In this document: one piece after another, positions 1 through 64,000 of the stretch
Layout of the letters: each line of letters begins with the position of its first letter
Numbering within the stretch: the first letter of the stretch is position 1
NCBI GenBank assembly: GCA_018830565.1
Contig: JAHJRX010000062.1
Coordinates: forward strand, 2,324-66,323
Reading direction: 5' to 3'
Source: a bacterium
GTDB lineage: Bacteria; UBA9089; JAHJRX01
DNA: 64,000 bases
Made by a program: the position numbers and the translations under genes
The notes under the pieces: model-generated
Databases searched by the model: none
What the model was told of the DNA's origin: nothing
Seen by the model: only the letters and a program-made list of their open reading frames with translations

Positions 1-55
1 TAGGTCTTTATTTAAACCCAGAGATGGGAAGATAAGACCAAGAGGAATTAAGAAA

Positions 56-919
56 ATGAAGACCTGTTTGGATTGTATTCCTTGCTTTTTAAGACAAACC
101 CTTGATGTAGCCAGAAGGGCTAATGCTGGTCAAGCTAAACAAGAAGAGATCTTAAAAGAAGTTAATAAGATGATGGCTGATATTTCGTTAAAGGTGTCTC
201 CTCCGGAAATAACCAGAAGTATCTATGCCTTAATAAGAGAGAAAACAGGAGTAATTGATCCTTTTAAGGAAGTCAAAGAGAAAAGCAATCAACAAGCTAA
301 TAACCTTTATTCTATCTTAAAGAAAAAAGTAGAAGATTCAAACGATAAGTTACTTACTTCAATAGAATTAGCTATTGCTGGGAATGCTATTGATTATGGG
401 CTAAAAGATTCTTTGGAGATCAATAAGGAGATAGAAAAAATATTAAACTACCATTCTTGTCTTTTTAATGATTACAAAACTATCTTTAATTACTTAGAGT
501 TTAAAGAAGCTTTAAGCAAAGCCAAGACAATATTATACATAGCTGACAATGCTGGAGAAATTCTTTTTGATAAAATCTTAATTGAGGAGTTAAATAAGGA
601 AGTAATTTTTGCGGTAAAAGGTAAGCCTATTATCAATGATGCCTTAATGGAAGATGCTTATGCTTGCGGGCTGGATAAATGCTCTCAGCTTGTTTCAAGT
701 GGGTGTGATGCCCCAGGAACAATCCTGAAGTTTTGTTCCAAGGAATTTTTAGCTATCTATCAAGATGCAGATTTAGTTGTTAGTAAGGGTCAGGGAAACT
801 TTGAAACTTTATCAGAAGATTCCAGATCCATTTTCTTCTTATTTAAAGTAAAATGTCCGGTAGTGGCTAAAGATATTAAGTGTAAAATGGGAGATCTAGT
901 TTTAAAGAAATCAAGTTAA
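56..919 (+). CDS. DUF89-family protein (ARMT1-like damage-control phosphatase)
   Basis: 287-aa ORF with an N-terminal CLDCIPC motif and ADNAGE / GQGNFE-type motifs that I associate with DUF89. Recognised from memory only. Confidence 0.55.
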   Translation: MKTCLDCIPCFLRQTLDVARRANAGQAKQEEILKEVNKMMADISLKVSPPEITRSIYALIREKTGVIDPFKEVKEKSNQQANNLYSILKKKVEDSNDKLLTSIELAIAGNAIDYGLKDSLEINKEIEKILNYHSCLFNDYKTIFNYLEFKEALSKAKTILYIADNAGEILFDKILIEELNKEVIFAVKGKPIINDALMEDAYACGLDKCSQLVSSGCDAPGTILKFCSKEFLAIYQDADLVVSKGQGNFETLSEDSRSIFFLFKVKCPVVAKDIKCKMGDLVLKKSS

Positions 920-1053
920 TAGCTTTAAGGAATTTCGTTGGTATCAACCCTTCGAGTTCGGCAACTCCAGAAGCCTTTGTTCAAATTCTTTAGATTTGGC
1001 ATCATAATTAGACGTTAGCTAACAAGGATTTATTCAAGAAAGATCAGGAGGTT

Positions 1054-2973
1054 TTGATGAAAGAATATAAGGTTATCTTTTATCCTAACCAAAGAGAAGT
1101 AAGCGCTCCAGAAGGAGAGAACTTATTAAGAATAGCAGCTGCGGCTGGGCTTTATATCACTGCTTCTTGTGGCGGAAATGGAAGTTGTGGGAAATGCAAG
1201 GTTATCATTGAGTCTGGAGAAGTTGAAGAAGGAATTTCAGAAAGACTTACTCCTGATGAGATAAAGAAGGATTATAGATTAGCTTGTGCCTCTAAAATAA
1301 AGAGCCATCTGGTGGTAAGGATTCCGGTAGAGTCTCAAATTTCAGATAAGAGAGTCTTAGAAGGGGCTGTCTCAAAGAGATTAGTCATTCAAGAACAATT
1401 AAAGACTCTTACTCCTGATGGTAAGATTGATCCTATGGTAAAGAAATACCATCTTGAGTTACCCCTTCCAACCTTAGAAGATAATATTGATGACTTTTCA
1501 AGAATTAAAAGAGCTCTCAAGATGACATATGATCTTCATGATTGCTCAATCTCTCTTTCTTGCTTAAAGGCATTGCCCATGCTTTTAAGAAAAGCTAATT
1601 TTAAAGTTACCTTAAGTCTGCTGAAAGATAAAGATATATCAGAGATAGTCAATATAGAAGAAGGTGATCAAACTAAAGAACATTATTGTTTGGCTATAGA
1701 TATAGGCACTACTTCAATTTACGCCAGACTTATTAACCTTTTCTTAGGAGAAGAGGTGGCGACTACTTCTGATTTTAATGCCCAAATTGCTTATGGTGAG
1801 GACATTATTAGTCGAATAGTTTATTCTCAAAAAGGAGAGGGGCTTAAGATTCTTCAAGAAGCAGTAGTTAAAACCATCAATGAGTTAATTAATAGTATTG
1901 TTAAAGAAGCCAAGATTACTGAAGAAAAGATCACTTATTTAGTTATCGCTGGCAATACCACAATGGAACATTTATTCTTAGGAGTTAATCCTAAGTATAT
2001 TCGAGAAGCACCTTATGTCCCAGCAGTAAATTTTCTTTATCAAGTAAAGGCTTCAGAAGTAGGGCTAAAGTTATTCCCCCATACTCCTCTCTACCTTCTT
2101 CCTGGTGTATCAAGCTATGTCGGAGGTGACATTACGGCGGGAGTTTTAGCTACCGGCATTACTCAATCAACCGAATTAACTTTATATGTGGATATTGGCA
2201 CCAACGGAGAGGTGGTTTTAGGAAATAAAGATTGGTTAGTAGCTACCGCTTGTTCAGCTGGCCCTGCTTTTGAAGGAGGAACAATCAAGCATGGGATGAG
2301 AGCTACTCTTGGAGCTATAGAACAAGTGGAGATAGATAAAAATTTTGAGCCCATGATTATTACTATTGGCCATAGACCACCAAAAGGAATATGTGGAGCA
2401 GGTCTGATTAGTCTCGTCGCTGAGCTTTTGGAAGCAGGGATAATAAACCAGAAAGGAAAGTTTAATCTTGAAATAAAGGAGACTCCTCGAATTAGAAAAA
2501 ATAAGGCTATCAAGGAGTATGTCCTTGCTTTTAAAGATGAGGCCGGGATTGATGAAGATATAGTAATTACAGAATCAGATATTGACGATCTTATTCGAGC
2601 CAAAGGGGCGATGTTTGCTGGGATTTTTACTTTATTAAATAGCGTGGGAGTTGAGATAGCTGATATCTCCAAAATAATAATTTCAGGAAATCTTGGATTT
2701 CACTTAGAGATAGAAAAGGCCATAACTATTGGTCTTCTCCCGGAAGTAGATTATGCTAAATTTATCTTTATTGGAAATGGTTCTTTATTGGGAGCAACTA
2801 TTTCTGCTTGTTCAAAAAAGATGCTAAAACAAGCAAAAGAAATAGCCAGTTCGATTACTAATATTGAACTTTCGGATAATCCTAAATTTATGGAAGAATA
2901 TATAGCGGCTCTTTTTCTACCCCATACCAACGATCAAAGATTCCCTCAAGTTTATAAAAGACTCTTAAGTTAA
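1054..2973 (+). CDS. 2Fe-2S ferredoxin fused to an ASKHA/DUF4445 ATPase (corrinoid reductive-activase-like, RACo/AcsV family)
   Basis: N-terminal plant-type ferredoxin motif CGGNGSCGKCKV. ASKHA phosphate motifs DIGTTS and DIGTNGE, plus ACSAGPAFEGG. AGGAGG lies 5 nt before the ATG at 1057, which is the likely true start. Confidence 0.65.
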   Translation: MMKEYKVIFYPNQREVSAPEGENLLRIAAAAGLYITASCGGNGSCGKCKVIIESGEVEEGISERLTPDEIKKDYRLACASKIKSHLVVRIPVESQISDKRVLEGAVSKRLVIQEQLKTLTPDGKIDPMVKKYHLELPLPTLEDNIDDFSRIKRALKMTYDLHDCSISLSCLKALPMLLRKANFKVTLSLLKDKDISEIVNIEEGDQTKEHYCLAIDIGTTSIYARLINLFLGEEVATTSDFNAQIAYGEDIISRIVYSQKGEGLKILQEAVVKTINELINSIVKEAKITEEKITYLVIAGNTTMEHLFLGVNPKYIREAPYVPAVNFLYQVKASEVGLKLFPHTPLYLLPGVSSYVGGDITAGVLATGITQSTELTLYVDIGTNGEVVLGNKDWLVATACSAGPAFEGGTIKHGMRATLGAIEQVEIDKNFEPMIITIGHRPPKGICGAGLISLVAELLEAGIINQKGKFNLEIKETPRIRKNKAIKEYVLAFKDEAGIDEDIVITESDIDDLIRAKGAMFAGIFTLLNSVGVEIADISKIIISGNLGFHLEIEKAITIGLLPEVDYAKFIFIGNGSLLGATISACSKKMLKQAKEIASSITNIELSDNPKFMEEYIAALFLPHTNDQRFPQVYKRLLS

Positions 2974-3034
2974 GAAAGTGAAAGAAGCTTTATAAAAGAA
3001 GTAAAAATTTCTAGTTTTTTTAAAAGGAGAAAAT

Positions 3035-3775
3035 ATGATCCCTATCCCAAAAATAGTAAGCTTGACATGGAGAGCTATTTTATTGATAGGATTATCTTTG
3101 TTTGTTTCAAAGATGGTCTTTGGGCAGGTGCTTGGACAGAAACCTGAAAAGAATATCTATTCCCTGATGGAGTTTGATGAGTTAGAAAAAGTAATAGCGG
3201 AGCAGGAAGAGATCTTAAAAAAAGAACCCTCCGGAATAACGACTTTAAAGATTTTAGGTATTGCTTATCATAATTTAAGTGTCATAGGTAAAAAGGGTGT
3301 TTCTAAAAAGGCATTCTCTATTTTAGCTAAGGCTTATGAGAGCAAATCAGACGATTATGAAATTTTGGCATATCTGGGCAGCACAAAGACATTATTAGGC
3401 CGGGATGCTTTTGTCCCTTTTAATAAACTTTACTATGTTTACGAGGGGTGCCAGTTGATGGATAAAGCAGTTTCCAAAGCACCAGATAATTTTGTAGTAA
3501 GACTATGTAGAGCTAATAATAGTCTGGCTCTTCCTTCGTTTTTCAGACGAGCTAAATATGTCAAAAAAGATATGTTTTATCTTTTAAAGATGGGTAGAGA
3601 AAAGAAATTTTCTCCTGAGTTGTTAGCTACTATTTACTGTCTTCTTGGCGAATATTACAAAGTAGAGGAAAGATGGGAATTAGCAAGTGATTATTGGGAA
3701 AAGGCAGTAAAGATTGCTCCTAACTCCAAAGATGGAATGTTATCAAAGAAGCGATTAGAGGTTTATAAGCCTTAA
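3035..3775 (+). CDS. Secreted TPR-like hypothetical protein
   Basis: 246-aa ORF with a hydrophobic N-terminal signal-like segment and a TPR-like C-terminus (YCLLGEYYKVEERWELASDYWEKAVKIAPNS). Confidence 0.4.
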   Translation: MIPIPKIVSLTWRAILLIGLSLFVSKMVFGQVLGQKPEKNIYSLMEFDELEKVIAEQEEILKKEPSGITTLKILGIAYHNLSVIGKKGVSKKAFSILAKAYESKSDDYEILAYLGSTKTLLGRDAFVPFNKLYYVYEGCQLMDKAVSKAPDNFVVRLCRANNSLALPSFFRRAKYVKKDMFYLLKMGREKKFSPELLATIYCLLGEYYKVEERWELASDYWEKAVKIAPNSKDGMLSKKRLEVYKP

Positions 3776-3835
3776 AAAGAGGGTTCTTCTATGAAGCGAT
3801 TAGAAGTATAAGTTTTAAAAAGAGGGTTCTTCTAT
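3748..3835. repeat. Tandem duplication (units of 45 and 43 bp) of the junction between the TPR gene stop and the ABC gene RBS/ATG
   Basis: GAAGCGATTAGAGGTTTATAAGCCTTAAAAAGAGGGTTCTTCTAT is followed directly by GAAGCGATTAGAAGTATAAGTTTTAAAAAGAGGGTTCTTCTAT. The first unit carries the real stop codon of the 3035..3775 ORF. Confidence 0.85.
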
Positions 3836-3860
3836 GTTAATTGTTTCAGTGAAAGATGTA

Positions 3861-4040
3861 TATGCAATCCATTAATTAAGTTGACATACCTCGTAGGGAA
3901 AATCCACCCCCTAACCCCCGCCAGCGGGGGACAGCCTCGTGGATGTCCGTTGTTTCGTTGCCTTTTCGGACAGGGACAAGCTTATCCCCCGCTGGCGGGG
4001 GTTAGGGGGTGGAAATACAACTAATTTATCAGATTGCATG
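3861..4040. mobile_element. MITE-1 copy A: ORF-less 180-bp element with TATGCAAT termini, flanked by duplicated TA
   Basis: Termini are TATGCAATCC...GATTGCATG. TA is present at 3859-3860 and 4041-4042. The uninterrupted target GATGTAGTTAAG survives in the intact gene copy near 4115-4126. Nested inverted repeats are CCACCCCCT/AGGGGGTGG and CCCCCGCCAGCGGGGG/CCCCCGCTGGCGGGGG. Confidence 0.8.
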
Positions 4041-4097
4041 TAGTTAAGAAATAAGTAAGGGTCAAAGCAAAGGCCTGGCCAGTAAGGGGATTCTTTT

Positions 4098-4781
4098 ATG
4101 TTAATTGTTTCAGTGAAAGATGTAGTTAAGGAATATAAGCTTGGCAAAACAAAGGTGAATGCCCTTAGAGGGGTAAATTTAGAGATTAAAGACAGAGAGC
4201 TTGTCGCGATCTGTGGTCCTTCAGGCAGTGGAAAAACAACTTTACTTAATATTATTGGCTGCTTGGATCAGCCCACCTCTGGAACAGTTCAAATTATCAA
4301 TGAAAATGCCGCTTTTTTTTCTGATGCCAAGCTTTCTGAATTACGAAATAAGCACCTTGGTTTTATCTTCCAAACCTTTAATCTTATTCCTGTCCTTACT
4401 GCTTACGAAAATGTAGAATATCCCCTCTGGATTTTAGGAAAGCCAGGTCTTGAAAGAAAGGCTATGGTTCTAAAAATGTTGGATGAAGTAGAATTACTTG
4501 ACTATAAAAACCATAAGCCTGATGAATTATCTGGTGGACAAAGACAACGGGTAGCTATTGCCCGAGCCTTAGTAAATATGCCTAAACTTGTCTTAGCAGA
4601 TGAGCCAACGGCCAACTTAGATTCCCAGACCGGAATGAGTATTTTAAAACTTATGCAAAAGATAAATGAGGAGTTTTCTACAACCTTCATCTTCTCTACC
4701 CATGATCCACAAGTAGTAAAGTATGCCAATAAAGTATATCACCTCAGGGATGGCAAGGTCTCGGAATTAACGGAGGGATAA
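4098..4781 (+). CDS. ABC transporter ATP-binding protein (MacB/LolD-like)
   Basis: Walker A GPSGSGKTT, signature LSGGQRQR, Walker B LVLADEPT, and a histidine in STHD. Confidence 0.85.
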   Translation: MLIVSVKDVVKEYKLGKTKVNALRGVNLEIKDRELVAICGPSGSGKTTLLNIIGCLDQPTSGTVQIINENAAFFSDAKLSELRNKHLGFIFQTFNLIPVLTAYENVEYPLWILGKPGLERKAMVLKMLDEVELLDYKNHKPDELSGGQRQRVAIARALVNMPKLVLADEPTANLDSQTGMSILKLMQKINEEFSTTFIFSTHDPQVVKYANKVYHLRDGKVSELTEG

Positions 4782-6005
4782 TTGAAATTCTTTAGCTTAG
4801 CCTTAAGAAATATCTTCCGAAACAAAAGGCGAACTACCATTACCTTTTTAGCTATCATCTCTGGAATGATAGGATTAATTGTCTTTGGTGGATTTGTAGA
4901 GTACTCTTTCTGGGGATTAAGGGAATCTACCATTAGGTCTCAATTAGGCCATCTTCAGGTCTATAAAAAGGGCTATTGTAAAAAAGGTATCGCTAACTCG
5001 TCAGAATATCTAATTAAGAATTACCAAGAATTAGAAGAGATTTTTTATAAAATTCCTTGTCTCGAATTAGTTACCGCTAGACTTTCATTCTCTGGGCTTA
5101 TCTCGACAGGTGAAAAGACTCTTGTTTGTAAAGGGGATGGGGTTATTCCTGAAAAAGAGGCCAAACTGGCAAGTTTTGAAACGATCATAGAAGGAGAGGG
5201 CTTATTTAAAGAAGATCAAGCCGAACTGGTTATTGGCAGAGAGCTTCAAAAGTCACTTGGCGCAAAAATAGGAGATTATCTGACCATTCTTACTACTACT
5301 CCTGAAGGGATGATCAATGCGGCTGATGTTAAACTAATTGGGGTATGCCAAAGTGGTTCCAAGGAGTATGATTCTGTCTATGTAAAACTTCCACTCAAGA
5401 TAGTTCAACAACTCTTTTCTACTACTAGCGTAGAAAAGATAGTCATCTTATCAGACAAAACAGAACATACCCCAGAAATAGCGCGAAGACTGACCATTTT
5501 ATTTAAAGAGAAAAATCTTAACTTAGAGTTTAAAACATGGGATCAATTAGCTGAATTTTATCATAGCGTGGTGAGATTATATAATGGAATTTTTAAAGTA
5601 GTGAAAGTTATTATTGCCCTAATTGTGTTGTTCAGTATAGCTAACACCATGACTATGTCAGTATTTGAGCGAATAAGAGAGATAGGAACTTTACGAGCCA
5701 TTGGAACAAAAAAAATACAGATTTTAACGCTTTTTCTCTGGGAAGGGTTTCTTACCGGCGTAATTGGCGCCATATTAGGTATGATAACCGGGATTTTTAT
5801 AGCCACGATCATAAACCTTGGTGGTGGTATCTATATTCCACCACCACCAGCTATGACCATAGGTTATAATGCCTTGATCCTTATTGTCCCGGAGGTGCTT
5901 TGGTATTCTTTTATCTCTACCGTAATTGTAGCTACTATTTCAGCATTTTACCCAGCATTTAAGGCGACACGATTAAATATTGTCGAATCTTTAGCCCACA
6001 CTTAA
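4782..6005 (+). CDS. ABC transporter permease, FtsX/MacB-LolE type
   Basis: 407 aa with an N-terminal TM helix, a large extracytoplasmic domain and a C-terminal FtsX-like 3-TM bundle. The TTG start abuts the stop of the ATPase gene. Confidence 0.75.
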   Translation: MKFFSLALRNIFRNKRRTTITFLAIISGMIGLIVFGGFVEYSFWGLRESTIRSQLGHLQVYKKGYCKKGIANSSEYLIKNYQELEEIFYKIPCLELVTARLSFSGLISTGEKTLVCKGDGVIPEKEAKLASFETIIEGEGLFKEDQAELVIGRELQKSLGAKIGDYLTILTTTPEGMINAADVKLIGVCQSGSKEYDSVYVKLPLKIVQQLFSTTSVEKIVILSDKTEHTPEIARRLTILFKEKNLNLEFKTWDQLAEFYHSVVRLYNGIFKVVKVIIALIVLFSIANTMTMSVFERIREIGTLRAIGTKKIQILTLFLWEGFLTGVIGAILGMITGIFIATIINLGGGIYIPPPPAMTIGYNALILIVPEVLWYSFISTVIVATISAFYPAFKATRLNIVESLAHT

Positions 6006-6027
6006 AATAATGAAAAGGTAAAAAAAA

Positions 6028-6765
6028 ATGCGAAGAATAATCTTTTTGATATTTTTTTTGATATTTCTGGTAATAACTTCTAAAACCTATGCCCTTAGTC
6101 CCAAGGAAATGTTAGAAAAAATTGACGAAATAAGGGCTCCGGCTAAAACTTTTAGCTTTGATCTTAAAATTACCTACAAAAGAGAAGGAGAAAAAGACAT
6201 TGAACAAAGGCTTGAGGTTAGAATTAAGGAGGCCGATAAAAGCTTAGTAAAATTTACTGCTCCACCTGAAAATAAGGGCAAACTTTTTCTTATGATCGGT
6301 AATAATATGTGGATATACATTCCTGGAACAAGAGAGCCAATTAGGATTTCGCCTCAACAACGATTATTAGGTCAGGTTTCAAATGGCGATGTGGCCCGAG
6401 TAGTTTATTCTCTTGACTATGAGGCAAAATTATTAGAAGAAGAAAAGCTTAAAGGGACACCATGGGTCAAACTTGAATTAAATGCCAAAACTCTTCAGGC
6501 AACTTATAGTAAGATTATTCTTTGGGCTGAAGCTGAAACTCTTAAACCGCAAAAAGCCGAGTTTTATGCTGTTTCAGGGAAATTATTAAAAATTGCCTTC
6601 TATAAGGGCTATACTAAAGTGTTAGATCGGGAACGGCCCTTAATCCTTGAAATCTATGATCAAGTACGCCAAGGAGAGCACACGATTATAGAATATAACC
6701 AGATGAAAGTAGTTGATACGCCGGCTGCTTTTTTCCAGAAGACTTATCTAAAACATATCAGATAA
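6028..6765 (+). CDS. LolA-like outer membrane lipoprotein-sorting protein
   Basis: Signal peptide, then a MWIYIPGTREPIRISPQQRLLGQVSNGD segment resembling the LolA_like family. Lies in an operon with the ABC pair. Confidence 0.5.
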   Translation: MRRIIFLIFFLIFLVITSKTYALSPKEMLEKIDEIRAPAKTFSFDLKITYKREGEKDIEQRLEVRIKEADKSLVKFTAPPENKGKLFLMIGNNMWIYIPGTREPIRISPQQRLLGQVSNGDVARVVYSLDYEAKLLEEEKLKGTPWVKLELNAKTLQATYSKIILWAEAETLKPQKAEFYAVSGKLLKIAFYKGYTKVLDRERPLILEIYDQVRQGEHTIIEYNQMKVVDTPAAFFQKTYLKHIR

Positions 6766-6799
6766 AGCCAGCCGTCAGGTATCAGCTTTATGGACAGCG

Positions 6800-8083
6800 A
6801 TGACAAAAATAAGATTAGGTTTTCTCTTTCTATTGATAGGAATATATTCTTATGCTTATGCCTATCATGGGGTTGAATATAATGGTGATATTACTGAGCA
6901 GGTAAGCTACTATCGCTTAAAGAAAGATTTTCTTCTAAATCCTAATTTAGAACTTGGGCTATTACCAAAATGGGAAAATTTGTTGTCGGCTAATCTTGGG
7001 CTAAATATTAGCTATAAGGAATGGCTAAAGATAACTATAAAAGATAGGCCATTATGGTCAATTAAAGATAAGGATGAAAATAGTTGCAAAAATTTTGTAG
7101 ATGAGGCATATATTGACTTAAAATTATTTAAGACATCATTTCTTACTTTAGGCAAGGAAAACCTTCAAGAAGGAGTGGGACTAAGCTATAATCCTTCGGA
7201 TTTTTTGGCTGATCTTAAGGAAATGGACTATACCAAAAGGGAGGAAGAACGTAAAATTGAACGCGAAGGGAATTATTTGGTCAGGCTTGAGAAGATAAAC
7301 CAGAAAATAACCTTCTCTTATCTTCTAGCTCCTAAAATTAACCATTTACAAAAAGAAGAAACAAGAGCTCTGATCAAGCTTTATTCCCTGATCGGAGATG
7401 TAGATCTGAGCTTATCTTACCTTCATGTTAAAAAATGGCCTAAATTAGGTATTAACCTTTCGGGAGTAATAGGAAATAAGATTGAATTTCATGCTGAGGT
7501 TGGTTTGAGCAAAGGTAGCAAGCGGAAGTTGTTAAGAGAAGAAAGACAAGTAGGGCCAGGGGTTTATGAATATGGAACATATGACGACCCCGAAGATGAT
7601 AAAATGATATTTACCAAAGCTTTAATAGGCGAACATTATACCTTTGCCAACAAAACAAATGTCATTATTGAATATTTTTTTAACCAAGATGGTTATAGTG
7701 AGGCAGAGTGGACTAATTTTATAGATTTAGCGACGGTTGCTTATACTAAATTCAAGCAACCACCGGCTGAACTTCCGGCGGATATCTTCAAAGAGAATCT
7801 TAGAAGAGCAAATTCTCTGATGAGATACCGTTATATGCGTAAGAATTATCTATTCTTTAGAGTAAGTAATCCAGAGATTTTTGATGATTATGATGGCCAA
7901 ATTAGTTTACTTTTAAATGCAGATGATAAAAGTTTGGTAATTATGCCTGCATTTGATTATCAGAAATGGGGGCGTCTGGTTATTAGATTGGGATTAAATT
8001 GGTTTTCAGGCAACTCCAAATCTGAATTTGGCTTAGTTCCATACCAGACAGAGTTTCAATTAGGGGTAAAATATTTATTTTAG
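6800..8083 (+). CDS. Putative outer-membrane beta-barrel protein (hypothetical)
   Basis: Signal peptide, alternating beta-strand-like sequence, and a C-terminal ...GVKYLF ending in aromatic F, which is typical of OMPs. Confidence 0.4.
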   Translation: MTKIRLGFLFLLIGIYSYAYAYHGVEYNGDITEQVSYYRLKKDFLLNPNLELGLLPKWENLLSANLGLNISYKEWLKITIKDRPLWSIKDKDENSCKNFVDEAYIDLKLFKTSFLTLGKENLQEGVGLSYNPSDFLADLKEMDYTKREEERKIEREGNYLVRLEKINQKITFSYLLAPKINHLQKEETRALIKLYSLIGDVDLSLSYLHVKKWPKLGINLSGVIGNKIEFHAEVGLSKGSKRKLLREERQVGPGVYEYGTYDDPEDDKMIFTKALIGEHYTFANKTNVIIEYFFNQDGYSEAEWTNFIDLATVAYTKFKQPPAELPADIFKENLRRANSLMRYRYMRKNYLFFRVSNPEIFDDYDGQISLLLNADDKSLVIMPAFDYQKWGRLVIRLGLNWFSGNSKSEFGLVPYQTEFQLGVKYLF

Positions 8084-8139
8084 GAAGAAAGGTCAAATTT
8101 TGACTAATAAGCGCTATAACAACAAAGGAGGTTGAAAAG

Positions 8140-8340
8140 ATGTCTACTCGACAAGAGTGTAAAATTGAAAGCAATCGGTTAAAATGTTCTTGTAGTTATG
8201 AACCATGTAGTAGGAAGGGTCTTTGTTGTGAATGTATAAGATATCATCGTCAAATGAGTCAATTACCAGCTTGTTTCTTTCCCGGTGACATAGAAAAGAC
8301 TTATGATCGTTCCATAGAAAGGTTTATTAAAACATATTAA
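8140..8340 (+). CDS. Small Cys-rich protein (DUF6485-like)
   Basis: 66 aa with the pattern [21 protein letters not shown]...LPACFF. GGAGG lies upstream. Confidence 0.4.
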
Positions 8341-8389
8341 CAAAAAGAGAGCTACTAAAAGTAAAGAAATAAGAAAGGAAGAAATTATA

Positions 8390-10048
8390 ATGAGGTCTGA
8401 CTTAATGAAGAAAGGTTGTCAAAGGGCTCCTCATCGTTCCTTGTTTAAAGCCATGGGGTACACCGATGAAGAACTAAAGAGGCCTATTGTGGGCATAGCT
8501 AATTCAGCTAATAAAGTTATTCCAGGGCATGTTCATTTAAATGAGGTGGTAGAGGAAATTAAATCAGGAATAAGATTAGCCGGAGGAACGCCTATGGAAT
8601 TTTCCACCATTGGAATTTGCGATGGTATTGCCATGGGTCATAAAGGAATGAAGTATTCTCTTGCTTCCAGAGAAATTATTGCTGATTCAGTTGAGATTAT
8701 GGCGATGGCTTATCCTTTTGATGGTCTGGTTTTAGTAGCGAATTGTGATAAGATTATTCCAGGAATGTTAATGGCTATGTTACGGTTAAATATTCCGGCT
8801 ATCTTTGTCAGCGGTGGTCCTATGTTGTCTGGAAGGCTTAACGGAAGAGCCATTGATTTAATTACCGTCTTTGAAAGCGTAGGTAAGTATGCTTCTGGAA
8901 AGATTACCGAGAGTGAATTAAAAGAGATAGAAAATAAGGCTTGTCCTGGCCCAGGTTCTTGTGCGGGAATGTTTACCGCAAATTCTATGAATTGTCTTAG
9001 TGAAGCGTTAGGACTTAGCCTTCCTGGCACAGGAACAATACCAGCCGTAATGGCTAAAAGAAAAAGATTGTCTAAAGAAGCCGGCATGAAAATAATGGAG
9101 TTAATTGAAGAGCAGTTATTACCTCGGCATATTGCCACAGAAGCTGCTTTTAGAAATGCCATAGCGGTAGAGATGGCTTTGGGAAGCTCCACTAACACGG
9201 TCCTTCATTTACCAGCCATAGCTAATGAAGCCAAGATTAAACTTGACTTAAATTTGTTTAACCAAATAAGTGCCTCAACGCCAAATCTTTGTCGAATTTC
9301 TCCGGCTGGCCCATTTCATATGGAAGACTTAAATCAAGCTGGGGGTATTTCCACAGTGATGATGGAGTTAGATAAAAAAGGGCTAATTGAGACTAATTTG
9401 GTTACAGTTACCACCAAAACAGTCAAAGAAAATATTAAGGAAGCTAAGAACTTAAATTCTCAGGTAATTCGACCCATTGAAGATCCTTACTCTGACGATG
9501 GCGGCTTAGCTATTCTTTTTGGCAATCTTGCTCCCTGCGGAGCAGTGGTAAAAAAATCAGCCGTAGATAAAGATATGCTTATTCATAAAGGACCAGCTAA
9601 AGTATTTAACTGCGAAGAAGAAGCGATGGCAGCTATTTTAGAAGGAAAGATTAAGAGGGGAGAAGTAATAATTATTCGTTATGAAGGACCTAAGGGTGGA
9701 CCAGGAATGAGAGAAATGCTGGGACCTACTTCGGCTATAGCCGGTATTGGTTTAGATAAAGAAGTAGCTTTGCTTACCGACGGAAGATTTTCTGGAGGTT
9801 CTCGAGGAGCAGCCATTGGGCATATTTCTCCAGAAGCCCAAGAAGGAGGACCAATAGCTATTATTCAAGATGGAGATATGATTAAGATAGATATACCCAA
9901 TAAACAGATAGAGGTAGAGTTAAGCCAAGAAGAGATAGAAAGAAGACTTAAGGAATGGAAGGAACCAGAATACAAGATCAAGGAAGGATATCTTTATCGT
10001 TACGCTAAAGCTGTAAGCTCTGCCAGCACAGGAGCAATCTTTAAATAA
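8390..10048 (+). CDS. ilvD: Dihydroxy-acid dehydratase
   Basis: 552 aa with hallmark segments [26 protein letters not shown] and TDGRFSGGS. Confidence 0.95.
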
Positions 10049-10081
10049 AATTAAAAACCAAACTTAAAGAGAGAGGAAAAG

Positions 10082-10441
10082 ATGATATTAAGAGAGTTTT
10101 TAAAGTCAAAGATTCATAGAGCAGTAATAACTAAAACAGAACTAAACTATAAAGGTAGTATCGGGATAGACAAAGCTATTTTAATAAAGAGCGATATTTT
10201 TCCAGGAGAAAAGGTCCATGTTCTTAATTTCAGAAATGGTCAAAGATTTGAAACATATACCATAGAAGAAAAAGAAGACTCTGGGAGGGTTATTCTTTAT
10301 GGACCAGCGGCGAGACTTGCCCATACTGGAGATGAAGTCTGTGTCCTTTCTTATGTCTTAGTAAGCAATGAAGAAGTTGACAAGATCAGACCAAAGATTG
10401 TAGAATTAAATCATGAAAATAAGATTGTTGGAGAAAGTTAG
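10082..10441 (+). CDS. panD: Aspartate 1-decarboxylase (pyruvoyl-dependent)
   Basis: 119 aa. KSKIHRAVIT...YKGSIGID contains the Gly-Ser self-cleavage site, and the length is typical. Confidence 0.9.
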   Translation: MILREFLKSKIHRAVITKTELNYKGSIGIDKAILIKSDIFPGEKVHVLNFRNGQRFETYTIEEKEDSGRVILYGPAARLAHTGDEVCVLSYVLVSNEEVDKIRPKIVELNHENKIVGES

Positions 10442-10513
10442 TTAGACTCGAAAGAAAGTTGAAACTTCAACTAACAACAGGGGCAAGGTAATTTCTAAAA
10501 GAAGAGAGCAACA

Positions 10514-12091
10514 ATGATAGAAGGATTACTCATACTCATAATATTTCTGCTTATTGGCACTGTAATATTAGTAGTCCGATTACAGTCAAAATTATCGCAG
10601 GTTGATCTCCAAATGGTTTTATTTTCTCTCGACAATCTGGACAAGGGAATTATAAGAATAGAATCAACCCTGAGAGATGATCTCTCCAGAAATCGAGACG
10701 AAACAAATCGCAACTCAAAGGAAGCCAGGGAGGAACTAACCAGATCTTTCCACTTGTTTGGCGAATCTGTTTCAACTAGAATGGGTCAAGTAGCTGATAT
10801 GCAGAAGAATCAGTTAGAAACCTTTGCCAGTAACTTGTCTTTGTTGACCCAAACAAATGAAGAAAAATTAACTCAATTAACTAACACGCTTGGTTCTAAG
10901 CTTGACACATTTCGAGAGAAATCTGAATTAGCTGCCAGGGAGAATCGAGAAGAGTTGACAGCTTCTCTCAAGTCTTTTCAAGATCAGTTTAAGGCAAGTG
11001 TTTCAGAATTCAATGACTTGCAAAAGCAGAAGTTTGATGGACTGGCCATAAAGCAAACCGAACTTCTTCAAGTAACTGAGCAACGTCTTGAAAAAATGCG
11101 AGACACTATTGAGATCAAGCTCAAATCTATCCAAGATGATAACAGTGACAAGCTTGAACGAATGCGTCAAACAGTTGACGAAAAATTGCACAAAACTTTA
11201 GAAGATAAGCTTGGGCATTCTTTTCAAATGGTTAGTAATCGTTTAGAGCAAGTTCAAAGAGGACTTGGGGAAATGCAGACCCTGGCTAACGGCGTTGGCG
11301 ATCTAAAGAAGGTGCTTTCTAATATAAAAACCCGGGGCTCACTTGGGGAGTACAGATTAGAAATGATCCTGGAGGCTATTTTAGCTCCTGAGCAGTATGC
11401 CAAGGATGTTGTTACCAAGGAGGGAAGCAGAGAAAATGTTGAGTTTGCCATCAAGCTTCCATCAAAAGACAACGAAATAGACTTCATTTGGCTTCCGGTC
11501 GATGCAAAATTTCCTCGTGCTACTTACGAAGCACTTCTGAACGCTTATGAAAAAGCTGATCTTGAGCTGGTCGAGGTAGCTACCAAAGAATTAGAAAAAA
11601 CAATCAAGTTGTTTGCAAAGGATATTAGGGATAAGTATCTTAATCCTCCGGTAACAACTGACTTTGCAATAATGTTCTTACCCTTCGAAGGCTTATATGC
11701 CGAAGTGGTAAAACGCCCTGCCCTTTTTGAAGTACTTCAAAGAGACTTCCGGGTGAATGTTGCTGGCCCTTCGACCTTTGCTGCCCTTATTCATAGCCTG
11801 CAAATGGGTTTTCGGACCCTGGCTATTCAGAAAAAATCAAGCCAAGTCTGGTCTTTACTTGGTGCAATCAAGACTGATTTTGGAAAATTTGCCACCATCC
11901 TTGATGGAATTAAAAATAACCTCCAGATTGCCACTAACAAGGTTGAAGATGCCAGTAAGAAGTCCAGAACCATTTCACGTAAGCTAAGGGATGTCGAGGC
12001 TTTACCACAAGCTGAGGCTGTTATCTTGTTAGACAATGATTCTGAGATAGATGCCGAAGAAACTAACGAGTTGATCCAAGAAAATCTATAG
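10514..12091 (+). CDS. rmuC: DNA recombination protein RmuC
   Basis: N-terminal TM helix, a long coiled coil and a C-terminal RmuC nuclease-like region (FAIMFLPFEGLYAEV). Confidence 0.8.
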   Translation: MIEGLLILIIFLLIGTVILVVRLQSKLSQVDLQMVLFSLDNLDKGIIRIESTLRDDLSRNRDETNRNSKEAREELTRSFHLFGESVSTRMGQVADMQKNQLETFASNLSLLTQTNEEKLTQLTNTLGSKLDTFREKSELAARENREELTASLKSFQDQFKASVSEFNDLQKQKFDGLAIKQTELLQVTEQRLEKMRDTIEIKLKSIQDDNSDKLERMRQTVDEKLHKTLEDKLGHSFQMVSNRLEQVQRGLGEMQTLANGVGDLKKVLSNIKTRGSLGEYRLEMILEAILAPEQYAKDVVTKEGSRENVEFAIKLPSKDNEIDFIWLPVDAKFPRATYEALLNAYEKADLELVEVATKELEKTIKLFAKDIRDKYLNPPVTTDFAIMFLPFEGLYAEVVKRPALFEVLQRDFRVNVAGPSTFAALIHSLQMGFRTLAIQKKSSQVWSLLGAIKTDFGKFATILDGIKNNLQIATNKVEDASKKSRTISRKLRDVEALPQAEAVILLDNDSEIDAEETNELIQENL

Positions 12092-12208
12092 TGAAAATAT
12101 ACCTACGCTTAATAGCCCAAACTACTGAAATAATGAATCCTTAGGAAGATTAAGAAGCTGGAAACCAAGAGATTGATCTTTACCCAATTTATTTTATAGG
12201 AGGAAAAA

Positions 12209-12529
12209 ATGACGGTGATTAATATTACGGATACTAATTTTGAAGAGGAGGTTATTAGAGCTAATATGCCAGTATTGGTTGATTTTTGGGCGGCTTGGTG
12301 TGCTCCCTGTAAAATGATTGTTCCGATATTAGAAGAATTAGCAGAGGAATATGAGTCAAAAGTAAAGGTAGCCAAGGTAAATGTAGATGAAAATCCAATC
12401 AAGACTTCTGAGTATAAAATAATGAGCATTCCTAATTTAAAGTTTTTTAAAGAAGGAAAAGTAGTTGATGAAATAATTGGGGGAGTGCCAAAAAAGGTGA
12501 TTAAGAAAAAACTTGATTCATTACTATAA
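12209..12529 (+). CDS. trxA: Thioredoxin
   Basis: 106 aa with the WCAPCK active site and PVLVDFWA context. Confidence 0.9.
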   Translation: MTVINITDTNFEEEVIRANMPVLVDFWAAWCAPCKMIVPILEELAEEYESKVKVAKVNVDENPIKTSEYKIMSIPNLKFFKEGKVVDEIIGGVPKKVIKKKLDSLL

Positions 12530-12606
12530 GTTAAGTTAATTTTGAAATCTTTTTTCAGGTATCTCTATCCAATAACCAAGCTTGGAATTTTGATCTTAAA
12601 AAAACT

Positions 12607-13641
12607 ATGGAATTATTAACTTATAATCTCAAACAAGCTTTAGTAATATCTACTTTTGTCTTTATAATGATGATGATGGTAGATTATCTTGAAATTTTAA
12701 CCCAGGGGAAGATGAGTCAGGTGATAAAAGGTGGTTATGGGAGGCAGTATCTTATTTCGTCTGGCTTGGCGGTGATACCAGGGTGCTGTGGGGCTTTTAT
12801 GAATGTTTCCTTTTATCTCCACGGTCTTTTAAGTTTTGGAGCGATAACAGGGAGTATGATTGCTGCTTCAGGAGATGAGGCTTTTGTGATGATATCCCTG
12901 TTTCCTAAGCAAGCCTTGATCTTATTTGGTCTTTTATTTACCTTGGGCGTGGCTTGCGCCTGGCTAATTGATAAAGTAGTAGTACCTTTATTAAAGATTA
13001 AACCTTGCCAAGTGTGCCAACTTTCTAAGTTGCATTTAAAAAGAAAAGATTGTCGGGTTCTTGATTTAAGTGGCGTAATTAAACATTTAAGAAAGATTTC
13101 CTTGGTTAGGTTTCTTTTAATAATAACTTGGATCATCCTTATTTATAGCTTAATGGCTGGAATTATTGGCCCAGAGAGCTGGGAATTAGAAAAAATAATT
13201 CTTTTTACGTTAATCTGGATAGCCGGGTTTATCGTTATTACTGCTCCAGATCATTACTTAGAAGAACATATTTGGGCACATTTAATTAAAAAACATTTAT
13301 GGCGAATCTTTTTATGGAGTTTCTTTGCTCTTTTATTAGTAGATCTAGGCCTAAAATCTTGCAATTTAGAATCTTTTATTAAGGCTCATATCCTTTGGGT
13401 GCTACTTGTTGCTTCATTAGTAGCTATTGTGCCTGAATCTGGACCTCATCTTATTTTTGTGATGATGTTTGCCAAGGGAATCATTCCTTTTTCTGTGCTT
13501 TTGACAAGCTCTATCATCCAAGATGGTCATGGGATGCTGCCCCTTCTTTCTCATACCGTCAAAAACTTTTTATGGATAAAGTTGATTAATCTTGTTATTG
13601 GTCTAAGTTGTGGTTTAATCTTATATGGATTAGGGTTTTAA
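12607..13641 (+). CDS. Polytopic membrane protein, possibly ArsP_2-type 10-TM heavy-metal exporter family
   Basis: About 10 hydrophobic segments. The segment IPGCCGAF...AASGDEAFVM resembles that family. Assigned from memory only. Confidence 0.35.
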   Translation: MELLTYNLKQALVISTFVFIMMMMVDYLEILTQGKMSQVIKGGYGRQYLISSGLAVIPGCCGAFMNVSFYLHGLLSFGAITGSMIAASGDEAFVMISLFPKQALILFGLLFTLGVACAWLIDKVVVPLLKIKPCQVCQLSKLHLKRKDCRVLDLSGVIKHLRKISLVRFLLIITWIILIYSLMAGIIGPESWELEKIILFTLIWIAGFIVITAPDHYLEEHIWAHLIKKHLWRIFLWSFFALLLVDLGLKSCNLESFIKAHILWVLLVASLVAIVPESGPHLIFVMMFAKGIIPFSVLLTSSIIQDGHGMLPLLSHTVKNFLWIKLINLVIGLSCGLILYGLGF

Positions 13642-13642
13642 T

Positions 13643-13758
13643 TATAGTAGTTATTAACGAAAACCGGACATAGAAAATAATACCGAGCAATAAAATATAA
13701 ACTTGCTTGTCCTTAAATTAATTTGCCCTATGTCAAATTTCCATTAATAGGTTCTATA
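13643..13758 (+). mobile_element. MITE-2 copy 1 (about 115-bp ORF-less repeat)
   Basis: TATAGTAGTTATTAACGAAAAC...CTATGTCAAATTTCCATTAATAGGTTCTATA. The termini are imperfect inverted repeats, and it shares its full length with the copies at 18065, 27562, 49267 and 53582. It ends 3 nt before the def ATG. Confidence 0.8.
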
Positions 13759-13761
13759 AAT

Positions 13762-14301
13762 ATGGCTATTTTACCTATAAAGAAATATCCCGATCTCGTT
13801 CTTCGTGAAAGAGCTAAAGAAGTTAATAAGATAAAGAAGAGAACGATCAGCTTAATTAATAACATGATAGAGACGATGTTGGCTAAAAAAGGAATTGGGT
13901 TAGCGGCTAATCAAGTAGGTGTTTTGCAGAGAATTATTATTGTTGATGTTGCTTCTTTAAACGGAGATAGAGAAAAGGCCCATGAGCGCGATTTGATCGT
14001 TCTTATTAATCCCGAAATCTTATTTCAAGAAGGAGAAACTATGGCGGAAGAAGGATGTCTGAGTTTTCCTAAGATTATGGGAAAAATAAAGAGAGCCTGG
14101 AAGATAAGAGTGAAAGGTCTTAATATAAATGGGGAAGAGGTAGAGATAGAAGCTACTAATTGGCCAGCGAGAGTCTTTTCTCATGAAATTGATCATCTTA
14201 ATGGGGTTTTATTTATTGATCGGATGGATAAAGAGACCAAAGAAGCGATCAAAGATCAATTAGGAATGTTAAAGAAAAAGAACCAACGTGATGAGGTTTA
14301 A
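13762..14301 (+). CDS. def: Peptide deformylase
   Basis: Motifs GIGLAANQ, EGCLS and HEIDH. I place the start at the ATG at 13762 (MAILPIKKYPD..., the canonical Def N-terminus). The track start at 13723 lies inside the MITE. Confidence 0.9.
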   Translation: MAILPIKKYPDLVLRERAKEVNKIKKRTISLINNMIETMLAKKGIGLAANQVGVLQRIIIVDVASLNGDREKAHERDLIVLINPEILFQEGETMAEEGCLSFPKIMGKIKRAWKIRVKGLNINGEEVEIEATNWPARVFSHEIDHLNGVLFIDRMDKETKEAIKDQLGMLKKKNQRDEV

Positions 14302-14498
14302 AGATTAATTAGGCATGTTAAAGAAAAAGAACCAACGTGATGAAGTTTAAAGATTAATTAGGCATGTTAAAGAAAAAGAACCAACGTGATGAGGTTTAAA
14401 GATTAATTAGGCATGTTAAAGAGAAAGAACCAACGTGATGAAGTTTAAAGATTAATTAGGAATGTTAAAGAGAAAGAACCAATGTGATGAAGTTTAAG
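14251..14498. repeat. 49-bp tandem repeat, about 5 copies, spanning the def stop and the start of the downstream gene
   Basis: Units start at 14251, 14300, 14349, 14398 and 14447. Consensus is AAAGATTAATTAGGCATGTTAAAGARAAAGAACCAAYGTGATGARGTTT. There is no unique spacer between units. Confidence 0.95.
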
Positions 14499-15269
14499 TA
14501 TATTTATGGACCTGTTTCTTCTTGGAGGTTAGGAAATTCCTTGGGCATAGACTTACTTTCCCAAGAAAGAAAAGTGTGTAGTTTTAATTGCCTTTATTGT
14601 CAACTGGGAGAAGAAACAGATTACTCCTTAGAAAGAAAGGTATATGTACCTACTGTAAAGATTATTGAAGAATTAAAAAGATTGCCTTTAGGCCAAATAG
14701 ATTATCTTACTTTTTCAGGCCAAGGCGAGTCTACCTTGGCCAAGAACTTAGGTGAAGTAATAAAGACAATAAGAACTTTACGAAAAGAGCCTATTGCCAT
14801 TTTAACTAATGCTACTTTAATAGCTCAAGAAGAGGTGAAAAATGAACTATCTCTAACTAATTTTGTAATTGCTAAGTTAGATGCGTCTTCTCAAGAAGAG
14901 TTAAACTTGATCAACAAACCGATCCCGGGAGTTAAATTTGATGAGATTTATCAAGGAATTAAGAGTTTTAAGAAGGAATATAAAGGGAAATTAGCCCTGC
15001 AAATGATGTTTATTAAAGAAAGTAATGAGCACCTGGAAAGATTAGCAGAGTTAGCTCTTGAAATTGCACCTGATGAAATCCAGATAAACACCCCCTTAAG
15101 ACCATGCCAAACTTTGCCTTTGTCCAAGGAGGAGATTTTTAAAATAAAGAAATTTTTCAAAAAGTTAAACTCTAAAAAATTAAGAGTAATTTCGGTTTAC
15201 GATAGAGAGCATAAAAAAATTAAGCCTCTTAATGTAGAAGATACTTTAAAAAGAAGGGGCAAGGATTAA
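14484..15269 (+). CDS. Radical SAM protein
   Basis: CSFNCLYCQ (CxxxCxxC) near the N-terminus. The start lies in the last unit of the tandem repeat. Confidence 0.7.
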   Translation: MMKFKYIYGPVSSWRLGNSLGIDLLSQERKVCSFNCLYCQLGEETDYSLERKVYVPTVKIIEELKRLPLGQIDYLTFSGQGESTLAKNLGEVIKTIRTLRKEPIAILTNATLIAQEEVKNELSLTNFVIAKLDASSQEELNLINKPIPGVKFDEIYQGIKSFKKEYKGKLALQMMFIKESNEHLERLAELALEIAPDEIQINTPLRPCQTLPLSKEEIFKIKKFFKKLNSKKLRVISVYDREHKKIKPLNVEDTLKRRGKD

Positions 15270-15271
15270 GC

Positions 15272-18027
15272 TTACTTAATAATAGCCATCTTTCCTTTAG
15301 CTTTTACTCCTGTCTCGTCGGAAACTAAGTAGAAGTAAACACCACTAGCTACCAGATCTCCTTTATCGCTCCGTAAATTCCATTCCATCTCTGGGAAGGT
15401 AATATCCATAGTTTTTATTAATTCTCCTACTTGGTTATAAATCTTGATTTTAGTATTATTAGAAGTAGGTAGATTAACAAAGGTAACTTTTTCTTCTGTT
15501 CCCTTGGCAAGCTTTAAAGGATTAGGATAATGAGAAATTTCACCGCTTTCTAAAGAAAGGACTTCTATCAGACGATAAATGCCAAAATTATTAATAGAAG
15601 TTGAAACAGTTTTAGAAGTAGGATCTATTTTTTGTTTTGCGTCAACTAAGATCCATCTTTCTTTTTTTTCATTAAGATAGAAAATTCTAAGACTTTTTTC
15701 TTTAATCTTTAGCTTTGAAACTGCTTCTGGAGAATAAGGAATAGCAATAGTAGTCTCTTTAACTTGAAGAGAAGACTTTTGGGCAGAGGAGATGCTAAGA
15801 GTATTTCCATAGATACTTAAAGCTTTAAACTCATAGGTGGTGTTATTTAAAGCGGTGGATAAACTTAAATTTTTATCACTTAAGACTAAAGCATTTGCTT
15901 TGGCAATAGCTGGGTTATTAGGCTTGTCATTGATGATGACATAGGCATCCATAGAAAGATTTTTTGCCGCTATGGTAATTGTTGCTCCACTAGAGCTAAT
16001 AGTAATCCCTCCGGCAGAAGCTTTAGTAACAATAGTAATCTTACCTTCTCCATAATCGTAGACCGGTGAATTGACAGAATCTTTAATCTTGCCTAAGATA
16101 TAAAAGTATCTTGTCCAAGGACACCAAGAAGGAATTTTAGAGAGATCTAAGAGATAGGTATCAGCATCGCCATCAAGATCTTCTTTAATTCCTGTAGCTA
16201 TTACTCCCCATTCTTTTCCCTCGGTCTCTGAGGTGTTGTTATCTTTATTCTTGTCTTTATCCCAGAATAAGGTGATATCAGCATTATCGTCAACATCAGT
16301 GTCTTCCCATTTAATGAGGTATTCGGTAGAGGCAGTGCCATCTTTGTCTGGAGGTTGGGTAATGGTGATGGTAGGGGGAATGTTAAGAGAAGTAATCTCC
16401 ACTACTTTGGAGAACTCAGAGGTATTGCCATCTTTATCGGTAGTCGTAGCCGTAATCTTGTCCCCTGCTTTAAGATTACTTAGAGTAATATCGAGATTAA
16501 AGTTACCATTTGCTCCATTAGTAAAGCTACTTAAATAAGTCTTTCCTTCTCCATAACCAGTAGAGTCAACCTCAGCTAAAAATATTTCGATGTGGTAGAG
16601 CCTCCAAAGAGACATTGTCCAGCTTCGCTGCCTACATAACCTTCTAAGTGAAGAGTATTGCCGCTTAAGGTTGCTTTAGTAATTACTGGGAAATCTATGC
16701 CTCTATTTCCATAATCATCATTATACTTTCCATCATTTAAGGTTACTCCCCATGTTTGTCCAATAGAAAGGTCGATGCCTAATCCATCGAAGGTTATATT
16801 TTCTTTTTCATTTATGTAGATATTATGGTAGATAGAATTTTGAGTAATTGTATTTTTAAGGCTATCTTCTTGATAGACATAGATACCTCCAGCCCAACCA
16901 CTATTAGTAATAGTATTTTTCTTTATTAAATTATTACTACATCCTTCCCATAATCCTATACCTGCCACACTATTGCCATCAGACTTTCCATCTGGAGTAA
17001 TGCCAAAATAGTTTCCTATGATAGTGCTCTGATCAAAGTTTATACATTCTAACCCTTCGCCGCCATCACCTGCTCCAGTAATATAATTAGCATCTTGTAG
17101 TTTATCGCCACCAACAGTATTTCCAAAGCTGTTCTTAAAGGCCACGAGATCATCTTGTTTTTTATAGTTTCCATGTCCCTTCCAATAGATGCCCCGAAGA
17201 ATAATATTGTTAGCACCTATAACATAAATTAATTCATCATATACTTCTTCAGGCCCCATAACGACAATTCCTGGCCCCCCTGGATATGCTCCTTTGCCCC
17301 ACTGAGCAGAGGCATCGAGAGTAAGATTATCATCAGTAACGGTGGGAAGAATACCTTGATCAGATTCATCAATAGTAAGATTTATGGAACCAAATACTTT
17401 AAAGATACTGGCATTTGCTCCTTTAACAGCATTACCATTTTTGATGAACTGTCTAAGAGAGCCTTGAGCAGCATCATTGGTATTAACGATCAGATTAAAG
17501 TTAAAACCAAAATTAATACCACTGACATTACCTGCATTTACGACTACTTTTGCCTTATGTTCATACTTGTTGTTTGTAAAATCATCAGCCACCTTTGAGT
17601 CTTGCCCTCCGAACTTTTCTCCGGTGTTTTCAGAATCTGCCTGGTAGGTTTGTTCAGCCCAAACATCACTTAAACTGAAGCAACTGTTATAACCAGCTTT
17701 TGGAGCTACCTCCTTAGAATTAACGACTACATAGTAGGTACCATTAAGTAGATTAGAAAAACTATAGTCTCCATTAGCATTAGTAGTGGTGGTAGATAAA
17801 ACAGTTCCTCCTGAATTTAAAAGTTTTACCATAACATTACTTTTACCTTCATCTCCTGTTTCAAGAGCATCTCCTTCTCCATCGATGTCTTCAAAGACCT
17901 GGCCAGAGAGGGCAGAGTAACAAAAGATACCTACTCTGTGATTACAAGCATCAGCCGCCGGGGCAACTTGGCCATAAATCCCCAAAATCATTCCCAGAAT
18001 CAACGCCAATCCCCATATTTTCTTCAT
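15272..18027 (-). pseudogene. Large secreted surface protein with SdrD/Cna-B-like domain, parallel beta-helix repeats and a T9SS/FlgD-Ig-like C-terminal domain, split by a -1 frame change near 16576-16615
   Basis: ORFs 16576..18027 and 15272..16615 overlap by 40 nt and read as one protein: ...GYVGSEAGQ / IEIFLAEVDSTGYGEGKTYL.... The first has a signal peptide. The C-terminus is ...GVYFYLVSDETGVKAKGKMAIIK. This could be a true frameshift, a recoding site or an assembly error. Confidence 0.55.
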
Positions 18028-18064
18028 AATTCCAACTCCCCTTTAAATTTTTATTAATTCAGAT

Positions 18065-18393
18065 TATAGTAGTTATATGCAATCTGATAAATTAGTTGTA
18101 TTTCCACCCCCTACCCCCGCCAGCGGGGGACAGCCTCGAGCTTATCCCCCGCTGGCGGGGAACAGCCTCGTGTGGATGTCCGTTGTTTCGTTGCCTTTTC
18201 GGACAGGGACAAGCTTATCCCCCGCTGGCGGGGGTAGGGGGTGGATTTTCCCTACGAGGTATGTCAACTTAATTAATGGATTGCATATATTAACGAAAAC
18301 TAGACATAGGAAATAATACCGAGCAATAAAAGATAAACTCGTTGGCACTCAATTAATTTGCTCTATGTCAAATTTTCATTAATAAGTGCTATA
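18065..18393 (+). mobile_element. MITE-2 copy 2, interrupted by MITE-1 copy B
   Basis: The left 11 nt TATAGTAGTTA and the remainder TATTAACGAAAACTAGACATAGG...CATTAATAAGTGCTATA are separated by the 212-bp element. Removing the element and one TA restores TAGTTATTAACG. Confidence 0.8.
18076..18287. mobile_element. MITE-1 copy B (212 bp), with the core inverted relative to its arms and an extra truncated core module
   Basis: Termini are TATGCAATCTG...GGATTGCATA with TA on both sides (18074-75 and 18288-89). The 16-mers lie at 18114-18129, 18146-18160 and 18219-18234. Confidence 0.8.
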
Positions 18394-18408
18394 AGCTGAT
18401 TAATCGGC

Positions 18409-19425
18409 TTACTTAAAGTTATTCTTATCTTGGCCTTCTTGATCATCTTCATCTTCTCTAACTTGGCTAAATTTAAAAAGAGGATTTTGGCTATAAGAGA
18501 TGCTTATTCTAATCATATTGCCTAAGTCTCCATAAGGGACATAAGAAAGATCAAGATTAATAAGACTACATTTAAGACCAAATCCAAAAGTAAATTGGCT
18601 TCCTATATCTTGAGAGGCGGTAGAATAACCTCCTCTAAGAGAGAAGTTATTAAATAAGCAATATTCAAATCCACTCTTAATATTTAAGTCATTATCTATA
18701 GGTTTACTAATGTCTATAGCTAATAGCAGCTTATCATTTAAGAGCTTAAAAGAAGTTCCCAGCTTAATAGTTAAGGGAAGTTTGTCTTTTTGGTTAAGAT
18801 AGGTCATTTTACTTCCTAAATTTAAGACAGCAAGTCCAAAAGAGAGATTATCGTTTAAAATATCTTTAGCTAAAAAACCAGTATCAAGGGCAAATCCTAA
18901 AGCAGATTCTTTTTCAATATTTCCTCTAATAAGTTTTAAATTATTGCCAAAAGAGAGATGAGAAGTAATCTTTTTAGCATAAGAAAGAGAGATGGCTAAA
19001 TCTTGGGCCGAAAATATATTACCTGTTCCCGTAGGATATAAAGAATTTGTTTCCTTAATATCTTTAATTCCAGCATAAGTTAAAGAAAACCCTAAGCTAC
19101 CTTTTTCCTTTAAATTTACTCCGTAAGCTAAAAAACCATAATTACTATCCATAAAAGCTTGGTTATACATAAAAGTTACTTCTTGTCCTTTGATATTGAC
19201 CAACCCAGAAGGATTATAGTAAAGAGAGTTAATATCGTCAGCTATCGCGACAAAAGCTCCCCCCATAGCTACAGGTCGAGATCCTACTTCTGACTTTAAG
19301 AAGTTAGCCGTGGTAGTTCCACTGCTTTTTGCCCAAGTTATTTCTGAAAAAGTGAAGATAAAAATGAAGATAAAGAGTATAAGATGAATAAAGATAAGAT
19401 TAAACTTTATTTTATTTGTGATCAT
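18409..19425 (-). CDS. PorV/PorQ-like outer-membrane beta-barrel protein
   Basis: Signal peptide, then GSRPVAMGGAFVAIADDINSLYYNPSGL, a motif I associate with the PorV/PorQ family. Lies next to a protein with a T9SS-like C-terminal domain. Confidence 0.5.
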   Translation of the reverse strand: MITNKIKFNLIFIHLILFIFIFIFTFSEITWAKSSGTTTANFLKSEVGSRPVAMGGAFVAIADDINSLYYNPSGLVNIKGQEVTFMYNQAFMDSNYGFLAYGVNLKEKGSLGFSLTYAGIKDIKETNSLYPTGTGNIFSAQDLAISLSYAKKITSHLSFGNNLKLIRGNIEKESALGFALDTGFLAKDILNDNLSFGLAVLNLGSKMTYLNQKDKLPLTIKLGTSFKLLNDKLLLAIDISKPIDNDLNIKSGFEYCLFNNFSLRGGYSTASQDIGSQFTFGFGLKCSLINLDLSYVPYGDLGNMIRISISYSQNPLFKFSQVREDEDDQEGQDKNNFK

Positions 19426-19509
19426 TGTGATTATTTTTCCTCCCTTAAACTTCTTTTACTTGTTATTAAAGCAACTATTTTGCCAATAAATATATCTACC
19501 TATCTGGCT

Positions 19510-19570
19510 AAAAACAAAAAAGCCAAACTACAATCAAGCTACTTTTTAGAGCTCTTTTATAGTTTGGCTT
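19510..19570 (-). terminator. Rho-independent terminator downstream of comEA
   Basis: An 11-bp stem AAGCCAAACTA / TAGTTTGGCTT (19520-19530 and 19560-19570) is followed on the minus strand by TTTTTGTTTTT. The loop is long (about 29 nt). Confidence 0.55.
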
Positions 19571-19735
19571 AAAGAAAAGATGAGGTATTATTAAAATACC
19601 TTTATGTCCTGCCTGACTATACCCCTCCCTTGGAGCTACTCATTTAAAATCCTAAGTATCAACCTTAATAAGGTATAAATAATTAATTAATTTTTGTCCA
19701 AAATTTTTGTCTTTATTGGTAAAAAATTTTAATAA

Positions 19736-20227
19736 TCAATTATCTTCTACGGTAACCATTTCTTGAATATTAGCTAAAATTTTAGGGCCAATGCGTTTTA
19801 CTTTTAGAAGATCTTTAGTATCCTTAAAAGGTCCATTCTTCTTTCGATAATCAATTATATTTTGGGCTATCTTTTCTCCAATCCTATGGAGCTTGGTTAA
19901 TTCTTTGCTACTGGCCGTGTTAATATTAATTTTTTTTGAAGTAGATTTCCATTCTTTAGAGGAAGCCTTTTTTCTAAGTAAATTTTCTCTGTTAGTGATA
20001 TTAAATTCCTTCTTTTGCTTCTGATGATGGCTTACTTCAGGATATTCCTCTTCAAGGTCAAGGCTTTTTAAGTCAAGGCTAATCTTTGGTAAAGCCTTAG
20101 TTTGATTCCCTTTCTTAAAGGTTTTTTCTTCTTTTGTCTTGCCCCAAAAATATCCCAGAGAAAGTCCAGTCAAGAATATTATTAAAAAAAGGAGAAGTCT
20201 TTTTAGAGGTAATTTTATTTCTACCAT
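19736..20227 (-). CDS. comEA: ComEA-family helix-hairpin-helix DNA-binding protein
   Basis: N-terminal TM helix and a C-terminal INTASSKELTKLHRIGEKIAQNIIDYRKKNGPFKDTKDLLKVKRIGPKI tandem HhH. Confidence 0.8.
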   Translation of the reverse strand: MVEIKLPLKRLLLFLIIFLTGLSLGYFWGKTKEEKTFKKGNQTKALPKISLDLKSLDLEEEYPEVSHHQKQKKEFNITNRENLLRKKASSKEWKSTSKKININTASSKELTKLHRIGEKIAQNIIDYRKKNGPFKDTKDLLKVKRIGPKILANIQEMVTVEDN

Positions 20228-21789
20228 TTCATCTCCAGCTGAATCTTTATTTTTTCTTTAGGTTGAGCTTGATAATCTTTACTATAATGAGTATAGTTAT
20301 ATTTTAATGAATATTTAAGATTAGGCAAAATATTTTGTTCAAAAATGACATTAAGACCAGTAATCTGGCCTCCCTTTTCTTTAATATCAGTATCTTGAAA
20401 TTTGACCGTGTTTTTTATGGTGATGTTTTTCGTTAGTTTATAAGTAAGGTAAAATCTTAGATAATGATTTATTTGTAAGTCCTTACTGGGAGTAGTCTTT
20501 TGAGTGTGCTTAAAATAAATATTAGTCTTTAAGGGTGAATCCAAGCCAAGATCTAGTCTTAAACGAAAATTTTCTGTCTTTTCTCGGCCTTCTTCGCCTT
20601 CTTTATTCTTTAACCCCTTAGATAAACTAAACCTAGACTTAGGATTTAAGTTAACCAATAGTTTCAAAAAGACAGTCTGACTATCTAAGATATTCAAGAG
20701 GTCACTTTCTTGATAATAATAGCCAGATAACTGCCATAATTTATTTAAGTAATAATTAAATCCCCAGAAATACTCTTCCTGGCTGTCATTAGTAACATTA
20801 TATCTATTAGTATAATAGTTAGGAAAACCAAGATCGTAATGCTTAAAATATTGATAATAACTAAAGTTAGAATTAACATACCTAGAACCTAAAAGATAAC
20901 TATATTTTTCTTGATTTTTAGCTACTTCTGTAAAGAGTTGAAGATTATTTAAATTTATCTCTGTTCTGGTTCCATATATTTCAAGATTTTTATTAAGACT
21001 GCGAAGGTATGTTCCACCTATATTTATCTTAGGTAAGAGAAGTAATTTAAGGTCGCCAGCTTCTAAATTATCTTCCTTGTCTTTACTCTTCATTAAAGTA
21101 AGATTTAGACGTTTATTCTTATTTGAGATTTCAAAGATGCCTCCTTTGAAATTTTCCCAAACTATTAATCCTTGACCAAGTTTAGCTTTATAGTCGCCTA
21201 AGGTTATATTTTGCCAATAGTCAAGTTCATGAATTTTTAAATAAGCTCGGCTAACTTTATGAGAACTATCTTTTTCTTGAAGGGAGAGATAAGAAGAGAT
21301 CTTTTTACCATAAGCGAAATGAAGATTTTCAAAGTTTTGAATTTCTTGATAACGGTGAATTTCCCTACTGGCGGATACTTGGCTGTTAAATTTTAATTTT
21401 TTTTCTTCCGTCTCGGTAACCTTAATAAAAGGCTTTATTTTTTCAAAGACCTCTTGGTCATTAAGCAGCTGTTTAAGCTCATCAATAGAACTAAATCTCC
21501 TAGCTATACTTCGACAATTTAAGATACTAATTATATCTAAGAAACTAATCTTGGGAATATTCAAGAGCTCAAATAAGTCCTCTTGATTAATGTCTAATTT
21601 TTCGTCATACAGGACTAACAAGTTTAAATATTGAGAATAAGTAATCTCTTCTTGATCTAACAATTCTAAAATATCATCTTTATCAGTAATAAGCTGAGAA
21701 GAAAAGGTTAAGTTTGAAAAAAAGGAGAAAAAAAAGAAGATTAATAAAAAGATTAAGTAACCTATCTTTTTCATAATTTTCACTGGCAA
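20221..21789 (-). CDS. Hypothetical outer-membrane beta-barrel-like protein with an N-terminal HhH-like region
   Basis: Signal peptide. The N-terminal ~120 aa are helical with HhH-like segments. The rest is alternating beta-strand-like sequence ending ...KIQLEMKW (aromatic terminus). The stop overlaps the comEA start by 7 nt. Confidence 0.4.
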   Translation of the reverse strand: MPVKIMKKIGYLIFLLIFFFFSFFSNLTFSSQLITDKDDILELLDQEEITYSQYLNLLVLYDEKLDINQEDLFELLNIPKISFLDIISILNCRSIARRFSSIDELKQLLNDQEVFEKIKPFIKVTETEEKKLKFNSQVSASREIHRYQEIQNFENLHFAYGKKISSYLSLQEKDSSHKVSRAYLKIHELDYWQNITLGDYKAKLGQGLIVWENFKGGIFEISNKNKRLNLTLMKSKDKEDNLEAGDLKLLLLPKINIGGTYLRSLNKNLEIYGTRTEINLNNLQLFTEVAKNQEKYSYLLGSRYVNSNFSYYQYFKHYDLGFPNYYTNRYNVTNDSQEEYFWGFNYYLNKLWQLSGYYYQESDLLNILDSQTVFLKLLVNLNPKSRFSLSKGLKNKEGEEGREKTENFRLRLDLGLDSPLKTNIYFKHTQKTTPSKDLQINHYLRFYLTYKLTKNITIKNTVKFQDTDIKEKGGQITGLNVIFEQNILPNLKYSLKYNYTHYSKDYQAQPKEKIKIQLEMKW

Positions 21790-21888
21790 GACCTAACAAA
21801 CTTGCTCGGTGCACCCGTAACAGCCTGCCAAATTCCATTCTAACTTCTGGATTCTGACTCCTGACTCCTGAATTCTGCATTCTTCCCT

Positions 21889-23319
21889 TCAGCCTTCATA
21901 TGGCAGCTTAACAATGAAGCTGCTTCCCTTTCCCAACTCGGTTTCTACCTCAATACATCCATGGTGTGCTAAAACAAGGTGTTGACATATAGACAAGCCC
22001 AGCCCGGTACCCTTGCCGCGGGTAGTAAAGAACGGCTCAAAGATTCTCCTGATATTCTCTGCTGGAATCCCCGGACCAGTATCCTCAAAGCTTATATAGA
22101 CAAATTCCTCAATCTTTTCACTCTTAATCCTCAGCCTTCCCTTCTGCTGCAGGATCTCACAGGCATTTTTAATCAGGTTAATAAAGACTGCCTTTATGTG
22201 GCTATGATCAACCTTAATCATAGGAATTTTTTCATCAAATTCCCGTATCAATTCTATGCCTGAAAAAATGGATTGAGGAACACCATCTAAGGATTCCTCA
22301 ATAATAACATTTATATCTGCTGAAGTCAGATTAAGGTTCAAGGGCTTTGCCATATCTAAAAGATCATTAAAATAGGAATTTATTCTTAATACCTGCTGTT
22401 CCATGCGATGCAGATGTTTTTCAATGGTCTCATTCCTGGGTAAAACACCCTTGAGAAGGTAGAGGGTGCTATTAATTACAGATAACGGGTTTCTGACCTC
22501 ATGTGCCACTACAGAGGCAGTTTTTGCCATCATTGCCAATCTCTCTATCTCAATCAACTTTCCCTGTATCCTCTTTAATTCGGTTAAATCTGTCACCAAC
22601 ACGAGGACTCCGTTAAATACATTGTTTTCATCAAGTAATGGTGTCAGTGTGATAAGTACGGGTATGCTGCCCTTTATCTTAGACAAAAGCTCAAGTTCAA
22701 ACTTGCGTTTTTGTCCTGCCTTGATGAGATGGTATTCCTGATAAAAGGTTTTTACCGCATCCTCCGGCATAAGACTCAATACTGTTTTGCCCAACAGATT
22801 GGATTCTTGTTCCATCAATATCTCAGTCAATTCACGATTAACAAGGACAATGGTCTCTGTCAGATCAAGGGCAAACAATCCCTCACCCATTGAGTCAATC
22901 AACCCTTCATAAAGATGTTTATGGGTATTTTCTAAAAATTGACTCCTTTGTCCAGAGTTAATGGCATCAAGAATTCGATTGGGCAGCACATCACCCTGAA
23001 TGTTATCCTTGGTTAGAAAATCCACTGCACCAAGCCTTAAGGCACCATCTAACAGCCGTCCGTCCTTTAATCCTGTAAGAACAATAGCTGGAATGCTCCT
23101 GTGCATCTTTCGGACATGTTTTAATAATTCCAATGCATTTGTATCAGGCAGTATGTGATCAATAAGAAGGCAATCAAACCTTTCATTGCTAAGCTTCTCT
23201 ATGGCCTCTTTCCCAGTGCTTGCTGTCTCAACGCTAAATGCCTCCCTTGCCTTAGATAGAACCCTTTTGGCAATGATGATGTCGTCTGGATTATCTTCAA
23301 TAAGCAGAATGCGGTTCAT
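21889..23319 (-). CDS. Hybrid response-regulator receiver / PAS / histidine kinase
   Basis: REC domain (ILLIEDNPDD...DCLLIDHILPD), a PAS-like middle, H-box AHEVRNPLS and a HATPase G-box GTGLGLSI. The start is moved to the ATG at 23319, which is preceded by AAGGAG. Confidence 0.8.
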   Translation of the reverse strand: MNRILLIEDNPDDIIIAKRVLSKAREAFSVETASTGKEAIEKLSNERFDCLLIDHILPDTNALELLKHVRKMHRSIPAIVLTGLKDGRLLDGALRLGAVDFLTKDNIQGDVLPNRILDAINSGQRSQFLENTHKHLYEGLIDSMGEGLFALDLTETIVLVNRELTEILMEQESNLLGKTVLSLMPEDAVKTFYQEYHLIKAGQKRKFELELLSKIKGSIPVLITLTPLLDENNVFNGVLVLVTDLTELKRIQGKLIEIERLAMMAKTASVVAHEVRNPLSVINSTLYLLKGVLPRNETIEKHLHRMEQQVLRINSYFNDLLDMAKPLNLNLTSADINVIIEESLDGVPQSIFSGIELIREFDEKIPMIKVDHSHIKAVFINLIKNACEILQQKGRLRIKSEKIEEFVYISFEDTGPGIPAENIRRIFEPFFTTRGKGTGLGLSICQHLVLAHHGCIEVETELGKGSSFIVKLPYEG

Positions 23320-23441
23320 GATATGTCTCCTTGTATTTGTTCGTCTTTTCAGATTAACCACAAAGTACACAAAGGGATACACAAAGTTCACCAAGAAAAA
23401 AATTCTTTGTGTCCTCTGTGATTTCTTTGGGTCCTTTGTGG

Positions 23442-25022
23442 TTATCTGTCTTTCTTCGCAAAGCTCAAATAAAACACAGTCCCTTCCCCAACCTTACCCT
23501 CGATCCATATCCTTGCCCCATGCTCATCCATGATTTTTTTAACAATTGCCAGCCCTGCACCTGTTCCGCCTTCATACTCATTCCGTGCATGCAGCCTTCT
23601 GAATATCTTAAATACCTCATCATAGGAATTCTTGTCTATGCCGATACCATTGTCCTTGACAAAAACCATTACCTCATCATCCTTTGGTTGAGGTATGGGA
23701 CAATCTATTTCTATAACAGGTTTTTCCTTATCATTATATTTAATAGCGTTTGAGATAAGATTATAAAAAACCTCGGTAAGCTTGGTACTATCCCCATAAA
23801 TAACAGGGATATCCTTCCTTACTATTATATCCACACTGCGTTCTTTAATAACATGCTCAAGCCTTTTCTGAGCCTCTCTTATAATACGGGACAAATCTAT
23901 TACCTCGTATGAAACCTTTCCCCTTGTAATCCTTGAATAGGCAAGCAAGGCATCTATCAGATCTTTTAATCTATGGGCACCGGCAGAGATTCTTTTCAGA
24001 TAATCCTTGCCATCATCATCTAATTTTTCCCAGTAATCCTCTAAGATGAAATTGGAAAAGGTTTCTATGGCTCTTAATGGTTCCTTAAGGTCATGGGAAG
24101 CGGTGTAGACGAATGAATCCAATTCATGATTTACCCTTGTTAATTCCTCCACCGTCTTCTCAAGCAGGGCAGCCTTTTGTTTAACCTCAATCGTCCTTTC
24201 ATCAACCCGCCTCTCTAATTCCAGATTGGATTCTTTTAGGGCATTAATCAATTGCTGGATATTATCCTTCATGCGGTTAAAGCTATTAGCCATGCTGCCA
24301 ATCTCATCCCTTGATTTCCCCAGTTCAGGATTAATGACAACATCAAGCTTGCTGCTGCAAATATCTTCCATAGTATGGGTCAAAGCCCGAATCGGAGCTG
24401 TTATCCTTGTGGAAAAGAAAAAGGATAAGACAATCCCAATTACCACTAATAAAAGAATCATGCCTGTGCTGACCTTAAGGATATTATTTGTCCTGACATG
24501 AAGGTTCTTAAGTGAAATTCCCAGAAGAACCGTGCCAATTACCCCTGATTTTTTCGTGTCTAACACTTCGGTTTCCTCAACCAACGACTTCTTGTCTGTG
24601 CTGATAGTGACAATCCCGCCAAAAAGGATTTTTTCTCCAGCTTCACCCAGACAGACAGGATCCTTTGATAGGAGTGCCTTTTTGGTTAATTCATCCTTAT
24701 AAACCCTGCCCACCTCTTTTGGATTGGTATGAGCCAATACCCTGCCATACCTATCCAATATGGCTACAAAGGCAATATCCTTGTTAAGCGTGGCTGCTTC
24801 AATCAATGCATCAAGCTCATGGAAAAGATTTTCGGTGAGAATGCCATCCCTGGCAGTATGTGTAAAATTACTGGTAATTTCTACTCCTCTTTTTACCAAT
24901 TCCTCATGCAGTAGCAGGGATGAGCTTGTCAGAAAATACCAGCTCAGGATAATAGCCATGCCAATCATAAGCGCGCTGATTAACAAACCTAATTTAATGC
25001 CCAGTTTGCAGGGTATGCTCAT
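23442..25022 (-). CDS. Membrane sensor histidine kinase with HAMP domain
   Basis: Two TM segments flank a periplasmic domain, followed by HAMP, H-box SHDLKEPL and a HATPase_c domain with GTGAGLAI. Confidence 0.8.
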   Translation of the reverse strand: MSIPCKLGIKLGLLISALMIGMAIILSWYFLTSSSLLLHEELVKRGVEITSNFTHTARDGILTENLFHELDALIEAATLNKDIAFVAILDRYGRVLAHTNPKEVGRVYKDELTKKALLSKDPVCLGEAGEKILFGGIVTISTDKKSLVEETEVLDTKKSGVIGTVLLGISLKNLHVRTNNILKVSTGMILLLVVIGIVLSFFFSTRITAPIRALTHTMEDICSSKLDVVINPELGKSRDEIGSMANSFNRMKDNIQQLINALKESNLELERRVDERTIEVKQKAALLEKTVEELTRVNHELDSFVYTASHDLKEPLRAIETFSNFILEDYWEKLDDDGKDYLKRISAGAHRLKDLIDALLAYSRITRGKVSYEVIDLSRIIREAQKRLEHVIKERSVDIIVRKDIPVIYGDSTKLTEVFYNLISNAIKYNDKEKPVIEIDCPIPQPKDDEVMVFVKDNGIGIDKNSYDEVFKIFRRLHARNEYEGGTGAGLAIVKKIMDEHGARIWIEGKVGEGTVFYLSFAKKDR

Positions 25023-25191
25023 TTATTATCCTCGCGTTACTGCTCAGCACTCAAAAATAGAACGCTGATAACGCTGATTGTTATGATTAAATAAGATTTT
25101 TTTGTAGAATGTTTATAATTATCTGCGTATATCATATTTATCTGCGTCATCTGCGTTCTATTGTATTTGATGAAACTGAGCAGTTACATCC

Positions 25192-25803
25192 TCACTTGAA
25201 TTCCGGAAAAACCCGGATCAACTCATCCATAATCTCATTTGCATGTATCTTGAACAAGTTCATGTCTGATGGTGTTTTCCCACCATACGGTGATTCCTTG
25301 CCCAGGTCAAGATAGGCTTTCATGAACATCTTCCTGACCCTTCGGTCAAGATCAAAGGTTGCAGAATCCCTCAAAAACTCAGTGGAAAGCAGACAATAAT
25401 TTGCATAACACATCTTAAATAAAACCCTTTGCTTGTTTTCTTCCCCTTTAGATATGACAGCAAACATGAGGCAGATATCATAGAATATTAATCTTCTGAT
25501 ACTGATATTAAACCCCTCACCCCTTGCCTTTAACCCTGCCTGAATTTCCGGCTTAAGGTCAATACCAAATTCTGTATTGACGGCAACCATTATCGGATCT
25601 ATAAAGGTAAGAGCTGTTTTGACATTTGCATATTTTTTTTCCTTGAAGTTTGTCAGGATTGATTCATATACCTTGATTGGGGCAACCTTTAATTCAGAAG
25701 GGTAGATGGCTGCTGCTGCTGGGGAAAGGCACAGGGGCACAAAGACACAAAGGCACAACAAAAGGATTGTTAATCTGTAAGTTGTTGACATATGACACAC
25801 CAT
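25192..25803 (-). CDS. Secreted hypothetical protein
   Basis: 203 aa with a signal peptide (LLLCLCVFVPLCLSPAAAA). I recognise no family. Lies in an operon between the porin-like gene and the kinase gene. Confidence 0.4.
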   Translation of the reverse strand: MVCHMSTTYRLTILLLCLCVFVPLCLSPAAAAIYPSELKVAPIKVYESILTNFKEKKYANVKTALTFIDPIMVAVNTEFGIDLKPEIQAGLKARGEGFNISIRRLIFYDICLMFAVISKGEENKQRVLFKMCYANYCLLSTEFLRDSATFDLDRRVRKMFMKAYLDLGKESPYGGKTPSDMNLFKIHANEIMDELIRVFPEFK

Positions 25804-25850
25804 CCAATTGCATTTGTAGGGACAAACCCTCGTATTTGTCCGCTTTTTGC

Positions 25851-26999
25851 TTAGAATTCAAACACAGATTCTACGCTCATCCCATCATTTTTAAGCTCAG
25901 CACCCTTTTCAGTGGTGTGCTGATACGCTGCTCTGACCACAAAGTGTTCATAAGGGGAAAGATTAATTCCATAGGTAATAGATTGCCTGTCACCCTTATT
26001 GGATGCATCCTCTTCCCAGGGGTCAAAGATCTCATACCTGATTGCCGGGGCAAGGAAATGAACGCATTTCCTGTCTTGTAACAATTTATAGCTTACAGCA
26101 AGGTATGCAGATGACTGGTGTATTTTTCCTCGATAGAGGGTGTCTATCCCTGCCCTTCCATGCTCACAGGCAAGATTCCATTTATCTGAGTCATACAAAA
26201 GATGATAAAAGGTAAAATCACAGCTATATTTTTCATTCTTGTCATATTTTGCCTCAAAATGAGAGCCGCCAAACTCCAATCCCTTGTATGGAGAATATGC
26301 TAATCTCATGACCAATGGCTTATCGTTATTATTATCCATTGCCTGTCGACTATGGTTATGGAATTGTTCATACATGTAGTTTGTTGTTGAGGTATCAAAG
26401 TCAGTCTTTGTGCTATCCCATCCTGGACCATTGATTATCGAAAGGTTATAAAGTAATTTTTGCGTATTTTTTACTGGTATTTCCCCAGAGACATGCACAC
26501 CTGAATCCCACCAGCCACAGGCTCGTATAACGCTTCGATACAGGAATGGGGCAACAGTAAACATTCGGTAGCCTGATGTAGGGTAATAGCTTTTATCCTG
26601 GCTGCCAATGGGCACAAAGTCTCTTCCTATTGACAGGATGAACCACTGCCTTGGCGACCATACCCCTCGCAGCTTACAAAACTTGAGCTTCTCAGCCTTA
26701 TAAAGCTCAAACTCTACCTCAGCCTTTAACCCAGGTCTTATAGATGAGCTGATATCAATATACCCACTCATGGGGATAAACACACTATGCCCGGCAATCT
26801 TAGGATCACCCTCATCTGCATAATCTCCAAATGCTTTTTCCTGGTAGTTATAGAATTGATTTGTCAAAAACACATGCAGCTCTGGAAAAGATTCATTAAA
26901 CCCATATCCCTTATCCTTTTCCTGAGCAATTGATGGTACGGCTAAGCTCAAAATAAAAGCAAGCCCCATGAATTGAATGAACAATCCCTTTTTCCACAT
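25851..26999 (-). CDS. Porin-like outer-membrane protein
   Basis: Signal peptide, beta-rich sequence and a C-terminal ...SVESVFEF. AAGAGGAGG RBS upstream. Confidence 0.45.
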   Translation of the reverse strand: MWKKGLFIQFMGLAFILSLAVPSIAQEKDKGYGFNESFPELHVFLTNQFYNYQEKAFGDYADEGDPKIAGHSVFIPMSGYIDISSSIRPGLKAEVEFELYKAEKLKFCKLRGVWSPRQWFILSIGRDFVPIGSQDKSYYPTSGYRMFTVAPFLYRSVIRACGWWDSGVHVSGEIPVKNTQKLLYNLSIINGPGWDSTKTDFDTSTTNYMYEQFHNHSRQAMDNNNDKPLVMRLAYSPYKGLEFGGSHFEAKYDKNEKYSCDFTFYHLLYDSDKWNLACEHGRAGIDTLYRGKIHQSSAYLAVSYKLLQDRKCVHFLAPAIRYEIFDPWEEDASNKGDRQSITYGINLSPYEHFVVRAAYQHTTEKGAELKNDGMSVESVFEF

Positions 27000-27100
27000 T
27001 TTTTTTCTTCCTCCTCTTAAACCGCTGAAGCGGTTAAATTATTCGGTTATCCTTTAGTTTACCCCAATAATTTGGGGCGCTGTTCTCAATTTACCTGATT

Positions 27101-27544
27101 TTACCTCACATGAGGTATCTTTGATATCAGTGACCAGTAAATCTCAAATTGTTCAATAATCTTAACAAATGCCTCGAAACCTATTGGCTTGGTGATGTAG
27201 GATACAGCACCATTCTTATAGCTTCTGACAATATCTTCATCCCTGTCTGATATGGTCAGCATGATGATAGGGATCATGCAATGTTTTGGGTCGCTTTTAA
27301 GTTTTTCCAATACCTGAAAGCCATTCATATTGGGCATATTGATGTCAAGAAGGATCAGACCAGGGGTAGGAACAGGTTCGATTTTGTATTTTCCTTCATG
27401 ATAGATAAAGTCCAAAGCCTCCTGCCCGTTTCGAGCGATATAAAGGTTGTTAAGCAGCTTGCTCTTCTTAAACGCCCGCTGGGTGATAACAACATCATCA
27501 TCGCCATCATCCACCAGCAGAATATCTATTACCTTATTATCCAT
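27101..27544 (-). CDS. Single-domain response regulator (CheY-like receiver)
   Basis: 147 aa with DILLVDDGDDD and ILLDINMPNMNG, which contains the phospho-acceptor Asp. AAGGAGG RBS. Confidence 0.85.
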   Translation of the reverse strand: MDNKVIDILLVDDGDDDVVITQRAFKKSKLLNNLYIARNGQEALDFIYHEGKYKIEPVPTPGLILLDINMPNMNGFQVLEKLKSDPKHCMIPIIMLTISDRDEDIVRSYKNGAVSYITKPIGFEAFVKIIEQFEIYWSLISKIPHVR

Positions 27545-27561
27545 GATTCATATTCCTCCTT

Positions 27562-27670
27562 TATAATGGTTATTAACGAAAACTGGACAATGAAATAGTT
27601 CCGAGCAATAAAAGATAAACTTGTTTGCCCTCAATTAATTTACTCTATGTAATTTTCATTAATAGGTAAT
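27562..27670 (+). mobile_element. MITE-2 copy 3
   Basis: TATAATGGTTATTAACGAAAACTGGACAATG...CTCTATGTAATTTTCATTAATAGGT. The left end lies 3 nt from the RBS of the response-regulator gene. Confidence 0.75.
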
Positions 27671-28097
27671 TAATAAGTATTATATATAATATTAAATTAT
27701 AACTCGGAAGAAAAAATATGTCAAAATAAAAATAAAGATTGTGTTAGCCACAAATAGAGATAAAGATTATACGAATTCCCCAACTTTGTAAAAAGATAGC
27801 AGAAACGGATTATTTTTAGAGAAGAAGCAAAAGAGAGAAAAGAGAAAGTAAAAATATTTAAAAAAATAGAGGAGATTTAGAGAGAAGAAATGCCTAAAGA
27901 ATAAGTGAGGACGGCATATTTTTGTTTTTCTCTCTTTTCTCTTTGACAAAAAAACAAAGTGATAGCCGTCCCCAAAGGACAATTATGAATATAAATATCG
28001 GCAGATTTGAAGAATTCAGTAAAAGAATTCAAATAAAAAAGTATCGGATAAAAACAAGCGGCCAATAATATTTTGGCATAACTCTTACTCTATTATC

Positions 28098-28538
28098 TTA
28101 ATTAATTAAATAACTAGCAATTTTATAAGCTATGTAATCTCTTTTAGAAGAAGAAAATTCTTTCATCTCGTTAATATCTTTACCCATTATTTTATCTCTA
28201 ATCTTATCCGCAATTACTTCAGAGATTTTCCTCGTTAAATATTGTCCTTCTTCTATAACCTTTCTATACTTGGCAATATTTTCTTTTCCTTCTAAATAAG
28301 CATCTTCTAATTGGGAAATAACAACTTCGGTTTTATGGGCTAATTTTGCTTTTTTAGAAATAGAAACACGATCATACTCCTTATCATCCTCTATTTCGCT
28401 AGACCCTTCTTCTTTGGAGTTAAGATTACTAATATCCTTGGTTTTTACTTGGTCTGCATCTGATTTATTTGTTAAATTATTTATAATATTCTCTTTTTCG
28501 TAATTATAAATGCTGTTTACCCTTAACATAGTTTCCAT
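28098..28538 (-). CDS. FlgM-like anti-sigma-28 factor family protein (tentative)
   Basis: The C-terminal part DRVSISKKAKL...NIAKYRKVIEEGQYLTRKISEVIADKI matches the FlgM pattern (D-x-V-x-I-S ... I-x-x-G-x-Y ... IA-x-K). At 146 aa it is longer than typical FlgM proteins. Confidence 0.4.
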   Translation of the reverse strand: METMLRVNSIYNYEKENIINNLTNKSDADQVKTKDISNLNSKEEGSSEIEDDKEYDRVSISKKAKLAHKTEVVISQLEDAYLEGKENIAKYRKVIEEGQYLTRKISEVIADKIRDKIMGKDINEMKEFSSSKRDYIAYKIASYLIN

Positions 28539-28701
28539 CTTTATAGCCCCTTTTAAAATATTCTTCTTATTATTAATATCGGTAGAAGATAAGAAATAAT
28601 TTAATTAAAAATAGTAATTCTTGTTTTATGTCAACGGGCATGCAATAATGTACCATAAATGGGAATGAAAGTGTACCACCCCGGTGGATAAAATGTGGTA
28701 A

Positions 28702-28911
28702 CCTCTTTTCAAGAAAGCGACCTGGATTTTCGATAGACTAAAGGGGTCGGATGCCCCGGCGGCTACAATACGGTCAAACGTTATGTTAGTGTTATCAAAG
28801 AACGGAAGATATAATGCAGCTACCAAACCAATTACTTCTAATGATACACCTGATAGTCAGGCTAAGAATCGAAGGGTAGAGATTGTTATTATTGAGCAGC
28901 ATTCTCGGTGA
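28702..28911 (+). pseudogene. Remnant of the C-terminal end of an OmpA/MotB-family domain
   Basis: The open frame has no plausible start and reads ...KGSDAPAATIRSNVMLVLSKNGRYNAATKPITSNDTPDSQAKNRRVEIVIIEQHSR*. The NRRVEIVI ending is the OmpA_C hallmark. Confidence 0.6.
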
Positions 28912-28949
28912 AAGTAACTGCTCAGGTGTAAATACAAGAAAAAAAGGTA

Positions 28950-30836
28950 TTAACACTCCTGCTGCAATTCCATCAGCCTTTGTTCAAACTCTTTGGATTT
29001 TGTATCATGCTCATTAATTAACGATTCCAGCTTCTTAAAAATAGCTGCAATCCGATTATTCAATCTGTTAATAGAAACAGATAGCCTTGATATAGCCTTA
29101 CTGTCGCCCTTTTCTGAAGCCTCGACAAGGGCAAGGCTTTCTGTTTCTACATCCTTTTCCAGAAGCATGATATTTTTTTCCATATCAACAATCATTTTTT
29201 GTAATGGTCCGAGTGTTTTTGAACGGCTTTCATTTAATTGTGCCCTGAGTCTCCGCAGCTCCTTTTTATTGATATTTTTGTTTTGTCTGCTGTTGGCACG
29301 GCTATCTTCATCCTCATCTACCCGCTCACTCTCCCATCCTACCCTATCCAGAAATTCCTGATATGTTCCCTCAAACACGGCCACCTTGCCGTTGTCAAAT
29401 ACAATCAGCCTTGTTGCCACGGCATTGAGGATCAGCTCGCTGTGGGTAACGATGATAATCCCGCCGTCAAATGCCTCAATAGCCTCGACCAATGAATCAA
29501 TGGACTCCATATCCAGATGATTGGTAGGTTCATCAAGCAGCAAGAGATTGGCAGGGGTTACCAGCAGTTTTCCCATCAAAACCCTGCTCTTTTCACCGCC
29601 GGAAAGCACCTCTATCTTTTTTAATGCATTGTCGCCGCTAAACATCATGGTTCCGCATATCTTGCGGGCAACGCCCTTGCTGCAATCAGAATTCGTGTCC
29701 ATTAGCTCCTGCTCAATTGTTTTTTTAGGATTAAGGCGGTTGATATTGGTCTGTCCAAAATAAGCGACAGATAGATTTTGACTGTATTGAATCGTTCCTG
29801 TTTGTGGCTGTAACTCACCTGCAAGAATATCCAAAAGGGTGGTCTTGCCTTTTCCGTTTTTACCGATAATGGCAATCCTGTCATTTTTTCCAACAGCTAC
29901 GGTTAAGTCGTTAATAAGCAGCGGGGCAGCCTTTGCCAGAGGGGCTCCCTCCTGATAAGAAAACGATATATTTGCAGCATTCATCAGCCATTTACCCGGA
30001 AAGGGTGCTGCCCTAAATGAAAAATCAAGGGTTTTTATGTTAGACAATTTTTCCAGATTCTCCATCTTTTCAAGGGACTTTATCCGTGATTGGACAGCCT
30101 TTGCCTTTGTAGCCTTTGCTCTGAAACGGTTGACAAACTCTTCTATCTCATTGCGTTTTTTTTCATCATTAACACGGGTCTTCTCATGTATCTCTTCTTG
30201 CTGTAATAGCTGCTGATACAATTTCTGGGTAGATCCGGCGATCTTTTGCATCTTACAGCGGTGTATAGCCATTGTATGTGTTGTTACGCTGTCCATAAAA
30301 TCACGGTCATGGGTGATGATCATCATCTCGTCTTTCCAATTGCGAAGAAACCGCGTCAGCCATCGCATGGATACAATATCCAAATAATTGGTTGGTTCGT
30401 CAAGAAGGAGGAGATTAGGCTCAGAAACCAACACCTTGGCAAGATTCAGACGAATCTGATAGCCGCCAGAGAGCATCAAAGGGCTGCGGTCAAAATCATC
30501 ACGAGTAAACCCAATACCAAGGAGGATGGTTTCCACCTTATAGCTTTCATCAATCCCATCCTCAGACACAGGAAGGCTGAGGCATCCCTCTTTCAGAACA
30601 GTATCTTCAGTAAATCGTATGTGCTGAGAAAGATGCCCGATAGTGTAGTGTTTTGGAACACTAATAAGCCCGGCATCAGGATGTTCTTCTCCGAGTATCA
30701 TCTTAAAAAGGGTTGTTTTGCCATGTCCATTCCTTCCAACCAATCCAATCCGTTCACCGGGATTTATGACGAAACTAACATTACTAAAAATCTCCTGTGA
30801 ACCGTAAGCCTTTTCTAACCCACTAACCTTAAACAT
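28950..30836 (-). CDS. ABC-F family ATPase (Uup-like, with a C-terminal coiled coil)
   Basis: Two ABC cassettes (GRNGHGKTT and GKNGKGKTT; LSGGYQIR and LSGGEKSR) with no TM domain, plus a charged C-terminal tail. Confidence 0.85.
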   Translation of the reverse strand: MFKVSGLEKAYGSQEIFSNVSFVINPGERIGLVGRNGHGKTTLFKMILGEEHPDAGLISVPKHYTIGHLSQHIRFTEDTVLKEGCLSLPVSEDGIDESYKVETILLGIGFTRDDFDRSPLMLSGGYQIRLNLAKVLVSEPNLLLLDEPTNYLDIVSMRWLTRFLRNWKDEMMIITHDRDFMDSVTTHTMAIHRCKMQKIAGSTQKLYQQLLQQEEIHEKTRVNDEKKRNEIEEFVNRFRAKATKAKAVQSRIKSLEKMENLEKLSNIKTLDFSFRAAPFPGKWLMNAANISFSYQEGAPLAKAAPLLINDLTVAVGKNDRIAIIGKNGKGKTTLLDILAGELQPQTGTIQYSQNLSVAYFGQTNINRLNPKKTIEQELMDTNSDCSKGVARKICGTMMFSGDNALKKIEVLSGGEKSRVLMGKLLVTPANLLLLDEPTNHLDMESIDSLVEAIEAFDGGIIIVTHSELILNAVATRLIVFDNGKVAVFEGTYQEFLDRVGWESERVDEDEDSRANSRQNKNINKKELRRLRAQLNESRSKTLGPLQKMIVDMEKNIMLLEKDVETESLALVEASEKGDSKAISRLSVSINRLNNRIAAIFKKLESLINEHDTKSKEFEQRLMELQQEC

Positions 30837-30999
30837 ATTATCCTTCCTTCACCTAAAAGGGTTGTAATTTGTAAACGTTCGGCTGTCAGCTGTCAGTTCA
30901 TTTGCCTTGATTTTATGGTCTGGACTTTCTGCTGATAGCTGACGGCTGAATACTTACCAAATAATACTAATAACGGTTATCCTGCTTAAAGCAAGGCAA

Positions 31000-31692
31000 T
31001 CATCTTTCTCCCCCATAGAGAGAAACAATTCCACCGGTTAACTTCTTGGAAAAAAGGTTTTTTAGTTGATTAGAACTCATTAATTTTAAGATTTCTTCCT
31101 CCTTGAGAAAACCCTGGATTGATGAAGAGAGGTAAGTATAAGCTTCTTCTGAACCTGAGATAATTCTACCTAAAAGAGGAACAAATTTAGAGAGATAAAG
31201 CTGGTAAAGGGTAGAAAAAGAAGTTTCTTCTGGTGGGGAAAATTCGAGGATCAAGAGTCGTCCACCATGCTTTAATATCCGCCCCATCTCGGCTAAACCC
31301 TTTTGATAATTACTTAAATTTCTTAATCCAAAACTAATAGTGGCAATATCAAAAGTCTCATCGCGGAAAGGAAGGCAAAGGCCATCTCCTAACAAGAAGA
31401 CAATCTCCTTTTGGAGTTTTATCTTTTTTCCTTTTTGCTTAGCCATAAGAAGCATCTTTTCTGAAATATCTATCGCCACAATCTCTTTACAAAGAACTTT
31501 TTTGGCAAATTCTAAGGCAATATCCCCTGTACCGGTGCAAACATCTAAGATCTTTTCACCAGGCTTCACTCTTGCCCATTCCACAAGAGTTTTTCTCCAT
31601 CTTCTGTCCATATTTAAGCTCAGGAGATGATTTAGAAGGTTGTATTTTGGAGCAATAGCGGAAAACAATCTTGAAAGCTCTTTTTTATCCAA
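31000..31692 (-). CDS. menG: Demethylmenaquinone/ubiquinone C-methyltransferase (UbiE/MenG family)
   Basis: YNLLNHLLSLNMDRRWRK and the SAM motif ILDVCTGTGD. Apparent TTG start. Confidence 0.8.
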   Translation of the reverse strand: MDKKELSRLFSAIAPKYNLLNHLLSLNMDRRWRKTLVEWARVKPGEKILDVCTGTGDIALEFAKKVLCKEIVAIDISEKMLLMAKQKGKKIKLQKEIVFLLGDGLCLPFRDETFDIATISFGLRNLSNYQKGLAEMGRILKHGGRLLILEFSPPEETSFSTLYQLYLSKFVPLLGRIISGSEEAYTYLSSSIQGFLKEEEILKLMSSNQLKNLFSKKLTGGIVSLYGGER

Positions 31693-31704
31693 CTTTTTAA
31701 CTTA

Positions 31705-31884
31705 TATGCAATCTGATAAATAACTTTGTATTTCCACCCCCTATCCCCCGCCAGCGGGGGATAGGCTTGCCTTGTCCGAAAAGGCAACGAAACAACGGAC
31801 ATTCACGAGGCTGTCCCCCGCTGGCGGGGGTTAGGGGGTGGATTTTCCCTACGAGGTATGTCAACTTAATTAATGGATTGCATA
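31705..31884. mobile_element. MITE-1 copy C (180 bp)
   Basis: TATGCAATCTG...GGATTGCATA with TA at 31703-04 and 31885-86. It is the reverse complement of copy A along its whole length, and lies 12 nt upstream of the menG start. Confidence 0.8.
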
Positions 31885-31901
31885 TAATCCTTAGAAACTT
31901 A

Positions 31902-32999
31902 CTAAAATTGGTTTAAGATTTCATACTTAGTGTTCCTTTGAAAAGGAAATTTACCAGCCCCTTTTATTAATTCTACCACCTTAAGGACAGACGTTTGGTA
32001 AGCAACACCGGTGGATTTTATTACTTTTTCTTCCATCAAGATACCCCCAAAATCATTTACTCCAAAGGCTAAAGCAATTTGGGCCAGTTTATGTCCTTCG
32101 GTTACCCAACCGGCTTGAATATTAGGTATATTATCAAGAAATATTCGAGAAACAGCTACCGTCTTAAGGTAATCAATGCCTCCTGAAGGTAAAATTTCAG
32201 AAAACTTTGTCTGGGCAGGAGAAAATGTCCAGGGAATGAAAGCCTTAAATCCACCAGTACGGTCTTGAAGAGTACGAATTTGCAACAAATGTTCAATCCT
32301 CTCTGGCCTAGTTTCCATCATTCCAAAGGTCATCGTGGCTGTGGTATGCATACCCGCCAAGTGAGCTTCTTCCATCACCTGCAACCATTGAGCAGTAGTA
32401 ATTTTATGAGGACTGATTATCTTTCTTACCCTATCTACTAAGATTTCTGCTGCTCCGGGGAGTGAGTCTAAACCTGCTTCTTTTAACTTGAGTAAGACCT
32501 CTTTAACTGAAAATCCTGAAATGGTAGAGAGGTAGTAAACTTCAGTTGGGGATAAAGAGTGAAGCCAAATATTAAATTTCTCTTTGATGCTTCGCAACAA
32601 GTCACCATAGTAATCGAGAGAAAGCTCGGGATTAACTCCGCCTTGGAGCATTACTTGGGTTCCTCCTATCTTTACTAATTCTTCCACCTTGCTTAAGATC
32701 TCTTCTTTAGATAAGAGGTAGCCATTCTTTGAATCTTTATTTACGGAAAAGGCACAGAACTTACAGCTGAGGGCGCAAATATTGGTAAAGGTTATATTTC
32801 GATCGATCACAAAAGTAATGATCTCTTCGGGATGATACTTTTTTCTACAATGGTCGGCTAATTTGCCTAAGGAGAGTAAATCAAGATCAAATAAAGATAC
32901 TCCTTCTTCAAGATTTAATCTTTCTCCAGTATATGCCTTTTCTAATACCTCCGCCATCTTCTTCATTTGAAAAACTCCAGTCTTTGGCACGAGGGGCAA
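31902..32999 (-). CDS. mqnC: Cyclic dehypoxanthinyl futalosine synthase (radical SAM)
   Basis: ITFVIDRNITFTNICALSCKFCAF matches the MqnC-type N-terminal pattern (VTFIVDRNINYTN-C). The true start is probably an internal Met (MKKMAEV). Confidence 0.65.
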   Translation of the reverse strand: MPLVPKTGVFQMKKMAEVLEKAYTGERLNLEEGVSLFDLDLLSLGKLADHCRKKYHPEEIITFVIDRNITFTNICALSCKFCAFSVNKDSKNGYLLSKEEILSKVEELVKIGGTQVMLQGGVNPELSLDYYGDLLRSIKEKFNIWLHSLSPTEVYYLSTISGFSVKEVLLKLKEAGLDSLPGAAEILVDRVRKIISPHKITTAQWLQVMEEAHLAGMHTTATMTFGMMETRPERIEHLLQIRTLQDRTGGFKAFIPWTFSPAQTKFSEILPSGGIDYLKTVAVSRIFLDNIPNIQAGWVTEGHKLAQIALAFGVNDFGGILMEEKVIKSTGVAYQTSVLKVVELIKGAGKFPFQRNTKYEILNQF

Positions 33000-33766
33000 A
33001 GTCCTAATTTAGAAGCTTGTTGATAATAAATGAGTAACGCTTCTTGTTCTTGAGGACCAAATTCATATTTAAGATTTTTAAAATACCCATAGAGGTCTAC
33101 ATGTTGAAAACTATCAAAGAGTTTAATGACAATCTCATCCAAATGTTTTAGTCCATAGTCTAAGGATTTTTTAAAAGCTTGGACTATTTCTTTAGTCTTT
33201 TCAGGAAATTTGTGAGCATAATCTTTTTTAACTGCCCAGACAGCAAAGATAACTGCATAGCCAATATATCTTTGCCATAATTCAGCCAGATCGTATAAAA
33301 ATAATCCCTCTTCTTCCTTGACTTGGAGAGCTTCATCGCCAATTAAAAGAGCAGCAGTGGAGTGAAGAAGCATCGATTGAAGTTTAGGCGGCATAACTTT
33401 ATAAAAAGGTTGATAAGCACTAAGAAGAACCTTAACTAAGACTTGGGAAGTAGCACTGGTCTTAGACAAAGCGATAGATTTCCCCTTTAATTTATCTAAG
33501 GGGAGTTTACTCACTAAGATGACACTCTTAACCACCCCCTGCGAGCTTAAACAAAGCTCTGGCAAGAGAAGGTATTCATCTTGATGTCTGGCGTATTCTA
33601 TAGAAGAAATAGGGCTTAGATCAAGTTTTTTAGAAGCCAGCCAGCTATTTAATTGATGGGGCAGCCCTGGTGTTATTCGTGCCTCAATAGGTACTTTTTC
33701 TTCTAAAATTCCATAGTAAGGAGGTAAGCAGTTTATGTAGTTTAAATAACCGAGACGGGTCTTCAT
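32963..33766 (-). CDS. mqnA: Chorismate dehydratase (futalosine pathway)
   Basis: Periplasmic-binding-protein-like fold pattern: LGYLNYINCLPPYY..., LDLSPISSIEY, SVILVS. Confidence 0.7.
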   Translation of the reverse strand: MKTRLGYLNYINCLPPYYGILEEKVPIEARITPGLPHQLNSWLASKKLDLSPISSIEYARHQDEYLLLPELCLSSQGVVKSVILVSKLPLDKLKGKSIALSKTSATSQVLVKVLLSAYQPFYKVMPPKLQSMLLHSTAALLIGDEALQVKEEEGLFLYDLAELWQRYIGYAVIFAVWAVKKDYAHKFPEKTKEIVQAFKKSLDYGLKHLDEIVIKLFDSFQHVDLYGYFKNLKYEFGPQEQEALLIYYQQASKLGLCPSCQRLEFFK

Positions 33767-33775
33767 TCTTGGCTT

Positions 33776-34864
33776 TTATAGCTTTCTTTCTCGATAAAGG
33801 CTGTCTACTTCTTGGGGTATTCTTTTCGCATTCTCAATAATTCTGACTAATCTTTTTTTTGAGATCTCGGTGGGAGTTAAAGCTCCCGCTGCATGAACAA
33901 TCTTTTCTTCTAAGCCAGTCCCACCTATGTCATCGACCCCAAAACAAAGAGCTACTTCGGCTAATTTTTCACCTAAATACATCCATAATCCCTTAATATG
34001 ATCAAAGTTATCTAATAAAATTCGAGAGACGGCAAAGATTCGGAGATCGTCAAAACCATCTGTTCCTCGACAAGAAGAAAGGCTGGTGTTCTTGGGATGA
34101 AAAGCTAAGGGAACAAAGGCTAAAAAACCTTTGGTCTTATCTTGAAGATCCCGAAGAGCTAAAAGATGATCTACTTGCTCTTCCTTAGTCTCCACATGGC
34201 CATAAAGCATAGTAGCATTTGACTTTATGCCAAGGAAATGGGCTTTTTTCATAACTTCTAACCAGCGATTACCACTAATCTTCTTGGGCGAAATAATTTG
34301 ACGAACTCTGGGGCTAAATACCTCTGCCCCCCCACCTGGAATTGAATCAAGTCCTGCTTCTTTTAATTTTTTTAGGACTTCTTCTATGCTCAGTCCTGAA
34401 TTCTTAGAAAAATGGTCTATTTCCACGGCCGTAAAGGCTTGAATAAAGATTTCCGCATCTATCTTCTTAATTCTCTTCAACATCTCTTTGAAATACTCAA
34501 ATGAAAGATGAGGATGTAATCCTCCAACAATATGAAACTCTTTTATCTCAAGCCGCAAACCTTGATAGACTTTTTCTTCTATCTCTTCTAAAGAAAAGAG
34601 ATACCCTTCCTCTAAGTCTTTGGAGAAAGCACATAATGGACATCGAAAAATACAAATGTTAGTATAATTAATATTTAAGTTTGAATTAAAATAAGATTTG
34701 TCCCCAACCTTTCTTTTTCTGACTATATCTGCTAATGACCCCAACGAAAGCAAGTCAGAAGAAGCTATTAACTTAAGACCATCTTCTCTATTAAGCCTTT
34801 TCCCAGCTAAAACCTTTTCTTCGATTTTAGAAAAATCACTCATTATTGACCTCTTCCCTTCCAT
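33776..34864 (-). CDS. mqnE: Aminodeoxyfutalosine synthase (radical SAM)
   Basis: KSYFNSNLNINYTNICIFRCPLCAF matches the MqnE-type pattern (AYFNxNxHINxTNxC). Confidence 0.65.
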   Translation of the reverse strand: MEGKRSIMSDFSKIEEKVLAGKRLNREDGLKLIASSDLLSLGSLADIVRKRKVGDKSYFNSNLNINYTNICIFRCPLCAFSKDLEEGYLFSLEEIEEKVYQGLRLEIKEFHIVGGLHPHLSFEYFKEMLKRIKKIDAEIFIQAFTAVEIDHFSKNSGLSIEEVLKKLKEAGLDSIPGGGAEVFSPRVRQIISPKKISGNRWLEVMKKAHFLGIKSNATMLYGHVETKEEQVDHLLALRDLQDKTKGFLAFVPLAFHPKNTSLSSCRGTDGFDDLRIFAVSRILLDNFDHIKGLWMYLGEKLAEVALCFGVDDIGGTGLEEKIVHAAGALTPTEISKKRLVRIIENAKRIPQEVDSLYRERKL

Positions 34865-35406
34865 TCTTCAGTGGTCTTTAGGCCCAAGAGAGATGTCACC
34901 TTCCTTACTACCGCCTCGACCAGATCGTCAATAGTTTGAGGTTTATGATAAAAAGGTGGCATCGCCGCCACTATATCGGCCCCCATTTTTCTTAAGGTAA
35001 GCATATTTTGAAGATGGATTTCATTTAAGGGAGTTTCTCGGGGCACTAAGATCAGCTGCCTTCTTTCTTTCAGGGTAACATCAGCGGCTCTTTCTATTAG
35101 GTTATCGGAGCTGCCATTAGCAATAGCTGCTAAAGTTCCCATACTACAAGGAATAACGATCATCCCTTCGGTCTTAAATGAACCACTGGCAATGGGAGAA
35201 AAGAGATCGCGGTAATCAAGGTAGTGAAGAATTTCGTTCTCTTTAAAGTAAGTCCCTGCCTCGATATTAAGTTCATGTTTAAATATCTCTTTGGCCGTAT
35301 CAGTAATCATTAAAAAGACTTCCTGTTTCATCTCTAAGAGACATTTAACTAATCTTTCTCCATAAATTACACCACTTGCTCCACTAATACCAACGATATA
35401 ACGCAT
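34843..35406 (-). CDS. ubiX: Flavin prenyltransferase UbiX (MqnM-like role proposed)
   Basis: MRYIVGISGASGVIYG N-terminus, 187 aa, and PCSMGTLAAIANG. Confidence 0.85.
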   Translation of the reverse strand: MRYIVGISGASGVIYGERLVKCLLEMKQEVFLMITDTAKEIFKHELNIEAGTYFKENEILHYLDYRDLFSPIASGSFKTEGMIVIPCSMGTLAAIANGSSDNLIERAADVTLKERRQLILVPRETPLNEIHLQNMLTLRKMGADIVAAMPPFYHKPQTIDDLVEAVVRKVTSLLGLKTTEEWKGRGQ

Positions 35407-35412
35407 ATCTTT

Positions 35413-35540
35413 CCTTCATTTAGCAAGAGATAGAGTAGTAAAGAGAGATAGAGTAGTAAAGATAAGGACAATCGTCAGGAACCTTATTATAACCATTATA
35501 ACCTTCATTTAGCAAGAGATAGAGTAGTAAAGATAAAGAC
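35413..35540. repeat. Duplicated 3-prime end of the prenyltransferase gene in the prenyltransferase/ubiX spacer
   Basis: CCTTCATTTAGCAAGAGATAGAGTAGTAAAG occurs at 35413 and 35502. The first copy carries an extra internal AGAGATAGAGTAGTAAAG. Confidence 0.85.
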
Positions 35541-36377
35541 AGTGAGACTAAACAAGCCATTAGCAGCAAAGAAGGCTTGGTTGACTTTGGAGAGATCGAA
35601 AGGAGAAATAAGACGATGTTCATAGACAAGAAGAATGGTAGCCATCACCAGCCCTACCCAGTAATAGATAGTTAAGTGAGCTAAGATTCCTAGATTGAAC
35701 AAGCAAGTAATAGTTAGAAGATGTAAGGTCTTTGAGATAGTTAATGCTTTTTTTAGCCCAAATGATCTTGGAATAGAATAGAGATTTTCTTCTTGGTCAA
35801 ATTTTAAATCTTGCATAGCGTAGATAATGTCAAAACCAGCAGCCCAGCAAAGCACTCCCAGGCTTAAGATTACAGGGAGAAAGGTAATATCTCCTCGAAT
35901 AGCTATCCATCCTCCCATGGGAGCGCAAGCTAAGATTACACCTATCCCAAAGTGAGTAGCCCAAGTAAATCTTTTAAAGTAGGAATAAGAGACTAACAAA
36001 ACTATGGCTAAAGGAGACAAAACCAGGGCGAGAAAGTTTAAATGATAAGCAGAAAAGAAGAGTAAAAAAAAACCACCAAAGACTAATAACCATACTTGCC
36101 AAAGAGGAATTAATCCTTGGGGCAATGCCCTATTGGCAGTCCGTAGATTCTTAGCATCTATCTTGCGATCTATTAATCTATTTAAGGCCATCCCGGCTGT
36201 TCTTGCTCCAACCATGGCCAAGGTAATCCAGAGCCAATAAGACAAAGGAAAAATACCCCGAAAAGCCAAAAGAGCTCCTAAATAAGCAAAAGGAAGGGCA
36301 AAAATAGTATGTTCAAATTTTACTAACTCAATAAAGAGTCTTATTTTATTCAATCCCATAAGCGTCCCATTTTTCAT
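35505..36377 (-). CDS. UbiA-family polyprenyltransferase (MqnP-like)
   Basis: NRLIDRKIDAKN (NxxxDxxxD) and about 8-9 TM segments. Confidence 0.8.
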   Translation of the reverse strand: MKNGTLMGLNKIRLFIELVKFEHTIFALPFAYLGALLAFRGIFPLSYWLWITLAMVGARTAGMALNRLIDRKIDAKNLRTANRALPQGLIPLWQVWLLVFGGFFLLFFSAYHLNFLALVLSPLAIVLLVSYSYFKRFTWATHFGIGVILACAPMGGWIAIRGDITFLPVILSLGVLCWAAGFDIIYAMQDLKFDQEENLYSIPRSFGLKKALTISKTLHLLTITCLFNLGILAHLTIYYWVGLVMATILLVYEHRLISPFDLSKVNQAFFAANGLFSLTVFIFTTLSLAK

Positions 36378-37791
36378 CCACTAATTGCTTTATTTCTTTA
36401 CTCATCTTTATCTCATTTGGCCAAGGTCGAGTTATTCCTTCTGCCATCGTCTTTCTGGTGGCATCAATGCCCATTTTAGAGCCATAATGAGGAAGGCAGC
36501 TAGCATGATCTAAGGCGTCTACTGGCCCTTCTACAAAGGTAATATCTCGCTTCGGATCAATATTATTAAAGACCTTCCATGTAACCTCAGAGAGATTAGA
36601 GACCTCAACGTCATCATCTACCACAATAATCACCTTGGTAAACATCAACTGTCCCATACCCCAAATAGCATGCATTAGCCGTTTGGCTTGCCCTGGATAT
36701 TCTTTCTTGATGGAAAAGATAGCACAGTTGTGAAAGACACCCTCGATGGGTAAGTTAATATCCACCACTTCAGGAAGTTGGATCTTTAATAAAGGTAAAA
36801 ATATCCGTTCGGTAGCCTTACCAAAAAAACAATCTTCCATGGGTGGCTTACCAACAATAGTTGCTGGATAAATGGCATCTTTGCGGTGAGTAATACAAGT
36901 AATATTAAAGACAGGATATTCGTCTGGCGGGGAATAAAATCCAGTATGGTCACCAAAAGGACCTTCCACCTGCCGCTTATGAGGATCAACATATCCTTCT
37001 AACACTATTTCAGCATTAGCTGGCACTTCTAAGTCTATGGTTTTACACTTCACTAATTCTACTGGTTGCTTTCGCAAAAATCCAGCAAAGAGCATTTCGT
37101 CCATCCCTTTTGGAAAAGGACAAGTAGAAGCATAAACACTTGCAGGGTCACTACCTATCGCTACCGCTACTTCCATTCTTTGGTTTAATTCTTCATATTT
37201 TCTATAGTGAGAAGCCCCGTCTTTATGGAGATGCCAATGCATGCCGCAGGTATTTTTATCGTAGACCTGCATTCGATACATGCCGACATTTCTTTTTTGA
37301 GTCAAAAGATCTTTAGTGAAGACCATGGGGAGAGTGATAAACTTTCCTCCATCCTCTGGCCAGCATTTAAGGATCGGAAATTTCAAGACATCTGGATCAT
37401 CCTTGATAATTACCTCTTGGCAAGAACCTTTTTTAACTATCTGGGGAATAAATTGATTTAATTCATAAAGCTTAGGAAGCATCAAAATTTTTTCCCAGAT
37501 ATCACCTGGGGGTTCAAGAGTGAGAAGTTGAGTAATCCGCCCGGCAATCTCATTTATATCCTCCACCTCCAGAGCTAACTTCATCCGTTCATAAGAAGCA
37601 AAAGCATTAATTAAGAGAGGAAAGTGGCAATCTTTAACATTTTCAAATAACAAGGCTGGTCCCTTCTTTTTGACCAGACGATCAGCAATCTCAGTAATCT
37701 CTAATTCGCAACTTACTTCTTCCTTTACTCTTCGCAGAAGATTCTTGTCTTCCAGGCATTTTATAAACTCTCGGAGATCTTGGTAAGCCAT
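36346..37791 (-). CDS. UbiD-family (de)carboxylase (MqnL-like)
   Basis: MAYQDLREFIKCLEDKNLLRRV N-terminus, 481 aa, typical UbiD length and motifs. Confidence 0.85.
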   Translation of the reverse strand: MAYQDLREFIKCLEDKNLLRRVKEEVSCELEITEIADRLVKKKGPALLFENVKDCHFPLLINAFASYERMKLALEVEDINEIAGRITQLLTLEPPGDIWEKILMLPKLYELNQFIPQIVKKGSCQEVIIKDDPDVLKFPILKCWPEDGGKFITLPMVFTKDLLTQKRNVGMYRMQVYDKNTCGMHWHLHKDGASHYRKYEELNQRMEVAVAIGSDPASVYASTCPFPKGMDEMLFAGFLRKQPVELVKCKTIDLEVPANAEIVLEGYVDPHKRQVEGPFGDHTGFYSPPDEYPVFNITCITHRKDAIYPATIVGKPPMEDCFFGKATERIFLPLLKIQLPEVVDINLPIEGVFHNCAIFSIKKEYPGQAKRLMHAIWGMGQLMFTKVIIVVDDDVEVSNLSEVTWKVFNNIDPKRDITFVEGPVDALDHASCLPHYGSKMGIDATRKTMAEGITRPWPNEIKMSKEIKQLVDEKWDAYGIE

Positions 37792-37871
37792 ATTCTTTTA
37801 TCCCTATTAAATTATCCAAAAGCATTTAAAGATGCTTGATTGCATTATTATTTTCTATAGTTAAGCGTCTT

Positions 37872-37926
37872 TATAGTAGTTATTAACGAAAACCTTGCAT
37901 AGGAAATAATACCGAGCAATAAAAGA
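37872..37926 (+). mobile_element. MITE-2 copy 4, left half only
   Basis: TATAGTAGTTATTAACGAAAACCTTGCATAGGAAATAATACCGAGCAATAAAAGA, after which similarity is lost. Confidence 0.65.
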
Positions 37927-38100
37927 GAAAAAAGGTGTATCTTCTCAAAATTTCATAGTAAACGGGAATTTAGGTTAAAAGGTTCTTTAAGCGGATTTAA
38001 AAAGATGAAAGCTTTATAGGAGGTCAGGCCAGAAGGAACGTCTGAAATATAATCTTCTTATTAAGAGACATTGCCAAATTTCATAATGAGAATTACTGAA

Positions 38101-38132
38101 AGCCCTCATTTAGCCGTAGCCAAATGAGGGCT
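38101..38132 (-). terminator. Stem-loop downstream of groEL
   Basis: AGCCCTCATTT...AAATGAGGGCT forms an 11-bp perfect stem 35 nt after the groEL stop. The downstream T-tract on the minus strand is weak (TTTCAG). Confidence 0.45.
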
Positions 38133-38167
38133 TAAGTCTTCTTCAAATAAAATCTTCCAATAGAATA

Positions 38168-39823
<1,656 letters not shown>

Positions 39824-40111
39824 TTATTCCATAATTCCTAAAATATCATTTTCTCTTAAAATAAGATAATCTTCATTATTGATCTTAATTTCGGTTCCAG
39901 AATACTTACCATACAGAATCCTATCTCCCACTTTAACTTCTAATTCTCTTCGGCTTCCATCTTCAAGAATTTCACCCTTACCCACCGCGATAACTTTTCC
40001 TTCTTGGGGTTTTTCTTTAGCTGTATCAGGAATGATGATACCCCCTTTTTTTTCCTCTTCTGGATCTACTTGCTTTATGACAACTCGATCGCCTAATGGC
40101 CTAATATTCAT
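39824..40111 (-). CDS. groS: Co-chaperonin GroES
   Basis: 95 aa with the [14 protein letters not shown]-terminus, lying directly upstream of groEL. Confidence 0.95.
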
Positions 40112-40170
40112 TCTTCGCTATCCTCCTTAATTTAATAATTTAATCTCTTTAAAACTTATTCCTTAAAATT

Positions 40171-40233
40171 TAAAATCTTAAAATTTAGATACTTAAAATC
40201 TTAAAATTTAGATAGTTAATTTAGATAGTTAAT
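40171..40233. repeat. AT-rich direct repeats (23-bp unit twice; 13-mer TTTAGATASTTAA three times)
   Basis: TAAAATCTTAAAATTTAGATA occurs at 40171 and 40194. TTTAGATAGTTAA occurs in tandem at about 40208 and 40221, with a variant at about 40185. Confidence 0.8.
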
Positions 40234-40380
40234 ATATTTAAAATATAAACTTATGTCAACCTTAATAAAAAGTTAAAATATCTAATAAAGTTAACATATA
40301 GCACGATACCTTTCATTTGCTTTAAATTTTAACAAAACCTGTCTTATTTTCTCAATATTTATCTTTTCCAACCTTATTTG

Positions 40381-40576
40381 CTATCCATAGATTATGTTAA
40401 AATTTACTAATCTTTTTCTTAAATTAAGTCACCTGGCTTGATAACAGACTAGTTATCTCTTTTAGATATTCTTTATTAATCAAGTTTAATCATTTTTAGA
40501 ATTATTCACATTGGAAGTCCAAGATTGTTAGCTTATTAACAATTTTATCCACATTATCCACATTAACTTATTCACA
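40381..40576 (+). promoter_or_regulatory. DnaA-box cluster (candidate oriC or DnaA-binding locus)
   Basis: Two abutting perfect TTATCCACA boxes at 40545-40553 and 40554-40562. TTATTCACA at 40502-40510 and 40568-40576, and CTATCCATA at 40381-40389. All are in the same orientation. Confidence 0.6.
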
Positions 40577-40584
40577 TCTTGTGA

Positions 40585-41343
40585 TTAATTTTTTTCAGCT
40601 ATAATCCTCAGTCCCTCAAGGATTAAGCAAGGATCAATAAAATCTGCCCTTATTTCCCCTCGGTAAATCTCTGCCCATCCACCGGTGATGACAATTAAGG
40701 CCTTCATATTTAACTCATCTTGAATCTTCTTGATAATTCCTTCAATTAAATATCTAAAGCCAAAATAAACTCCACTCTGCATACTACTGACTGTATCCAT
40801 ACCCATAATTTTCTCAGTCTTTATTATCTTTGCCTTTGGCAGCAAAGCTGCTCTTTCAAATAAAGTCACCATAGATATCTCTAAACCAGGAGTAATAGCT
40901 CCTCCCAAATAAGCTCCTTTCTCAGAAAGGACATCAAAAGTAATAGCGGTACCTAAATCTACGATAATCGCTGGAAAACCATATAATTCTTTAGCCGCAA
41001 TAGCACTCACAATTCTATCTACACCTATTTCGGAAGGAGAAGGATATTCTATCTTGATTATTTCTTTTAAATCTTCAATCTTTAAATATAAAGGAGGTCT
41101 AGAAAATATTTCTTGAAAGCCACTTACGGCTATCTCTTTTAAAGATGGAACCACACTAGAAAGAATTATTTGTTTAATATTTATCTTCTCTTTGTTTTGA
41201 GAAAAAAGACAACTTATTCTTTCTTTAAATTCCTCTTTATCTAAAGCTAATTTAGTCTTTATTCTTTCTTGGATTATTAGATCTTTCTTTTGGTACACTC
41301 CTAAAACAATATTAGTATTACCTATATCTACTGCTAAAAGCAT
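40585..41343 (-). CDS. coaX: Type III pantothenate kinase
   Basis: MLLAVDIGNTNIVLGVY N-terminus; 252 aa. Confidence 0.9.
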   Translation of the reverse strand: MLLAVDIGNTNIVLGVYQKKDLIIQERIKTKLALDKEEFKERISCLFSQNKEKINIKQIILSSVVPSLKEIAVSGFQEIFSRPPLYLKIEDLKEIIKIEYPSPSEIGVDRIVSAIAAKELYGFPAIIVDLGTAITFDVLSEKGAYLGGAITPGLEISMVTLFERAALLPKAKIIKTEKIMGMDTVSSMQSGVYFGFRYLIEGIIKKIQDELNMKALIVITGGWAEIYRGEIRADFIDPCLILEGLRIIAEKN

Positions 41344-41386
41344 GATCTACCTTCCAAGGTTAGTCTTTGCTCCATTTGAAATATCC

Positions 41387-42238
41387 TTATTTAATTACTT
41401 CTTTTATTTCCAAGCTTAAGTCGGTGGACTTAAAAGAATGAGTTAAGGCTCCTATCGAGATAAAATCTACGCCTAACTGGGCAATCTTTTTAATCTTCTT
41501 TAAAGTTACATTTCCTGAAACTTCAATCTTTATCTTCTGATCCTTTTCTTTTATCAAATCTACCGCCTTTTTTAATCTAGAGATACTCATATTATCTAAC
41601 ATAATCATATCTACTTTCTCTTTTAATACTTCTTTTAACTCTCTCATTTTAGAGATCTCTACTTCTACTTTTAAAGAAGTCTTAGAATTTACCCTTTTTA
41701 TCGCTTCCCTTATCTTTGGAACAATTTTTAAGTGATTATCTTTTATTAACACCTGATCGTAAAGACCAAATCGATGGTTATTTCCTCCTCCTGTTTTTAC
41801 CGCATATTTCTCTAATCTTCTTAAACCTGGTGTAGTCTTACGGGTATCCAAGATTTTACATTTAGTCTTTTCAATCATTCTTACAAAATTAGAAGTTAAA
41901 GTAGCAATTCCCGACATCCTCTGTAAAAAGTTTAAGATAGTTCTTTCTCCTTTTAAGATCTGAGAGGCCTTTCCTGCTATCTCAGCAATCTTTTCTCCTT
42001 TTTTTACTCTTTTACCTTCCAAGACCAGCAACTCAACTTTAATTTTAGGATCCAACAACTTAAAGCCCATCTTTATCACCTCTAATCCAGCTATCACTTG
42101 TTCTTCTTTGGCTATAATCTCAGCTCTAACCTTGATCTCTTTAGGAACAACTAAATCCGTAGTCAGATCACCTTTTCCAAGGTCAGATAAAAGCTCCTTC
42201 TTGATTAGAGATTTAAAATAAACTTTATTTAAATTCAT
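41387..42238 (-). CDS. nadC: Nicotinate-nucleotide pyrophosphorylase (carboxylating)
   Basis: [26 protein letters not shown] and IKDNH motifs. Confidence 0.9.
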
Positions 42239-44687
42239 CTTTTTCTTCTGTTTTTTCTTCTATCGGTATTTTAGCTAAAGCAACTAATTTATCATTTTCA
42301 TTTAATTTAATTATTCGAACGCCCCTGGTGTTTCTCCCTGTCACTGGAATATCCTTAGCTTTAAATCGAATAACCATGCCCCCTTCGCTAATTAACACTA
42401 CCTCATCTTGATCTTCCACCTCACAAGAACTAACTATCCATCCCCGATAAGTGTTGACCTTCATATTGATAATTCCAAAACCACCTCTATTTTGAGATCG
42501 ATATTCTTTTAAGAAAGTCCGTTTCCCATAGCCTTTCTCAGATACCGTCAGCAATGTTTCTTCCTCTCTTACTATTTCCATGCTAACTACTTCATCGTCT
42601 AATGCCATCTTCATTCCTTTTATTCCTCTTGCTATTCTGGATAAGGATCTAAGAGATTCTTCATTAAAACGAATAGCCTTTCCTTTCTTGGTAACTATTA
42701 TAATCTCTTCCCTTTTTCTAACTACTTTAACACCGATCAACTCATCTCCTGGATCTAAAGAAAGAGCAATAATTCCCCCTGGTCTAGGTTTGCTAAAAAC
42801 ACTTACTTTAACTTTCTTTGTTATTCCCTTTTTAGTTATCATAACAAAATAATTATCTTGATTAAAATCTTCGATCTTAGCAAAAGTAGTGATTCGTTCT
42901 TTGCTGTTTAAAGAGATTAAATTTATCATGGCTTTTCCTTTGTGAGTTCTCTCCCCTTCTGGAATCTCATAAACTTTAAGCCAATATATTCTACCTAAGT
43001 TAGTAAACAAGAGAATATAACTATGGGTAGAAGCAATCAGAAGATGTTCAATAAAATCTTCTTCTCTAAACCCCATTCCCGTTACCCCTACTCCACCTCT
43101 CCTCTGCATCCGATAAGTATCTACAGCTAATCTCTTAATATATCCGGCATGGGATATGACAATAACCATATCCTCTTGTGGAATTAAGTCTTCTATCTTA
43201 AAGTCAATTATCTCCTCCTTTATCTCTGTTCTCCGTTTATCTTTAAATTTCTCTTTTATTTCTAAAAGCTCCTCTTTGATAATTTCTAATACTTTTTGTT
43301 CATTCATTAAGATAGATTTAAGATTGGCAATAAGTTTAATCAAGTTTAAATATTCATTATTTATCTTTTCTTGTTCTAAGCCAGCTAATCTTTGAAGTTG
43401 CATCTCTAATATTGCTTGGGCTTGTTTATCGCTTAAATTAAACTCATTGATAAGTCTTTGCTTGGCTTCTAAGGCAGATTTAGAACTACGAATGGTGTTT
43501 ATTATGGCATCGATATTATTTAAAGCAATCTTTAGACCTTCTAAAATATGAGCTCTAGTTTCAGCAATAGACAATTCATATCTTGTTCTTCTAATAATTA
43601 CTTCCTTACGATGCTCTAGATAATTACTTAATACTTCCTTAAGATTTAACACCCTTGGTTGATTATCGACTAAAGCTAACATAATTACCCCAAAAGTAGT
43701 CTGCATTTGAGTATGTTTATAAAGCTGATTTAAAACGATGTTTGCATTTTCTCCTCTTTTTACTTCTATTACTACCCTTAAACCATCTCGATCGGACTCA
43801 TCTCTTATCTCTGAAATACCTTCAATCTTTTTATCTTTTACTAAATCAGCCATCTTAGAAATTAAATCGGCTTTATTTACTTGATAAGGAATTTCAGTAA
43901 TAATAATTTGTTCTCGACTCTGCTTTAATTCTTGAATATCAGCTTTTGCTCTTATCGTTAAACAACCTCTTCCGGTATGATAAGCTTCCTTAATACCTTT
44001 AGTCCCACAGATAATTCCTCCCGTAGGAAAATCAGGACCAGGAATACCTTTAATTAATTCCTCTATCTCTATCTCTGGCTGCTCAATAATAGAGATAACC
44101 CCGTCAATTACCTCTGCTAAATTATGAGGAGGAATATTGGTGGCCATTCCCACGGCAATTCCAGAAGAACCATTAATGATTAAATTAGGAATCTTTGAAG
44201 GAAGCACTAAGGGCTCTTTTAAAGTATCATCAAAATTGGGAGTAAAGCTAACTGTCTCTTTATCAATATCAGCTAACATCAACTCAGCTAAAGAGTCTAG
44301 TCTTACCTCGGTATATCTCATAGCGGCTGGTGGATCTCCATCAACTGAACCAAAATTTCCTTGTCCTTCCACTAAACAATATCTACTAGAAAAATCTTGG
44401 GCCATTCGGACCATCGCTTCATAAACAGAAGTATCTCCATGAGGATGGTATTTACCTAAAACCTCTCCTACAATTCGAGCTGATTTTTTAAAAGGTCGGT
44501 TATGGAAACTCCCCAACTCATTCATCGCATAAAGAATCCTCCTATGCACTGGCTTAAGACCATCTCTCACATCAGGTAAAGCTCTTCCTACGATGACACT
44601 CATAGCATAATCAATGTAAAAACTCTTCATCTTATCTTCAATATAGACCGGAATAATTCGTTCTTTAATCTCTTCTTTGATTTCCAT
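42225..44687 (-). CDS. gyrA: DNA gyrase subunit A
   Basis: [24 protein letters not shown] and the active-site AAMRYTE; 820 aa. Confidence 0.97.
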
Positions 44688-44729
44688 GTTTATCTTTTCC
44701 CTTTTTTATAAAATCTAGTGATAAATATC

Positions 44730-45569
44730 TTATTTAGCAAAACTATTAAGTCTCTTTCTATACTCTTTAAGTAAGGCTTTGGTTATTTTTCCCACTCTCC
44801 CATCTTTTATTATTTTATTATCTATCTTGGACACAGGAAGAATGCCACTTGAAGTAAAAGTTAAAAATACTTCATTAGCCGTATAAACATCATATCTCGT
44901 TAAGTATTCTTCTTTTGCCTTAATATTTAAATATTCACAGATAGATAATACTTCTTTTCTAGTTATTCCTTCTAAAATACCTACTGATTTCTTGGGTGTA
45001 TAAACAACTTCATCTTTTACTAAAAAAATATTGCTAATCGTCCCTTCTGTGATTAAACCTTGACTATTTAAAGAGATTACTTCAAAATTATCCTTACTTA
45101 CTCCTTCACTCTTAGCTAAAATATTAGCTAAGAAGTTAGAGCACTTTATCTTGGGAGATAAAGATTCATGAGGATTTCTTTGGATACTTCCAAAAGAAAT
45201 ACCAACTCCTTTGGTCAAGCAATCTTTAAGATAAATAGGTAATTTTTTAATTAAAATTATTAAGACATTCTTTTTTTCTTCCTCGATAATACTTACTCTT
45301 AGATACGCCTTCCTTAACTTGCTTTTATCTAAGGTGAATAAAATTGCTTCTTTTATCTGTAAATAACTTAAAAGAGGGGACATCTTTAATATCTTGGCTG
45401 AATTTAACAACCTCTCGAGGTGTTCTTCAAGTTTTAAGATCTTTTTATTAACTACTATCAGGCTTTCAAAAACATTATTAAAGATCTCTTTACCCCACAA
45501 ATTAATCTTTGCTTCTTTTAATTCATAAATAAGACCATCAAGGTAAACTATTTCTTCCATTAGGGACAA
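44730..45569 (-). CDS. pabC: Class IV aminotransferase-fold protein, likely aminodeoxychorismate lyase
   Basis: 279 aa with a fold-type IV pattern (EGTISNIF, GILEGITR). The assignment rests on adjacency to the PabB-like gene. Confidence 0.5.
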   Translation of the reverse strand: MSLMEEIVYLDGLIYELKEAKINLWGKEIFNNVFESLIVVNKKILKLEEHLERLLNSAKILKMSPLLSYLQIKEAILFTLDKSKLRKAYLRVSIIEEEKKNVLIILIKKLPIYLKDCLTKGVGISFGSIQRNPHESLSPKIKCSNFLANILAKSEGVSKDNFEVISLNSQGLITEGTISNIFLVKDEVVYTPKKSVGILEGITRKEVLSICEYLNIKAKEEYLTRYDVYTANEVFLTFTSSGILPVSKIDNKIIKDGRVGKITKALLKEYRKRLNSFAK

Positions 45570-45576
45570 AACTTAG

Positions 45577-47073
45577 TTAGTAACTCTTTCTCACTATAGA
45601 CAGGGCTTTCATTAAAGCCTTAGCTTTATGTAAAGTTTCAAAATATTCTCTTTCGGGAGAAGAATCAGCTACAATTCCAGCTCCTACTTGAAAATAAGCA
45701 GTCTGCCCTTTAATGATAATCGTCCTAATCGCAATATTAAGATCCAGGTGCCCATTAAAACCTATCCACCCAATAGAACCGGTATAAGGCCCTCTCTTAA
45801 CTGGTTCTAATTCCTCGATAATCTCCATTGCTCTTATTTTAGGGGTTCCGGTAATAGTTCCACCCGGAAAAGTAGCTTTTAAGATATCAAATAAACTAAT
45901 TTCTTCTTTTAGCTCTCCGACCACATTTGAGACAATGTGAATAACATGAGAATATCTTTCTAAACTCATTAACTCATTGACAAAGATACTATCATATTTA
46001 CAGATTCTTCCTAGATCATTTCTTTCTAAGTCAACTAACATAATATGTTCAGCTCGTTCTTTGGCATCTAAACTTAGTTCTTCTCCTAAGAGACGATCTT
46101 CTTTTTTTGTTCTTCCTCGAGGTCTTGTTCCTGCGATAGGCCGTGTCTGGATCTTGTTTCCTGAAACATTTAATAGTCTTTCCGGAGAAGAGCTTACCAC
46201 CCTTAAGTTACCTAAAGAAAGGTAAGCGGCAAAAGGAGAAGGATTAATGCTTCTTAAGACTTCATAAATTTTAAAAGGATGTTCGTGGATTTGATGTTCA
46301 AATCTTTGAGATAAATTTACTTGAAAGATATCTCCTTCTCTAATATATTCTTTGGCTGTTTTTACTATTTTCTCAAAATCTTCCTTGGTAAAATTTGATT
46401 GGTAATTAATTTTTGGTGAAGATTTAACTACTCTTTGATTTTGATAAGGTTTTATCTTCTTAAGGTTCAAGAGATGATAAATTTCTTTAATCTTATCTTT
46501 AGTCTCTTCATAACTACTTACCAAAAATGACTTCTTGTCTAAAGTAATAATAATGTAGACTAATTTCTTACAATGATCATAGGCTATTAACTCTCTAAAA
46601 AATAAAAAAAATATTTCAGGAAGATTTAGATCATCCTTGCTTAAATTAGGTAAATTCTCAAATAAATAAACCATTTCATAACTAAAATAACCTACCCCTC
46701 CTGAAAAAAAATTAGGAAGACCTTTTATCGGGGCAACCCTCTTCTTTTCTAAGATTTTTTGGAGTTCTTTTAAGATATTTCCTCTATACCTTCTTATTCC
46801 TTCCTCTTTATTAATAACCTCTATTTCATCTTTTTTTCCTTTAAAGATTAGTTCAGGATCCTTTCCTATATAGGAAAAACGAGCTATCTCTTGAGGTCCT
46901 TTCCCGCTGTCCAAAAAGAAAGCAAAGGGTTCATCAAGGGCATATTTTTTGAATAAGTCTAAGGGGTCTAGATTGGGTAATTTAAAAGTAGCAAAGAGAG
47001 GAATAAGATCAAAATCTTGGCTAATTAATGAACAAAACTCTTTATAACTAGGCTTAATCTCTATCTTTCTCAC
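45577..47073 (-). CDS. pabB: Chorismate-utilising enzyme, aminodeoxychorismate synthase component I (PabB/TrpE family)
   Basis: SSSPERLL, TRPIAGTRPRG and MLVDLERNDLGR. Choosing PabB over TrpE is inferred from the neighbouring class IV enzyme. Confidence 0.6.
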   Translation of the reverse strand: MRKIEIKPSYKEFCSLISQDFDLIPLFATFKLPNLDPLDLFKKYALDEPFAFFLDSGKGPQEIARFSYIGKDPELIFKGKKDEIEVINKEEGIRRYRGNILKELQKILEKKRVAPIKGLPNFFSGGVGYFSYEMVYLFENLPNLSKDDLNLPEIFFLFFRELIAYDHCKKLVYIIITLDKKSFLVSSYEETKDKIKEIYHLLNLKKIKPYQNQRVVKSSPKINYQSNFTKEDFEKIVKTAKEYIREGDIFQVNLSQRFEHQIHEHPFKIYEVLRSINPSPFAAYLSLGNLRVVSSSPERLLNVSGNKIQTRPIAGTRPRGRTKKEDRLLGEELSLDAKERAEHIMLVDLERNDLGRICKYDSIFVNELMSLERYSHVIHIVSNVVGELKEEISLFDILKATFPGGTITGTPKIRAMEIIEELEPVKRGPYTGSIGWIGFNGHLDLNIAIRTIIIKGQTAYFQVGAGIVADSSPEREYFETLHKAKALMKALSIVRKSY

Positions 47074-49259
<2,186 letters not shown>

Positions 49260-49266
49260 TACATTT

Positions 49267-49381
49267 TATAAAGCACTTATTAATGAAAGTTTGACATAGA
49301 GTAAATTAATTTAACTCCAAGCAAGTTTATCTTTTATTGCTTGGTATTATTTCCTATGTCTGGTTTTCGTTAATAACTATA
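49267..49381 (-). mobile_element. MITE-2 copy 5 (reverse orientation)
   Basis: The reverse complement reads TATAGTTATTAACGAAAACCAGACATAGG...CATTAATAAGTGCTTTATA. It overlaps the stop codon of the DUF721 gene by 5 nt and ends 8 nt before the DUF370 start. Confidence 0.8.
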
Positions 49382-49673
49382 CTTTTGATATTATATTCTT
49401 CACTAAATCTTTACTAATATTTAATTTAATCTTTTCTAAGATATCCTTCTTTAAAAAATTAAAATCATTATTCCAAGTAGAATTTTCTACCTTGACATAT
49501 AAGATCTTATTTTTTACAGATAAAGGAGTAATATGATTAGAGATTTCTTTTCCTATAAGATCTGGCCATTTCTTCCTCAATTCTTCTTCTAAGAATTTGC
49601 CCGTTAAATTATTCTTTTTAATGATTCGTTCGAGGATAGTTTTAATATCTTCAAATTCATCTTTCTTTCTCAT
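49377..49673 (-). CDS. DUF721 (DciA-family) protein
   Basis: 98 aa. The pattern WPDLIGKEISNHITPLSVKNKILYVKVENSTW and the position after recF are typical of DUF721. Confidence 0.6.
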   Translation of the reverse strand: MRKKDEFEDIKTILERIIKKNNLTGKFLEEELRKKWPDLIGKEISNHITPLSVKNKILYVKVENSTWNNDFNFLKKDILEKIKLNISKDLVKNIISKV

Positions 49674-50812
49674 TACTCCAATACACAGCCATCTTTTACT
49701 TGAAAGAGCATATAATTTTTAAAGTTTGTCTCTTTTAAAAACTCTAAATTACTTGTGGTAATAAATATTTGGATTTGATCATTTAAAAGATTTATAAAAT
49801 TTCTTTTCTTTTCTTTATCTAAGTCCGAAAATACATCATCTAATAACAATATTGGAAATTTTTTAGTTTTTTTATAGATATAAAATAATTCAGCAAAACG
49901 AATAGCAATTGCGGTTATTCTTTTTTGTCCTTGTGAACCAAAACTTCCAATATTTACTTCTCTAAAAGTAAATATTAGATCATCTTTATGAGGTCCTACT
50001 AAAGTAAAACCTCTAATATTTTCTTTTTCTCTATATTTATGCAACTTATCATAAAAATCTTTTTCTAAGTTATCTGAAGAGATAGAAGGTTTATATTTAA
50101 TCTCAAATAAATCTTTTACCGATAAAATCTCTTTATAAACTTGGGCCGCTAATTTACTTAATTCATTTACCACTTCATGTCTAATCTTTATTATTTCTAC
50201 ACCCTCACTAATTAAGAGATGATCTAAGCTTTCTAAGACTTTATTTTTTTCTAAGATACTCTTTTTCTCATTTAAAATCTTATTTCTGGATAATAAAGTT
50301 CTCTGGTATCTCCTTAAATAATAAAGATATTTTTCATTAACTTGGGCAATCAATAAATTTAAAAAATGTCTTCTTAAGACGGGAGATTTAGTAAGAATGT
50401 ATAAATCTTCAGGTGAGAAAACAACGCAATTAAATATTTCAAAAACCTTACTTTGATTATTAATCTTCTTATTATCTATTCTTATCTCTTTTTTAACCTC
50501 ACTTTTAATCTCACCTTTAATTTCATTTTTAACCTCAATTTTTGAATCTTGAAGTAAGATTGTTAATTGGTGAGAATTATCCTCGTCAATTATATTTCCT
50601 TTAAGAAAAAATTCATTTCCATTCCACTGAATTAAATATAGATCCTTCTTTCCTCTAAAAGACTTAGCTTTATTTAAAAAATAAATAGCATCTAATATGT
50701 TAGTCTTTCCTTGAGCATTATCTCCAAAAAAAATGTTTAACTTAAGACTAAATTTTAAACTAAGACTCTTTAAGTTACAAAAATTCCTAACTTTAAGTTC
50801 ATCTAAAAACAA
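49673..50812 (-). CDS. recF: DNA replication and repair protein RecF
   Basis: Walker A GDNAQGKTN, signature-like GSQGQKR and Walker B LLLDDV. Confidence 0.9.
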   Translation of the reverse strand: MFLDELKVRNFCNLKSLSLKFSLKLNIFFGDNAQGKTNILDAIYFLNKAKSFRGKKDLYLIQWNGNEFFLKGNIIDEDNSHQLTILLQDSKIEVKNEIKGEIKSEVKKEIRIDNKKINNQSKVFEIFNCVVFSPEDLYILTKSPVLRRHFLNLLIAQVNEKYLYYLRRYQRTLLSRNKILNEKKSILEKNKVLESLDHLLISEGVEIIKIRHEVVNELSKLAAQVYKEILSVKDLFEIKYKPSISSDNLEKDFYDKLHKYREKENIRGFTLVGPHKDDLIFTFREVNIGSFGSQGQKRITAIAIRFAELFYIYKKTKKFPILLLDDVFSDLDKEKKRNFINLLNDQIQIFITTSNLEFLKETNFKNYMLFQVKDGCVLE

Positions 50813-50815
50813 GAC

Positions 50816-51919
50816 TTAATCCACCTTTATTCTCATAGGCAAAATAACATACTTATAACTCTCATCATAAGATATCAGTCCCGCCCTTTTTTCATCTTCA
50901 AAGCTAAAACATATTTCCTCTTCTTCTATATTCTTTAAAACATCGATCAAGTATTTAGCATTAAAACTAATCTTTAAATCATCACCTTGATATTTTACTT
51001 TTACCTCCTCATTACAGCTTCCTATCTCTGGAGTATAAGAACTAATAGCAAGGCTATCAGAAGATAAAGTAAAAAAAAGTTGATTATTGGAGATTATTGA
51101 TACTCTTTTGCAAGTATTTAAAAATACTCTTCTGTTGATATGAAATTTATTCTTATTTTCGTGAGGAATTAACTCTTTATAATTTGGATAATTTCCTTCT
51201 ATCAACTTAGAATTTAAAACAAAATCGTCTCCCTTGAAAGATATTTGATTTTCTTCTATAAAAAAATCTATCTTCTCCTCGTCATCATTTGTAATCTTAG
51301 AAAGTTCTTGTAAAGTTTTATTAGGAATAATGACTGCTAAATCAAGACTATTAAAATCAAACTTTTTATTATCCAACTTTTTATTAATAGTAGCTAATCT
51401 ATACCCGTCAGTAGCTACCATTTCTATATTACTACCACTGATAGATAAATAGATACTATTTAAAACATAACGGAAAGTATCTAAAGAGCTAGCAAATATC
51501 ACCTTTTTAATCATCTCTTTTAAGATAAAAGAAGGGATGCTAAAAGACTTCTCTTTATTAATTTCTGGAAATCTTGGAAATTCTTCTTCTGAGACATAGT
51601 TTAACTTATAAGTTGTTTTTTCACAAGAAATAACCACTTCTTTTTCATCTTTACTGATTAAGATTTCATTAGTTGGAGATTCTTTAACTATATCAAATAA
51701 TTTCTTACTTGAGATAACTACTTCTCCTTCTTTAAGAAGATTAACTTTAATTTTACACTCTAAACCAATTTCTAAGTTAGTAGTAAAAAGATGAAGATGA
51801 TTATCTTTTGCTTTTAGGTAAATATTAGACAAAATGGATAAAGAAAGTTTAGTAGAAGTTATTCCTTGACATTTAAGTAATGCCTTTAGTAATTTTTCTT
51901 TTTCACAAATTATTTGCAT
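50816..51919 (-). CDS. dnaN: DNA polymerase III beta sliding clamp
   Basis: 367 aa, positioned between dnaA and recF, with the MVATDGYRLA motif. Confidence 0.9.
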   Translation of the reverse strand: MQIICEKEKLLKALLKCQGITSTKLSLSILSNIYLKAKDNHLHLFTTNLEIGLECKIKVNLLKEGEVVISSKKLFDIVKESPTNEILISKDEKEVVISCEKTTYKLNYVSEEEFPRFPEINKEKSFSIPSFILKEMIKKVIFASSLDTFRYVLNSIYLSISGSNIEMVATDGYRLATINKKLDNKKFDFNSLDLAVIIPNKTLQELSKITNDDEEKIDFFIEENQISFKGDDFVLNSKLIEGNYPNYKELIPHENKNKFHINRRVFLNTCKRVSIISNNQLFFTLSSDSLAISSYTPEIGSCNEEVKVKYQGDDLKISFNAKYLIDVLKNIEEEEICFSFEDEKRAGLISYDESYKYVILPMRIKVD

Positions 51920-52127
51920 GTTTAAATAACTATTATTAATATATCTTTTAAGTCTAAATAGTAGTATAGCTTGTTAGTATGTTAATATGTCTATTAAACC
52001 TTTTATTACTCGAAGAAAAAATCGTGGATAGATAGTTGATAGTTTTTAACTTTTTAAACACTTTTAACAATTTAACAATCTTTTTTTAATTTATTCACAT
52101 TTTATAAACAATTAAATTTACTTTGCC

Positions 52128-53474
52128 TCATAAAGTGTCTTTTATTTCTTCTATAATCTTACCAAAGGACTCGATTTTTTCTATTTTTTCTTTAATCTTC
52201 TCATAAGCATGAATTACCGTAGAATGATCTCTTCCTCCAAAACTTGCCCCAATTTCAGCTAAAGATAAATCAGTTAACTCTCTACATAAGTACATGGCAA
52301 TTTGTCTTGGTAAGGCAATAGCGTTATTTTTCTTTTTTGTCTTCATATCAGCAAGATGTAAACTAAAGTGTTTTACAATCTTGTTTTGTATTTGTTCTAT
52401 AGTAATAGATTCAAGTTTATCTTCCATAAATGAGTCTTTTAGAATTTTTTTAGCAAAATTAAGATCTATATCTTGATCTTGGTTATTTAAAATATAAGAA
52501 GCACTTACTTTATTTAAGGCTCCAATTAATTCCCTAATATTTTTACTAACTTTAAAAGCAATGTAATTTATAATTTCATCAGACAAGTTTATCTTCTTTT
52601 CTTCTATTTTCTTTTTTAAGATAGCAATACGAACTTCTATGGAAGGAGTTTGAATATCAGTAGTAAGACCTGATTCAAACCTCGATCTAAGACGTTCTTC
52701 AATAGTAGGTAATTCCCGGGGAGGTTTATCGCTAGTGATAATAATTTGTCGATGAGATTCATATAAGGTATTAAAAGTATGAAAGAACTCTTCTTTAGTA
52801 TTATCTTTTCCAGCTAAAAATTGAATATCATCTATTAATAAAACATCTGTAGTGCGATACTTATTTTTAAAAGAAAAAATAGACTTATCGTATCTTATGG
52901 ATTCTATGAATTCATTAGTAAAACGTTCGGATGAAGTATAGACAATTTTTTTATTTGGATGTAACTTTAAGATTCTATGCCCAATAGCTTGAATTAAATG
53001 AGTCTTACCTAGTCCTACTCCTCCATAAATAAATAGAGGATTATAAGCAGAAGCAGGGGATTCTGAAACAGCTAAAGCTGCAGCACAAGCAAATCGATTT
53101 GATTCCCCGGTAATAAAATTTTCAAAAGTATAATAAGGATTAAGATCAATATGGGTTAATAAATTTTTATTTTCCTTGTTAATTTTATCTGGTAATCTAT
53201 CTTCTGATAAAGAAGGGACATTTTCATACTTAGAAACAGTGATACTTATTAGTTTTAAATCTTTATTATTAGAAATATTAACAAGTGTTTGAAGAAGTTC
53301 TTCTTTATACTCTTTCTCTATTTTATCTCTTATAAAATTATTAGGAACTTCAATCTCTACTTTCTTATCGGAAATAGATTTAAGCTTAGTTTGACAAAAC
53401 CATAAATTAAAAGATCTTTGACTAACCTTTTTTTTAATACTACTTAAGACTTCATGCCACAGTTTTTCATCCAT
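52128..53474 (-). CDS. dnaA: Chromosomal replication initiator DnaA
   Basis: GGVGLGKTHL Walker A, DDIQFL and a C-terminal DHSTVIHA DNA-binding signature. Confidence 0.97.
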   Translation of the reverse strand: MDEKLWHEVLSSIKKKVSQRSFNLWFCQTKLKSISDKKVEIEVPNNFIRDKIEKEYKEELLQTLVNISNNKDLKLISITVSKYENVPSLSEDRLPDKINKENKNLLTHIDLNPYYTFENFITGESNRFACAAALAVSESPASAYNPLFIYGGVGLGKTHLIQAIGHRILKLHPNKKIVYTSSERFTNEFIESIRYDKSIFSFKNKYRTTDVLLIDDIQFLAGKDNTKEEFFHTFNTLYESHRQIIITSDKPPRELPTIEERLRSRFESGLTTDIQTPSIEVRIAILKKKIEEKKINLSDEIINYIAFKVSKNIRELIGALNKVSASYILNNQDQDIDLNFAKKILKDSFMEDKLESITIEQIQNKIVKHFSLHLADMKTKKKNNAIALPRQIAMYLCRELTDLSLAEIGASFGGRDHSTVIHAYEKIKEKIEKIESFGKIIEEIKDTL

Positions 53475-53581
53475 AAAAATACCTTCTTTTTAGTAATTCC
53501 TTAATTATTGGGGGAAGTTATAGTTAAAGCGTGTAAGGCTCTATAGGAAGTAAGTATTCAGCCAAGCTGATACCTGACGCT

Positions 53582-53705
53582 TATAGTAGTTATTAACGAA
53601 AACTAAACATAAGAAATAATACCGAGCAATAAAAGATAAACTCGTTGGAACTCAATTAATTTACTCTATGTCCTCTATGTCAAATTTCCATTAATAAGTG
53701 CCATA
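53582..53705 (+). mobile_element. MITE-2 copy 6 (with a 9-bp internal duplication)
   Basis: TATAGTAGTTATTAACGAAAACTAAACATAAG...CTCTATGTCCTCTATGTCAAATTTCCATTAATAAGTGCCATA, in the divergent dnaA/ilvB spacer. Confidence 0.8.
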
Positions 53706-53782
53706 TTTATATTTAAGGATTATATTATCTATTATCCAAAAAAGTTATTCAAGAAAAAAAACACCTTAAAGCTAAAAAAAAT

Positions 53783-53812
53783 TTGACAATGATTTAAAAG
53801 TTGATATATAAT
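53783..53812 (+). promoter_or_regulatory. Sigma-70-like promoter for the ilv-leu operon
   Basis: TTGACA (53783-53788), an 18-nt spacer, then TATAAT (53807-53812), about 65 nt upstream of the ilvB start. Confidence 0.45.
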
Positions 53813-53876
53813 CTGCTAAAGTTTAAGAGAATTAAGAAATTTTAAGTTTAAAAAATTTTTTATTAAAAAGAGGGCC

Positions 53877-55553
53877 ATGGTGTCTAAATTAAGTGGATCT
53901 CAAATATTAATAGAATCTTTAATTAAAGAAGGAGTAGAAGTAATCTTTGGAATTCCAGGGGGTGTAGTCTTACCTATATTTGATGTCTTATACGATGCTC
54001 CTCTTAGATTTATTTTAACCAGACATGAACAAGGGGCTATTCACGCAGCTGATGGTTATGCTCGTTCTACAGGAAAGGTAGGTGTTTGCCTGGCTACTTC
54101 TGGTCCTGGGGCTACTAACTTAGTTACAGGAATTGCTACTGCTTATATGGATTCTATACCTGTTGTAGCTTTGACTGGACAAGTGCCAAGTAATATGATT
54201 GGTAATGATGCTTTTCAAGAAGCAGATATTGTGGGTATCACCAGGCCCGTTACTAAGCACAGTTTTTTAGTAAAAGATATCCAAGATTTAGCCACGACCA
54301 TTAAGCAAGCTTTTTATATTGCTAAAACAGGGAGACCAGGTCCGGTATTAGTAGATCTACCTAAAGATGTTTTAACTTCAACTATAGAATATCATTATCC
54401 TGAAACTATATCTATTAGAGGGTATAATCCTAATTATTTTGGTCATGTTAAGCAAATTAAGAAAGCAGCTGCTAAGATTAATGCTTCTAAGAAACCAGTA
54501 ATTTACGCCGGCGGAGGAGTTATTTTATCGAATGCCAGTGAAGAATTAAAGATATTAGCTAAAAAGACTAATATTCCAGTCACGAATACTTTATTAGGCT
54601 TAGGAGGATTTCCAGGTGAGCATCCTTTATTTTTAGGAATGTTAGGTATGCATGGTACATTTTATGCTAATTATGCCGTCTCTGAGAGTGATTTAATTAT
54701 AGCTATTGGGGCACGTTTTGATGATAGAATTACAGGAAAGATTGATGAGTTTGCGCCCTTAGCTGAAATTATTCATATTGATATAGATCCTTCGGCTATA
54801 AGCAAGAGTATTAAAGTTCATATTCCTATTGTTGGTGATGTTAAAAATGTCCTCACAGAACTAAATAAATTAGTGACGAAAGTAGATACCAAAGAGTGGT
54901 TAAAAAAGATAGATCAATGGAAAAAAGAAAATCCTCTAACTTATAAAAAAGATGGGCGGCTTCACCCTCAATTTGTGATAGAAAAGATTTATGAAATTAC
55001 TAAAGGAGAAGCAATTATTACTACCGAAGTAGGGCAAAATCAAATGTGGGCAGCTCATTTTTATAAGTTTTGCAAACCTAGACATTTTCTTTCTTCTGGT
55101 GGGTTAGGCACTATGGGCTATGGATTTCCTGCTGCTATTGGAGCAGCCATAGGTAACCCAGATAAGATTGTTATTGATATTGCCGGAGATGGAAGTTTTC
55201 AAATGAATACTCAGGAATTAGCTACGGCTGTAATTAATAAAGTTCCAGTTAAAGTAGCTATCTTAAATAATCAATGCTTAGGAATGGTTAGGCAATGGCA
55301 AGAATTATTCTTTAAGAAGAGGTATTCTTATACCTGTCTAAAAGGAAGTCCAGATTTTGTTAAATTGGCAGAAGCTTATGGAGCAGAAGGGATCTTAGTT
55401 ACAAAATGCGAGGAAGTAGAGGAAGCTATCAAAAAAGCCATAAGCTCACCTCTTCCCACAGTGATGGATTTTAGAGTAGTAGAAGAAGAGAATGTTTTTC
55501 CTATGGTACCGACCGGTGCAGCTTTAACTCAAATGATGTCAGGAATTGCTTAA
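53877..55553 (+). CDS. ilvB: Acetolactate synthase large subunit
   Basis: ThDP enzyme with IFGIPGG and a [15 protein letters not shown]...GDGSFQMN ThDP-binding motif. Confidence 0.93.
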
Positions 55554-55564
55554 AAAGGAAGACA

Positions 55565-56035
55565 ATGAAACATACTATTTCTGTTTTAGTTGAGAATAAA
55601 TTTGGAGTATTAGCTAGGGTTTCAGGGTTATTTAGTAGTAGAGGGTTTAATATAGATAGTCTTACCGTAGGAGAGACTGATAATCCAGAAACATCTCGGA
55701 TGACTATTGTAGTTAAAGGCGATGATCGAATTTTAGAACAAGTAACTAAGCAACTTAATAAGTTAATCGATGTAGTAAAAGTGATTGATTTAACCAATGA
55801 AGAGAAAGTAGGGAGGGAGTTAATCTTAATTAAAGTAAGTAGCGAGATGCGACGAGCAGAAATTATTGAAATAGCTGACATTTTTCGGGCCAAGATTGTA
55901 GATGTAGCTCCTAAATCAATTATTGTCGAGATGACTGGAAATAGCGGAAAGATTGAAGCTTTAATAGAGTTATTAAGGCCATTTGGAATTAAAGAATTAG
56001 TGCGGACGGGAAAGGTAGCCATGATAAGGGGTTAA
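55565..56035 (+). CDS. ilvN: Acetolactate synthase small (regulatory) subunit
   Basis: ACT domain N-terminus HTISVLVENKFGVLARVSGLFSSRGFNI. Confidence 0.9.
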   Translation: MKHTISVLVENKFGVLARVSGLFSSRGFNIDSLTVGETDNPETSRMTIVVKGDDRILEQVTKQLNKLIDVVKVIDLTNEEKVGRELILIKVSSEMRRAEIIEIADIFRAKIVDVAPKSIIVEMTGNSGKIEALIELLRPFGIKELVRTGKVAMIRG

Positions 56036-56244
56036 GACCAAGTTGCAATCAGAAATAAAATGTCGCAAGCTACCAAATTCGAAATATAAAATAAGGTGAA
56101 AAATTCAAAATACGAATATCGAAATTCGAAACAATGAAAGAAAAAGAAGGAAAATTCGAAATTCAAATATCAAATGTCTTAAATATCTTATTGAACTTGT
56201 GATCTTAATTAAAATGTTAAGTAAAAATTGAGAGGAGAAAAATA

Positions 56245-57249
56245 ATGGTCAATATTTATTACGATAAAGATGCAGATTTAGAGATCTTGAGAAATAAAAA
56301 GATAGCTATTATTGGTTATGGAAGCCAAGGTCATGCTCAAGCTCAAAACCTAAGAGATAGTGGTTTAGAGGTAATAGTAGCTGAGGTAGAAAGAAGCAAA
56401 GCCTGGGAAAGAGCCAAGAGGGATGGGTTTGAGGTAACATCTGCTCAAAAAGCAGCTAAAGAAGGGGATATAATTCAAGTATTAGTTCCAGATCAAATTC
56501 AAACAATGGTTTATGATGAATTTATTAAAGATAATTTAAAAGAAGGAAATGTTTTGGGATTTTCTCATGGATTTAATATTCATTTTGGACAAATTATTCC
56601 TCCTGCTCATATTGATGTAATTATGGTGGCTCCAAAAGGCCCTGGACATTTAGTGAGAAGAGTGTTTAAGGAAGGAGGAGGTGTTCCTAATTTAATTGCT
56701 ATTTATCAAGATTATTCAAAAAAGGCTAAAGAGACGGCCTTAGCTTATTCCAAAGGGATTGGAGGAACCAAAGCTGGGACATTAGAAACTACTTTTGCTG
56801 AGGAGACAGAAACAGATCTTTTTGGAGAACAAGTTGTTCTTTGTGGCGGAGTGTCTTCGTTAATTAAAGCTAGCTTTGAAACCTTAGTAGAAGCAGGGTA
56901 TCAACCAGAAATTGCTTATTTTGAGTGTTGTCATGAATTAAAACTTATTGTCGATTTAATCTATGAATATGGAATTTCAGGGATGCGTTATTCTGTCAGC
57001 GATACAGCAGAATATGGTGATTTAACCAGAGGCCCAAGAATAATAGATGAAAAGACTAAAGAAAGGATGGGGGAAATCTTAAAAGAGATTCAGTCTGGGT
57101 CTTTTGCTCGGGAATGGATTTTAGAAAATAAGGCTAATCGACCAGTCTTTAATGCTTCAAGAAAAAAAGACCAAAAACATCTAATTGAAGAAGTAGGTAA
57201 AAATTTAAGAAGTATGATGAGTTGGATTAAAGAGAAAGAAGAATTGTAA
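56245..57249 (+). CDS. ilvC: Ketol-acid reductoisomerase
   Basis: [19 protein letters not shown] Rossmann motif; 334 aa, class I. Confidence 0.95.
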
Positions 57250-57270
57250 AAGATGGAGCTTTTTAATTAA

Positions 57271-58785
57271 TTGGAGAAAATAATTATCTTTGATACTACT
57301 TTAAGAGATGGAGAGCAATCTCCTGGTGTCTCTTTTACCGTAAAAGAGAAGTTAGATTTAGCTAAGCAATTAGCAAGATTAGGAGTAGATATCATTGAAG
57401 CAGGTTTTCCTATATCTTCTAAAGGAGAATTTGAAGCAGTCAAGACTATTGCCCAACAAGTCCAAGAGCCAATTATCTGTGGCTTAGCTCGGGCTAAAAA
57501 AGAAGATATAAACTGTGCTTGGCAAGCATTAAAAGAGGCCAGATCTCCTCGTATCCATACTTTTATCTCCACTTCAAAGGTTCAAATAAAGTATCAATTA
57601 AATAAGACCTACGCTCAAGTTTTAAAGATAACTAAAGAAATGGTAGCTTTAGCTAAAAGCTGGACAGAAGATATAGAGTTTTCTCCTATGGATGCTACCA
57701 GGACAGAACTAGAGTTTTTGTATGAAGTTATTTACCACGCCATTGAAGAAGGAGCTACTACTATTAATATTCCTGATACGGTTGGTTATGCTATTCCCTT
57801 AGAATTTGGAGAAATAATAAAGAACATTAAAAGTAATGTTTCTAATATAAAAAAAGCAGTTATTTCTGTTCATTGTCATAATGATTTAGGTCTTTCTACG
57901 GCTAATTCTTTAGTCGCTGTTTTAAACGGAGCTAGGCAAGTAGAGGTCACCATTAATGGCATAGGGGAGCGAGCAGGAAATGCGGCCTTAGAAGAGGTAG
58001 TCATGTCTATCAACACTCGTAAAGATATCTTTAATCTTGAAAGTAAGATCAATACTACTCAGTTATATAAAACTTCTCGAATGGTTAGTCACTGTACGGG
58101 AATGATAGTTCAGTCCAATAAGTCAATTGTAGGAGAGAATGCTTTTGCTCACGAATCAGGAATTCACCAGGATGGGTTTTTAAAAGAACGAACTACTTAT
58201 GAGATTATGACTCCAGAAAGTGTAGGTATAGCCCAGAGTAAATTAATTTTAGGAAAACTTTCAGGAAGGCATGCCTTTAGTCAAAGAGTCAAAGAGTTAG
58301 GATTTGATCTGCCGAAGGAAGAGTTAGAAATAGCTTTTAAAAAGTTTAAAGATTTAGCTGATAAGAAAAAAGAAGTCTTTGATCAAGATATAGAAGCCAT
58401 CATAGAAGACGAACTAATTACTATTTCAGAGACTTATAAGTTAGAATATCTTCATGTAGTAAGCGGCAATAAGACTATACCTACTGCGACTGTGATCATC
58501 AAGAAGAAAGAAAAAGCTATCCAAGAAGCAGCTTGTGGAAATGGACCGGTGGACGCAAGTTTAAGAGCGGTAGATAAGATTACTAAGATAAGATGTAGTT
58601 TAATTGATTATAATATTAGGGCTATTACTACTTATCAAGATGCTTTAGGAGAGGTTAATATAAAGATAAGACATAAAAATAAGATATATTCAGGAAGGGC
58701 GACGAGTACTGATGTTGTGGAATCAAGCGTTAAAGCTTATCTAAATGCCATTAATCGTTTAATTTACAAAGAAGAACATCTTTAA
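57271..58785 (+). CDS. leuA: 2-isopropylmalate synthase
   Basis: [14 protein letters not shown] and HCHNDLGL motifs plus a C-terminal LeuA dimerisation/regulatory domain. Apparent TTG start. Confidence 0.9.
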
Positions 58786-60074
58786 TGAAGCAAACCATTA
58801 CTGAAAAGATCCTTTCTAACCATGCAGGAAGAAAAGTTAGTTCTAAAGAATTAATAGAAGCTACGGTTGATCTGGCCTTAGGAAATGATATTACTGCCCC
58901 TTTAGCCATTAAGGAATTTGAAGAATTAGGATTAGAAGAAGTTTTTGATAGAAAGAAGATAGTCTTAGTTCCTGACCACTTTACACCCAATAAAGATATT
59001 AAATCTGCTCTTCAAGCTAAGATTCTAAGAGATTTTTCTAAAAAGTATAAAATAGAGAATTATTTTGAAGTAGGAAGAATGGGGATTGAGCACGCTCTTT
59101 TACCTGAGCAAGGTTTAGTTTTACCAGGAGACTTAATTATTGGTGCTGATTCTCATACCTGTACTTATGGAGCTTTAGGAGCTTTTGCCACAGGCGTAGG
59201 GAGTACAGATTTAGCTCATGCGATGGCTACAGGCAAGTGTTGGTTTAAAGTACCAGAAAGTATTAAATTTATCTTTTATGGAAAACTAAACCCGTGGGTA
59301 AGTGGCAAAGATTTAATCTTATATGTTATTTCTCAAATTGGAGTTGATGGAGCCCTTTATGAAGCCATGGAATTTACAGGAGAAACGTTCAAAGAGCTTT
59401 CCATGGCTGATCGTTTTACCGTTTGCAATATGGCGATTGAAGCTGGAGCTAAAAATGGAATTATAGCTTTTGATGAAGTCGCCAAAGGTTATCTAGAGAA
59501 GAAAACACCAAAGAATTATAAGGTATATTACAGTGATGAAGGAGCTTTTTATAAAGAAGTATATGAATTTGATGTCTCTAAGATAAATCTACAAGTTGCT
59601 TTTCCTCATCTTCCTTCTAATTGCCAGGAAGTGGAAAAAGTTGGACCTATTAATATAGATCAAGTAGTAATTGGGTCTTGTACTAATGGAAGGATTGAAG
59701 ATTTAAGAGTAGCCGCTTCTATCTTAAAGGGTAAAAAAGTTCATCCTGAAGTAAGATTAATTATTATTCCAGCTACTCAAAATATATATTTAGAAGCCCT
59801 AAGAGAAGGCTTGATAGAAATCTTTATTGAAGCTAAGGCGGTGGTAAGTACGCCTACTTGTGGACCATGCTTAGGTGGGCATATGGGGATTTTAGCTAAA
59901 GGGGAACGATGCGTCTCAACTACTAACCGTAATTTTGTAGGTCGAATGGGCGATGTGGGGAGTGAAGTTTATTTAACCAATCCAGCAGTAGCTGCTTCTT
60001 CTGCTGTTTTAGGTAGAATTGCCTCTCCTCAAGAAATAGCCAAATCTGATGTATTTGGGTATAACCCAGCATAA
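58785..60074 (+). CDS. leuC: 3-isopropylmalate dehydratase large subunit
   Basis: Aconitase-family motifs GADSHTCT and CGPCLGG; 429 aa. Confidence 0.9.
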
Positions 60075-60182
60075 AAAGTTTGTGCCTTATGGCACGCACC
60101 CCTGTTTGCCGGCAGGCAGGCAAATTCTTACTTCACAAAAACTTCTTTTATGCTGGAACCGAGAGAATGTTTTTTTAGAGGA

Positions 60183-60692
60183 ATGATGATTATTAAAGGG
60201 AAAGCTTGGAAGTATGGGGATAATGTAAACACCGATGAGATCATACCGGCTCGTTATTTAAATACTTCCGATTCGAGAGAATTGGCTAAACATTGCATGG
60301 AAGATCTTGATTTAAGCTTTGTTAAAGAAGTAAAAGAGGGGGATGTGGTGGTGGCTTTAAAGAATTTTGGGTGTGGATCTTCTCGAGAGCATGCTCCTTT
60401 AGCTCTTAAGGCATCGGGCATAAGTTGTATTATGGCCGCTACTTTTGCTCGTATTTTTTATCGGAACGCTCTTAACATAGGATTACTCTTAATTGAATCT
60501 CCGCAAGCTTCAAAAGATATAGATAATAAAGATTTAATTGAGATAGATTTAAATAATCATAGAATCAGTAATTTAACTAAGAATAAATCTTATGATATTC
60601 TGCCGGTACCTGAATTTATGCAAAAAATGATTGCTTCAGGGGGGTTGATGTCTTACGTTAAATCTAATATTAAGTCTAAAATTAATAAATAA
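60183..60692 (+). CDS. leuD: 3-isopropylmalate dehydratase small subunit
   Basis: [21 protein letters not shown] and [11 protein letters not shown] prefer the Met at 60183/60186 as the start, because the track start at 60150 lies inside a palindromic insert. Confidence 0.85.
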
Positions 60693-60715
60693 CCATAACA
60701 ATAAAAGGAGTTAAG

Positions 60716-61780
60716 ATGTATAAGATTGCTGTCATTCCAGGGGATGGGGTAGGACCAGAGGTAGTAAGAGAAGGAATTAAGATTTTAGAAAAAGTAGCGT
60801 CGCTATTTGAATTTAATTATCAATTAATTACTTATGGATTTGGAGGAGATTATTACTTAAAACATAAAGAAGTCTTACCTTCTTCTGCCTTATCAGAATT
60901 AAGAGAAATGGATGTTATCTACTTAGGAGCGGTAGGTCATTCATTGATAAAGCCAGGTATATTAGAGAAAGAACTATTATTAAAGATTAGATTTGAACTT
61001 GACCAGTATATTAACTTAAGGCCAGTTAAGCTTTATCCTTTTGTCTGGACACCGATCAAAGATAAAGGTCCTGAAGATATTGATTTTGTAGTAGTTAGAG
61101 AAAATACCGAATGTTTATATACTGGCTTAGGAGGCTTTTTAAAGAAAGGAACATTGGAAGAGGTAGCGATACAAGAAGCCGTTTATACCAGAAAAGGAAC
61201 AGAGCGATGCGTTAAATATGCTTTTGAATTTACCAAGAAAAGAAATAAGAAGAAGAGACTTACTTTATGTGATAAAGCTAACGTCTTAAATTATGGACAT
61301 GATTTATGGCAAAGAGTCTTTTATAAAGTAGGAGAAGAATACCCTGAAATTGAAAAAGATCATGCTTATGTAGATGCTACTTGTATGTGGATGGTTAAGA
61401 ATCCAGAATGGTTTGATGTGATTGTTACTTGTAATATGTTTGGTGATATTATCACTGACTTAGGAGCGATGATTCAAGGTGGTATGGGAATAGCGGCTGG
61501 CGGAAATATTAATCCTGAAGGGGTGTCTATGTTTGAACCAATTCATGGCAGCGCCCCTAAGTATGCCGGGAAGAATCAAATTAATCCTTTGGCTGCTATC
61601 TTATCATTAGCGTTGATGGTAGCTAACTTAGGCGAAGAAGAAGCAGCTTTAGCTATCGAAGAAGGGGTATGTAAAGCCTTGGGAACTGGAAGGATTAAAG
61701 ATATGGCGGCAGGTAAGATGGGGCTTACTACTTCAGAGGTAGGGGATTTAGTTAAAGAATTTATTACTAAAGGTGAATAA
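60716..61780 (+). CDS. leuB: 3-isopropylmalate dehydrogenase
   Basis: [14 protein letters not shown]-terminus and NMFGDIITD motif. Confidence 0.9.
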
Positions 61781-61782
61781 TT

Positions 61783-62796
61783 ATGAAAAGATATAATCTT
61801 GCTATTGTCGGGGCTACAGGAGCAGTTGGAAATCAGATGAAGAAGATCATAGAAGAACGTAACTTTCCCGTAGAAAAGTTATTTCTTTTTACGAGTAGTC
61901 GCTCGGCAGGAAAAATCTTAGAGTTTAAAGATGAACAAATTACTACCTTAGAACTCACGGTTGATTCTTTTAAAGACATAGAAATAGCCTTATTTTCTGC
62001 TGGAGCTAAGGTTTCCAAAGAATATGCTCCTTATGCGGTGAAAGAAGGTTGCTTGGTGATTGATAACAGTAGTGCTTTTAGAATGGAGAAAGATGTGCCT
62101 TTGGTTGTCCCAGAAGTAAATCCTTCTGATTTAAAGTGGCATCAAGGAATTATTGCTAATCCTAATTGTTCTACTATTCAAATGGTCATGGCTCTTAAGC
62201 CTCTTTATGATAAAGCAGGTATAAGAAGAATAGTAGTAAGTACCTATCAATCAACTTCTGGTACGGGATGGAAGGCCATGGTAGAGTTAAGGGAGCAATG
62301 CGAAGCGGTGATTAATCAAAAAGAAGTAAATATCCAAGTTTATCCTCACCAAATTGCTTTTAATCTTATTCCTCAAATTGGTGATTTTTTAGATAACGGG
62401 TATACCACAGAAGAGATCAAGATGGTTAATGAAACCAGGAAGATTTTAGGAGATGAAACTATTAATATTACCGCTACTACGGTTCGAGTTCCGGTCTTTA
62501 TTTCTCATAGTGAGGTAGTTAATGTGGAGCTGAAGCAAAAGCTAACCGTAGATGAAGTCAAAAGAATTTTGTCAAATATGCCTGGGGTGAAGGTGATAGA
62601 TAATTCCAAAAATTTGATGTATCCTCATCCTTTAATGGCTAAAAACACGGATGAGGTTTATGTAGGGCGGATTAGAGAAGATCTTTCTCATCCTCTGGGC
62701 ATTAATATGTGGATAGTAGCCGATAACTTAAGAAAAGGCGCCGCTTTAAATGCTGTTCAAATTGCAGAAAAGATGATTGAATTAAGATTAATTTAA
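61783..62796 (+). CDS. asd: Aspartate-semialdehyde dehydrogenase
   Basis: AIVGATGAVG N-terminus and the active-site region IANPNCSTIQM. Confidence 0.93.
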   Translation: MKRYNLAIVGATGAVGNQMKKIIEERNFPVEKLFLFTSSRSAGKILEFKDEQITTLELTVDSFKDIEIALFSAGAKVSKEYAPYAVKEGCLVIDNSSAFRMEKDVPLVVPEVNPSDLKWHQGIIANPNCSTIQMVMALKPLYDKAGIRRIVVSTYQSTSGTGWKAMVELREQCEAVINQKEVNIQVYPHQIAFNLIPQIGDFLDNGYTTEEIKMVNETRKILGDETINITATTVRVPVFISHSEVVNVELKQKLTVDEVKRILSNMPGVKVIDNSKNLMYPHPLMAKNTDEVYVGRIREDLSHPLGINMWIVADNLRKGAALNAVQIAEKMIELRLI

Positions 62797-62964
62797 TCGC
62801 AATCATTTGCTTGCTTAAGTCTTCGTAATGTTGTTTGAGATTATAATCTCACCTCTTGAAATTTATCCTAAAATAATGCATAATTTAAAGTAAGCATTTA
62901 GCTATCAGTTAATAAAAATAACTGATAGCTGATAGTCGAAGGTTTACTTTAATAGAATAGGAGA

Positions 62965-64000
62965 ATGAAATTGAGAGAAACAGAAAAAACAGAGAATAAA
63001 GAAAGTGAACAAATTGCTAAATCTAAAGAAGATTTCATAGACAAAAACTTGCATGATTTTTTAATTATCAATAAAGTCAATAAGATTATGTTTGCTTTTT
63101 TAGATTATCAAGAAGTTATTGAGGCTATTATCGCCATAACTAATGAGGTTATTGATGTTCAAGCTGTATCTATAATTATCAAAGATAGTCAAAAAGTAAG
63201 GATTACTTTATCGGTAAGTGATATTTTAGATAAAAGACTCATAGAGAAATTTAAAATTTTATCATTAAGTTCTTTTGGCGAAAAAGAGAGAGTAAAAATA
63301 GAATTAGATGAAGTAGAAGTTATTTTAAAAGAAAATCCTTTAAGGGCAGGTAAGGATAATGGAGATGAATTTAATTCTTTTTACTATGTCCCTATTGTGA
63401 TTGCAGAAGATACTTTTGGTTTTTTAACTATTGGTAGTTTAGAAAAAGAGGCATTTAGCCCCGAAGATCTAAGGTGTTTGTCAATATTAGGTACTTACTC
63501 TTCTGTGGCTATTGGTAATTCTATCTTACGAGATAAGATTAAAGAGCTTACTATCGTAGATGGTCTTACCGGTGTTTACACCTATGGTTACATTAGAGAA
63601 GCATTAAGAAGAGAAGTTAGAAGAGCGGAGAGATATAATTCTTCTTTTTCTTTTCTAATAATGGATATAGATAATTTTAAAGAGATTAATAAATCTTACG
63701 GGTACTTAGAAGGAGATCGAGTTCTGAAGATGTTAGGTCTGGAGATAAAAGATAAGATTATTAGAGAGATTGATATAATAGCTCGATACGGAGGAGAAAA
63801 GTTTGCTATTATCTTACCTGAAACTAATAAAACCAGAGCGATGGTGGTAGCAGAAAGGATAAGATCTCAAATTGAACTAAAAGAAATTTACATAGGAAAG
63901 GTTAATCTTAAGGTTACTGTAAGTATAGGAGTATCAGAATTTCCTACCGATGCGGGTAGCGAAGCAGAAATGGTTAATATGGCTAATTTTGCTTTATTAA
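62965..64000 (+). CDS. GAF-like sensor / GGDEF-domain protein, 3-prime partial, with a degenerate GGEKF signature
   Basis: The frame is open from the ATG at 62965 (or TTG at 62971) to the window edge. It contains DGLTGVYTYGY, a RYGGEKFAII signature and VSIGVSEFP. It is absent from the ORF track because it has no stop in the window. Confidence 0.75.
   Translation, partial: MKLRETEKTENKESEQIAKSKEDFIDKNLHDFLIINKVNKIMFAFLDYQEVIEAIIAITNEVIDVQAVSIIIKDSQKVRITLSVSDILDKRLIEKFKILSLSSFGEKERVKIELDEVEVILKENPLRAGKDNGDEFNSFYYVPIVIAEDTFGFLTIGSLEKEAFSPEDLRCLSILGTYSSVAIGNSILRDKIKELTIVDGLTGVYTYGYIREALRREVRRAERYNSSFSFLIMDIDNFKEINKSYGYLEGDRVLKMLGLEIKDKIIREIDIIARYGGEKFAIILPETNKTRAMVVAERIRSQIELKEIYIGKVNLKVTVSIGVSEFPTDAGSEAEMVNMANFALL

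Follow-up and report, generated by a model that had tools for sequence, protein, structure and literature searches.

An inverted core in a MITE-like repeat family of an uncultured groundwater bacterium is probably an old spacer inversion fixed at its loci

Introduction

Bacterial MITEs that duplicate a TA upon insertion include the Correia/NEMIS elements, the pneumococcal BOX elements vary in the number of their boxB units, and quasipalindrome template switching occurs in E. coli. Inversion of the spacer or loop of a hairpin, together with homogenisation of its arms, has been documented as an outcome of template switching (PMC8604942, PMC8794818), and hairpin-associated inversions of tens of base pairs are common in plastid spacers (PMC2903610).

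Here we analyze a repeat element in a 64-kb stretch of bacterial DNA, which we call the window throughout and by which we mean the whole stretch of 64,000 nucleotides. The window is chromosomal, spans dnaA-dnaN-recF-gyrB-gyrA, carries housekeeping genes, and is 100% identical to contig k141_305434 of ENA assembly ERZ27247117. Its nearest GTDB representative is the MAG Yes70-06 (GyrB 81% identical, same gene order around the origin), and the syntenic origin region of that MAG holds neither the repeat family described here nor a second family that occurs beside it. A first-pass annotation of the window had reported that the core of the element is turned around in one copy, and had been unable to assign an invertible segment inside a MITE to a described class. 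Spacer inversion between short inverted repeats is, however, a described mutational class (PMC8604942, PMC8794818, PMC2903610), and we compare the element with it below.

Results

Architecture of the element

Three copies (A, B and C) of an approximately 185-bp, TA-flanked element with terminal inverted repeats (TIRs) lie within the 64-kb window. Their parts are as follows.

3859-4042, + strand: copy A, type I; TIR, long arm, repeat arm, core, repeat arm, short arm, TIR
3931-3985: core of copy A, 55 nt
18074-18289, - strand: copy B, type II; order on the - strand long arm, core, short arm, with the core inverted relative to the arms
18104-18129, + strand: left arm of the inner inverted repeat of copy B, CCACCCCC-TA-CCCCCGCCAGCGGGGG
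18130-18161, + strand: extra module of copy B, 32 nt, a truncated core plus the 16-mer variant CCCCCGCTGGCGGGGA
18162-18218, + strand: complete 57-nt core of copy B, which contains a TG insertion and runs opposite to the arms
18219-18244, + strand: right arm of the inner inverted repeat of copy B, CCCCCGCTGGCGGGGG-TA-GGGGGTGG
31703-31886, - strand: copy C, type I, the reverse complement of A
31761-31814: core of copy C, 54 nt

Starting from its long-arm end, the element consists of TA, the terminal repeat TATGCAATC, the long arm (with a TTGACAT motif), CCACCCCC-TA(A)-CCCCCGCCAGCGGGGG and a core of 54-57 nt, and continues after the core with CCCCCGCTGGCGGGGG-T(T)A-GGGGGTGG, the short arm, GATTGCATA and a closing TA. 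The 16-mer CCCCCGCCAGCGGGGG and its reverse complement are found at 3915/3986, 18114/18146/18219 and 31745/31815; within the window they are confined to the three elements, and their chance expectation was 0 in 100 shuffles. These positions bear out the first-pass statement that the core lies between the 16-mer and its reverse complement in all copies. The inner inverted repeat extends beyond the 16-mers, as CCACCCCCTA(A)CCCCCGCCAGCGGGGG(A), and makes a perfect, GC-rich stem of 27-29 bp. Left and right 16-mers are identical at 16/16 positions as inverted repeats and, because each of them is a near-palindrome, also at 14/16 positions as direct repeats.

The two outer arms, one long and one short in every copy, are diverged copies of each other, so that the whole element is an imperfect palindrome; both arms prolong the palindrome of the inner stem, and the arm junctions of the inner module fall at the identical nucleotide in every copy. 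The composition of the GC-rich centre contrasts strongly with that of the AT-rich arms. The inner repeat arms co-vary, with a matching extra C and extra G in one copy found outside the window (locus L006) and TAA/TTA in copy A where the other copies have TA/TA. Homogenisation of the arms would fit this co-variation, and selection for pairing would yield the same pattern.

Taken with its flanking letters (TAACCCCCGC..GCGGGGG), the 16-mer at 18114-18129, like all the others, is similar to type I-E-like CRISPR repeats, and the exact 16-mer is present in a Klebsiella CRISPR repeat variant (PMC8847753). We rejected a CRISPR repeat or mini-array as the identity of the element: the 16-mers are inverted with respect to the flanks, and the would-be spacers are the same core in all copies. 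Rfam gave no CRISPR-DR match, and Pfam scans of the window contained no Cas-associated families. On these grounds we judge the likeness to be probably coincidental, a matter of two GC-rich hairpins.

The core of copy B is inverted between the inner repeats

The central 27 nt of the core are identical in the three copies and lie on the + strand in A, the + strand in B and the - strand in C, and the long-arm motif GTTGACATACCTCGTAGGG lies on the +, - and - strands, respectively. The strands of these two markers place A and C in one core-versus-arm orientation and B in the opposite one, in agreement with the first-pass annotation. The call is unambiguous, as the core and its reverse complement agree at no more than 26/55 positions. 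The segment that the 16-mers enclose in type II copies is an exact reverse complement, the arms being unaltered, and the inversion breakpoints fall inside the flanking inverted repeat; from these two properties together, a flip between the inner repeats did happen.

The first-pass annotation had also described an extra module in copy B, at 18130-18160, which we confirm with slightly revised limits (18130-18161, 32 nt). It is made of ACAGCCTCG+AGCTTAT, that is, 9 nt from the start and 7 nt from the end of the core, followed by CCCCCGCTGGCGGGGA, and is a partial second tandem unit that lacks an internal 41-nt hairpin, not a separate type of part.

A dispersed family of MITE-like repeats

The family was surveyed with an exact 22-mer from the core as the query against metagenome contigs, GTDB representative genomes and viral contigs. 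The query hit 7 loci in metagenome contigs, whereas GTDB representative genomes and viral contigs each had 0 matches; searching the viral contigs with an arm motif or with the pair of 16-mers likewise gave 0. Altogether, the element occupies at least nine distinct genomic loci in one species-level population, three in the window and six in metagenome contigs. A tabulation of core orientation over these copies, which the first-pass annotation had proposed, yielded both orientations: type I at loci A, C, L003, L004/L005, L006 and L007, and type II at loci B and L001. The second inverted copy, L001, sits at an unrelated locus, between fliF and fliG.

Copies measure 184-216 bp, under the approximately 300 bp of a MITE, and are non-coding, with only stop-free stretches that lack homologues; one chimeric query joined from the translations of all six frames produced no scoring protein match. 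The terminal inverted repeats TATATGCAATC ... GATTGCATATA are found at both ends of nearly all copies, one end being missing in each of L005 and L006. Complete copies have TA at both ends, which can alternatively be read as part of the terminal repeat. Beside copy A, which is inserted at a TA in the duplicated 5' end of an ABC ATPase gene, lies a paralogous empty site, GATG-TA-GTTAAG, and its single TA supports duplication of TA upon insertion. At loci A, B and C the element is present in every strain examined. Pfam scans found no transposase encoded in the 64-kb window, Rfam searches (the window at the gathering threshold, copy B at a permissive threshold) gave only sub-threshold matches to generic hairpins, and the element sequences had no match in the searchable literature. 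Size, terminal repeats, TA ends and copy number all support the label MITE-like, and by these features the element is apparently a new family of approximately 185-bp non-coding MITE-like repeats of an uncultured low-GC groundwater bacterium.

At copy A, the beginning of the ABC ATPase gene (4098-4781) is duplicated over approximately 75 nt that include its RBS and first 9 codons (3790-3860 / 4043-4140); the intact downstream duplicate, which is the empty site just described, looks like a possible rescue of the gene start. At L004 (6095-7107), where a UPF0175 antitoxin gene is followed by a PIN-like toxin gene, the toxin gene is interrupted by the element. L005 has the element in common with L004 and matches it on one side (98% over 630 bp), but its other flank differs and the long-arm terminal repeat is missing; the difference between L004 and L005 suggests a rearrangement or deletion that ended in the element.

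The window also contains a second, unrelated palindromic repeat family of approximately 110-120 nt (ends TTAATGAAAATTTGACATAG...), with at least six copies.

13642-13758: second-family copy
18288-18394: second-family copy, directly adjoining the long-arm end of copy B
27561-27667: second-family copy
37871-37930: second-family copy, partial
49269-49379: second-family copy
53581-53705: second-family copy

This family is also found at L001, L003 and L006. It adjoins the first family at 4/9 loci, on the long-arm side at B and L003 and on the short-arm side at L001 and L006, and both families have inward-facing TTGACAT motifs near their ends. In the dnaA region (52128-53474 and 53475-53876), one second-family copy lies within the intergenic stretch upstream of dnaA where oriC is expected. 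A further repeat, at 14251-14497 between deformylase and radical-SAM genes, is a tandem array with a 98-bp period and approximately 2.5 copies that are 92-95% identical.

Fixed orientation and variable unit number across strains

The same loci were fetched from independent assemblies via the flanking proteins and their cluster members; the flanking DNA of the compared strains differs from the window by approximately 1-3.5%. Locus A is type I in 6/6 assemblies (window, GCA_043814425.1, GCA_018818825.1, ERZ27247128, JGI Ga0180007 and GCA_018823545.1), locus B is type II in 6/6 (window, GCA_043814425.1, Ga0180007, GCA_018818825.1, ERZ27247128 and GCA_018816215.1), and locus C is type I in 5/5. 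Orientation is thus a fixed property of each locus, at least at the consensus level, which is the orientation that assemblies report and at which minority flipped molecules at a locus would be invisible.

The number of 71-nt units, each a core plus a 16-mer, varies between strains at loci A and C. Locus A has one unit in three assemblies and at least two in three, locus C has one unit in four and two in one (GCA_018818825.1), and L007 has two. The truncated second unit of locus B is present in the window and in GCA_043814425.1 and absent in four assemblies; by contig, the 32-nt module is present in L114 and absent from L002, L113, L115 and L117. The junction 16-mer in these duplications takes the CTGG form at locus A and the CCAG form at locus C, L007 and B, and the occurrence of both forms is expected if the left and right 16-mers exchange or slip against each other.

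The short arm varies as well. Its TTGACAT segment has been lost by at least three different deletions, two distinct ones of 12 nt and one of 11 nt, seen at L114 compared with window 18085-18103 and at window 31714-31733. Because locus B itself shows two different 12-nt deletions in different strains (the second in GCA_043814425.1), the loss is apparently recurrent or spread by conversion, i.e., homoplastic.

The genes that flank copy B differ between strains too. Downstream of copy B, 15272-18027 (- strand) corresponds to one 917-aa T9SS-sorted protein in four other strains (L002, L113 and L115 were compared), and is split into overlapping ORFs of 483 aa and 447 aa in the window strain and also split in GCA_043814425.1; the two strains with the split gene are the same two that have the 32-nt module. 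The PorV gene (18409-19425) is intact in the window (338 aa) and split in other strains (87 + 253/264 aa).

Folding, transcription direction and a proposed history

As single-stranded DNA or RNA, the element is predicted to fold into one long hairpin, with predicted DNA folding energies of -57.6 kcal/mol for copy A (z = -10.2 against shuffles) and -66.5 kcal/mol for copy B (z = -10.3). Folding of both isoforms, another check proposed at first pass, gave nearly identical structures, and flipping the core in silico changed the DNA energy by at most 1 kcal/mol of about 57. With so small a change, the flip should be nearly neutral for structure.

The arms have a preferred direction relative to transcription. 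In 7/7 loci whose flanking genes, or interrupted gene, fix a single direction of transcription (A, B, C, L001, L003, L004 and L007), the arms run in the sense direction and the long one comes first, on the upstream side, a bias that is independent of core orientation (p ~0.016, two-sided, at small n). Read in the antisense direction, the element is predicted to form a big stem followed by AUUUUCC, resembling a terminator, and this terminator-like stem could explain the arm-direction bias.

Taken together, we consider it likely that copy B records an old, fixed spacer inversion, generated by template switching or by recombination between short repeats, with slippage as an additional process. 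At locus B and L001 the spacer would have turned over once in the past, in an event between the two repeat arms. We favor inter-strand template switching at a stalled fork or hairpin as the probable route; recombination between the short inverted repeats, with their 27-29-bp arms, is the alternative. In either case the flip would leave arms and fold as before and would then be inherited. Slippage or unequal exchange between the 16-mers, which are 14/16 direct repeats, would add or remove 71-nt units, and would do so frequently; the copy B module would represent a second unit after loss of the internal hairpin. We infer both the molecular route and the absence of a dedicated enzyme, and the data are compatible with template switching and with reciprocal recombination.

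The first-pass annotation had interpreted the arrangement as the footprint of recombination that flips the core, either as an invertible DNA switch or through recurrent hairpin-mediated rearrangement. The footprint stands insofar as a flip between the repeats occurred, but an active invertible switch is not supported, orientation being constant per locus; hairpin-mediated rearrangement, possibly recurrent, comes near to what the data support.

As a separate observation, the window encodes an RmuC-family protein at 10514-12091. In E. coli, members of this family are implicated in restricting inversion between short inverted repeats.

One inversion or two

A second reading shares the inversion and differs in how it spread. 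It holds that one ancient inversion produced an inverted master copy, which then transposed, so that the family consists of two stable subfamilies and B and L001 together form the type II lineage. We regard this as possible but doubtful. The known type II loci number just two, orientation is stable over 1-3.5% strain divergence, and the homoplastic short-arm indel is unusable as an argument for independent events, all of which the reading accommodates. Against it, B and L001 have no substitution in common that is absent from type I copies; the core of L001 does not differ at all from those of copy A and L003, both type I, and the TG insertion is confined to B. The asymmetry of the spacer between CCACCCCC and the 16-mers is opposite in the two copies (TA/TTA in B versus TAA/TA in L001), and the second repeat family adjoins B at its long arm and L001 at its short arm. 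The correlated arm substitutions by which the first-pass annotation would have recognized subfamilies of ancient divergence are thus missing, as B and L001 have no common diagnostic change. One inversion between the repeats is needed in any case, so that this reading differs from the old fixed spacer inversion in the number of events only, and on this number the sequence comparison leans tentatively towards two. A four-gamete argument for two inversions, built on the 12-nt short-arm deletion, was dropped, as locus B of GCA_043814425.1 has a different 12-nt deletion.

Readings that require active switching, nesting or artefact

It is quite unlikely that the element works as a contingency module, in which orientation and unit number change often within populations and tune the read-through or stability of operons, as a hairpin-driven MITE switch that is either enzyme-independent or recombinase-assisted. 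Were the state of the module to influence the operons around it (for example at fliF-fliG or upstream of a T9SS cargo gene), expression could vary heritably between strains by a simple means, but nothing in the data points to such an influence.

An inverton in the strict sense, with a tyrosine or serine recombinase encoded elsewhere that reversibly flips the core between the 16-mers and so alters the expression of neighbouring genes, is very improbable. Such a system would account for an asymmetric segment bracketed by perfect inverted repeats, for a family with both orientations, and for the position of all copies in or beside transcription units with arms in the sense direction. Yet the 5-6 independent assemblies of each locus agree on its orientation, the two states fold almost alike, and neither a recombinase in the window nor a promoter-like motif in the core was found. 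The Pfam scan of 50 window ORFs, together with Pfam notes for the three genes beside copy B, revealed no tyrosine or serine recombinase, so the linked enzyme that the first-pass annotation suggested looking for is not within the 64-kb window. A promoter inside the core was considered and rejected, there being no sigma-70-like site, with the reservation that sigma-70 may not match the promoter types of this lineage; the sole promoter-like site near copy B combines TTATCA of the short arm with TATAAT of the flank (18090-18063, - strand). Furthermore, the 55 bp between sites are, to our knowledge, far fewer than in known invertible segments, and would leave a site-specific recombinase very little DNA for synapsis. 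The suggestion of a working invertible switch is thus not supported, given constant orientation (A 6/6, B 6/6, C 5/5), no promoter-like site in the core and no recombinase in the 64-kb window.

We give even less credence to a nested module, in which the repeat-core-repeat hairpin would be an independent mobile element inserted, in either orientation, into an element made of arms only. The composition of the GC-rich centre, very unlike that of the AT-rich arms, speaks for it, but neither a solo module nor an arm-only element occurs in the window or at any fetched locus, the arm junctions are at the same nucleotide in all copies, and the arms on both sides extend the palindrome.

The chance that a de Bruijn graph crossed the core the wrong way, or added a spurious unit through inverted-repeat collapse, is negligible: Logan contigs do break inside the elements, so these repeats are hard to assemble, but type II stands at locus B in six assemblies from different projects, two of which have the same 32-nt module, and junction k-mers longer than the 28-bp repeat must presumably be in the reads for such contigs to arise. 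The artefact at 18130-18160 that the first-pass annotation had allowed for is ruled out, with the module in 2/6 assemblies and the inversion in 6/6. Recombination between two element copies was also rejected, since it predicts long-long and short-short chimeras together with a large chromosomal inversion, and every copy has one long and one short arm.

Discussion

The closest match to the inverted core is spacer inversion by template switching (PMC8604942; PMC8794818). In both, perfect arms enclose a spacer that is the exact reverse complement of its counterpart, the arms are unaltered or jointly homogenised, no dedicated enzyme would be required, and the event is in principle reversible and can recur. 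The described cases mostly involve spacers of 2-8 nt and arms of 9-16 bp, whereas here the spacer has 54-57 bp, the arms have 27-29 bp and the repeat is multi-copy; template switching is the putative mechanism in this element.

The hairpin inversions of plastids (trnH-psbA; PMC2903610; reviewed in PMC12371153) are similar in scale, as loops of tens of base pairs flip between inverted repeats of approximately 10-50 bp, and in behavior, as the state is usually fixed within a lineage and homoplastic across lineages. They concern single-copy spacers of organelles, whereas the present element belongs to a dispersed repeat family of a bacterial chromosome.

Invertons (fimS, hin and the invertible promoters of Bacteroides; PMC7641763, PMC2784873) have in common with the element a segment that is bracketed by inverted repeats and occurs in two orientations. 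In contrast to what we see here, they are polymorphic within populations, switch a promoter or coding sequence, are typically at least 100 bp long and need a recombinase; none of these properties was found for this element. The inner repeat doublet also recalls a REPIN, a pair of short palindromic REPs in inverted orientation that RAYT (Y1) transposases mobilise. What is conserved as the mobile unit in the present family, however, is the entire 185-bp element, terminal repeats and TA ends included, and Pfam scans gave no Y1 transposase gene in the 64-kb window.

As a repeat, the element resembles Correia/NEMIS and BOX elements, which are likewise small and non-coding, have TIRs and TA ends, lie between genes or within operons and form a long hairpin; with BOX it has in common a variable number of internal units, as known for boxB. 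It differs from both in having no sequence similarity to them, and the literature searched contained no description of inversion of an internal segment in bacterial MITEs. Assembly, the classification of repeats and comparisons between strains can all be led astray by elements of this sort. The phenomenon itself is a known class, hairpin or inverted-repeat spacer inversion, together with BOX-like variation in unit number, and the repeat family is new. The element is a clear bacterial case of a single short quasi-palindrome in two roles: as an inverted repeat, with a rare inversion that became fixed, and as a direct repeat, with frequent gain and loss of units.
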